From Anaerolineae bacterium (lineage in GTDB: Bacteria; Chloroflexota; Anaerolineae; B4-G1; DUEL01), in contig JBDOIF010000095.1 in assembly GCA_041082215.1 (NCBI GenBank), positions 1 through 44,094 of the forward strand: a stretch of DNA of 44,094 nucleotides. Direction: 5' to 3'. The notes under the pieces are model-generated. The model saw nothing but the letters and a program-made list of their open reading frames with translations, ran no database searches and was not told the origin of the DNA. This document shows, piece by piece, positions 1-44,094 of the stretch; position 1 is the stretch's first letter, and each line of letters opens with the position of its first letter. The translations under genes were made by a program, and so were the position numbers.

Positions 1-159
1 GCCGGTCGCCCCCGCCGGTCGCCCCTGCCGGTCGCCCCTGCCGGTCGCCCCTACCTGCCGGTCGCCCCCGCCGGTCGCCCCTGCCGGTCGCCCCTGCCGG
101 TCGCCCCCGCCGGTCGCCCCCGCCGGTCGCCTCTGCCGGTCGCCTACCCGCGGTCGCCC
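1..159. repeat. 13-bp tandem repeat GCCGGTCGCCCCY (10 full copies plus partial ones; runs off the window edge), an amplified half of a GTAG-type REP palindrome
   Basis: Units start at 1,14,27,40,57,70,83,96,109,122,135; the copy at 40-54 reads gccggtcgcccctac, i.e. ends in the CTAC REP terminus. No unique spacers. Confidence 0.9.
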
Positions 160-165
160 ATTCCT

Positions 166-1491
166 CTATCGCCCCACCAATCCGGCGAGTTTCCGGCGCA
201 GCTCGCCGGGGGTGTCCGCCTCCAGTGGGACATATCGGGTGCGGGGGTAGTATTGCTGGAAGAAGGCCCGCAGGTCGGAGGGCCAGCGGCCCGGGTTAAT
301 GGCGATGACCGTCTTATCCTCCAGCGCCCCGATCCCCGCATCGTCGGCGCTGCTCCCGATAGTCCATCGCTTCGCCTCCCAGGCGCCGCTATCCAGGATA
401 GCCTGCACCCATTCCCGACCCGCCCCTGGCGGCAGCAGCACATAGGTCCGTGAGTACTGCTCCCGCGGCAGCCCCCACACCTCAACTGGCCTGGGCCGGG
501 CGGTCAGCGACCGCTCCAGCAGGGGGCGGGCCTCCTCTCCGGCAACGAAAGCGACGCGGTAGGTGCCCGGGAGGGCCGGGGTAAAGGTCCAGCGCCAGGC
601 CGCTCCTTCGGGCGGCTGGGCCGCGGCCGCCACCGCCGCCTGCATCATCCCCCCCTCCGGATCGGTCACCCGCAGGGCTCCGTTCGGAAGGGCCTGGTCC
701 GAGGTCACCATCACCTCGACCGACTCGCCCACCTGCGGCTCTTCCGGCTCAAAACGCATCTCGATCTGGGGCGGGGCTGCCACCACCTCCAGCATCGCAT
801 CGTCCCAGTAGGCGTCGTTGTGCTTGAAGGGCCAGAGGGTACGGGAACGGAGGAAGACCGTCACCTTTTCCCCCTGAGCCTCGGCCTCGACCGGTGGCAC
901 CGGCCGGTAGCCGTTATAGATATGGGCTCCCCGACCCCAGACGACAGTATTGGCATAAGGGTTCGTTCCACCTGTGGGGTCAATGCCGACCCAAAAAGTG
1001 AAATTTCGCGCCGCATCCTCCCGGACCTGACCCTCCAGGGCAAAGAAGTGGCTGCGGCCAACCCCCTCCCCGTCGCTCCAGCGGGGATCGTCCTGATGCG
1101 GGGTGCCCTGAGCGTTCGACCAGGCGTGGGCCCAGGCGGATAACCTGAGCTTGCTCCCTGGCATAACCTTCACCTGTTGCAGGAAACCGCCGTCGTGGAT
1201 GCGGAAGAAGGTGAAGAAAAGGATCGCCTTCTGTCCGGAGTGGACCCGCGCCGCGTCGCCGGTGATCCAGGCGTCCCGCACCTCCGGCTGGGCCCAGCCG
1301 TCCCGGTTCTGTGGATCGTGCTCCACCGGCATCCCGTGCCGAAACCAGACGGTCCACCCCGGCGGGGTGAAGATATTGCCCCGCTCCGCTTCCTCTACCC
1401 GCCCATCGGTGTAGAAGATAAGACAACGGTGGGATTTTTCCTCCGCCCAATCGGCTTCAAAACCGCCGTTACGCAAAAGGTTACCGGGCAT
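166..1491 (-). CDS. Multidomain hypothetical protein: N-terminal carbohydrate-binding-like beta-sandwich, Ig-like segment, uncharacterised C-terminal domain
   Basis: ATG at 1491 (MPGNLLRNGGFE) after a purine-rich SD. NLLxNGGFE, HSGQKA, GIDPTGG and NDAYWDDA motifs resemble CBM-like domains. Confidence 0.75.
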   Translation of the reverse strand: MPGNLLRNGGFEADWAEEKSHRCLIFYTDGRVEEAERGNIFTPPGWTVWFRHGMPVEHDPQNRDGWAQPEVRDAWITGDAARVHSGQKAILFFTFFRIHDGGFLQQVKVMPGSKLRLSAWAHAWSNAQGTPHQDDPRWSDGEGVGRSHFFALEGQVREDAARNFTFWVGIDPTGGTNPYANTVVWGRGAHIYNGYRPVPPVEAEAQGEKVTVFLRSRTLWPFKHNDAYWDDAMLEVVAAPPQIEMRFEPEEPQVGESVEVMVTSDQALPNGALRVTDPEGGMMQAAVAAAAQPPEGAAWRWTFTPALPGTYRVAFVAGEEARPLLERSLTARPRPVEVWGLPREQYSRTYVLLPPGAGREWVQAILDSGAWEAKRWTIGSSADDAGIGALEDKTVIAINPGRWPSDLRAFFQQYYPRTRYVPLEADTPGELRRKLAGLVGR

Positions 1492-1535
1492 AGTTTTCCT
1501 CCTTTCCCCTTCCCCTCGCCGCTCGATCAACCTTC

Positions 1536-1621
1536 ACCATAGAGGCACAGAGGGCCCAGAGTTTCGCGGAGCCTTTCCGGAAAGGGTCAGCTTTCCGCCG
1601 TGTCCTCCGTGACTCCGTGGT
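1536..1621. repeat. Imperfect inverted repeat, ACCACAGAG...CTCTGTGGT-type family
   Basis: accatagaggcacagaggg ... gtgtcctccgtgactccgtggt; related copies at 5028, 10490, 20311, 29200. Confidence 0.7.
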
Positions 1622-1741
1622 TTCCCGTCACCCGATGCTGAGTTTAGCATAAAAGGTTGATAAAGCAAGAAGTTATCTGAGCGTTCGACCTCCTGCGTCT
1701 CCTCCCCCATTCGAACATTCGTGCTCCATTCGAGAACACCC

Positions 1742-1769
1742 TTGCGCTGGCCTCCCGGTGTGATATAAT
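1742..1769 (+). promoter_or_regulatory. sigma70-type promoter with extended -10, probably giving a leaderless mRNA
   Basis: TTGCGC (1742-1747), TGa-TATAAT (1761-1769); GTG start at 1777 lies 7 nt downstream, with no SD. Confidence 0.7.
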
Positions 1770-1776
1770 CCCCCGC

Positions 1777-1974
1777 GTGATCACAAAGCGACAGTTAGGG
1801 GCCTTTATTTTGCTGGTCGGGCTGGCTATCGGCGGCGGCGTCTTCGCCGCGGACTGGGTGGGCGCGGGAAGGTGGGGAGGCTTCGGCCCGCTCCAGCGGA
1901 TCGGGCTGGCGGCCGGGCTTTTCCTCCTTCTCATCGGCGCCCTCCTCTTTCGCCTCGGGGACCGCCCGGCCTGA
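1777..1974 (+). CDS. Small two-TM membrane protein (65 aa)
   Basis: Two hydrophobic helices; first gene of an apparent operon, directly behind the promoter. Confidence 0.75.
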   Translation: MITKRQLGAFILLVGLAIGGGVFAADWVGAGRWGGFGPLQRIGLAAGLFLLLIGALLFRLGDRPA

Positions 1975-1987
1975 ATCCAGAAAGTAA

Positions 1988-3586
1988 ATGATGAAGACGG
2001 CTTTTCCCCGGACCATCAACTCCCTCACCCTTTTCCTGACCCTCCTGGCCCTGCTGGCGTTTCTTGGCTATCTGGCGGTCTACCTGGTCTACGCCGGGGC
2101 GCTCCTCCGCTGGCCCTACGACTACGACCAGGGGGAAGGGTTCGAGCTTTACGATGCGATCCTTTACAGCCAGGGGGAGTGGCCGTACCGGGATAACGAG
2201 GCCTTTCCCTTCTACGCCTCCAACTACCCGCCCCTCTTTCACCTGCTCATCGTCCCCCTGCTGCCGCTCTTCGGGCCGAGCCTGACTGCTGGCCGGCTGG
2301 TCTCCTTCGCTGCCACGCTGGTCACCGCCGCCGCCATTGGCTATGTGGTGCGAAGAGAGGCGGGGGAGCTGGAGGGACCCATATACCGATGGGCGCTCCC
2401 TGTCCTCTCCGGCCTGGCCTTCCTCTCCTCCAACATTGTCTATCAGATCGGCCCCCTCTGCAGGCTCCACACCACTATGGTGATGTTCGAGACGCTGGCG
2501 GTGGCGGTCCTGGCGGGCTTCCAGCACCCCCGCTGGGGGACCCGCAACCTGCTCCTGGGGCTGCTGCTCCTCCTCTGCGCAGGATACACCAAGCAACTGG
2601 CCGTCTTCACCGTGGCGGCCGCCATCGGCTTCATCTTCCTGCGGGATGTGCGAAAGGGGATCGTGGCAGGGGTGGGGCTGGCGACAGTGGCCGGTCTGCT
2701 CTTCCTGCTGCTCAACCGGGCCACCGACGGACAGTGGACGCTGAACGTTATCCACGCCAACGTCAACGAGTTCGACTACCGCCAGACCCTGGTCCTTCTG
2801 CGTCAGTGGCTTCGGCTGCACCCCGTGCTCATCCTGCTGGCGACGGCCTTGCTGGCCTATGAGCTGTTCTGGGATCGGCTCTCGATTTACGCGCTCTGGT
2901 TGGTCTTCGGCGTGGGGATGGGGCTTCTGAGCGGCAAGTGGGGGGCGGGACCGGCCTACTTCACCACCTCCATCGCCGCCGCCTGTGTGATGGCAGGCCG
3001 GGCGCTCGTCCGGCTGGCGAAGGCCCGTGGTGGAGCCTGGGCCAACGGGGTCCGGCCAGCGGTAGCCCTCCTCTTCCTCATCCAGGCCACCTTCACCCTC
3101 CACCTGCCCACCGGGGGACCGGTCTTCGGGCCGGTGGCCCGGCTGCTGGGGGTGGCGGACCGGCCAGTGCAGGGAGACTGCACCACCTTCTTTTATTACG
3201 ACAGCGGCGGCTATACCCAGTTGGGCCATCTCCTCACCGAAGAGGACTACCGGGCCGGAGCGCGTATCCTGGCCTACGTGCGGGCTTCGGACGGGCCGCC
3301 CTTCAGCGAGGAGGCCAGCTTCAGCCTGCTGGCCGGCCGGCCAGTGGTGACCAACCCGACCCAGTTGCTCAACCTCTACAAAAACAACCTGCTGGATACC
3401 TCGGAGATCGTCCAGTGGATCGAGGCGGAGCGGTTCGGCGTGGTGGTCTTCCGGGCCCAGTTCTACCCCCAGCCGGTGCTGGAGGCCATCGGGCAGCATT
3501 ACCGGCCTGTGGAGCACATCTGTATGAACGGCTTCTACTACCATATCCTGCTGCCGGACCGACGGCTGGGGAATCGGGAGAAATGA
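1988..3586 (+). CDS. Polytopic GT-C fold glycosyltransferase (ArnT/PMT-like)
   Basis: Acidic first loop (YDYDQGEG), YPPLF motif, TKQ motif, many TM helices, soluble C-terminal domain. Confidence 0.75.
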   Translation: MMKTAFPRTINSLTLFLTLLALLAFLGYLAVYLVYAGALLRWPYDYDQGEGFELYDAILYSQGEWPYRDNEAFPFYASNYPPLFHLLIVPLLPLFGPSLTAGRLVSFAATLVTAAAIGYVVRREAGELEGPIYRWALPVLSGLAFLSSNIVYQIGPLCRLHTTMVMFETLAVAVLAGFQHPRWGTRNLLLGLLLLLCAGYTKQLAVFTVAAAIGFIFLRDVRKGIVAGVGLATVAGLLFLLLNRATDGQWTLNVIHANVNEFDYRQTLVLLRQWLRLHPVLILLATALLAYELFWDRLSIYALWLVFGVGMGLLSGKWGAGPAYFTTSIAAACVMAGRALVRLAKARGGAWANGVRPAVALLFLIQATFTLHLPTGGPVFGPVARLLGVADRPVQGDCTTFFYYDSGGYTQLGHLLTEEDYRAGARILAYVRASDGPPFSEEASFSLLAGRPVVTNPTQLLNLYKNNLLDTSEIVQWIEAERFGVVVFRAQFYPQPVLEAIGQHYRPVEHICMNGFYYHILLPDRRLGNREK

Positions 3587-3589
3587 AGG

Positions 3590-4087
3590 ATGGAGGCAAC
3601 CGATTTCCGTTGTCCTACCTGTGGAAGCAGGGCGCTGACCCCCAATCCGGATGGAAGCCTCACCTGCGCCCGCTGCGGGGGGGTGTGCGAGCCAGCCAGC
3701 CGGGTATGCCCGGACTGCGGGGCGGCTAACCCGCCGGAGGTGGAACGGTGTATTGCCTGCGGCTGCCTGCTCAATCTGGTGGATTTGATCCTGGAGGCCC
3801 GCCTTGTTCCTCCCGGCAGGCGTCTGGAGCAGGCGAAGCTGCAGGCCGAAACGGTGAAGGAGGAACTGGAAGCAGCATCACAGGAACGGCTGCAGAGATG
3901 GTGGGAAGAGGAGGCGGAGCGCCGCCGGGCGATGGCGCGGGCTCAGATGGAACGGGACCGGCAGGAACGACAGCTCATCCTGGGAGCTGTCATCTTCGCT
4001 GTGCTGGTCATGGCGGCTATCCTCATCTACGTGGCGGTGACCGCTACCGGCCCCGGCACCCCCACGCCCACCCCAGTCCCCCTGTAG
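3590..4087 (+). CDS. Double zinc-ribbon protein with coiled coil and C-terminal TM helix
   Basis: CPTC/CARC/CPDC/CIAC, E/R-rich helix, hydrophobic segment, PT tail. Confidence 0.8.
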   Translation: MEATDFRCPTCGSRALTPNPDGSLTCARCGGVCEPASRVCPDCGAANPPEVERCIACGCLLNLVDLILEARLVPPGRRLEQAKLQAETVKEELEAASQERLQRWWEEEAERRRAMARAQMERDRQERQLILGAVIFAVLVMAAILIYVAVTATGPGTPTPTPVPL

Positions 4088-4165
4088 CAGGACCGGAGCT
4101 ATTCAATCCTTTCTCACCACTGTCGCAAGTGCGTGATTCCTGATAGAGTGGTTAAGGAGGAGGGT

Positions 4166-5017
4166 ATGGTCGGTGTGCTGACGGATACGACGGCCAGCAT
4201 CCCCAGCTCACTGGTGGAGAAGCTGAAGATCGAGCTGGTGCCCTACTATGTCCATCGGGGCCTGGAGACGCTGCGAGATATGATAGATGTGGGGCCGGAG
4301 GAGTTCGCCCACTACCTGGAGACCGCCTCCCAGCTCCCCACCACCTCCAACCCCGGTCCGGGGGATTATCTGAATGGGTTGCAGCGGCTGGCGGAGCGGA
4401 CACAGGAGGCAGTGGTGCTGACGATGACCTCAAAGGGGAGCGGCGCCTACCAGTCCTGCCGGGCGGCAGTGGAGATCCTGCGGGAGCGGCTGCCACAGAT
4501 GCGGGTGGAGATCGTGGACACCCTTCAGGTCGCCATGTCCCAGGGATGGGCAGCCATCGAGGCGGCACGGGCGGCGCTGGCGGGGCTGAGCCTGGGAGAG
4601 GTCGTGGCGCGGGCCAGAGAGGTCGCCGGTAAGGTGATGATGATTCAGACCGCCGACACGCTCCGTTACCTCTATATGGGGGGGCGCATCGGACGGGCTC
4701 AGCACCTGATGGGCTCGCTGCTCAACATCAAGCCGCTCATCGGCATGGAGGATGGGGTGATCGTGGCACTGGGCACCGCCCGCAGCCGGGCGAAGGCGTA
4801 TGCCCGGATGGTGGAACTGATGTGCCAGCGGGTGGGGGAAGGAGCGCGCATCAAAGTAGCCTTCACCCATGTGGCGGCGATGGATCAACTGGAGCGGCTG
4901 CGAGAGCGGGTGCTGGCCCACTTCGAGTGCGTCGAAGTCCTTATCTCCGCCCTCTCCCCCGCCCTGGCCGTCCACTCCGGCCCGGGAACGGTGGGGTTGA
5001 GCTTTTTCCCGATCTGA
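4166..5017 (+). CDS. DegV/FakB family fatty-acid-binding protein
   Basis: TDTTASIP, PTTSNP, SGAYQS, YLYMGGRIG, LNIKPLI, HSGPG motifs; SD AAGGAGG before ATG 4166. Confidence 0.93.
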   Translation: MVGVLTDTTASIPSSLVEKLKIELVPYYVHRGLETLRDMIDVGPEEFAHYLETASQLPTTSNPGPGDYLNGLQRLAERTQEAVVLTMTSKGSGAYQSCRAAVEILRERLPQMRVEIVDTLQVAMSQGWAAIEAARAALAGLSLGEVVARAREVAGKVMMIQTADTLRYLYMGGRIGRAQHLMGSLLNIKPLIGMEDGVIVALGTARSRAKAYARMVELMCQRVGEGARIKVAFTHVAAMDQLERLRERVLAHFECVEVLISALSPALAVHSGPGTVGLSFFPI

Positions 5018-5027
5018 AGACCTCTGA

Positions 5028-5122
5028 CCCCAGAGACGCAAAGGACACGGAGCATCTCGACCTCTCTCCGTGTCCCAGCGTCCCCATATCTCCGCGTCTC
5101 TGCGTTCCCGCGTCCCCGCGTC
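5028..5122. repeat. Intergenic imperfect inverted repeat with 8-bp periodic arm (CCCCGCGT-like)
   Basis: ctccgtgt cccagcgt ccccatat ctccgcgt ctctgcgt tcccgcgt ccccgcgt, between convergent degV and clpC. Confidence 0.7.
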
Positions 5123-5127
5123 CAATC

Positions 5128-7620
5128 CTACCGCGTCTGCAGGCTGGACTCCGGCATATGGACCGTCTGTCCTGCCTCCAGCGGCTCCATCCGGGAGAAG
5201 ACCACCCCCTCCTCGCCGACGTCCACCAGCACCCGGTCGCCGCTCCTGAACTCGCCCCGGAGCAGCCGGACGCTGAGCGGGCTTTCCACGTGCCGCTGGA
5301 GGGCACGCCGCAGGGGACGGGCGCCGAATTGAGGGTCGTACCCCTCGCGGGCCAGCCACTTGCGGGCCGCTTCGGTCAGCTCCACCTCCAGCCCCTGCTC
5401 CGCCAGCCGGGCCGAAATCTCCCGCATCTGCAGGTCCACGATCCGCTCCACCTGCTCCAGCGTCAGCCGGTTGAAGATGATGATCTCATCCACCCGGTTG
5501 ATGAACTCCGGCCGGAAGACCTCTTTCAGCGCCCTTTCGATCCGGCGGCGGGCTTCTTCTTCCTCTCTGCTCTCCTCGCCAGCCCGCAGGAACCCCAGCG
5601 TGCCACCCTTCTCCGCAAACTCCGTCCCCACGTTAGAGGTCATAATGATGACCGTGTTGCGAAAGTCCACCGTGCGGCCCTGACCATCGGTGAGCCGGCC
5701 GTCGTCCAGGATCTGGAGGAGGGAATGGAGCACCTCGGGGTGAGCCTTCTCGATCTCGTCGAAGAGGATCACCTGGTAGGGACGGCGACGGACCGCCTCG
5801 GTGAGCTGTCCGCCCTCTTCGTAGCCGACATAGCCAGGTGGAGCGCCGAAGAGGCGGGAGACGGTGTGGTGCTCGTGATATTCGCTCATATCAATACGCA
5901 GCAGGGCATCGTCGTCGTCGAAGAGGAACCAGGCCAGCGCTTTGGCCATTTCCGTCTTGCCCACCCCCGACGATCCGAGAAAGATGAAGGAGCCGATGGG
6001 ACGGCGGGGGTCCTTCAGGCCGGAGCGGCCCCGCCGGATGGCGTCGGCGACGGCAGCCACGGCCTCGTCCTGGCCGACGATCCGCTCATGAAGCGCCTCC
6101 TCCATCCGCAGCAGCTTCTCCGCCTCCGTTTCCATCATACGGGCTACCGGGATGCCGGTCCAGGAGGCCACCACTTCGGCGATATCCTCTTCGCTCACCG
6201 TCTCATCCAGTTGGTGCTCCTTCTGCCACCGCTCCCGCTTCGCCCCGAACTCCTCCTCCAGGGCCAGCCGCTGGCTTCTCAACATCATCGCTCGCTGGTA
6301 GTCCCGCTCGCTGTGGGCAGCCTCCTCCTCCATCTGCAGCCGGTTGATCTCCCCCTGCATCTGCTTCAGGTCGGGCGGTAGGGTGTACAGGGCCACACGC
6401 AGCTTGGCCGCTGCCTCGTCTACCAGGTCTATGGCCTTGTCGGGCAGCCGCCGGTCGGTGACATATCGGTGGGAAAGCCGGGCTGCGGCGATCAGCGCCT
6501 CATCGGAGATGTGGACCCGGTGGTGGGCCTCGTACCGATCCCGCAAACCGCGCAGCATCTCGATGGTCTCCTCGACGGTCGGTTCGTCCACGAAGACCGG
6601 GGCAAAGCGGCGCTCCAGCGCGCCGTCCTTCTCGATATATTGACGGTACTCATCCAGCGTGGTGGCTCCGATGCACTGAAGCTCCCCACGGGCCAGGGCT
6701 GGCTTCATCATGCTGGAGGCATCCAGCGCACCAGATGCTGCTCCTGCCCCGACAACGGTGTGAAGCTCGTCAATGAAGAGGATGATCTCCCCCTGCGCCC
6801 GCTGAACCTCCTCGATGGCGGTCTTCAGCCGCTCTTCGAACTCCCCCCTGAACCGGGTACCGGCCACCATCGCTGCCAGGTCGAGCTGGACCACCCGCCG
6901 GCCCTTGAGGATCTCCGGCACATCGTCGGAGACGATCTTCTGGGCCAGCCCTTCGACGATGGCCGTCTTCCCTACCCCCGGCTCGCCGATGAGGACCGGG
7001 TTGTTTTTGGTGCGGCGGACCAGTATCTGGATCACCCGCAGGATCTCCGCGTCCCGCCCGATCACAGGGTCGAGCTTTCCCTCGCGGGCCATCTGGGTCA
7101 GGTCGCGGCTGAACTTTTCCAGGGTGCGGTAGCGGGTCTCGGCCCGGGGGTCCGTGACCCGCTGGCCGCCCCGCACCTCCTGGATTGCCTCATAGATGCG
7201 GGCTTTGATGACCCCCGCCTCGGCCAGAATGCGGGCCACATCGCCGGTCCGGTCGCTGACGATGGCGAGAAAGATGTGCTCGGTAGAGATGTATTCGTCC
7301 TTGAGGCGGTTTGCTTCGTCGTTGGCCATATCCAGCACCCGCTTCACCCGGGGCGTGATAAAGACCTGCCCCAGATTCCCCCGGCCGTAGATACCCGCCT
7401 TGGGGCTGGAACGCAGGACCTCATCCAGCCGGCTTTTGATAAGCTCCACATCCGCCCCCAGGATTTCCAGGAGCTGAGGGACCACGCCTTCCGGCTGTTC
7501 CAGCAGGGCCAGCAGGATGTGTTCGGTATCAACCTGTGTATGGCCGTAGCGGTTCATGATCTCCACAGCCCGCTGGGCCGCGTCCTGAGCCCGCTCGGTG
7601 AAACGGTCCATTCGCATCAT
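5128..7620 (-). CDS. clpC: ClpC-type Hsp100 AAA+ ATPase (ClpP partner)
   Basis: Clp N-domain, two Walker A motifs ([16 protein letters not shown]), short UVR-like middle domain, LGF ClpP-docking loop (GGTLGFL). Confidence 0.88.
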
Positions 7621-7644
7621 TTTTATCTACTCCTTCCCCTTCCC

Positions 7645-7673
7645 ATTATACCACACTGTGGGCCAGGGTAAAG
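7645..7673 (-). promoter_or_regulatory. clpC promoter (extended -10)
   Basis: Minus strand TGgTATAAT at 7653-7645, followed by SD AAGGAG. Confidence 0.7.
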
Positions 7674-7731
7674 CGTTTCCGTCTGAAGCTCGGACGTAAA
7701 TTCGGACATAAACGCTCATCGGCCGCTCCTG

Positions 7732-7821
7732 ACCTCACCCCATCCCCCTCACCCCTCCCCTCTCCTGCCGCGCGGGAGAGGGGAGGGGGTAGGGGGGTGG
7801 AATGAGGGTCGCTCTCCCACC
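7732..7821. repeat. CCTCACCC-CCCTCTCC...[12 protein letters not shown] intergenic palindromic repeat
   Basis: cccctctcc...[17 protein letters not shown]; related copy at 41922-42013. Confidence 0.7.
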
Positions 7822-7861
7822 CTGCCCAAACGCTTGTCCGAACCCTGGTTTCCTTCTTTCT

Positions 7862-10477
<2,616 letters not shown>

Positions 10478-10489
10478 ACTTTTCCACCT

Positions 10490-10550
10490 CCACGCAAAAC
10501 CGCAGAGAACGCAGAGGGCGCAGAGTCTCCCTGAGCGTCCTTTGCGGTGG
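10490..10550. repeat. Inverted-repeat element (GCAGAG periodic family) in the clpB leader
   Basis: ccacgcaaaaccgcagagaacgcagagggcgcagag ... gcgtcctttgcggtgg. Confidence 0.7.
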
Positions 10551-10665
10551 ATCAAAGCCCCATTGGAACCTGCTTATAGAATAGGCGATGAGCATTAGAA
10601 AAACGATGGCACAGTGTTAGAGTCTCATAAGTGCGAGACTGTGCCCAAAGGGAATCCAAGGATTG

Positions 10666-10694
10666 TGGACAGAAAGGGAGACTTGTAGTACAAT
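10666..10694 (+). promoter_or_regulatory. sigma70-type promoter for the 10815-13064 operon
   Basis: TGGACA (10666-10671), 17 nt, TACAAT (10689-10694). Confidence 0.65.
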
Positions 10695-10707
10695 CATCTG
10701 AAAAGTC

Positions 10708-10757
10708 ATAGGGCAGGCTTTCTGGACTGCCTGGACAGCCTGGAAAGGCTGTCCTCC
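10708..10757. repeat. Degenerate REP doublet
   Basis: gggcaggctttctggactgcct followed by ggacagcctggaaaggctgtcc hairpins. Confidence 0.6.
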
Positions 10758-10814
10758 AACTATTTTCGGATAGGCCCTTAGCGCAGGCCTGTAAGAACCG
10801 AGGAGTATATTCAG

Positions 10815-11714
10815 GTGAAGCGGGCAGTCAGCATCAGTCTGGGCAGTTCAACCCGGGATAAGTGTGTAACACTTATCCTGATGGGGCAGGAGATCGCCAT
10901 CGAGCGGATCGGCACCGACGGGGACATCCGGCGGGCCATCCAGCTCTATAACGAGCTGGACGGAAAGGTGGACGCTTTCGGCGTAGGCGGGATTGACCTC
11001 GGCTTCACCGTCGCCGGCCGATACTACCCCCTCCACAGCGCCACCAGGCTGACCGCCGGGGTCCGGCAGACGCCAGTGGTGGACGGCGGCGGGCTGAAGC
11101 ACACCCTGGAGCGGCGGCTGGCCCAGTTCGTCGAACAGGAGATCGGTGACCAGGTCCACCCCAAGCGGGTGCTGATCCCCTCCGGTGTGGACCGGTACGG
11201 GCTGGTCCTCTCCTTCGCCGAGGCCGGGTACGAGCTTCTGATCGGCGACCTCGGTTTTGCCCTGGGGCTTCCTATCCCGATCCGCTCTGTCGTCGCCCTT
11301 CGCCGGCTTGCCCGACTTCTCCTGCCCGTCCTCAGCCATCTGCCCCTGAGCTGGCTCTACCCCACCGGGGAGAAGCAGGAAGAGATCGTCCCCAAGTTCA
11401 CGGCCTGGTACAACTGGGCCACAGCGATCGCCGGTGACTGCCTCTACATCAAACGGCACATGCCCGAACGGCTCGACGGCAAGGTGATCGTCACCAATAC
11501 CACCACCGAGCAGGATGTGGAGCTTTTCCGCCAGCGGGGGGTCCGCTACCTGGTCACCTCGACTCCCCGGCTGGAGGGGCGCTCCTTTGGGACCAATATG
11601 ATGGAAGCCGCTCTGGTCGCTCTGGCAGGCAAAGGCCGGCCGCTGAGTTATGAAGAGCTGGAGGAGATGATGGATTGGCTGGGCCTGGGGCCCTCGATCC
11701 AGCAATTGAATTGA
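10815..11714 (+). CDS. Conserved protein of unknown function (family commonly auto-labelled 'quinate 5-dehydrogenase')
   Basis: GTG start after SD GAGGAG. VSISLGSSxRD, IERIGTDGD, VDGxGLKxTLE, LYPTGEKQ, TNTTT, GRSFGTNxMEA motifs recognised from memory of that family. Confidence 0.75.
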   Translation: MKRAVSISLGSSTRDKCVTLILMGQEIAIERIGTDGDIRRAIQLYNELDGKVDAFGVGGIDLGFTVAGRYYPLHSATRLTAGVRQTPVVDGGGLKHTLERRLAQFVEQEIGDQVHPKRVLIPSGVDRYGLVLSFAEAGYELLIGDLGFALGLPIPIRSVVALRRLARLLLPVLSHLPLSWLYPTGEKQEEIVPKFTAWYNWATAIAGDCLYIKRHMPERLDGKVIVTNTTTEQDVELFRQRGVRYLVTSTPRLEGRSFGTNMMEAALVALAGKGRPLSYEELEEMMDWLGLGPSIQQLN

Positions 11715-11743
11715 CCAACCGGGTCTTTTCAGGAGAGCTGGAT

Positions 11744-12553
11744 ATGGACACAGAGAAAAGGACGCTGGCAGCGGTTGTTTTGTCCGGTTATTCGCCGCAG
11801 GAGGAGGACCCCCTGGCGGCCTTTTCCCTCGGCCGGCCTAAAGGACTGATCCCCATCGCCGGGCGGCCGATGCTGGCCTATGTGATAGAAGCGCTGATGG
11901 GCTCCCGTTACATCGGCCCTGTCATCGTCGTGGGGCTGCCCCCCAACGAGCGCCCACCGCTTCCCGCCTCTGTAATCCACCTGCCTGCCCAGGGCGACAT
12001 TCTGGACAACGCCGAGGCAGGCCTGCACCACGCCCTCTCGCTCCACCCGGACCTGGAAGGCGTGCTGATCAGCAGCTCCGACCTTCCGCTATTGACCCCG
12101 GCCATCGTGGATCAGTTCATCGAGGATTGTCTGAAGACGGACCACGACCTCTATTATGGGGTTGTGGAGCGTTCGGTCATGGAAGGCCGTTTCCCCACCT
12201 CCCGCCGGACCTATGTTCGTTTCGCAGACGGCGAATTTGCGGGCGGAGACCTCCTGCTGGTGCGCTCCGGGGCGACCACGCTGGACCGGGAGCTGTGGCG
12301 GCGGCTGGCCCAGGCCCGTAAAAGCCCTCTGCGCCAGGCCCGGATGCTCGGCGGCCCCTGGGCTTTGTTCAAGCTCCTCACCGGGCGGATGTGTCTGGCG
12401 GAGGGGGAACGGCGCGCCAGTCAGGCGCTTCGCGTCCGCGGGCGAGCGGTCGTCTGCTCGTGCGCGGAGGTAGGGATGGACGTGGACAAGCCCTTCCAAC
12501 TGGAGATCGTGCGCGCTGAACTGGAGGCTCGTTTCTATGCTTCGACTTCTTAA
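11744..12553 (+). CDS. MobA-like nucleotidyltransferase (NTP_transf_3 fold)
   Basis: AVVLSG, KGLIPIAGRPML, SSDLPLL and MDVDKP motifs; SD AGGAG before ATG 11744. Confidence 0.85.
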   Translation: MDTEKRTLAAVVLSGYSPQEEDPLAAFSLGRPKGLIPIAGRPMLAYVIEALMGSRYIGPVIVVGLPPNERPPLPASVIHLPAQGDILDNAEAGLHHALSLHPDLEGVLISSSDLPLLTPAIVDQFIEDCLKTDHDLYYGVVERSVMEGRFPTSRRTYVRFADGEFAGGDLLLVRSGATTLDRELWRRLAQARKSPLRQARMLGGPWALFKLLTGRMCLAEGERRASQALRVRGRAVVCSCAEVGMDVDKPFQLEIVRAELEARFYASTS

Positions 12554-13064
12554 TCAGGCCCACCTCGATCGAATCCTGCACACCGACGCCAACCTCTCGG
12601 CCCGTCTGGCCGTCCGCAAAGGCTCCCTGCGGAAACTGGCCCTCCTCGTCGCCCACAGCGGCGACAGCATCCTGTGGATCGCCGGGGCAGTGGCTGCTTT
12701 TCTCTGGGGGGAGGCGGCCTGGCCTTCCTTCGGTCTGCGGACGCTGGTGGGAACGGCCGCGAGCGGGGCGGTTTCCACCTCCCTGAAATGGCTTATCCGT
12801 CGCCACCGCCCCGGGGGTCCCTCCGCCGGCCTGTACGCCCGGATTGACCAGCATGCCTTCCCCTCAGGCCACGCCACCCGGGCTGGCTGCATAGCAGTTG
12901 TCCTGGCCCCTCTCCTGCCCGGCTGGGGGGCTGGCCTCCTGGCCATCTGGGCCGCTATGGTCGCCCTGGCCCGCGTCTCCCTGCGGGTCCACTACCTGCT
13001 GGATGTGACCGTCGGCCTGGTATTGGGGAGCCTGGTCGGTTTGACCCTGCTGCACGTGCTGTGA
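12537..13064 (+). CDS. PAP2-family membrane lipid phosphatase
   Basis: KWLIRRHRP, FPSGH and ARVSLRVHYLLD catalytic motifs; overlaps the upstream gene by 17 nt. Confidence 0.92.
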   Translation: MLRLLNQAHLDRILHTDANLSARLAVRKGSLRKLALLVAHSGDSILWIAGAVAAFLWGEAAWPSFGLRTLVGTAASGAVSTSLKWLIRRHRPGGPSAGLYARIDQHAFPSGHATRAGCIAVVLAPLLPGWGAGLLAIWAAMVALARVSLRVHYLLDVTVGLVLGSLVGLTLLHVL

Positions 13065-13859
13065 TCATCCGGCCCGCTGACGGATCAACGCCACCACCAG
13101 CAACGCCAGTCCTCCCCCGAGGAGCACCACCGGCCCCAGTAGCCGATACCAGGGGCCGGCCAGGGGAGCAAGCGCCGCCAGGAGCACACAGACAAGCGCC
13201 GGCCAGAGGGCCCAGGAGCGTTCCCGTCGCAGGCCGGAAAGCAGGTAGACCAGCAGGAATGTCCCGCCCACCCCGCCGAAGAGGAGCGTGATCGGCGCCC
13301 ACCCCGGCCATCCCGGGGCCACCAGCGGCACAAACCCCACCGTTGTCAGGATACCGGCAGGGATAAGGGCCCACCACTGCTCCCGCCTCACCAGGTAAAC
13401 GATCCAGAAGGGGAAAGCAACCCCCCAGAGGATCAAAGCGCCGGTCCAGTTCTCCCCCAGCCAGGGCGCCAGCGCCGTCCCCGCAGCGATAAAGGTGAGG
13501 ATGCCAGCCGGGATGGTCGCCCACCAGAAAGCGCGGCCTCCAAAGAAGAGGGCCAGCCAGAAGGGGAGGGCGATGCCGAAGAAGATGAATCCGCCGGCAG
13601 CCACGTCGTCGGGGAGCAGCCCGTTGGCGGTAACGTACAGAAGAGCAGAGAGGGAAAGGAAAAGACAGGCAGGCCAAACCGCCCACCTGTACCTCGCTCC
13701 TGCTGTAAGCAGCACCAGGAAGAGGATCCCCAACGCTCCGAAGACAAGGGTCCAGGCCAGAGCTTCCCGACCGGCCAGGTATCCGAGGCGGTCGGCCAGC
13801 ATTGCCCCTCCTACCAGGATCAGAATCAACCCCAGCGCCACACTTGCCCGCCTCTTCAT
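13065..13859 (-). CDS. Polytopic membrane protein with internal WA-x-x-PA repeats
   Basis: About 9-10 hydrophobic helices; repeats RWAVWPA, WWATIPA, WWALIPA, SWALWPA; ATGA overlap with the upstream regulator. Confidence 0.8.
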   Translation of the reverse strand: MKRRASVALGLILILVGGAMLADRLGYLAGREALAWTLVFGALGILFLVLLTAGARYRWAVWPACLFLSLSALLYVTANGLLPDDVAAGGFIFFGIALPFWLALFFGGRAFWWATIPAGILTFIAAGTALAPWLGENWTGALILWGVAFPFWIVYLVRREQWWALIPAGILTTVGFVPLVAPGWPGWAPITLLFGGVGGTFLLVYLLSGLRRERSWALWPALVCVLLAALAPLAGPWYRLLGPVVLLGGGLALLVVALIRQRAG

Positions 13860-16800
13860 CTTTTCTTCCTCCTTCCCGTGTCTCTGCTTCCTGCTTCCTC
13901 ACTTCCGGCCCCCAGCCGCCCTTCCCGAATCTGCCGGGCCAGAGCCTGGGTCTCCGGGGCTGGTTCGACCCCCAGCTCTCCTCTCAGCCGCGCCTGGCAG
14001 CGCCGGTAAACGGCCAGGGCCTCCTCCCGTTGCCCCTGCAATGCATAGGCCCGCATCATCTGACGATGGAAATCCTCTCGCAGCGGGTCCACTTCCAGCC
14101 CACGCCGCAGCACCTCCACGGCCCGATCGAACCGCTCCCGCTCGATGAACCACCGGGCAAGCCGGTCAGCCGCCTCCAGAAACTGCCGTTGAAGCTGATC
14201 CCGCCGTGCCACGCACCACTCGTCATAACAGTCGGTCAGGAAGTCGGCGGTATAAAGTTCCACGGCCCGGGAAAGATAACGGACCGCCTTGACGGGGGGA
14301 GCCCGCTTCGCCTTCTGGACCAGTTGCTCGAACTCTTCCACATCGAACCAGTAGTCGAGGTCGCCGGAGATGCGATAGCCCCTCTCCTCATAGGTGAAGG
14401 GAACTACCCCCAGGGCCCGCTGGACCCGGTACTTGGTGTTATGGAAGGTGCCGGGCAGCCGGTTGGGCCGGAGGTCCGGCCAGAGATCGGCACCGATCTG
14501 CTCACGGGTGGCGGGGGAGTGGGAGAGGAGGTAGAACAGGAGATGGCGGGCTTTGGCCGATTCCCACGCAGCGGACGGGATGAGGACCCCGTCCCGCTCC
14601 GCCCGCCCCACGCCGAAGCCGTAGAAGCGAAAGGAAGGCCGATGGGGAGGCTGAGGCGGTGTGCGCTGCCCCTGCACCTGTCGGGCCTTACGGGCCAGCC
14701 TGTGCGCCTCCGCCAGCAACCGCCCGAACCGCTCCCCATTCCCGCCCTGCTCCACCGCCCACTCCAGCAGGGGGACCAGCGCCGGGAACTGGAGCGGCAA
14801 CAGCCGCTGCTGGTCCGTCCATTCCCCATCCCCGGGGACGGTCTGGAGGACCGCTTTCGCCTCCTCCACCCGCCCCGTCTCCCGGAGGGCCAGAGCGTAG
14901 AGAAGCCGGGCACGGACGGCCTCTTCTTTTGCATTAAGCTGCTCCAGCGCGTCACAGGCAGCCTTCAGCTCCTCCAGTCCCGCTTCTGTCAGCCCATCCT
15001 CTACCATCGCCAGCCCCAGGGTGGCCCGGAACCGTCCCTGCTGGAGGCCGAAGTGTTGCCGTTCGGCCATCGAGAGGGCGCTGCGGGCCAGCTCCGTCGC
15101 CTGGGTGGCATCTCCCAGCCGCAGGAAGGCCAGCGCCAGGGCCTCATAAGTCCAGGAGACCAGGAAAACGTTCCCGGCCACCTCTGCCAGCCGCCTTCCC
15201 TCATCCAGCAGCTCCACCGCCGCCTGAGGCTCCCCCATGTCCCGCAACAGCTCGCCGAGGCTCACCTGGGCATAGGCCTCGACGAGGGGATGGCCGATGG
15301 TGCGGGCGATGTGGAGGGCCTCCTCCAGACCCCGCCAGGCCTCGGCGTAGTCGCCGGACAGGTAGAGGTAGAACCCCAGGTCGTTGAGCGCCTCAGCCAG
15401 GAGGCCAGGGCTTCCCTGTTGTCGGGCGGCCTCCACCGCCGCCCGCTGGGTCTCAACCGCCCTCCTCAGCCGGCCCTGCCAGCGGAAGGAGTGGGCCAGC
15501 CCTTCCAGGATGAGGATCTCCCGTCGGTGAGAGCCGAGCGCCCGGCTTTCCCCCAGGGCGGCCTCGAGCTGGCGGGATGCTTCCTCGAAACGGCCCTGTC
15601 GGATCAGGACGACCCCCAGGATCCGGCGGGCCTCCACCCGGGCTTCCGTCGGCTCGGGGAGGTCTTCGGTCAGGGAGAGCGCCTCCCGGACCCGCTCTGC
15701 AGCCTGTTCGTTCTCGCCCCGGTTGAGGGCCAGCAGGGCCAGGCGGGAGAGGGTAAGGGCAAGGAGCGTCCGCTCTCCCTGCTGGCGGAACGTCTGCTCG
15801 GCGTAGGAGAGCCATTCGCGGGCCTGCTCCGTCTTCCCCGCCGCTGAAACGGCCATCGCAACCGAGAGGAGAAGGCGGGGGTAAGTGCGGAGCGCCTCTT
15901 CCGGCAGCCGCTCCGCCCACCAGGAGAGGGTGGTCAGACGGCCCTCGGCCAGCATTTCCCAGGCGACCCCATCCACCAGGCGGGCCGCTTCCAGGGTCTC
16001 CCCCGCCTCCAGGTAGTGTCGGATGGCGGCGTCCACCTTCCCCCGCGCTTCGAACCACGCCGCTGCCCGGCGATGGAGAGCGACATAGCGGGCCGGGTCC
16101 CCCTCCCGCAGACGGGCCTGGAGAAATTCCTGAAACAGGGCGTGGTAGCGGAAGCGGGGAGGCTCCACACCGGCTATACGGACGAGGAAGAGGTTTCGTT
16201 GTTCCAGTTGTTCCAGTATCTCCTCCGCCCGCTCCAGCCCCAGCGCTTCCCGGCAGAGGAGGGGGCTCATTTCCTGAAGGATGGAAGAGCTGAGGAGGAA
16301 AGCTCGCGTCGCCTCGTCCTGCTGCTCCAGCACTTCGCCGGCCAGATACTCGTAGAGGGGCTTGCCGGCCTTTCGGGCGCCGGTCAGGCCCTCCAGCAGC
16401 CCACCCCAGCGGACGTGCCGGGTGAGGATGATGCCGACAATCCAGCCTTCCGTTTCGGCCTCCAGGGCTGCCACCTCCTCCCGGCTCAGCCGGATCCCCT
16501 GGGTCTGGTTCAGGAAGGCCTGGATCTCCTCAGCCGTGAAGCGGAGGTCATCCTTCCCCAGGCCAGCCACCTGCCCCCTGGCGGCCAGGGAGATGAAGGG
16601 CAGGCCGCCGGGGATGGTGCGGGAAGCGATGATCAGGTGGCAGTGGTCGGGCAGGTACATCAGGAGCGTGGTGAGAAAGGAACAGACATCGTCCGAATCC
16701 TCCACCTCCTGGAAATCGTCGAGGATCACCACGAACCATTCCGGGATCTGCTCCACCATTTCGTTGACCAGCGTGCCGACCACCTCCTCGGCGCCGCCAC

Positions 16801-17122
16801 CGAGGGGTGCACCGCTCCGCACGGCCCGCCGGGTCCGCTCCCCGAAGCCCGGATAGGCCCGTTCCAGGCTGGCCAGCAGATATTCGACGAAGACGCGGAG
16901 GTCTTTATCCGACGCCTCCAAGGAATACCAGCAACAGGTCAGATCGGTCTCGTGGACGAAATCCACCAGCAGCGTGGTCTTGCCATAGCCGGCGCCAGCG
17001 GAGATGAGGAGAAGTTTGCGATCAATATGCTCGTGGAGAAAGTCCAGCAGCCGTGCTCGATAGAGCACGTCGGTCCGCCGGGAGGGGGGCGTAATCTTGG
17101 TGACGACCGGAGCGAATGACAT
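13856..17122 (-). CDS. MalT-like STAND NTPase / TPR / C-terminal wHTH-BTAD transcriptional regulator
   Basis: TKITPP..R..LL, Walker A AGAGYGKTT, VILDD, TEGW, RYHALF; TPR helices; C-terminal LWPD, DVEEFE, LYTADFL, DPLRE (BTAD). Confidence 0.9.
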   Translation of the reverse strand: MSFAPVVTKITPPSRRTDVLYRARLLDFLHEHIDRKLLLISAGAGYGKTTLLVDFVHETDLTCCWYSLEASDKDLRVFVEYLLASLERAYPGFGERTRRAVRSGAPLGGGAEEVVGTLVNEMVEQIPEWFVVILDDFQEVEDSDDVCSFLTTLLMYLPDHCHLIIASRTIPGGLPFISLAARGQVAGLGKDDLRFTAEEIQAFLNQTQGIRLSREEVAALEAETEGWIVGIILTRHVRWGGLLEGLTGARKAGKPLYEYLAGEVLEQQDEATRAFLLSSSILQEMSPLLCREALGLERAEEILEQLEQRNLFLVRIAGVEPPRFRYHALFQEFLQARLREGDPARYVALHRRAAAWFEARGKVDAAIRHYLEAGETLEAARLVDGVAWEMLAEGRLTTLSWWAERLPEEALRTYPRLLLSVAMAVSAAGKTEQAREWLSYAEQTFRQQGERTLLALTLSRLALLALNRGENEQAAERVREALSLTEDLPEPTEARVEARRILGVVLIRQGRFEEASRQLEAALGESRALGSHRREILILEGLAHSFRWQGRLRRAVETQRAAVEAARQQGSPGLLAEALNDLGFYLYLSGDYAEAWRGLEEALHIARTIGHPLVEAYAQVSLGELLRDMGEPQAAVELLDEGRRLAEVAGNVFLVSWTYEALALAFLRLGDATQATELARSALSMAERQHFGLQQGRFRATLGLAMVEDGLTEAGLEELKAACDALEQLNAKEEAVRARLLYALALRETGRVEEAKAVLQTVPGDGEWTDQQRLLPLQFPALVPLLEWAVEQGGNGERFGRLLAEAHRLARKARQVQGQRTPPQPPHRPSFRFYGFGVGRAERDGVLIPSAAWESAKARHLLFYLLSHSPATREQIGADLWPDLRPNRLPGTFHNTKYRVQRALGVVPFTYEERGYRISGDLDYWFDVEEFEQLVQKAKRAPPVKAVRYLSRAVELYTADFLTDCYDEWCVARRDQLQRQFLEAADRLARWFIERERFDRAVEVLRRGLEVDPLREDFHRQMMRAYALQGQREEALAVYRRCQARLRGELGVEPAPETQALARQIREGRLGAGSEEAGSRDTGRRKKR

Positions 17123-17267
17123 GCACCTTACTCAGCGATCCATCGCGCATTTGCAGAAAGGGCGCCGGGGAGCGGTGGAGGCTTCCGCGAGGCGCCGGAG
17201 AGCGTTCAGCCTGTTTTTCGCACAGATATCGCTTCGTGGCCTGAGGTGCGAGAGCCAGGTTAAGGGT

Positions 17268-17295
17268 ATTGTAAAGGAGAGTGGAGAGATGTCAA
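17268..17295 (-). promoter_or_regulatory. Near-consensus sigma70 promoter for the STAND regulator
   Basis: TTGACA (17295-17290), 16 nt, TACAAT (17273-17268); overlaps the upstream gene's stop codon. Confidence 0.75.
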
Positions 17296-18533
17296 GCTTT
17301 CAGCCGCCTCATCTGGCGTTCCAGCCGTTCCAGCCGGCGGAGCAGCTCGCACAGCACCCGGTCCCGCCGCTCTCCCTCCGGCCACTGGCGGGCCCGGGCC
17401 AGGGCCAGGCGGGTCCATCCTGCTGCCAGGAACGGGCGGCGGAAATACCACTCGAAGAGCTTGGCCAGTTCTACCGGAGCCAGGATTCCCTGCGGGTCCT
17501 CCACCGCCAGTTGCTGCCACCAGACCGTCGTCTCGGCGTATCGGCCCGACCGCTTGATGCACTGGGCCAGGTCCCGCAATGCCCGCAGCCGGAGAGGAAG
17601 GGGCAGCCCGGCCGCCAGCGCGGTCCGGAGCATCCCCTCCACGTCTCCACCGGCCTCCTCGTACCAGCGGGCCAGGCAGTATAGCTCAGCTCCGGTCACG
17701 TCGGGTTCCCTCAGCGGGTCGGTGAAGATGCGGGCCAGGCGGGCAACAAGGGTGACCATGCTGAGGATGTCCACCTGATTGTGGTAGAGGACCCGGACGA
17801 TCTCCCGGGCATCGCCGGTGCGCAGGTAGTCGCGGTAGATCAGGGGGATCACCCCGCTGGGCACATCGGCCTGATCCCGCCGAACCCCCAGGACCTCCCG
17901 CTCCAGCACCCCCAACGCGCAGGAGGGGAGCCGTTCCCGCCACAGCCGCCGGGATAGGGACAGGAGGTCCAGATGGGGAACCCCGGCCAGTGGAAAGGGG
18001 AGCCGGGCGAGGAGAAAGCGGGTCTCCAGGATCGGCAAATCGAAACCGTGGCCGTTAAAGGTGATCAGCGCCTGGAAGCGGGAGAGTTGCTCCTGGAGGA
18101 AGTAGACCATCGGCAGCTCGTCGCCGGGATCGCGGAGGAAAGGCTGGAGGATATGGAAACGATCCCCCTCGAAGAAACCCATCCCCACCAGAAAGGCCAT
18201 CGTCCCCGTCCCGCCGGAGAGGCCGGTGGTCTCTGTATCCAGGAAGAGCACGCGGTCCGATTCCACTTCGGCCAGAAGGGGATCCCCTCCCATAGCCGCA
18301 AGTGTCCGGGGCGGGATGGAAAAGAAAGCATCGAGAGGGAGAGTTCCATGAAGATGGTGCAGAGGAAACTCCAGATGGGCTACGAAGCAGCGGCCGTGGG
18401 GAGTTTCGTAGAAGTTCCCCTTTACCAGGCTCTCGATGGCGACAGCGCGGCGGGGGGATGGTGGAAGCTCCCGCACGCCGCGCACCATCCCCAGACGACG
18501 CAACCGATGACGAAGTTCCTCCCGTTGTTCCAT
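17292..18533 (-). CDS. DEDD 3'-5' exonuclease, RNase H-like domain plus TPR (YprB/MrfB-like)
   Basis: FLDTETTGL, TFNGHGFDLP, HLDLL, HNQVDI motifs; helical C-terminus. Start at ATG 18533 or TTG 18542. Confidence 0.85.
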   Translation of the reverse strand: MEQREELRHRLRRLGMVRGVRELPPSPRRAVAIESLVKGNFYETPHGRCFVAHLEFPLHHLHGTLPLDAFFSIPPRTLAAMGGDPLLAEVESDRVLFLDTETTGLSGGTGTMAFLVGMGFFEGDRFHILQPFLRDPGDELPMVYFLQEQLSRFQALITFNGHGFDLPILETRFLLARLPFPLAGVPHLDLLSLSRRLWRERLPSCALGVLEREVLGVRRDQADVPSGVIPLIYRDYLRTGDAREIVRVLYHNQVDILSMVTLVARLARIFTDPLREPDVTGAELYCLARWYEEAGGDVEGMLRTALAAGLPLPLRLRALRDLAQCIKRSGRYAETTVWWQQLAVEDPQGILAPVELAKLFEWYFRRPFLAAGWTRLALARARQWPEGERRDRVLCELLRRLERLERQMRRLKA

Positions 18534-18584
18534 AACGATCAAATCACAGAACAGGGTTGGGCTTCAGCTCGCCCTCGGCTTACA

Positions 18585-18613
18585 ATTATCGCACAAGTCC
18601 TTTCAACGATCAA
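18585..18613 (-). promoter_or_regulatory. Putative promoter for the exonuclease gene
   Basis: TTGATC (18613-18608), 17 nt, TGc-GATAAT (to 18585). Confidence 0.55.
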
Positions 18614-18673
18614 TGGACATCAGGCACAGGGTGCATTTCAGTTTGGTGGCAAGTTACACCTTAATTTTGCCCA

Positions 18674-20221
18674 TCAGCGAAGGGGCAAAGCAAACAGCGT
18701 TGTCCCCACGGCCAGGACTGCCAGGATCACCCCCCCGTATACCATCGTTTTCCGCATCGTGTCCCCCTCGTCGGCTCCGACCGGGGCACAGCCGACGATC
18801 ACCTTGGCCGGGGCAAACATCCCCCCGATCGCCCCCCCTGCCGTCTGCGCCGCCAGCGCCCAGAGGGGGTCCATACCGACCAGTGTCGCCACCCGCTCCT
18901 GCAACGCCCCGAAGACAACGTTGGAGTTGGTGTTGGACCCGGTCATAAAAGCTCCCAGTGCGCCGATGAAGGGGGAGGCCAGAGGGAAAGCCGGTCCCAC
19001 CACTTCGCTGATCCCCTCTGCAAGAAGGTGGGTCATCCCTGCGTGGTCCATCGTCACCGCCATACCCACCATCGCGAGGATGCCGACGCTGGAGGGGACC
19101 GCCTTACGGACCACGTCCCGCATGATGCGACGGGCAGCACCAGGCCGGTAGGCCCTGCGCCAGCGGAACAATCCGTAGGACAGCAGCGAGGCGTAGAGCA
19201 GGAGTGCCCCTGCATGGCCAAACAGGTCAATGGTCCGCGCCGTGCCCGCCGGCGTGATCCACCCCCGTCCGGTGACCAGCTCCGGCGTTTCCACCCGTAT
19301 CACCACCTGTCCCAGGAACGCCTTTACCGCCGGGCTGAACTCCGCCAGCAGCACGATGGCCACCAGCAGACCGTAAGGGATCAGCGCCCATCCCAGCCCC
19401 ATTCCTTTCTCTCCCCGCCCATCGGCCGCCTGGCGGGCCGGGGCCTGCCTGCTCTCCCTCCATCGCGCCCAGGCTACCCCAACCCCCAGCCCGGCCAGTC
19501 CGCCGCACATCCCGCCGATGGTCCAGAGGCCGTGAACGACCGCCAGGTACTGAGTCCCGGCCATCGCCAGGCCGATGACGGCCAGAGGAGCCAGGCCGTG
19601 CCGGAGCGTCTGTGGCCCGCCAGCTGCCCAGAGCACACCCGCCCCACACAGAAGGCAGGCCAGCCCCAACAACACTGCCGCCGGCGGGGCCAGCTCCGTC
19701 CCGGACCGCCCTGTGGCGGCCATCAGTGCGAAGAAGGAAGAGCCCAGGGAGCCGAAAGTAACCGCCCAGGAATGGCCCACCGAGGGGATGACGATGGCGG
19801 CTACCGGCGGGAAGCCCAATCCGACCAGCAGCGGGCCCAGCACGGCCACAGGCACCCCGAAGCCGCCTACCCCCTGCAGAAAAGCGCTGAAAGCCCATCC
19901 CAGGAGAAGCGCCTGAAGTGCCCGGTCGCCCGTCAACCGGGGCAGGCCTTCGCCGACGACGGCCACAGCTCCTGCCTCATCGGTCACCCGGTAGAAGAAA
20001 AGCGCTCCCCAGATAATGTAGAGCACAAAGAGGGCGAGGAAAAGCCCCTTGACCTGGGCCCAGAGCAGCACCTCCCAGCCAGCGCCGAAACGGAGGGCAG
20101 CGATCAGGACGGCGATCAGCCATCCCACCGGGCCGGCTTTGGTCCCCTGCCAGCGAAGCCCCAGCATCAGGATCAGGATAGTGAGGATGGGGGCGAAGGC
20201 GAGCAGCCAGTCGAGCAACAT
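18674..20221 (-). CDS. lctP: L-lactate permease (LctP family)
   Basis: FLQGVGGFGVPVA, VTFGSLG, GAFMTGSNTNSN, AAQTAGG motifs; polytopic. Confidence 0.88.
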   Translation of the reverse strand: MLLDWLLAFAPILTILILMLGLRWQGTKAGPVGWLIAVLIAALRFGAGWEVLLWAQVKGLFLALFVLYIIWGALFFYRVTDEAGAVAVVGEGLPRLTGDRALQALLLGWAFSAFLQGVGGFGVPVAVLGPLLVGLGFPPVAAIVIPSVGHSWAVTFGSLGSSFFALMAATGRSGTELAPPAAVLLGLACLLCGAGVLWAAGGPQTLRHGLAPLAVIGLAMAGTQYLAVVHGLWTIGGMCGGLAGLGVGVAWARWRESRQAPARQAADGRGEKGMGLGWALIPYGLLVAIVLLAEFSPAVKAFLGQVVIRVETPELVTGRGWITPAGTARTIDLFGHAGALLLYASLLSYGLFRWRRAYRPGAARRIMRDVVRKAVPSSVGILAMVGMAVTMDHAGMTHLLAEGISEVVGPAFPLASPFIGALGAFMTGSNTNSNVVFGALQERVATLVGMDPLWALAAQTAGGAIGGMFAPAKVIVGCAPVGADEGDTMRKTMVYGGVILAVLAVGTTLFALPLR

Positions 20222-20310
20222 CTCCCGTTTCCCTCCAGATCGGATCGCGGAGCCAGCGCACGAACTTACATCTTACCAGCAGGTCGTATGAATGGCAAGT
20301 TCCCTTTCTC

Positions 20311-20388
20311 ACCACGGAGAGGCCACAGAGTTCTGCAGAAGATTCCGAGGCCCCCGGTGTTTCTCTGTGCCCTCCATGCCTCTGTGGT
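20311..20388. repeat. ACCACAGAG...CTCTGTGGT-type inverted repeat
   Basis: accacggagaggccacagag ... ctctgtgccctccatgcctctgtggt, between divergent promoters. Confidence 0.75.
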
Positions 20389-20421
20389 CCTTCTCCTTCA
20401 GAATCCCCTGCTAGAGGCCTC

Positions 20422-20450
20422 TTGCCGTTCGACGGGATGCGGAGTACAAT
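20422..20450 (+). promoter_or_regulatory. sigma70-type promoter
   Basis: TTGCCG (20422-20427), 17 nt, TACAAT (20445-20450). Confidence 0.7.
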
Positions 20451-20545
20451 ATTGCCCAGCAGGGGAACCCTCTCCCCTGTACTCCATGGTGAAAACATCT
20501 GGAACGGCGCCAATCCTGATCCCAATCTCTATCACCGGAGGAGGT

Positions 20546-20710
20546 ATGCGGACGGAAAAGGAGCGTCATCTGGAACGGCGGCGGCGGCGGCAACGGAAGC
20601 TGCGCTATCTGCGCCAGCGGCTGGAACGAACGAGCGATCCGGCCGAGCGGAAGCGATTGATCGAAAAAATCCGCCGCATCAGTCCTGCCGCGCCGGTACC
20701 CGAAAAATGA
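20546..20710 (+). CDS. Small Arg/Lys-rich protein, 54 aa (resembles DUF6800 family)
   Basis: SD GGAGGAGG, ATG 20546, MRTEKERHLERRRRRQRKLRYLRQRLERTSDPAERKRLIEKIRRISPAAPVPEK; ATGA overlap with the next gene. Appears in the ORF track only as the tail of 19028..20710. Confidence 0.82.
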   Translation: MRTEKERHLERRRRRQRKLRYLRQRLERTSDPAERKRLIEKIRRISPAAPVPEK

Positions 20711-22530
20711 GCGTCGAGATCACCTTTCAGCCCCTGGGGCGCAAAGGACAGTTCCCCAGGGGCATCACGTTGCTGGAGGCTGCCCGCCAGTTGGGAGTGG
20801 GGCTCAGCGCCATCTGCGGCGGCGCAGGGGTGTGTGGCACCTGCCGTGTGATAATCCCACCAGAGGGCCGGGGCGCCGTCTCTCCCCCCACCGCCAGCGA
20901 GCTGGAGGAGCTGGAGGAGACAGAGCGCACCGACGGCCTCCGCCTGGCCTGCCAGGCCAGAGCCCTGGCTGACCTCCACGTCTTCGTTCCACCCGAATCC
21001 CTCACCGCCAGCCAGCGTACCCAGGTGGAGGGGCGGCAGACCCCCGTCTCCCTCGATCCACCGGTCGTTGCCTGTGACCTGAAGCTTCCCCCTGCCCGCC
21101 TGGACGACCTGCGCTCCGATATGGCCCGACTGCGGGAAGCCCTGGGCCGCCCGGTCCGACCAGACCTGGCAGTGCTGCGAGCCGCCCCCCTGCAGATTCG
21201 AGAGTGGGGCTGGCAGACGCGGGCTGTCGTCCGCCGCGACGCAGTAGTAGCACTCCTGCCGCCCGGCTCCCCCCTCCTGGGCCTGGCAGTGGACCTGGGG
21301 ACAACCAAGCTGGCCGGCTATCTGATGGACCTGGAGACGGGGGAGACGCTGGCCGCCGCCGGCGCGATGAACCCCCAACTGGCCTACGGCGAGGATGTGA
21401 TGGCCCGCATCACCTACGCGCTCCAGGAGCCAGGGGGGGACCAGCGGCTCCAGGAGGCAGCAGCGAAGGGGATCGGCGAGCTCCTGTCCGGCCTCTGCGC
21501 CGAGGCAGGGGTCCGGCCAGACCAGGTGGTGGAGGCGGTGGTGGTGGGCAATACGGCCATGCACCACCTCTTCCTCGGCCTGCCCACCCGTCCGCTGGGG
21601 CTGGCTCCCTACGTGCCGGTGGAGAGCGATCCGCTGGAGGTGCGAGCACAGGATGTGGGGCTGGAGCTGGCCCCCGGGGCGATGGTCCACCTGCTGCCCA
21701 ACGTGGCCGGATTTGTGGGCGCGGACCATGTGGCAGCACTCCTGGCGACGCGGATGGATGAGGTGGACGTCCCTACATTGCTTCTGGACATCGGCACAAA
21801 CACAGAGATCTGCCTGGCGGCGAACGGGCGACTCCTTTCCTGCTCCACCGCCTCCGGTCCTGCCTTCGAAGGAGCTCACATCCGGTTCGGCATGCGGGCC
21901 GCGCCGGGGGCCATCGAACGGGTCCGGCTGATCGGAGGCGAGGTCTTCTGGGAAACAGTGGAAGGTGCACCGCCGGTCGGCATCTGCGGCTCCGGCATCC
22001 TGGATGTGGTAGCCGAGCTGCGGCGGGCTGGGGTGCTGAACGGACGGGGCAGCATGCAGGAAGGCCCCCGGGTCCAGAAAGGCTCCCAGGGACCGGAGTA
22101 CATCCTGGTTCCGGCGGAAGCTTCGGGGCTGAAGCGGCCGATCACCGTAAACCGGAAGGACGTGGGCGAGATCCAACTGGCCAAAGCGGCCATCGCCACC
22201 GGCTGGAAGACGCTTCTGGAGGAGGCCGGCATAAGAGAAGCGGACCTTCGGCAGGTGTTCGTGGCCGGTGCCTTTGGCACCTACATAGACGTCGCTCAGG
22301 CGGTCTATATCGGGATGCTACCGGCAATCCCGCTCGACCGATTCGAGCAGGTGGGGAACGTGGCCGGCACCGGCGCGCGGATGGCGCTGGTCTCCTGCGC
22401 GGAGCGGGAGCGGGCCGCTCGCATCGCCCGCCGGGTGGAGTACATCGAGCTGACCGCCCACCCCGACTTCCAGAGTCGGTTCGCCCGAGAGCTTCACTTT
22501 GAGAACGATAGAGATGACCTGCCCACGTAG
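20707..22530 (+). CDS. RACo/ASKHA-type reductive activator of corrinoid proteins (DUF4445) with N-terminal [2Fe-2S] domain
   Basis: Start MSVEITFQP; CGGAGVCGTC...RLACQ; DLGTT, NPQxxYGEDV, GFVGAD, DIGTN, GPAFEG, GICGSG, AGAFG. Confidence 0.92.
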   Translation: MSVEITFQPLGRKGQFPRGITLLEAARQLGVGLSAICGGAGVCGTCRVIIPPEGRGAVSPPTASELEELEETERTDGLRLACQARALADLHVFVPPESLTASQRTQVEGRQTPVSLDPPVVACDLKLPPARLDDLRSDMARLREALGRPVRPDLAVLRAAPLQIREWGWQTRAVVRRDAVVALLPPGSPLLGLAVDLGTTKLAGYLMDLETGETLAAAGAMNPQLAYGEDVMARITYALQEPGGDQRLQEAAAKGIGELLSGLCAEAGVRPDQVVEAVVVGNTAMHHLFLGLPTRPLGLAPYVPVESDPLEVRAQDVGLELAPGAMVHLLPNVAGFVGADHVAALLATRMDEVDVPTLLLDIGTNTEICLAANGRLLSCSTASGPAFEGAHIRFGMRAAPGAIERVRLIGGEVFWETVEGAPPVGICGSGILDVVAELRRAGVLNGRGSMQEGPRVQKGSQGPEYILVPAEASGLKRPITVNRKDVGEIQLAKAAIATGWKTLLEEAGIREADLRQVFVAGAFGTYIDVAQAVYIGMLPAIPLDRFEQVGNVAGTGARMALVSCAERERAARIARRVEYIELTAHPDFQSRFARELHFENDRDDLPT

Positions 22531-22576
22531 CGCAGGCCACCAGGCCTGTTTTTCGCAGGCTGACAGCCTGCGCTAC
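22527..22576. repeat. GTAG-type REP doublet
   Basis: GTAGCGCAGGC...GCCTGCGCTAC; contains the RACo stop codon. Confidence 0.8.
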
Positions 22577-22627
22577 GTACGACAGTTGAAGGTTGCTCCC
22601 TGAAGGCTCTCAGCCGATGTTCCGGGC

Positions 22628-23806
22628 TTAGATCACCCCCAGCTCCTTTCCAACCTTGCCAAACGCCTCCAGCACGAACGCCAGATGATCGTCCGTGTGG
22701 GTGGCCATATAGGAGGTACGCAGGAGCGCCTGCCCTTCAGGCACGGCAGGGGAGATGACCGGGTTGGTGTAGACCCCCGCATCGAAAAGCATACGCCAGG
22801 CTTTGAAGGTGGTCATATCCTCGCCGAAGATCACCGGCACAATGGGGGTCTGACTGTTCCCCACGTTAAAGCCCAGTGCCTGGAACCCTTTCCGCATCCG
22901 TTCGCCGATCTCCACCACCCGACGGGAGCGTTCCGGCTCCTCGATCATCACCTCCAGCGCGGCCAGGGCAGCAGCCGCATTGGCCGGCGGGATGCTGGCG
23001 CTGAAGATAAGGGAACGGGCGTGATGCTGGATGTAGTGGATCACATCGGCGTCGCCAGCGATGAAGCCGCCCAGACTGGCAAAGGACTTGCTGAAGGTGC
23101 CCATAATCAGGTCCACTCCCTCCGTCACGCCGAAGTGAGCCGCCGTTCCCCGCCCATCCCCCAGTACGCCGATGGAGTGGGCGTCGTCCACCATCAGCCG
23201 GGCACCGTGCTTCCGGCAGACCTCGATCAGCTCTGGCAGAGGGGCGATGTCGCCGCTCATGCTGAAGACCCCATCCACCACCACCAGCCTGCCCGCACCG
23301 TCCGGCAAAGCGGATAACACCTTATCCAGCGCCTGCACGTCATTGTGGGGGAACCGCCGCATCTGGCCAAAGGAAAGCCGACATCCGTCCAGGATGCTGG
23401 CATGGTCCTCCTTATCCGTCACTACGAAGTCCCCCCGCCCCACCAGCGCCGAGATCGTCCCCACGTTGGTCTGGTAGCCAGTGGAAAAGACCAGCGCCGC
23501 CTCCTTGCCCACGAACTCGGCCAGCCTTCGCTCCAGCTCCAGGTGAAGCTCCAGCGTGCCGTTGAGGAAGCGGGAGCCGGTGCAACTGGTCCCGTACCGC
23601 TGGATAGCCTCCAGGGCAGCCTGTCGGACCTTTGGATGGGTGGTGAGGCCCAGGTAGTTGTTCGAGCCGATCATGACCAGCCGGTGGTCCCCGACCCAGG
23701 CAACAGGCCCCTCACTGCCGGTCAGGGGGATGAAATACGGATAGAGACCGATGGCCTTCAGTTCCCGTGCTGCGGTAAAAGCCTGGCATTTCGCAAATAG
23801 GTCCAT
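22628..23806 (-). CDS. PLP-dependent alpha-oxoamine synthase, serine-palmitoyltransferase-like
   Basis: YPYF, GSNNYLGL, GSRFLNGT, DHASI, DDAH, GTFSKS; SD AAGGAG. Confidence 0.88.
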   Translation of the reverse strand: MDLFAKCQAFTAARELKAIGLYPYFIPLTGSEGPVAWVGDHRLVMIGSNNYLGLTTHPKVRQAALEAIQRYGTSCTGSRFLNGTLELHLELERRLAEFVGKEAALVFSTGYQTNVGTISALVGRGDFVVTDKEDHASILDGCRLSFGQMRRFPHNDVQALDKVLSALPDGAGRLVVVDGVFSMSGDIAPLPELIEVCRKHGARLMVDDAHSIGVLGDGRGTAAHFGVTEGVDLIMGTFSKSFASLGGFIAGDADVIHYIQHHARSLIFSASIPPANAAAALAALEVMIEEPERSRRVVEIGERMRKGFQALGFNVGNSQTPIVPVIFGEDMTTFKAWRMLFDAGVYTNPVISPAVPEGQALLRTSYMATHTDDHLAFVLEAFGKVGKELGVI

Positions 23807-23839
23807 TTCACTCCTTTCCAGTTACAATAACACCGCAAT

Positions 23840-24285
23840 CCCCATTAAGGTAGCACTTTCCGATTGCATAAGATAGATCTCGCGTTATATCTTCCTGATA
23901 GGGTTAATCCTGTAGGGCCGTAGTCGTCGTAGGGGCTGGGGATATGGGGATAGGCGGACAGATAGGGCCAGCTTACCCCAGGAGTGGGGGGGGAGGGACA
24001 CGGGGGTGGAATATGTGGGGTTATAGCATCCACAGGGAGGTGTGGAAAAGTCGGGGATGCCCGGAGACGGCGGGAAGGGGGTAAACAAAGGATGCGGCGG
24101 AGAGAGGAGGAATGAGGGAGATTTTTCCACAGGAGCTGGCAGTTATCCACCGAAAGTGGGAAGTTATCCACAGCTCTGTTCCAGAGATCGGTCAGGTTTA
24201 GGGGGGAGGAAGGAGGAGGACCAGCAGATATGGGGTGGGGATTGCAGGGGGATAGATGGGGAACTGCCGGCATATCCCCCCAACT
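23840..24285. other. oriC: Chromosomal replication origin (oriC), downstream of dnaA
   Basis: TTATCCACA 24164-24172, TTATCCACC 24143-24151, TTTTCCACA 24123-24131, TGTGGAAAA 24041-24049, GCATCCACA 24026-24034; tandem boxes 23937-23953, GC linker and trios 23920-23932; AT-richer stretch about 23840-23910. Confidence 0.85.
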
Positions 24286-25641
24286 CTATCGGACAGGCTG
24301 AGGCACAGGGGTTTGACGGTAGAGCCGTTCCCGAATTGCCTGAATCTGGCGGCGGAAGGTCTCATCCTCCTCGACCAGGGCGGCGATCCGTTCGCAGGCG
24401 TGGAGGATGGTGGAATGGTCCCTTCCCCCCAGCAACTGGCCGATCTGGGAGAGGGAAGCGTCCGTTTCCTGGCGGATCAGGTAGCAGGCGACCTGGCGGG
24501 GGCGGGTGACCCGCTGGTTACGGCTGGAGCTGCAGAGTTCCTCGATGGACAGCCGGTAAAAGGCGGCGACGGCTTCCAGGATTGCCCGGGGTGTCGTTTC
24601 CAGTCGGGATGGAGAGACGAGGTCGGTCAGCGTCGCCTCGGCCAGGGAGAGGGTGAGGGGCTGATGGGTAAGGGTGGCAGCGGCCAGCACCCGGTTGAGG
24701 GCTCCCTCCAGCTCCCGGATGTTGCTCTGGATCCGCCCGGCGATCAAATAGAGAATCTCGTCCGGGATGGCTGCGGCCTGCTCTTCGGCCTTTCGCCGGA
24801 GGATGGCGATGCGGGTCTCCAGCTCTGGGGGCTGGATGTCAACGATCAGACCCCACTCGAAGCGAGAGCGAAGCCGCTCTTCCAGCGTGGCCATCGCCCG
24901 CGGGGGGCGGTCAGAGGAGATGACGATCTGAGCCCCGTTCCCGTGCAGTGTGTTGAAGGTGTGGAAGAACTCCTCCTGAGTGGACTCTTTGCCGGCGATG
25001 AACTGGATATCGTCAATCAGAAGGACGTCAACGGTCCGATAGGTTTCGCGGAAGGCATCGGTACTCTGGGTGCGGATGGCCTCGATCAGGTCGTTGGTGA
25101 AGGTCTCGGCGGAGACGTAGAGGACGCGCAGGTTGTTGGCTTTGCAGATGTGGCCGATGGCGTGCAGGAGATGGGTTTTGCCCAGTCCGACGCCCCCGTA
25201 GATAAAAAGAGGGTTGTAGGTGGTCGCCGGCCGTTCCGCCACCGCCTGGCAGGCGGCGTGGGCCAGCCGGTTGCCGGGGCCGACGACGAAAGAGTCGAAG
25301 GTATAGCGGCTGTTCAGCGGGTTTGAGGACCGCCCGTTCCCCCGCCCCGATGTCTCCTGGGGTTGCAGGAGGGGGGAAGGCTCCGCAGCACGGGGCGGTT
25401 CCCACACCACAAAACGGACATCCACCGTCCGGCCAGCAAGGCGGTTGAGGGTGCGCAGGATGACCGGGCGGAGACGTCCCTCCAGCCAGTCTTTGGCATA
25501 GGCATTGGCAACGCCGATGACGAAGGTTCCATCTTCATAGGCTACCAGCCTGGTGCCGCGCAGCCAGGTGTTGAAGGTTGCCCGAGTTGTCTCCAGTTGT
25601 AGCTCACCCAGCGCAGCCTGCCAGATCCTGTCGGCGTCCAT
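24286..25641 (-). CDS. dnaA: Chromosomal replication initiator DnaA (451 aa)
   Basis: Start MDADRIW with SD AGGAG; YTFDSFVVG, YNPLFIYGGVGLGKTHLL, LLIDDIQF, RLRSRF, GGRDHST. Confidence 0.98.
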   Translation of the reverse strand: MDADRIWQAALGELQLETTRATFNTWLRGTRLVAYEDGTFVIGVANAYAKDWLEGRLRPVILRTLNRLAGRTVDVRFVVWEPPRAAEPSPLLQPQETSGRGNGRSSNPLNSRYTFDSFVVGPGNRLAHAACQAVAERPATTYNPLFIYGGVGLGKTHLLHAIGHICKANNLRVLYVSAETFTNDLIEAIRTQSTDAFRETYRTVDVLLIDDIQFIAGKESTQEEFFHTFNTLHGNGAQIVISSDRPPRAMATLEERLRSRFEWGLIVDIQPPELETRIAILRRKAEEQAAAIPDEILYLIAGRIQSNIRELEGALNRVLAAATLTHQPLTLSLAEATLTDLVSPSRLETTPRAILEAVAAFYRLSIEELCSSSRNQRVTRPRQVACYLIRQETDASLSQIGQLLGGRDHSTILHACERIAALVEEDETFRRQIQAIRERLYRQTPVPQPVR

Positions 25642-25821
25642 AAAGGCTCCTGGTGGCGTGGTGGCACAAAAGTTCCCCCAAAATGTGTAAATCCGAAGGA
25701 ACACGCGAGAGTAGAGAATCTGTGGAGCAGACGGCCCGGTAGGACGGTAATTACTGTGGTTACCCGGGGAGCTTGGCGGCAGGAGCTTATTCCCCCCTCT
25801 GCCCACCCTCGCGCGCCCCAT

Positions 25822-25850
25822 ATTCTACCAAAACAAAGGGCGGGAGGCAA
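25822..25850 (-). promoter_or_regulatory. dnaA promoter
   Basis: TTGCCT (25850-25845), 17 nt, TGg-TAGAAT (to 25822); the ~175-nt leader has degenerate DnaA boxes; another box TGTGGATAG at 26032-26040. Confidence 0.7.
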
Positions 25851-25954
25851 TCGCCCAGGGTGGGGGTTGCCTTAAAATGGGGGTGGGTTTAAGGTTCTTT
25901 ATGCCGAGTCAATTCAGCCCCTCCGCGATGGTATTTGGAAAGGGCTGGTGATGG

Positions 25955-25989
25955 AAAAGAGGGTCGGGAGGGGGGATTCCTCCCGACCC
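25955..25989 (-). terminator. Rho-independent terminator
   Basis: 11-bp stem GGGTCGGGAGG/CCTCCCGACCC, 7-nt loop, then TCTTTT on the minus strand. Confidence 0.7.
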
Positions 25990-26170
25990 GTCCCCCTATA
26001 TGTGGGTTCGTCGTTGAGGAAAAGACCAAGATGTGGATAGGATGGGAGCCCTTGTCCTCAGCGATACCTCCCGGAGCGCCTATGCGGATTTGGAGAGGGC
26101 AGACAGGCCCCCTCCGAATTTGTCCAGGCACGGCATTTTGCCTGTGCCCCGTTTCTCGAAGTAGCGTCCT

Positions 26171-26977
26171 CTAACCGACGACCAGCTCCCCTCCGTCTAC
26201 AGGGATCACTGCGCCGCTGATCCAGGTGATGGCCGGGTCGGCCAGTGCCACCAGGACCCGGGCCACATCTTCGGTGGTGGTGAGCCGGCCGCCGGGATTG
26301 CGCTTCAGCGCCTCCTCCACCCAGTACTCGTGGCCGGGTATGGCCCGCAGGGCAGGGGTGTCGGTCACGCCGGGCCGCAGGCAGTTGACGGCGATCCCCA
26401 GCGGCCCCAGCTCCAGCGCCAGTTGTCGCACGTGGCTTTCCAGCGCCGCCTTGGCCGCCGAAACCGCTCCGTACGGTACGACCACCCGCTCCGCACCGGC
26501 GCTGGAGAGGGCGTAGATACGGCTGCCCCGCGTCAAAAGCCCCCGCCGGACCAGGTCCTGCGTCCAGTAGACCAGGCTGTGAGCCATCACCCGCAGCGTC
26601 ATATCCATCTGGGCTTCGGTGATCGCCTCCTCGGGCTTGTCGGCGATGAAGGGGAGTAGCGATCCGAACGCCAGCGAGTGGAGGACGAAGTGGATCGCCC
26701 GGTGTGTCTCCTCCGCCAGGACCGCTTCGATCTGATCCAGCACCCTGGCCCGCTTGCCGGCATCGGCGGCGTTGGTGTTGAAGAAGACCGCCCGCTGCCC
26801 CGCCGCCTCGACATCTGCCACCACCTGTCTGGCGCGGTCCAGCGTCGCTTTGGTGTCCAGATGGACGCCGAAGATGTTCATCCCTGCACCGGCCAGCGCG
26901 CGGGCAGTTGCCGCGCCAAACCCGCTGGAGGCCCCCAGGATCAACGCCCAGCGGTCTTTGAGTTCCTCTCTGCTCAT
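26171..26977 (-). CDS. SDR oxidoreductase, enoyl-ACP reductase (FabL/FabI)-like
   Basis: GASSGFG; YGAVSAAK (Y-x6-K spacing of enoyl reductases); PGVTDTPAL; VDGG. Confidence 0.82.
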   Translation of the reverse strand: MSREELKDRWALILGASSGFGAATARALAGAGMNIFGVHLDTKATLDRARQVVADVEAAGQRAVFFNTNAADAGKRARVLDQIEAVLAEETHRAIHFVLHSLAFGSLLPFIADKPEEAITEAQMDMTLRVMAHSLVYWTQDLVRRGLLTRGSRIYALSSAGAERVVVPYGAVSAAKAALESHVRQLALELGPLGIAVNCLRPGVTDTPALRAIPGHEYWVEEALKRNPGGRLTTTEDVARVLVALADPAITWISGAVIPVDGGELVVG

Positions 26978-26989
26978 CCTTCCTCCTTT

Positions 26990-27015
26990 ATGGGACAGGC
27001 TGAAGCCTGTCCTAC
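26990..27015. repeat. GTAG-type REP palindrome
   Basis: atgggacaggctgaagcctgtcctac; extended -10 TGtTATCAT immediately upstream on the minus strand (27029-27021). Confidence 0.8.
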
Positions 27016-27065
27016 ATCGTATGATAACACCGGACCGCGTCGGAGGGAACGTGCTCCATCGGCGA

Positions 27066-28358
27066 TCAGGGATATGTTACCGGGCCTTCCCGTGGCTCCG
27101 GCAGCCCCGCCGCCAGCCTGTACACGATCAGGCAAAGCCCCAGGACGATGGCGAACAATCCGGCGAAGCCGAAGAGGTCCACCAGTAACCCTCCCAGTCC
27201 GGAGATGAGGAGGACGATCCCCGCCAGCGTGTTGGAAAGGCCCAGGTAGAGGGGACGCTCCGCTTCCGGAACCAGTTCGAGGAGAAAATTGCTGCCCACG
27301 AATACCTGAGCCGGGCGTATGGCGCCGTCCAGGATGAAGATCGGCAGGGCCAGGTAAGGAAGCCATCTTCCCTCCAGCTTCAGCCACTCCACCAACCCCA
27401 CCAGCCCCAGCGCCAGGAGCGCCGTCAGGCCGCTGCCCAGGCTGAGAAGCTTCATCACCAATCGGTTCCCCCGCCGATCGCTCAGCCGCCCCCACGGCAG
27501 GTTGGAAAGAAGTTGAGCGGCCACCCGGGCCGTCACGTAAACTCCCACCATCCCCGCTGGAGCCCCCAGTACGTCCTTGGCGTAGATGCCGTAAAAGGGC
27601 AGGGCAATCCCCGTCAGCCCCAGCGTCAGTTGGGCTATTATGTAGCGCCGGTAGACGCGATCCGTCCGCAGGAGATGGCCGGCCCGCCGCATCTGCTTCC
27701 CTACCGTCACATGCTCCGCCACCACTGCCCCTGCTGGCTCCCGGATGGCGATGAAAGCCCCCAGTGCCGGGACCATCGCTGCGCAGTAGAGGGCGAAAAG
27801 GAGGGCGTGGCCCCGGGGAAAGGGGAAAGCCGGATGGTTGAGGACCAGCTTCACGATCCACCCAGCCCCCAGCCCCAGGACCCCTCCCAAAAACTGCCGC
27901 CAGGCGAAGAGGCTTCCTCGCTGTCGGGCCGGGACCGTCTTCGCCGTCACGTCGAAAAAGGCCAGCCCCCCCAGCCCCGCAGAGGTGCGGGCCAGGGCAT
28001 ATAGCATAAAGAAGACGGCCAGCAGGAAGCGAGGGTCGTCCACCAGCCAGACGGCTGCTGCCAGGATGATCCAGGAAACGGTCCGGATCGCCGCCGCCGC
28101 AACGTAGCTGGGCATCTTCCGTGCCATCCGCTGGATGCGGTTGGAGACGAAGATCTGGGGCAGGGACCAGCCTGCATCTGCCAGCGGGGCCACCAGCCCG
28201 ATCAACAGGTTGGAATCGGTCAGGTGGCTCACAAACCAGGTGAGGACCAGCGGCGGGTCAATCAGCCGCTCGGCGAAGTTGAAGGCGGCGCCGTTGAAGA
28301 CGTTCAGCGCGAAGCTGCGCCGGACCTCGCGCCTGGGGAGCGCGACTTCCAGGTTCAT
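27066..28358 (-). CDS. MFS transporter
   Basis: About 12 TM helices; WGRLSDRRGNR motif; ATGA overlap with xdhC. Confidence 0.9.
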   Translation of the reverse strand: MNLEVALPRREVRRSFALNVFNGAAFNFAERLIDPPLVLTWFVSHLTDSNLLIGLVAPLADAGWSLPQIFVSNRIQRMARKMPSYVAAAAIRTVSWIILAAAVWLVDDPRFLLAVFFMLYALARTSAGLGGLAFFDVTAKTVPARQRGSLFAWRQFLGGVLGLGAGWIVKLVLNHPAFPFPRGHALLFALYCAAMVPALGAFIAIREPAGAVVAEHVTVGKQMRRAGHLLRTDRVYRRYIIAQLTLGLTGIALPFYGIYAKDVLGAPAGMVGVYVTARVAAQLLSNLPWGRLSDRRGNRLVMKLLSLGSGLTALLALGLVGLVEWLKLEGRWLPYLALPIFILDGAIRPAQVFVGSNFLLELVPEAERPLYLGLSNTLAGIVLLISGLGGLLVDLFGFAGLFAIVLGLCLIVYRLAAGLPEPREGPVTYP

Positions 28359-29140
28359 ACCTTTCCTCTCTGGACCCCGATGATCTCGGCCAGGATGCTG
28401 ACGGCGATCTCCCGCGGGGTCTCCGCTCCGATGTCCAGCCCGATAGGGGTGTGGACCCGTTCCAGGAATGCCTCCGGCACCCCTGCCTCCCGTGCCCGAC
28501 GGAAGGTCTGCTCGGTGCGACGGCGGCTGCCGAGCAGTCCCACGTAGGCCACCGGCCGCTCTGCCAGCACTGCCAGCACCCGCTCGTCCGGCGTGTGATG
28601 GGGCGTGACGATCACCACGCAGGTCTGTTCGCCGATCGGAAGCTGCGCCACCCGCTCAGCCGGATCGCCCGCCAGCCGGACCGATGCCTGGGGAAACCGC
28701 TCCGGCCCCACCATCTCCGGCCGCTCGTCCACCACAGCGATCCGGTAACCCAGGAACGCCCCCAGCTCCGCCACTGCCTGTCCCACATGTCCACCGCCGA
28801 TGATCAGCAGTGTGGGCCGGGGAGGAAGCACCTCGATGAAAAGATGCATCTCCTCGCCACAGATGTCAGCCTGGCCTGCTTCTCCCTCTGCTGGTCGGTG
28901 GGTTAGCTCCTGGCAGCGCCCCTCAGCGATGGCGGCCAGCGCCGTCTCGATCGCCCGCGCCTCCACCTCGCCGCCCCCGACTGTCCCTACTGTGCTGCCG
29001 TCGTCCAGCACCAGCATCTTGGCCCCCACCCCCCGGGGCGTGGAGCCGCCCACCTGTGTGACCGTGACCACGGCTGCTGGCCTTCCTTCCCTCAATGCTT
29101 CCAGAATCGCCTCGTAGACCCGCTCCAGCTCTTCTACCAT
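28355..29140 (-). CDS. XdhC/CoxI family molybdoenzyme maturation factor
   Basis: GSTPRGVGAKM, GTVGGG, ICG, IIGGGHVG, YVGLLGS, PIGLDIGAETPREIAVSI; start MVEELERV. Confidence 0.92.
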   Translation of the reverse strand: MVEELERVYEAILEALREGRPAAVVTVTQVGGSTPRGVGAKMLVLDDGSTVGTVGGGEVEARAIETALAAIAEGRCQELTHRPAEGEAGQADICGEEMHLFIEVLPPRPTLLIIGGGHVGQAVAELGAFLGYRIAVVDERPEMVGPERFPQASVRLAGDPAERVAQLPIGEQTCVVIVTPHHTPDERVLAVLAERPVAYVGLLGSRRRTEQTFRRAREAGVPEAFLERVHTPIGLDIGAETPREIAVSILAEIIGVQRGKV

Positions 29141-29165
29141 TTCGCCTCCCGGACAGAGGAACCTT

Positions 29166-29281
29166 GTAGGACAAGCTTCAGCTTGTCCTACACCATAAAA
29201 CCACAAAGACACAGAGAGCACGGAGGGGTTTTGTAGGGCAAGCTTTAACTTGCCCTGCAGCGTCCTCCGTGCCTTTGTGGT
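29166..29281. repeat. Composite repeat: REP (29166-29191) plus ACCACAAAG...CTTTGTGGT element (29200-29281) with a second REP nested at 29233-29258
   Basis: GTAGGACAAGCTTCAGCTTGTCCTAC; GTAGGGCAAGCTTTAACTTGCCCTGC. Confidence 0.8.
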
Positions 29282-29319
29282 GAGATGACACCCATCCCGA
29301 CCGTTTCTCACAACTGCCG

Positions 29320-29377
29320 ATTATAACACAACCTGCCCGCGAGGGCACTTGCGTCCCTTTGCCTCTCCGTGTATCAT
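29320..29377. promoter_or_regulatory. Back-to-back divergent promoters (xdhC-MFS on minus, GH38 on plus)
   Basis: Minus: TGtTATAAT 29328-29320. Plus: TTGCGT 29349-29354, 17 nt, TATCAT 29372-29377. Confidence 0.65.
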
Positions 29378-29440
29378 CGGGCAATCGGGCAGGGCAGCGT
29401 CCGCCCCAGGGCCGAAGAGTATCTTTGAGGAGAAGCCAGT

Positions 29441-32254
29441 ATGCATACACTGCACGTCGTCTCCCACACCCATTGGGATCGGGAATGGTACCTCACCTAC
29501 CAGCAATTTCGCTTCCGCCTGGTCCAGCTCGTGGAGGAGCTGTTGGAGATATTGGAAAAAGACCCCGCCTACCGTCACTTCACGCTGGATGGACAGGCGG
29601 TGATCCTGGAGGACGTGGTGGATGTGCGGCCCGACCTGGCGGAGTCCCTTCGCCGTCACATCCGGAGCGGTCGGCTTCTCATCGGCCCCTGGTACGTCCT
29701 TCCCGACGAGTTTCTGGTGAGTCCGGAGGCGCTGGTACGCAATCTCCTCCTGGGCCGACGGGTCTGCCGTGCCTGGGGGGATGGAATGGAGATCGGCTAC
29801 GTGCCGGATACCTTTGGCCATATCGGCCAGCTCCCCCAGCTCCTGCAAGGCTTCGACATCGAAGCGGCGGCCTTCGCCCGCGGCGCGGGGGACGCCCCCG
29901 CCCTCTTCCGCTGGGCCGCGCCCGATGGGACGGAGGTGCTGGCCTGCCATCTGCGGGACCACTACGACAATGCCGCCCGCCTGCCAGGAGACGGGGAGGG
30001 GGTCGCCCGCATGCTGGCGGCGGCGCGGGATAGCCTGGCCCCCCACTCCGCCTCCACCCACCTCCTCCTGATGCAGGGGACCGACCATATGCACCCCCGG
30101 GCCGACCTCCCCCGGCTGCTGGCCGAGGCGGACCGTCGGTTGCCGGATCGGGTGCTCCATTCCAGCCTTCCCGCCTATCTCGCAGGCGTGTGGGAGGAGC
30201 TGGGGGAAGAGGGGCTGGCCCGACTGGAGCTTCGTACTGGCGAGATGCGCAGCCCCGTCCGCTCGCCCATCCTCCCCGGCGTCCTCTCCACCCGGATGTG
30301 GATCAAGCAACGCAACCACGCCTGTCAGACACTGCTGGAGCGATGGGCCGAGCCGTTCGCCGCACTGGCGTCCATCGCGTCTCCGCGTCCTCCCCTCTCC
30401 GCGTCCTCCTACCTCCGCCTGGCCTGGCGCTATCTGCTCCAGAATCACCCCCACGACTCCATCTGCGGCTGCTCCATTGACCAGGTCCATCGGGAGATGG
30501 TAACCCGCTTTGATTGGTGCGAGCAGGTCGGAGAGGAGGTAGTGCGGACGGCGCTGGCGGCGCTGGCGGTGCAGGTGGATACCGGGGAGGGTGGGCTGCC
30601 GGCCCTGATCGTCTTTAACCCCTCCTCCACCACCCGCACCGACCGGGTGATCGCCCGCGTGGTGCCGCCTGTGGACCCCTCAGAGGTGGTGTTGCAGGCC
30701 CCTGATGGCACTCCCATTCCCTTTCGTGTGTTGCGCCACACCTTCCGTTCAGAGATGGAAATGTGCTTCGACCCGGAGACGATGGCCCAGATGGTAGCCC
30801 AGGCCGAGGCGAGCGGCGGCGTGGTCTGGGGGGAGTGGCGCATCGCCAGCCTCCAGGCCTGGGCCGCCGATGGCGTCGGGCACGTCGCCGTCGCTGTCAC
30901 CCGGAACCCCCTCCCCACCGGCTCGCTCCCCCAGGAGCCAGCCCGACAGCTCCAGGCCCTCCTGGCAGAAGGGGCCGTCCGTGAATACCGGGTCCGTATC
31001 CGGGAGGAGGAGGCGCTGGAGGTGGCCTTCGTCGCCCGGGGTGTGCCGCCGTTGGGCTACGCCGTCTACCGCTTCCTGCCCGGCACCCCTGGTCCCCAGG
31101 CCTCGGTCCCCAGCTCTGCCATCGAAAACGAGTTCTACCGCGTCGAGGCGGACCCGGAGACAGGGCGGCTGACGGTGAGGGATAAAGGGACCGGCTGGGT
31201 GCTCCCCGACTGTCACCGGCTGGTGGATGGGGGAGACCGGGGGGACGAGTACAACTACTGCCCGCCGGAACGGGACGTGCTGGTCGAATCGCCGGTCGCT
31301 CCCCCGACGGTGCGGTGGGAGGCGGATGAGGTGGGCCAGCGCCTGATCCTCCGGATGACCTACCGCGTACCGGGGGGACTGGACCCGACCGACCGCTCCG
31401 CCCGCAGCCGGGAGACGGCTGACCTGCCTGTGACGGTGGCGGTGACCCTCATGCCGGGGGTGCGGCGGGTGGATTTCGAGACCACGGTGGAGAATACCGC
31501 CCGCGACCACCGGCTGCGAGTCCACTTTCCGATCCCTCTCTCCGGCTGGCGCGCATGGGCTGAGGGCCACTGGGACGTGGTGGAATGGCCGGCCGAGCCG
31601 TTCGGCTCTGTCGAAGGATGGGCCGAGCAACCCGCTCCTACCCGCCCCCAGCGGGGGTGGACCTGCGTGTCGGACGGGCGGAGGGGGGTGACGGTGGCCA
31701 ACCGGGGGCTGCCGGAGGTAGAGGTGGTACGGACCGATACAGGGGCGGAGGTCGCGCTGACGCTGCTGCGGTGCGTAGGGTGGCTTTCCCGCGACGACCT
31801 CCCCTGCCGCCCCGGCCACGCCGGGCCGGGCCTGGAGGTGGAGGAGGCCCAGTGCATCGGTCGCCATACCTTCCGCTACGCCCTTATCCCCCATGCCGGG
31901 GACTGGCGGGCCGCTCTGCCTGAGGCCGAATCCTTCCAGAGCGACCTGCGAGCCGTCTCCACCCCAGCCCGTTCCGGCCCCCTCCCGCCTGTCCTCTCCT
32001 TTATCCGCGTGGAGCCGGAAAGCCTGCGGGTGAGCTGCCTGAAGTCACCGGAGGAGGGAGAAGGGCTGATCCTGCGGCTCTGGAACGCCGACCAGCAGCC
32101 AGTGGAGGGGCGGGTCCGGCTCTGGCGCCCCTTCGCCCGGGCAGTGCGGACAGATATGAAGGAGGAGGCTGCTGTGGAGCTGGCCCACGATGCCGACGAG
32201 GTCGCAATCATCGCCCGCGGGCGGGAAGTGATCACGCTCCAATTCACCTTTTAA
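29441..32254 (+). CDS. GH38 alpha-mannosidase / mannosylglycerate-hydrolase-like enzyme
   Basis: VSHTHWDREWY, FTLDGQ, IGPWY, PDTFGH, NHPHDSICGCS, GDEYNY. Confidence 0.93.
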   Translation: MHTLHVVSHTHWDREWYLTYQQFRFRLVQLVEELLEILEKDPAYRHFTLDGQAVILEDVVDVRPDLAESLRRHIRSGRLLIGPWYVLPDEFLVSPEALVRNLLLGRRVCRAWGDGMEIGYVPDTFGHIGQLPQLLQGFDIEAAAFARGAGDAPALFRWAAPDGTEVLACHLRDHYDNAARLPGDGEGVARMLAAARDSLAPHSASTHLLLMQGTDHMHPRADLPRLLAEADRRLPDRVLHSSLPAYLAGVWEELGEEGLARLELRTGEMRSPVRSPILPGVLSTRMWIKQRNHACQTLLERWAEPFAALASIASPRPPLSASSYLRLAWRYLLQNHPHDSICGCSIDQVHREMVTRFDWCEQVGEEVVRTALAALAVQVDTGEGGLPALIVFNPSSTTRTDRVIARVVPPVDPSEVVLQAPDGTPIPFRVLRHTFRSEMEMCFDPETMAQMVAQAEASGGVVWGEWRIASLQAWAADGVGHVAVAVTRNPLPTGSLPQEPARQLQALLAEGAVREYRVRIREEEALEVAFVARGVPPLGYAVYRFLPGTPGPQASVPSSAIENEFYRVEADPETGRLTVRDKGTGWVLPDCHRLVDGGDRGDEYNYCPPERDVLVESPVAPPTVRWEADEVGQRLILRMTYRVPGGLDPTDRSARSRETADLPVTVAVTLMPGVRRVDFETTVENTARDHRLRVHFPIPLSGWRAWAEGHWDVVEWPAEPFGSVEGWAEQPAPTRPQRGWTCVSDGRRGVTVANRGLPEVEVVRTDTGAEVALTLLRCVGWLSRDDLPCRPGHAGPGLEVEEAQCIGRHTFRYALIPHAGDWRAALPEAESFQSDLRAVSTPARSGPLPPVLSFIRVEPESLRVSCLKSPEEGEGLILRLWNADQQPVEGRVRLWRPFARAVRTDMKEEAAVELAHDADEVAIIARGREVITLQFTF

Positions 32255-32313
32255 GTCAGGACTTATGTGGAACGTCACTCCGCTGCACCTTTTGCGGTCA
32301 GGATGATGGCCTG

Positions 32314-33444
32314 ATGCGGGACCCGGGGCGATTTTCCCTTGATAAGCTCTGCTGCTCTGTGCTTCCCCGCCTTGTCCTGTTCCTTCTGCTCCTCTGGCTC
32401 CTCCGTCCTTCTTCCCCTCGCACCTTCATCGGCCCGCCGCAGGAGGTGGTCACCACCAACCCCCTCGTCGGCGTCCACACCCGCCTCACCGACGAGGTGG
32501 AGGAGTGGAAGGTCCGGCGGACGCTCCAGATGGTGCGGGAGATGGGTGCGCCCTGGATTGTGGAGTTCTTCCCCTGGGCCTACTACGAACCGCAGCCGGG
32601 CCGCTTCGACTGGTCCCATGCCGATATGGTGATAGACCTGGCCCGTGCCCAGGGGCTGACGGTGATCGCCCGGCTCGGCTGGGTGCCGGGATGGGCCCGC
32701 CCCGACGAAACCACCTTCACCTACCTCGATTCCGACGGATACGACGACTTTGCCGCTTTCGTCGCCGCCTTCATCGCCCGCTACCGGGGGCAGGTGGAGC
32801 ACGTGGTCATCTGGAACGAGCCGAACCTGAGCTTCGAGTGGGGGTACCGGCCGGTGGACCCCGCTGGCTATGTGGAGATGCTGCGGGTGGTCTATCCGGC
32901 GGCCCACGGGGCCAACCCGGACGTGGCGGTGCTGGCCGGTGCGCTGGCCCCCACGCTGGAGCCGGTCGGCAGCTCCGCCGGCCTGAACGACCTGGACTAT
33001 CTGGAGGGGATGTACGCCGCCGGCGCCGCCCCCTATTTCGACGGCCTGGCCGTCCACGCCTACGGCCTGGGCTTTCCGCCGGAGGCCGGGCCTGCGCCGG
33101 ACGTGATCAACTTCCGTCGCACCGAACTCCTGCGGGCGGTGATGGAGGCCCACGGCGACGGGGAGAAGCCCGTCTACATTACTGAGGCTGGCTGGAACGA
33201 CCATCCCCGCTGGACCCGCGCCGTCCGCCCCGCCCAGCGGGTCGCCTACACTGTCGCTGCCTATGAGTGGGCCCGCCAGCACTGGCCCTGGTGCCGCGTG
33301 GTGGCGATGTGGGCCTTCCGCTACCCCGCCCCCCTCCACAACTACCAGGATTACTACACCTTCGTCACCGACGACTTCCGGCCCAAGCCCGTCTACCTGG
33401 CGGTGCAGGCGTATACCCGGGGGGAAATGAGCAATGACCAGTGA
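32314..33444 (+). CDS. Membrane-anchored clan GH-A glycoside hydrolase
   Basis: N-terminal hydrophobic anchor; WNEPN acid/base and ITEAGW nucleophile motifs; start uncertain. Confidence 0.85.
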   Translation: MRDPGRFSLDKLCCSVLPRLVLFLLLLWLLRPSSPRTFIGPPQEVVTTNPLVGVHTRLTDEVEEWKVRRTLQMVREMGAPWIVEFFPWAYYEPQPGRFDWSHADMVIDLARAQGLTVIARLGWVPGWARPDETTFTYLDSDGYDDFAAFVAAFIARYRGQVEHVVIWNEPNLSFEWGYRPVDPAGYVEMLRVVYPAAHGANPDVAVLAGALAPTLEPVGSSAGLNDLDYLEGMYAAGAAPYFDGLAVHAYGLGFPPEAGPAPDVINFRRTELLRAVMEAHGDGEKPVYITEAGWNDHPRWTRAVRPAQRVAYTVAAYEWARQHWPWCRVVAMWAFRYPAPLHNYQDYYTFVTDDFRPKPVYLAVQAYTRGEMSNDQ

Positions 33445-34288
33445 GTCAATGGCCAATGAATTCATAAACAAGAATAACAATCTTTTCTATTTTCTTGCCT
33501 TATTATTCATTTTTCATTTTTCATTTTTCATTGTCCTGATCGCCTGCCGTCCCTCATCCGACGCGCTGGACCGGGTGCTGGAGAGCAGGGTGTTGCGCGT
33601 GGGAATGGACGCCAGCTTCCCGCCGTTTGAGTACGTGGATGGGGAGGGGAACCTGGTGGGGTTCGATGTGGACCTGGCCCGGGAGCTGGCGGCACGGCTG
33701 GGGGTGGAGCCGCAGTTCGTGGCCAACCTCCCCTACGACGGCCTCTACGACGCCCTCACCGCTGGGCAGGTGGACGTGGTGATCTCCGCCCTCTATGCCG
33801 ACCCCGCCCGGACTGCCGACTTCGCCTATTCCACCCCCTACTTCGACGCCGGTCAGGTGCTGGTGGTGCCTGGGGATGCCGAAGGGATCGGCGGGATGGA
33901 GGACCTGGCGGGGCGGACGCTGGCGGTGGAGTTCGGCAGCGCAGGGGACGTGGAGGCGCGGGCCTGGTCGCAGCGGCTGACGAACCTCTCCATCCTCCCG
34001 TGCGCGACCGCCGCAGAGGCACTGGCAAAAGTGGCAGCGGGGGAGGCGGACGCGGCGCTGGTGGACCATCTCTCTGCGTTGGCCTGGACAGGGGAGGGCC
34101 TGCGTGTGGTGGGGGAGCCGGTGACGGAGGAGCCTTACGCCGTCGCGGTCCGGCGGCAGGACCGGCATCTCCTGCGGGCCGTCAACGAGGCGCTGGAGGG
34201 GATGGGAGCGGACGGCACGCTGGACCGGCTGCAGGAGCGATGGTTCGGCCCCACCCGCTCATTTGTGTTCTCCGTCCCCTTGTGGTAG
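33434..34288 (+). CDS. Polar amino-acid ABC substrate-binding lipoprotein (family 3)
   Basis: Lipobox LIAC; LRVGMDASFPPFE, GFDVDLA, YSTPY; start at 33434 or 33449. Confidence 0.88.
   Translation: MTSESMANEFINKNNNLFYFLALLFIFHFSFFIVLIACRPSSDALDRVLESRVLRVGMDASFPPFEYVDGEGNLVGFDVDLARELAARLGVEPQFVANLPYDGLYDALTAGQVDVVISALYADPARTADFAYSTPYFDAGQVLVVPGDAEGIGGMEDLAGRTLAVEFGSAGDVEARAWSQRLTNLSILPCATAAEALAKVAAGEADAALVDHLSALAWTGEGLRVVGEPVTEEPYAVAVRRQDRHLLRAVNEALEGMGADGTLDRLQERWFGPTRSFVFSVPLW
33506..33533. repeat. 7-bp tandem repeat TTCATTT x4 inside the signal-peptide coding region
   Basis: ttcattt ttcattt ttcattt ttcattg; loosely complementary AATGRNC-like units at 33426-33460. Confidence 0.8.
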
Positions 34289-34328
34289 AAACGGCATAGA
34301 TTCGGACAACAATTAGAGTCAGGGAGAA

Positions 34329-35537
34329 ATGAACACACAATACTACATCGAACTGGAAGAGACTTTTGGCGCCCACAACTACAAACCGCTGGATGTGGTC
34401 ATCACCCGGGCGGAGGGGGTCTGGGTGTGGGATGTGGAAGGGAGGCGGTATCTGGATTTCCTGAGCGCCTATTCGGCGGTCAATCAGGGCCACTGCCATC
34501 CCCGCATCCTGCGGGCGCTGGTGGAGCAGGCGCAGCGGGTTACCCTGACCTCCCGCGCCTTCCGCAACGACCAGCTCCCCCTGCTGGAAAAGGAGCTCTG
34601 CGAGCTGACGGGCTACGAGATGATGCTGCCGATGAACTCCGGTGCAGAGGTGGTGGAGACGGCGCTGAAGGCGGCTCGCAAGTGGGGGTACACCGTCCGG
34701 GGGGTCCCGGCCGACCGGGCGGAGATCATCGCCTGCGCTGGCAACTTCCACGGCCGGACCATAACGGTCATCAGCTTTTCCACCGAGCCGCAGTACCGGG
34801 AGGGCTTCGGGCCGTTCACGCCGGGCTTTGTCACCATCCCTTACGGTGACGCCGACGCGCTGGAAGCCGCCATCACCCCCCACACCGTTGCCTTCCTGGT
34901 GGAGCCAATCCAGGGGGAGGGGGGCGTCGTCATCCCGCCGCAGGGGTATTTGAAGCGTGTGCGGGAGACCTGCACCCGCCACAACGTCCTCCTCATCGCC
35001 GACGAAATCCAGACCGGCCTGGGGCGCACCGGCCGGCTTTTCGCCTGCGATTGGGAGGGGGTCCGACCGGATGTGGTGGCGGTCGGCAAGGCGCTCTCCG
35101 GCGGCTTCTACCCCGTCTCGGCGGTGCTGGCCTCCCGGGAGGTGCTGGGGGTCTTCCGTCCCGGTGACCACGGCTCCACCTTTGGCGGCAACCCTCTGGG
35201 CTGTGCGGTGGCCCGGGAGGCGCTCAGGGTGCTGGTGGAAGAGGGGCTGATCCAGCGGGCCGACGAAATGGGCCGATACCTTCTGGGCCGGCTGGCCCGC
35301 ATCGAAAGCCCTTATGTGAAGGAAGTGCGGGGCAGAGGGCTGCTCATCGGCGTGGAGCTGGTGCCGGAGGCAGGAGGCGCCCGCCGTTTCTGCGAGGCGT
35401 TAAAGGAGCAGGGGCTTCTCTGCAAGGAGACCCACGACAACGTCATCCGCTTCGCGCCGCCGCTGGTGGTGACGCGGGAAGAGCTGGATTGGGCGCTGGA
35501 GCGGATCGAGCCGGTGCTGATGGGCCAGCGCTGGTAG
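34329..35537 (+). CDS. rocD: Ornithine--oxo-acid aminotransferase
   Basis: [62 protein letters not shown]. Confidence 0.96.
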
Positions 35538-35583
35538 GGGCCGACCTCGTGTCGGCCCCGTGTTGGCCCCGTGTGGCCCCTAT
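35534..35583. repeat. GTAG-type REP with tandemly amplified right arm
   Basis: GTAGGGGCCGAC ctcgt GTCGGCCCC then gtgttggcccc gtgtggcccc tat; holds the stop codons of both convergent genes. Confidence 0.75.
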
Positions 35584-36611
35584 GGGGTGGGCCGGTCCGG
35601 ATACAGGTCTGCCACCGCCTCCGGTGCCAGGAAGGCGATAGCGGCGGCGCGGCCCCGGATCGCGTCCGGAACCAGCGTGACCCCCGCGACCCGTTCCACC
35701 TCCTGCTGGAGGGTCGCCGCCGGCACGGCCAGGCCGATCAGCCGCCGGTCCTCGCTCAGCCAGTAGCGGACCACAGCCGGCCCGTCCACGAACGCCCCCT
35801 GAGCGGGATCCCAGATGGAAAGGAACGGCGTGTATTGCCCTCCTTCCAGAGTGTAATACAGTCCCACCGCCGCTTCATCCCCCAGGTCGGTGTTGATGGG
35901 CCGTGTGCCGGGGGGGCGGCCGGTGGACGGGTTCCCATCCACATCCAGAATGAAAAGCCAGTCTATGTTCATCAGCGGGGCCTCCGGCAGAGGCTCGTAG
36001 AGGGCGATCCAGAGGACCGCTTCCCCTTCCTGTGCCCATTCGGCCAGCCCGGCGGGCAGCCCCTCTGCCAGCCCCAGCGTGATCCGCAGGTCCGGTGCGA
36101 CGCTGGCGTTCTGGATATCCAGCCCTTGCGGTGGCTGTGCCACCGGTCCCCCGCTGGCGTAGAAGACCACATCCCCCTGGGGGTCGGCGGCGGGGATGGG
36201 GGTTGGCTCCGGCGTCGGCGTGGCGGTGGGGGTCGGCGTGGGGGAAGGGACCGGCGTGGGGGTGGGGGTGCAGGCAGCGATGTGGACCAGCGCCCGGCCC
36301 CGTGTCCCGTCCGGCCCTGCTGCCTGGACCTCGTAGTCGCCGGGGAGCGTGCCGGCGGTGTAGATACCCTCGGCGGAGATTTGCCCACCGGTAGCCGCCC
36401 ACTCCACGTCGCTCACGTGCGGGTCGGTCGAAAAAGCGGCCTGTTCCCCCGGGCAGAGGTTCACGCCGGCCGGGAGAATGCTGAACGGGGGGCCGCTCTC
36501 GCCCGGTCGGACCACCAGGCCCAGCACCGCAGCCATCCCGCTCAGGACGACGACGACGACGACCGCGGCCGTTACCCAGAAGAGGACTTGTCGGACCTGT
36601 TCATTGAGCAT
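35580..36611 (-). CDS. Membrane-anchored hypothetical protein (Ig-like domain, PT linker, DOMON/CBM9-like domain)
   Basis: N-terminal TM; WAATGGQISAEGIYTA; PT-rich linker; DPQGD and LDVDGNPSTG motifs; overlaps the end of tilS. Confidence 0.75.
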   Translation of the reverse strand: MLNEQVRQVLFWVTAAVVVVVVLSGMAAVLGLVVRPGESGPPFSILPAGVNLCPGEQAAFSTDPHVSDVEWAATGGQISAEGIYTAGTLPGDYEVQAAGPDGTRGRALVHIAACTPTPTPVPSPTPTPTATPTPEPTPIPAADPQGDVVFYASGGPVAQPPQGLDIQNASVAPDLRITLGLAEGLPAGLAEWAQEGEAVLWIALYEPLPEAPLMNIDWLFILDVDGNPSTGRPPGTRPINTDLGDEAAVGLYYTLEGGQYTPFLSIWDPAQGAFVDGPAVVRYWLSEDRRLIGLAVPAATLQQEVERVAGVTLVPDAIRGRAAAIAFLAPEAVADLYPDRPTP

Positions 36612-38091
36612 GCTTGACCTCTTGGAATCGGAACCGGGCTATACGACGGGTGGCAGGGCCAATGCGTGCGGTCTCTGAGACCCGCCAGCCGCAGACCCAG
36701 GCGATCTCCTCTCCCCCCACCAGCAATGGCAGACGATCACGCCAGGCGCGGGGGACCCGGGCGTTGATCATCCAGTCGGTCAGGCGGGGGGCGTGGCCGC
36801 CCATCCCCTGTGGGCGGAACCGATCCCCGCTGCGGCGGGTGCGGAGGAGCAGGGGGGAAGCCAGTGCATCGGCGTCCAGGTAGGCGGTCCACCGGTCCGG
36901 ATTGGCCTCCACCTCCTCCCGCGTCCATATCTCTGGCAGCGTTGCCTCCAGGACCCATCTCCCTTCCGGCAGAGGGGTGGTGCCGGGGAGGGTCACCTCC
37001 ACCTCCCGGCCCGGGGGCAGGGTCGGCCCTTCCGGCGGCGGCTCGTACCCTTCCCCTGCCACTGTGAGCCGGTCATACCCCACCGTGAGCATCAGGCCTC
37101 CGGGCAGGGTCGCCTGGAGGCCGGCCTCCCCTTTCTGGGCCACGCGGACCGCGTTCTCCACGTGGACGAAATCCACATCGCGGAGGTGGGGCCGCAGCCG
37201 ATAGGCCGCCTCCCGGATCAGCGCCCGCTGGAGGGAAAGGGGCTGGGTCTGCCAGGCAACCCGGTCAAATATGACGGCCTCCCCCGTCGCCTCCACCGTC
37301 ACCTCTTCCCATGCCCAATCCCGCATCCTTTCCAGGAGATCGTAATCGGCAGCGACGACCTCAGCGGTGTGGCACAGCCGGTGGCGGATATGGGGGTTGT
37401 AGGTTTCCAGAAGTGGGAGCAGCTCGTATCGGAGACGATTGCGGAAGAAGGTGGTATCCAGGTTGGACCGGTCGAAGCGGGGCTGGAGCCCCTGTTCGGC
37501 GCAGTACTGCTCGATGGCGGCGCGGGGGGTTCCCAGAAGGGGACGGACGAGGAGGGGAAGAGAGGGGGGAAGGGCGAAGCCAGCAAGCCCTTCCAGCAGA
37601 CGATAGGTGGAGAGGGGGGTGGCGGGGAGCATCCCCCGCAGCCCGGCGAGGCCGGCCCCCCGCAGGAAGTGCATCAGCACCGTCTCCGCCTGGTCGTCGG
37701 CGTTGTGGCCCACGGCGATTCTGGCAGCGCCCACCTCTCCGGCGACGTGGGCCAGAAAGGCGTACCGAACCCGGCGGGCGGCCTCCTCAAAGGCCAGTTT
37801 ATGGCTTCGGGCGATCTCCGGCACATCCTGCCGGCTCACCGTAGCGGGGAGGCCCCATTGTCGGGCCAGGCTGGCCACAAAAGCGGCATCGGCGTCCGCC
37901 TCTTCCCCCCGTGCCCCGTGGTGGAGATGGGCCACGTGGAGCCGGAGCCGGTATGGCTCCCGCAGCCGCAGGAGCAGGTGGAGCAGGCAGAGGGAATCCG
38001 GCCCCCCGGAGACGCCGACCACCACCCCATCGCCGACGGCCAGCAGGCCGTGCCGTTCGATATAGGCGCGGACCCGATCCAGAATGTCCAC
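36601..38091 (-). CDS. tilS: tRNA(Ile)-lysidine synthetase
   Basis: VSGGPDS PP-loop, EEAARRVRY, HNADDQAET, RPLL, RNRLR, TilS C-terminal domain; GTG start. Confidence 0.96.
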   Translation of the reverse strand: MDILDRVRAYIERHGLLAVGDGVVVGVSGGPDSLCLLHLLLRLREPYRLRLHVAHLHHGARGEEADADAAFVASLARQWGLPATVSRQDVPEIARSHKLAFEEAARRVRYAFLAHVAGEVGAARIAVGHNADDQAETVLMHFLRGAGLAGLRGMLPATPLSTYRLLEGLAGFALPPSLPLLVRPLLGTPRAAIEQYCAEQGLQPRFDRSNLDTTFFRNRLRYELLPLLETYNPHIRHRLCHTAEVVAADYDLLERMRDWAWEEVTVEATGEAVIFDRVAWQTQPLSLQRALIREAAYRLRPHLRDVDFVHVENAVRVAQKGEAGLQATLPGGLMLTVGYDRLTVAGEGYEPPPEGPTLPPGREVEVTLPGTTPLPEGRWVLEATLPEIWTREEVEANPDRWTAYLDADALASPLLLRTRRSGDRFRPQGMGGHAPRLTDWMINARVPRAWRDRLPLLVGGEEIAWVCGWRVSETARIGPATRRIARFRFQEVKHAQ

Positions 38092-38351
38092 TACGGCTCT
38101 TCCAGCACCCTGTAGACCCGATCCCCCACCCGGGCACGGTAGGCCACCCGGATACCGACCTCGTCGCCTGGGCCGGCCTTGCCCACGTTCTGGTGCCAGA
38201 TTTGCATGGAGGTGACCTGCTGGGTGAAGTCGGTGGTGTGGCCACGCACACGGATGGTGTCGCCCACAGCCAGGTGGCCGGTGAGCGTCACCCCCATGAC
38301 GCTGATTTTCTGATACCAGTGGGATACCCGTCCGACCAGCTCCTCCTTCAT
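38091..38351 (-). CDS. Stand-alone translation-factor-type beta-barrel protein (86 aa)
   Basis: VGRVSHWY, LAVGDTI, FTQQVTSMQI, AGPGDEVGI, GDRVY; SD GGAG; TAGTG overlap with tilS. Confidence 0.85.
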   Translation of the reverse strand: MKEELVGRVSHWYQKISVMGVTLTGHLAVGDTIRVRGHTTDFTQQVTSMQIWHQNVGKAGPGDEVGIRVAYRARVGDRVYRVLEEP

Positions 38352-38387
38352 CTCCTCCCCTCCTTCAGGGCCTATCTGAAAAACCCC

Positions 38388-38448
38388 GTGGGGCGGCCTT
38401 CCAAGGCCGTCCGGGCAGGATGCAGGACAGGCTGAAAGCCTGTCCTAC
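38388..38448. repeat. REP doublet
   Basis: gtggggcggccttccaaggccgtcc and gcaggacaggctgaaagcctgtcctac; contains the prfB stop codon. Confidence 0.75.
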
Positions 38449-39549
38449 AGCCGTTTTCCAGAGCTTTGACCGACCGTTGCCCGCAGGTAGGCTTCCATAA
38501 AATCGTCCAGCCGCCCGTCCAGCACTGCCTGCGTGTTGCCGGTCTCATATCCCGTCCGGTGGTCCTTGACCATCTGGTAGGGGTGGAGGACGTAGGAGCG
38601 GATCTGGTTGCCCCATCCGGCGTCCACGTGCTCCCCTTTCAGCTCGGCCAGCTCCGCCTGCCGCTTCCGCTCCTCCAGCTCCATCAGCCGGGCGCGGAGG
38701 ACCCGCATCGCCATCTCCCGGTTCTGGGTCTGGGAACGTTCGTTCTGGCAGGAGACGATGATGCCGGTGGGGATGTGGGTGATACGGACGGCGGTCTCGT
38801 TTTTCTGCATATGCTGGCCGCCAGCGCTGGAGGACCGGAAGACCTCGATTTTGAGGTCGTTGGGGTCAATCTGGACGGAGGCGAATTCAGGCAGGTCGGG
38901 CCAGAGTTCCACCAGGACGAAGGAAGTGTGGCGGCGGTGGGCGGCGTCGAAGGGGGAGAGGCGGACCAGCCGGTGGACCCCCCGCTCGGAGCGGAGGTAG
39001 CCGTAGGCGTAGGGGCCGGAGATGGAAAGGGTGGCCCGTTTGATACCCGCCTCCTCTCCGACGAGGCGGTCCACCACTTCTGCCTGATACCCCCGCGACT
39101 CGGCCCAGCGGAGGTACATTCGCAGCAGCATCTCGGCGAAGTCCTGAGCGTCGGTGCCGCCGGCTCCGGCGTGGAGGGCCAGGAAGGCGTCTCCCCGGTC
39201 GTAGGGGCCGGAGAGGAGGAGGTGGAACTCCATCTTTTCCAGTCGCTTTTCCAGCTCCTCCGCCTCGGCGGCCAGTTCCTCCACCAGCTCCTCATCCCCC
39301 AGCTCGGCCAGCTCCAGCGCGTCGGCCACCCGCTGTTCCAGTTCGATCCACGGCTCGATTTCCTCTCGGAGCAGGGCCAGCCGCTGCATCGTCTGCTGAG
39401 CCGTCTCCGGATCGTCCCAGAAGCCCGACCGGGCGGCCTCTCTTTCCAGACGGGCGATCTCGTTTTCTTTAGCTGTTAATTCAAAGACGCCTCCGAAATT
39501 CGGCAAGCTGAGCCTGCAGGCCCGAAAGACGGTTGTACAGTTCCTCCAT
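38445..39549 (-). CDS. prfB: Peptide chain release factor 2, expressed by +1 programmed frameshift (join 39549..39484, 39482..38445; 367 aa)
   Basis: ATG 39549 with SD AAGGAG; 22 codons ending CTT-TGA; internal SD GGAGG (39494-39490); SPF and GGQ motifs in the +1 frame. Confidence 0.96.
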
Positions 39550-39572
39550 AAACACTCCTTAACGCAGGGAGA

Positions 39573-40010
39573 TTACCGCGCTTCCAGTTCCGATGTGCAG
39601 TGGGGACACCGCGTTGCTTTGAGAGGGATGGTCGAGAAGCAGTAGGGGCACTCCTTCGTATTCGGCTCGGGCGGCGGGGCCTCTTTTTTCAGCCGATTGA
39701 TCTGACGGACAAACAGGAAGATGACAAAGGCCACGATCAGGAAGTCCAGCACGGTGTTGATGAACAGGCCGTAGTTGATCGTGACGGCGCCGGCCGCCTG
39801 CGCTTCAGCCAGGGTGGCGTACTGGCCGCCGGAAAGATTGATAAAGAAATCAGAAAAGTCCACCCCACCCAGGAGCAGGCCGATGGGCGGCATCAGGATG
39901 TCGTTGACAAAGGAGGAGATGATCTTGCCGAAGGCCGCGCCGATGATAATGCCGACGGCCATGTCAATCGCGTTGCCCCGCATCGCGAACTCTTTGAACT
40001 CTCTCCACAT
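39573..40010 (-). CDS. mscL: Large-conductance mechanosensitive channel with C-terminal zinc-ribbon tail
   Basis: [37 protein letters not shown]...CPHC. Confidence 0.96.
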
Positions 40011-40090
40011 TGCCGGTTACCCCCTTTCTGTCTGGCGTTGCGACAGGCTCGTATGCTGATGATAACATAGAACCGGGATTTCGCCAATAT

Positions 40091-40116
40091 GTAGGACAAG
40101 CTTAAGCTTGTCCTAC
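40091..40116. repeat. Perfect 26-bp GTAG-type REP palindrome
   Basis: GTAGGACAAGCTTAAGCTTGTCCTAC; contains the stop codon of the 582-aa gene. Confidence 0.88.
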
Positions 40117-41861
40117 AGGAAAGTATAGACGGTCAACTGAAGAAGGCCGTGCACCGCCGTGAAGAAGAAAAACGAGGTGAAAAGCAGGCTATCCCCTCTG
40201 CGGCGCGAGAAGCGGAAGGTGGCGATAGCCGCAATGCAGGCTGTGGCCGCGGGGATCACCCATCGCAGGACCGGCCAGGGCAGGTCTGTGCGTGGGGGAA
40301 AGACAAAAGTCAGCGCTATCTCCAGCGCCAGTGCTGCGCCCAGCATCAGCCTGGAGCGAAGCCTTTCCAGCCCCTCCTCCCCTGTCGCCAGGTGGTAAAC
40401 CAGGAGCCCCATCAGCGGGAGGAGGGCCCACAGGACAAGCATCGGCACCACAGTCAGCACGACCGAGGAGAGCCGCAGGACGCCGCTGAATATGGCATCC
40501 GTCACGTCCCACAGTGTAAGGGCGTTATACGCATGCTTCACCTCCGGGGCCGTGCTGGCGTAGACGACCCGGTACTGCCCGAATCCCCCCGTCTCCAGCC
40601 AGGCCAGGTGAAGGTACAGATGCTCATCGGTGCAGATGGCCGGCTTGATGGAAGGTCGGGAGGAGGCAGAGACCAGATGCTCGCCCGGCAGCCTCAGGTC
40701 CAGGCCTTCCCATCCCAGGGACTGGCGCTCCTCTGCGCCTTTGGGGGCCGGGGCAAAGAGAGCGGATTGCCCTCCCTCCACCCGGGCCACCCCCCACACT
40801 TCATACTCCGGCGCCTGATCCCGTGCCAGCGCCAGCACAGCGACCTGAGGCCCCATCTGCCCCTCTTCCCCCCGCACCGTCTCGCTCAGGGCCACCAGCA
40901 GCACCGTCTCCTGCCCCTCCAGAGGCGACAACCCGGTAGGGCTTGCCCCGTACTCCAGGCGCACCGCCTTGACCCGCTTCTGACGGGGAAGGTCCAGAGG
41001 GAAGAAGGCATATCGGCCCTCCGAGGAGACCTCCCGGAGGTCCTGCACTGCCCACAGCACATAACCGGTCTCCAGGTCCAGCCCCACCTCCGGCCCTTCA
41101 ACGACCTGGCCGGTGCGGAGGAAGACAAGGGTGATCTCCTCAGGAGTGCCCATTTCGCCTGTGGTGAGGTCGAGGGCAGCGTAGTAGATCCCCTGGGTGC
41201 TCCCTCCCACCCTTTGCTGCCAGGCCAGGTGGAGGCGTCCCTGTCCGTCGCACTGCGCTGCCGGCGAACGGGCTTCGGGGACCAGGAGGGTCGGTGGGCG
41301 GAGGACCTCCCCTTCCTGGCTCAGCACGGCCCATCGGATGCCGGACCTGTCCGCCCATATCGCGTGGAGCCGGCCCTGCTCATCGCGGACCCATCGCGGG
41401 CGGTCGAGCGCCTCCTGCTGGGGGTCGGAGAGCATCTGTGGCTCCCGTATCGGCTCCCCGTCCTCCCTCAGCAGGGCGTAGTAGATGGCTCCCCGGCCCT
41501 CCCCCTCCTCCCGCCACAGGAGGTGGAGCCGGCCGTCGTCGCCTACCCGCAACTGGGGATCGCGGGCCTCCTCCGTTTCCAGCGGGAGGGTCCGGTTGAG
41601 GAGCACCTTCCCGTTCGCGCCGATGTGGGCCATCTCCAGCCGCCCCTCCATATTGGGCCAGACCAGGTATACCCCTCCCCCGGGGGCTGGCTGGATGGCC
41701 ACAGGGCGGCTTACCGGTGTCTGTCCGACCACCCGTCCCCGGCTCCATTCCTCTGACGCCCGGGGGGTCATTGGGGAGGTGTAGGAATAGGACCAGCCAA
41801 GCAGGGCAGCCAGGCCCAGCACCATCGCGCCGACAATCACCCAACGCATGTACCGTTTCAT
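40113..41861 (-). CDS. Membrane protein with extracellular beta-propeller-like domain
   Basis: N-terminal TM; repeats GRLHLLW, GRLHAIW, GRLHLAW, YLHLAW; about four C-terminal TM helices. Confidence 0.8.
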   Translation of the reverse strand: MKRYMRWVIVGAMVLGLAALLGWSYSYTSPMTPRASEEWSRGRVVGQTPVSRPVAIQPAPGGGVYLVWPNMEGRLEMAHIGANGKVLLNRTLPLETEEARDPQLRVGDDGRLHLLWREEGEGRGAIYYALLREDGEPIREPQMLSDPQQEALDRPRWVRDEQGRLHAIWADRSGIRWAVLSQEGEVLRPPTLLVPEARSPAAQCDGQGRLHLAWQQRVGGSTQGIYYAALDLTTGEMGTPEEITLVFLRTGQVVEGPEVGLDLETGYVLWAVQDLREVSSEGRYAFFPLDLPRQKRVKAVRLEYGASPTGLSPLEGQETVLLVALSETVRGEEGQMGPQVAVLALARDQAPEYEVWGVARVEGGQSALFAPAPKGAEERQSLGWEGLDLRLPGEHLVSASSRPSIKPAICTDEHLYLHLAWLETGGFGQYRVVYASTAPEVKHAYNALTLWDVTDAIFSGVLRLSSVVLTVVPMLVLWALLPLMGLLVYHLATGEEGLERLRSRLMLGAALALEIALTFVFPPRTDLPWPVLRWVIPAATACIAAIATFRFSRRRGDSLLFTSFFFFTAVHGLLQLTVYTFL

Positions 41862-41921
41862 CCTGCTTCCTTTCCCCCCAGGGACGCACTCATAGCGAGC
41901 AATTGCCTGCTCAACCCCTTA

Positions 41922-42013
41922 ACCCTCACCCTGCCCCCCCCCCGCCTGCGGCGGGCATCCCTTCCCCTCTCTCGCTCAGCGGGAGAGGGGAGCGGGTAGG
42001 GGGAGGGGTGAGG
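41922..42013. repeat. CCTCACCC-CCCTCTC...GAGAGGG-type intergenic palindromic repeat
   Basis: accctcaccc...cccctctctcgctcagcgggagagggg...ggggtgaggg; same family as 7732-7821. Confidence 0.72.
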
Positions 42014-42143
42014 GTTGTCCAGCTATTAGAGAAAAAGGGGGCAGGACATCGGTCCATACCCCCATTAACCCCGGCCTGCCCATTGAGCCCAGGGCGGCCC
42101 TGCTGGTTCCTGTCCTCGGGCAGAGCGCCTTCAGCAGATCGGG

Positions 42144-43139
42144 TTACGCCTCGGCCGCCAACCTGCGGGCTGCCCGTCTTGCTCGCCGTTTCCTCCGCCG
42201 GGCGGCGCTGACAAGGGCCGTGCCCCTCATCGTCGGGTCCAGGGCATCCCGCAGGCCGTCGCCCAGGAAGTTGAAAGCCAGCATCGTCAGCGTGATGGCC
42301 AGGCCCGGAAAGATGGTCAAATGGGGGGTTGCGCGGAGTCCCCGCCAGCCCTCGGAGACCATCTGGCCCCAGCTCGGGATGGGGGGCGGCACGCCCAGGC
42401 CGATGAAGCTGAGGGTGGCCTCGGTGAGGATCAGGCCCGGGATGCCCAGCGTCAGAGAGACGATCGCCGGCCCCAGGCTGTTCGGCAGCAGGTGGCGGGA
42501 GATGATGCGGCCGTGGCCTGCGCCGACCATTCGCGCTGCCAGCACATATTCCTTCTCCCGCAGGGAGAGGAACTGCCCCCGGATCAGCCGGGCCATCCCC
42601 ATCCAGCCCACCACGCCAATGGCGATGAAGATGTTGATCATGCCCTGGATGGCGTTTTCGGAGGGGAGGACCACCATGATCAGGATGATGAACAGGAGCG
42701 TGGGGAAGCCGTACATCACGTCCACGAAGCGCATCATCAGGTTATCCACCCGACCGCCGAGATAGCCGGAGATGGAGCCATAGGTGATGCCGATGATCAG
42801 GGATGTCAGCGAGCCGACGATGGCGACCGTCAGCGAGACCCGCGTGCCCCACCATACGCGGCTGAAGACATCCCGCCCCAGCTTATCCGTGCCGAAGATG
42901 TGGTCCGGCCAGCGGGGGCCGATCCGCACGTTCTGGTAGTCCGCCTCCCGGTAGCTGTACGGGGGGAGGAAATCCGCTGTCAGCGCGCAGAAGACGAGGA
43001 GGCCGACGAAAACCAGCCCAGCCACCGCCATCCGGTTGCGCAACAATCGGTGCCAGGCGTCCTGCCAGAGGCTCACACCCCGTTCGGCAAACTGGGCCTC
43101 TTCTTCCCGTCTGCGCCGTTCCGAAGCACTCAGATCCAT
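42144..43139 (-). CDS. oppC: Peptide/nickel ABC permease (OppC/DppC)
   Basis: SLWQDAWHRL, FGTDKLGRD, EYVLAARMVGA (EAA loop), HLLPN, GDGLRDALDP. Confidence 0.92.
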   Translation of the reverse strand: MDLSASERRRREEEAQFAERGVSLWQDAWHRLLRNRMAVAGLVFVGLLVFCALTADFLPPYSYREADYQNVRIGPRWPDHIFGTDKLGRDVFSRVWWGTRVSLTVAIVGSLTSLIIGITYGSISGYLGGRVDNLMMRFVDVMYGFPTLLFIILIMVVLPSENAIQGMINIFIAIGVVGWMGMARLIRGQFLSLREKEYVLAARMVGAGHGRIISRHLLPNSLGPAIVSLTLGIPGLILTEATLSFIGLGVPPPIPSWGQMVSEGWRGLRATPHLTIFPGLAITLTMLAFNFLGDGLRDALDPTMRGTALVSAARRRKRRARRAARRLAAEA

Positions 43140-43166
43140 AACTTGCTCCTTCCTCTCATTCCCCCA

Positions 43167-44094
43167 TTAATCGAACCGGATACGGGGGTCAATAAAGCCA
43201 TAGGCGATATCCACCAGCAGGTTGAACATCACCAGCGCCACCGAATAGATGAGGATGGTGCCCATGATCAGGGTGTAATCCCGGTCGGTGACAGCGCTGA
43301 CGAAGAACTTGCCGATGCCGCCGATGGAGAAGACCCATTCGACCAGGAAGGAACCGGTGAGCCAGGCTGCCATCATCGGGCCGAGCACGGTGGTCACCGG
43401 GATCAGCGAGTTCTTCAGCGCGTGTCGAAGGACCACCACCCGCTCCGCCAGCCCCTTCGCGCGGGCGGTGCGAATGTAGTCGGCGCGGATGACCTCGAGC
43501 ATCGAGGCGCGGGTGAGGCGGGCGATGAAGGCCATGCCGCCGGTGCCCAGCGTGATCGCTGGCATAATCACCTGCTTCCAGGATTCCCCCCAGCCGTAGG
43601 TGGGCAGCCACTCCAGCCAGAGGGCGAAGATCAGGATCAGCCCGATGCCGAGGATGAAGTTGGGGATCGAGACCCCCAGCATCGAGACGAACATGGCACT
43701 GTAGTCCACCCAGGTGTTCTGTTTCAGCGCCGATATGATGCCCAGCGGGATGCCGACGATCAGCGCTAATGTGATGGAAACCAGCCCCACCTGGGCCGAG
43801 ACCATCACTGGCGCCAGTGTGAGGAACCGTTTGACGGCCTCGAAGCGATCATACCAGGTGATGCCGATGTAGCCGATCACCTCCCCGTTCGTCCTCACCA
43901 CCAGCGCGCTGCGGTCGAAGAGGCCCGGCGATTCGGCAAAGGTCATCGAGCTGGCCTCTGTGCCAAAGGTGAGCGTCAGCCGTTCCCGCAGCACATCCAC
44001 CAGGGGGTTGCCGCCGAAGAGCATCTGGTTGACCGTCCGGCCCGGGCGCCGCAGCGACGGCCCGAAGTCCAGATGGAGGATCAGCCGGCCCATG
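43167..44094 (-). CDS. oppB: Peptide/nickel ABC permease (OppB/DppB), 5'-truncated by the window edge
   Basis: LDFGPS, ARLTRASMLE, DYIRTARAKGL, HALKN, RDY, IDPRI. Confidence 0.9.
   Translation of the reverse strand, partial: MGRLILHLDFGPSLRRPGRTVNQMLFGGNPLVDVLRERLTLTFGTEASSMTFAESPGLFDRSALVVRTNGEVIGYIGITWYDRFEAVKRFLTLAPVMVSAQVGLVSITLALIVGIPLGIISALKQNTWVDYSAMFVSMLGVSIPNFILGIGLILIFALWLEWLPTYGWGESWKQVIMPAITLGTGGMAFIARLTRASMLEVIRADYIRTARAKGLAERVVVLRHALKNSLIPVTTVLGPMMAAWLTGSFLVEWVFSIGGIGKFFVSAVTDRDYTLIMGTILIYSVALVMFNLLVDIAYGFIDPRIRFD

Follow-up and report, generated by a model that had tools for sequence, protein, structure and literature searches.

Organization of the Locus

The window examined here, which comprises the whole stretch of 44,094 nucleotides from an Anaerolineae bacterium, contains three consecutive genes on the same strand, which we will refer to as X, NT, and PAP2 (Table 1). 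As both of the flanking genes are located on the opposite strand, these three genes constitute an isolated co-directional unit. Based upon the coordinates of the open reading frames, X and NT are separated by a gap of 29 nt, and NT and PAP2 overlap by 17 nt. A preliminary description of this locus had reported the same arrangement behind a single promoter, and its coordinates are confirmed by our analysis, the upstream signal being described here as a promoter-like site. For NT, a longer form starting from a TTG codon at position 11675 is also available; the alignments of NT homologs begin at residues 1–9 of the form that starts from ATG, and an AGGAG sequence is present 8 nt upstream of this ATG. 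Shine-Dalgarno-like sequences are found 8–10 nt upstream of the start codons of all three genes (GAGGAG for X, AGGAG for NT, and GGAGG for PAP2).

Table 1. Features of the X–NT–PAP2 locus, its flanking genes and the AAR-like gene of the same genome.
Feature	Position	Strand	Description
X	10815–11714	+	299 aa, GTG start; "quinate 5-dehydrogenase" in public annotation
NT	11744–12553	+	269 aa from ATG; PF12804 nucleotidyltransferase, TTHA0179 type
PAP2	12537–13064	+	175 aa; PF01569, integral membrane phosphatase family
Sigma-70-like match	10666–10694	+	TGGACA-17-TACAAT; 10 of 12 consensus positions
Shine-Dalgarno-like GAGGAG	10800–10805	+	Before the GTG start of X; read from the sequence
ClpB	7862–10555	opposite to X–NT–PAP2	Flanking gene
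Membrane protein gene	13065–13859	opposite to X–NT–PAP2	Flanking gene
AAR-like partner gene	contig C152:14482–15831		Same genome, away from X–NT–PAP2

Within the region 10300–13400, four matches to the sigma-70 consensus were observed vs. 0.3 expected from shuffled sequences. The site upstream of X is promoter-like, a consensus pattern match of this kind not being proof of a promoter. An Rfam scan of positions 10400–13300 gave a sole match, to one miRNA at chance level, and the leader thus gave no sign of a riboswitch. In one RNA-library run, whose coverage is partial, short identical contigs were found inside each of X, NT, and PAP2, for which carry-over of DNA is a possible source, and no contig spanning the X/NT or the NT/PAP2 junction was found. 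Based upon their arrangement, the three genes look co-transcribed and they are regarded here as a putative operon.

Fold and Conserved Residues of Protein X

In searches against Pfam and NCBIfam, X showed no family match at E values up to 0.01. In particular, no match was found to PF08501 (Shikimate_dh_N, shikimate-binding) or PF01488 (Shikimate_DH, NADP-binding), or to the TIGR04058 and PigE models. The family to which X belongs consists of at least 8000 clusters at 90% identity and 956 at 50%. The 120 best relatives (of at least 8000) are 73–90% identical to X, and this protein is under strong constraint.

The predicted structure of X (pLDDT 96.2) has its closest fold match in the cyanobacterial long-chain acyl-ACP reductase (AAR) 6jzq_A (Z 13.7, rmsd 4.4, with 243 of the 299 residues aligned), followed by the terminal amidation domain (TAD) of carmabin, 9e4s_A (Z 11.4, 254 residues) and then by an entry with a Z of 9.4. 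Shikimate dehydrogenases were recovered only with Z values of about 8, vs. 13.7 for AAR. Judging from this model, X has the two-domain architecture that is common to AAR and TAD, in which an N-terminal domain is followed by a dehydrogenase-like domain. When 54 diverse sequences of X were aligned, many polar residues were found to be invariant, no Cys was invariant or nearly so, and the Gly-rich dinucleotide-binding loop was absent. In this regard X differs from AAR and TAD, for both of which the available part of the TAD preprint describes a catalytic Cys. The place of the Gly-rich loop of AAR and TAD appears to be taken in X by the motif S-x-x-D-R-x-G (S-A-x-D-R-x-G), where D126 and R127 are nearly invariant, this placement being suggested by the secondary structure of the model. 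At the sequence or profile level, X showed no detectable similarity to the AAR-like family described below (hhalign probability of 0.15%; pairwise score of 34 vs. a shuffle mean of 36). As sequence similarity is undetectable, we infer the correspondence of motifs between X and AAR from their common fold. A canonical AroE, found with PF08501, is encoded elsewhere in the genome (G000:C84:76436–76684). In view of the presence of this AroE, and of the lack of both a Gly-rich loop and an invariant Cys in X, the name quinate 5-dehydrogenase is wrong for this protein.

The Nucleotidyltransferase and Phosphatase Genes

NT is a member of the NTP_transf_3 superfamily, based upon both its match to PF12804 (51 bits, cut-off 27) and its common fold (model pLDDT 91). 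A clear relative, and the closest by fold, is TTHA0179 from Thermus thermophilus (2dpw; E 4e-34 by sequence; TM 0.76 and 38% identity by fold), which is itself a hypothetical transferase and for which a full-text search found no literature that names it. In the Foldseek results TTHA0179 is followed by IspD, KdsB, CMP-NeuAc synthetase, and TarI (E of about 1e-9 and TM of 0.5–0.58 for IspD, TarI, and KdsB). NT shares the fold of IspD, TarI, and KdsB and adds to it a helical extension of about 90 residues at the C-terminus, in which a separate set of invariant motifs is found. All NCBIfam equivalogs scored far below their cut-offs with NT, including MobA (NF001457, 32.5 bits vs. 164), MocA (TIGR03310, 23.4 vs. 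186.45), and IspD (16.6 vs. 181), and no MobA structure was present among its best 50 fold matches. In its modeled structure NT resembles TTHA0179 and the cytidylyltransferases IspD, TarI, and KdsB, and not MobA. NT lies between X and PAP2; among Moco-related genes the closest is XdhC (28355–29311), at a distance of 15 kb, and Moco genes were absent from its conserved neighbors in 81 related loci. Additionally, three much stronger NTP_transf_3 genes are found elsewhere in the genome, and the distribution of NT tracks that of X and not that of Mo enzymes.

The third gene matches PF01569 with 60.8 bits (cut-off 27.2). The catalytic motifs of PAP2 enzymes are K-x6-RP, PSGH, and R-x5-H-x3-D, and all three are retained in its translation (KWLIRRHRP, PSGH, and RVSLRVHYLLD). 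Its nearest solved relatives are the lipid phosphatases YodM/PgpB (5jki, E 2e-4) and LpxE (6ebu, E 7.5e-4), and its best NCBIfam matches are to undecaprenyl-diphosphatases, far below their cut-offs. The Pfam match and the three motifs are common to PgpB/YodM, LpxE, and the undecaprenyl-diphosphatases, and no equivalog was reached (SepP 32.8 bits vs. 250, another model 24.6 vs. 229, and PgpB 18.2 vs. 261). The doubts that the preliminary description had raised regarding the dehydrogenase label of X and a Moco role for NT, as well as its assignment of the third gene to PAP2, are all upheld by these results.

Conservation of the X–NT–PAP2 Module

The X–NT–PAP2 arrangement is a real, conserved and self-contained module that is specific to the class Anaerolineae. 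Among 73 Anaerolineae-type loci with sufficient flanking sequence, 59 contained X–NT–PAP2, seven X–NT, and seven X alone, X and NT thus being adjacent, with short gaps or overlaps, in 66. NT and PAP2 were located downstream of X on the same strand in all 25 genomes in which 1.7 kb or more of sequence was available downstream of the best X match. As this arrangement recurs across many genomes, it is far beyond what is expected by chance. In a sample of 301 Chloroflexota genomes, NT was present in 24, in all of which it adjoined X, and it was found only where an unfused X was present. A search for related loci with a narrower X alignment retrieved loci from Anaerolineae-type MAGs only.

No conserved fourth gene accompanies the module, the next commonest neighbor in Anaerolineae being a class-IV aminotransferase (20 of 81 loci). 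These 81 loci also contained no consistent lipid-synthesis neighbor and no linked polymerase or transferase gene; LytR_cpsA_psr genes (five loci) and MGDG-synthase-like genes (seven loci) are occasional neighbors. PAP2 is absent from 7 of the 66 X–NT loci. The genes downstream of these seven, which include deoxynucleoside kinase–MazG fusions, histidine kinases, and an acyl-CoA dehydrogenase, contain no evident replacement for it. In the literature, nothing relevant was found among the matches listed for "quinate 5-dehydrogenase" in combination with nucleotidyltransferase and PAP2, and a search of the ether-lipid literature found nothing on the X family.

The preliminary description had suggested that the DegV, enoyl-reductase-like SDR and SPT-like genes of the window might be partners of this operon. 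They are not conserved neighbors, only X, NT, and PAP2 being recurrent. An AOS-like gene is located 5.6–8.2 kb away in 8 of 80 loci, and AOS–X fusions are rare, two clusters of them having been found.

A Thioester Reductase as the Wider Partner of X

Within the sample of 301 Chloroflexota genomes, an AAR-like gene was present in 53, and X and this gene occurred together in 49 of the 51 genomes bearing X. In another class X is fused with a Shikimate_DH-like (AAR-like) domain, and among 80 distant loci from metagenomes there are 36 in which the AAR-like gene adjoins X on the same strand. The AAR-like protein contains GATGxIG and an invariant Cys, Cys292 of the family lying within an A-C-M/L-A/S-E-T motif. 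It matches PigE (4ppm, E 1.5e-39) and AAR (6jzq, E 3e-24), and it scores 222 bits with the NCBIfam PigE model, which is below the 850-bit cut-off. Based upon these motifs and matches, the wider partner of X is a real AAR/PigE-N-type thioester reductase, and it is this partner, and not X, that the N-terminal reductase domain of PigE resembles. A complex prediction for X with the AAR-like protein of its genome gave a score of 0.00, which counts neither for nor against binding. Two genomes (G108 and G176) possess X–NT–PAP2 without an AAR-like gene at E 1e-20, and the module can therefore work without the reductase. The interpretation advanced in the preliminary description is in part sustained by these analyses. 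Its doubts about the labels and the linkage of the three genes held, and the co-occurrence with AAR-like "shikimate dehydrogenase" proteins, which it had mentioned, is strongly borne out; the links that it drew to DegV, the SDR, the SPT-like gene and lipid genes find no support in the conserved gene context.

In Anaerolineae, the AAR-like gene is found in a signaling-type cluster with a small GTPase, DUF4388, V4R and RR-GGDEF. In distant lineages of 27–70% G+C, the X/AAR-like pair is part of the arrangement coaX-dus-HTH-X-AAR-greA-lysS, and some of these lineages add a class-III aminotransferase (dus-AT3-AAR-X-greA-lysS), a trait like that of PigE and KecF. For the COG5322 domain of KecF, the available part of PMC6498172 describes a make-up of reductase plus aminotransferase, in which a thioester is converted to an aldehyde that is then transaminated, and in that part no X-like protein is described for the PigE or KecF systems.

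An alkyl-DHAP synthase gene located near the AAR-like gene of this genome (AGPS-like; 2uuu, E 4.5e-105) was also considered. It is present in 56 of the 301 genomes, including the unpublished G198 (3 of 20 in f4 and 0 of 18 in f22), and it was rejected as a part of the module because its distribution does not follow that of X. Alpha/beta hydrolases were likewise observed to recur near X paralogs, X–AAR fusions and the AAR-like gene. As these do not form a single orthologous group, the association is weak.

Possible Function of the Module

As the best, though by no means assured, interpretation, we tentatively propose that X–NT–PAP2 contributes to the synthesis or remodeling of an amphiphile, or of its head group, in the membrane or envelope by means of a CDP-activated intermediate. 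In this proposal, X would be anciently related to the AAR, TAD, and PigE-N-type acyl-thioester reductases and would have been re-tooled, such that the two-domain fold was kept, the Gly-rich NAD(P)-binding loop was replaced by D-R, and the region of the catalytic Cys was apparently replaced by invariant GRSFGTN and TNTTT loops. Such a protein would have lost thioester reduction, and it may bind, and perhaps transform, the product of the partner reductase in the form of a polar derivative that probably carries phosphate. Based upon its fold and family, NT would then join a phosphate monoester to a nucleoside monophosphate, probably CMP, giving an NDP-linked alcohol, and PAP2, as suggested by its family, would dephosphorylate a lipid-phosphate intermediate at the membrane. 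The tight linkage of the genes, the predicted AAR fold of X, its fusions and adjacency with thioester enzymes, the fold of NT and the relatives of PAP2 are all consistent with this tentative proposal. Against it are the lack of a consistent lipid-gene neighbor, an operon without a transferase for the NDP-alcohol, the loci that have lost PAP2 and the two genomes devoid of the AAR-like gene. Additionally, the lack of any detectable sequence resemblance of X to the AAR-like family, the signaling-type cluster of the AAR-like gene in Anaerolineae and the dus/greA-lysS setting of the distant X/AAR-like pair, which does not point to lipids, speak against it.

It is unlikely, although worth weighing, that the substrate is not fatty-acyl-derived and that the module activates a polyol phosphate or sugar acid for an envelope polymer or polar head group. 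X would in this case make or bind a small alcohol phosphate, NT would convert it to a CDP-alcohol, and PAP2 would recycle polyprenyl diphosphate or trim a polyprenyl-linked intermediate. A dehydrogenase-fold protein beside a cytidylyltransferase is reminiscent of TarJ/TarI, and the pairing of NT with the dehydrogenase-like fold predicted for X may be compared with these by analogy. The nearest characterized folds of NT (IspD, TarI, KdsB, and CMP-NeuAc synthetase) are in accordance with such a role. It is also favored by the best NCBIfam matches of PAP2, though these reach only 32.8 bits vs. 250, by the LytR_cpsA_psr and MGDG-synthase-like genes sometimes found nearby, and by the location of the invariant residues of X in polar Ser/Thr/Asp/Arg/Asn loops, as at sites for phosphorylated ligands. 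However, the partners of X elsewhere (AAR-like and AOS) are enzymes that use thioesters and not sugars, neither a polymerase nor a transferase gene is linked to the module, and X lacks the Gly-rich loop that an NAD(P)H-dependent reductase of polyol phosphates should have.

We also consider it improbable, to much the same degree, that the chief role of X is that of a regulatory or non-catalytic partner to the thioester reductase in a conserved small-molecule pathway from aldehyde to amine that is unrelated to membrane lipids, NT–PAP2 being a secondary recruitment or having a separate function merely on the same promoter. The gene order in which the X/AAR-like pair lies between dus and greA-lysS across lineages of such different G+C content, the loss from X of the catalytic motifs of its fold, and the class-IV aminotransferase as the commonest further neighbor in Anaerolineae would accord with this, as would the class-III aminotransferase of the distant lineages, which mirrors the reductase and aminotransferase of PigE and KecF in the available part of PMC6498172. 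However, the X–NT association is very tight, and as NT occurs only with unfused X in the Chloroflexota sample, a shared function of the two is hard to avoid. Furthermore, X, with its own invariant polar motifs, is too conserved for a mere scaffold, and G108 and G176 retain the module minus the reductase.

A more specific form of the amphiphile proposal is that X and the thioester reductase together produce a long-chain backbone other than glycerol (such as an alcohol, amine, or diol derived from a fatty aldehyde), a phosphorylated form of which X–NT–PAP2 would convert in Anaerolineae to a membrane lipid through a CDP-linked intermediate by a Kennedy-like route, X being a new type of enzyme in which the catalytic motifs of the AAR fold are all replaced. 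We regard this as a long shot. If it is true, the product would be a bacterial lipid of a new class. As for the backbone favored in the preliminary description (diol, alkylamine or sphingoid), it is a guess to which the conserved gene context lends no support.

The X family is large and is covered by no model in Pfam or NCBIfam, and a wrong name for it is spreading through public annotation. The observations reported here provide three handles on this conserved unknown, viz. an AAR fold apparently lacking AAR chemistry, the cross-phylum fusion or adjacency to true thioester reductases, and the rewiring of X in one class to a putative cytidylyltransferase and a membrane phosphatase. Should the product of the module be a compound of the membrane or envelope, it would supply a missing part of the poorly known lipid biochemistry of Anaerolineae, which abound in hot springs, digesters, and sediments; if it has no such product, the mislabel is still corrected and the partnerships of X with NT and with the AAR-like reductase are defined.

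That the public labels are correct, X being a quinate/shikimate 5-dehydrogenase and NT a MobA/MocA nucleotidyltransferase of Moco synthesis, is close to refuted by the domain, fold, and distribution results given above for both proteins and by the separate canonical AroE, to be set against the names in public records, the MobA-like name of the Pfam family of NT, the XdhC gene in the window, and, in L025 and L027 from a single genus, an X paralog whose operon also contains aroK-aroB and aroQ.

Conservation of the X-NT-PAP2 module

The X-NT-PAP2 operon is real and conserved, and forms an uncharacterised module around a mislabelled protein family. Its genes encode a 299-aa protein (X), a nucleotidyltransferase (NT) and a membrane phosphatase (PAP2). 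All three ORFs were confirmed where the preliminary description had placed them, the 29-nt gap between X and NT and the 17-nt NT/PAP2 overlap were reproduced from the ORF coordinates, and the promoter-like site that it claimed is present as a consensus pattern (see the table). A Shine-Dalgarno-like motif precedes each of the three starts, and the homologues of NT align from its ATG form, not from the longer TTG form.

Positions of the features in the window and on contig C152 of the same genome
Feature	Position	Strand	Remarks
DegV	4133-5017		Real gene in window
ClpC-like ATPase	5128-7620	minus	Clp/Hsp100, in tandem with ClpB
ClpB	7862-10555	minus	Upstream neighbour, opposite strand to operon
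Promoter-consensus pattern	10666-10694	plus	TGGACA-17-TACAAT match
X	10815-11714	plus	ORF
NT	11744-12553	plus	ORF; longer TTG start at 11675 possible
PAP2	12537-13064	plus	ORF
Unassigned membrane protein	13065-13859	minus	Downstream neighbour, opposite strand to operon
1088-aa protein	13856-17122	minus	STAND-like NTPase, TPR repeats, BTAD transcriptional-activator domain
SPT-like alpha-oxoamine synthase	22628-23806	minus	Real gene in window
dnaA	24286-25821	minus	About 11 kb from operon
FabL/FabI-like SDR	26171-26977		Real gene in window
AAR-like reductase	C152:14482-15831		Stand-alone; AAR/PigE-N relative
Alkyl-dihydroxyacetonephosphate synthase homologue	C152:18533-20197		Also L140:12534-14198, minus; 2uuu, E 4.5e-105

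The linkage of the three genes, also claimed earlier, is conserved. The best X hit has enough downstream sequence in 25 genomes (that of the window included), and in all 25 NT and PAP2 come after it in the same orientation. Neither partner accompanies the second X copies of lower score (10 loci) or the fused forms (11 loci). When 301 Chloroflexota genomes were sampled evenly, X was present in 51 and NT in 24; all 24 carry X and belong to the class of the window, and by its coordinates NT directly adjoins X in each of them. Of the 80 named Anaerolineae-type loci, 73 extend for 1.7 kb or more downstream, and the module is complete in 59 of these (X being in tandem duplicate in one), while seven have X-NT with no detectable PAP2 and seven have X alone. 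At one locus (L057:6193-9290), tandem X copies, both about 57% identical to that of the window, are followed by NT and PAP2. When all genes within about 7-9 kb were clustered for 81 loci, using rough gene calls, the only recurring neighbours were X (73/81), NT (64/81) and PAP2 (49/81), the next cluster being a class-IV aminotransferase (20/81). As only these three recur, the module is self-contained; the X-NT pair is its most tightly linked part.

The two tandem Clp/Hsp100 ATPases lie directly upstream of the operon, and the gene for the 1088-aa protein overlaps the end of the membrane protein gene by 4 nt. Due to the proximity of dnaA, the window may be close to a replication origin. The source genome is a Chloroflexota MAG (96% complete, 174 contigs). 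Metagenome runs from hot springs, belonging to two studies, contain near-identical DNA, and the DNA of the window may come from one of these runs. A metatranscriptome-library run contained short identical contigs within X, NT and PAP2, and a run from a second study one contig within X; no RNA contig from these runs bridged either operon junction, and DNA carry-over is possible.

Label and fold of the X protein

The name 'quinate 5-dehydrogenase', under which X appears in public records, is rejected here: shikimate-DH domains are absent, the Gly-rich loop is replaced in the alignment by S-x-x-D-R-x-G, and a canonical AroE is encoded elsewhere in the genome. The preliminary description was thus correct in seeing no shikimate/quinate dehydrogenase features. 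X has no match to any Pfam or NCBIfam model. In two loci (L025:4376-9888 and L027:8991-14526), an X paralogue (X2) is the last gene of an overlapping string consisting of an aroK-aroB fusion, aroQ, an alpha/beta hydrolase, an MFS transporter and a metallo-beta-lactamase-fold protein, and the label may have originated there.

The family, as judged from its sequences, is large (956 clusters at 50% identity) and strongly constrained, X being 73-100% identical to its best 120 relatives. The fold prediction proposed earlier for this protein was carried out, and the AlphaFold model (54 diverse sequences, pLDDT 96.2) has an AAR/TAD-like fold. When 48,161 chains were searched independently of Foldseek, its top match was the cyanobacterial acyl-ACP reductase (AAR) 6jzq_A (Z 13.7, 243 residues), followed by the terminal amidation domain (TAD) of carmabin (Z 11.4), all others scoring 9.4 or less; Foldseek also placed AAR and TAD among the best TM-scores. 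According to the TAD preprint, a catalytic cysteine is invariant in AAR and TAD, which also share an NAD(P) site. Although X has this fold, no invariant cysteine is present in the 54 aligned X sequences, no similarity was found between the profiles of X and the AAR-like family, and their pairwise alignment scored at shuffle level. X therefore has the AAR/TAD fold without any of its defining chemistry. Its own invariant motifs are mostly polar (SxSLGS-x-RD, GTDG, TPxxDG, DR, GD, TNTTT and GRSFGTN) and may form a site re-tooled for ligand binding or catalysis, whose ligand would probably be polar or phosphorylated.

Partnership of X with an acyl-thioester reductase

The first pointer to thioester-using enzymes came from representatives in which X is fused to a Shikimate_DH-like domain or to an alpha-oxoamine synthase (AOS); of the 18 hits in a search for long forms, 13 were X+PF01488 and two were AOS+X fusions. 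Both the stand-alone reductase on C152 and the fusions in their C-terminal half contain GATGxIG and an invariant Cys, match PigE (4ppm, E 1.5e-39) and AAR (6jzq, E 3e-24), and give sub-cut-off hits to the PigE and AcACP_reductase models of NCBIfam; by these sequence criteria they are true AAR/PigE-N relatives. The reductase is present in 53 of the 301 genomes and occurs with X in 49, four having it without X and two (G108 and G176, both with X-NT-PAP2) having X without it, all counts referring to related genomes that are not independent. Of these 49 genomes, 27, which all belong to another class, encode both in a single open frame of about 690-790 aa.

Independent support is provided by 80 metagenome loci that centre on distant members of the family (G+C 27-70%; identity to the chosen representative 39-64%), where the reductase lies on the same strand as X in 36 loci (33 within about 1.3 kb, three at about 3 kb) and NT is absent from all 80. 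The co-occurrence of X with acyl-ACP-reductase-like proteins, stated in the preliminary description, is thus borne out by the 49 genomes, the fusions and this adjacency. The conserved string in these loci is coaX, dus, an HTH gene, X, the AAR-like gene, greA and lysS, and in some high-G+C lineages dus, a class-III aminotransferase, the AAR-like gene, X, greA and lysS. A reductase with an aminotransferase is also the make-up of PigE and KecF, as described in PMC6498172. Among L147-L226 (e.g. L186:7001-11125, L166:39-8095) the uncharacterised pair sits in this housekeeping-type context, with birA/coaX ahead of dus. In seven loci (e.g. L192:7908-8810, L204:7908-8822, L217:7908-8822), X is followed by a protein of about 300 aa with no Pfam match, in the place otherwise occupied by the reductase; it is a candidate second X-like protein or degenerate reductase.

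In the window's genome (C152), L142:2298-8576 and L145:2214-8271, the stand-alone AAR-like gene of this class is part of a conserved cluster with DUF4388, a small Ras/MglA-like GTPase, an alpha/beta hydrolase, V4R, a 425-456-aa hexapeptide-repeat protein and a response regulator-GGDEF. About 2.7 kb from it, with the alpha/beta hydrolase and V4R protein between, lies the alkyl-dihydroxyacetonephosphate synthase homologue, which may indicate ether lipid synthesis in this organism; it is found in 56 of the 301 genomes (including the unpublished G198), a distribution that does not follow X.

Possible function of the module

NT matches PF12804. It is clearly related to the uncharacterised TTHA0179 (2dpw) in sequence (E 4e-34) and fold (TM 0.76; model pLDDT 91), the next most similar folds are those of IspD, KdsB, CMP-NeuAc synthetase, TarI and GlmU, and no MobA structure was among its 50 best fold matches. 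It falls far below every equivalog cut-off, and the genome has three NTP_transf_3 genes stronger than it. Chloroflexota are the main source of the atlas clusters that resemble NT, and PF02348 (cytidylyltransferase family) is also present in 26-40% of the members of these clusters. We read NT as a putative nucleotidyltransferase, probably a cytidylyltransferase, that acts on a phosphate monoester. The third gene had been described as a PAP2-type phosphatase, and its product indeed matches PF01569, carries in translation all three catalytic motifs, and has lipid phosphatases as its nearest solved relatives; it reaches no equivalog cut-off.

The best-supported reading, which we hold tentatively and at somewhat less than an even chance, is a pathway for a membrane or envelope amphiphile. 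The conservation of the module, the folds, the motif losses in X and the X/reductase partnership are shown. With putative substrates and order of steps, NT would make an NDP-linked alcohol, PAP2 would remove phosphate from a lipid-phosphate intermediate, and X, whether or not itself an enzyme, would connect the module with the chemistry of the reductase that usually accompanies X. However, no lipid gene is a steady neighbour of the operon, which also lacks an NDP-alcohol transferase; PAP2 is missing in 7 of 66 X-NT loci; the operon is present in two genomes that lack the reductase; the dus-greA-lysS surroundings in other lineages do not resemble a lipid context; and the AAR-like gene of the window's class is in a signalling-type cluster. 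A TarIJ-like polyol-phosphate route, with TarI among the folds close to NT, is considered unlikely. An equally low probability is assigned to a non-lipid aldehyde/amine pathway that recruited NT-PAP2 secondarily. That the public labels of X and NT hold at face value is very improbable, given the lost dehydrogenase features and the fold matches of NT.

The structural observations of the preliminary description and its reductase link were right, and its specific lipid-backbone idea is speculative, one reading among several. The DegV, enoyl-reductase-like SDR and SPT-like genes that it tentatively joined to the operon are not conserved neighbours. In 8 of the 80 loci an AOS-like gene is present at a distance of 5.6-8.2 kb downstream, and the rare AOS-X fusions keep alive a weak link of the SPT-like enzyme to the operon. 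For the synthase in the window, a possible SPT-like enzyme of a Chloroflexota genome, the best NCBIfam model is a Bacteroidota-type serine palmitoyltransferase (514 bits, cut-off 640), ahead of bioF (390 bits, cut-off 426).
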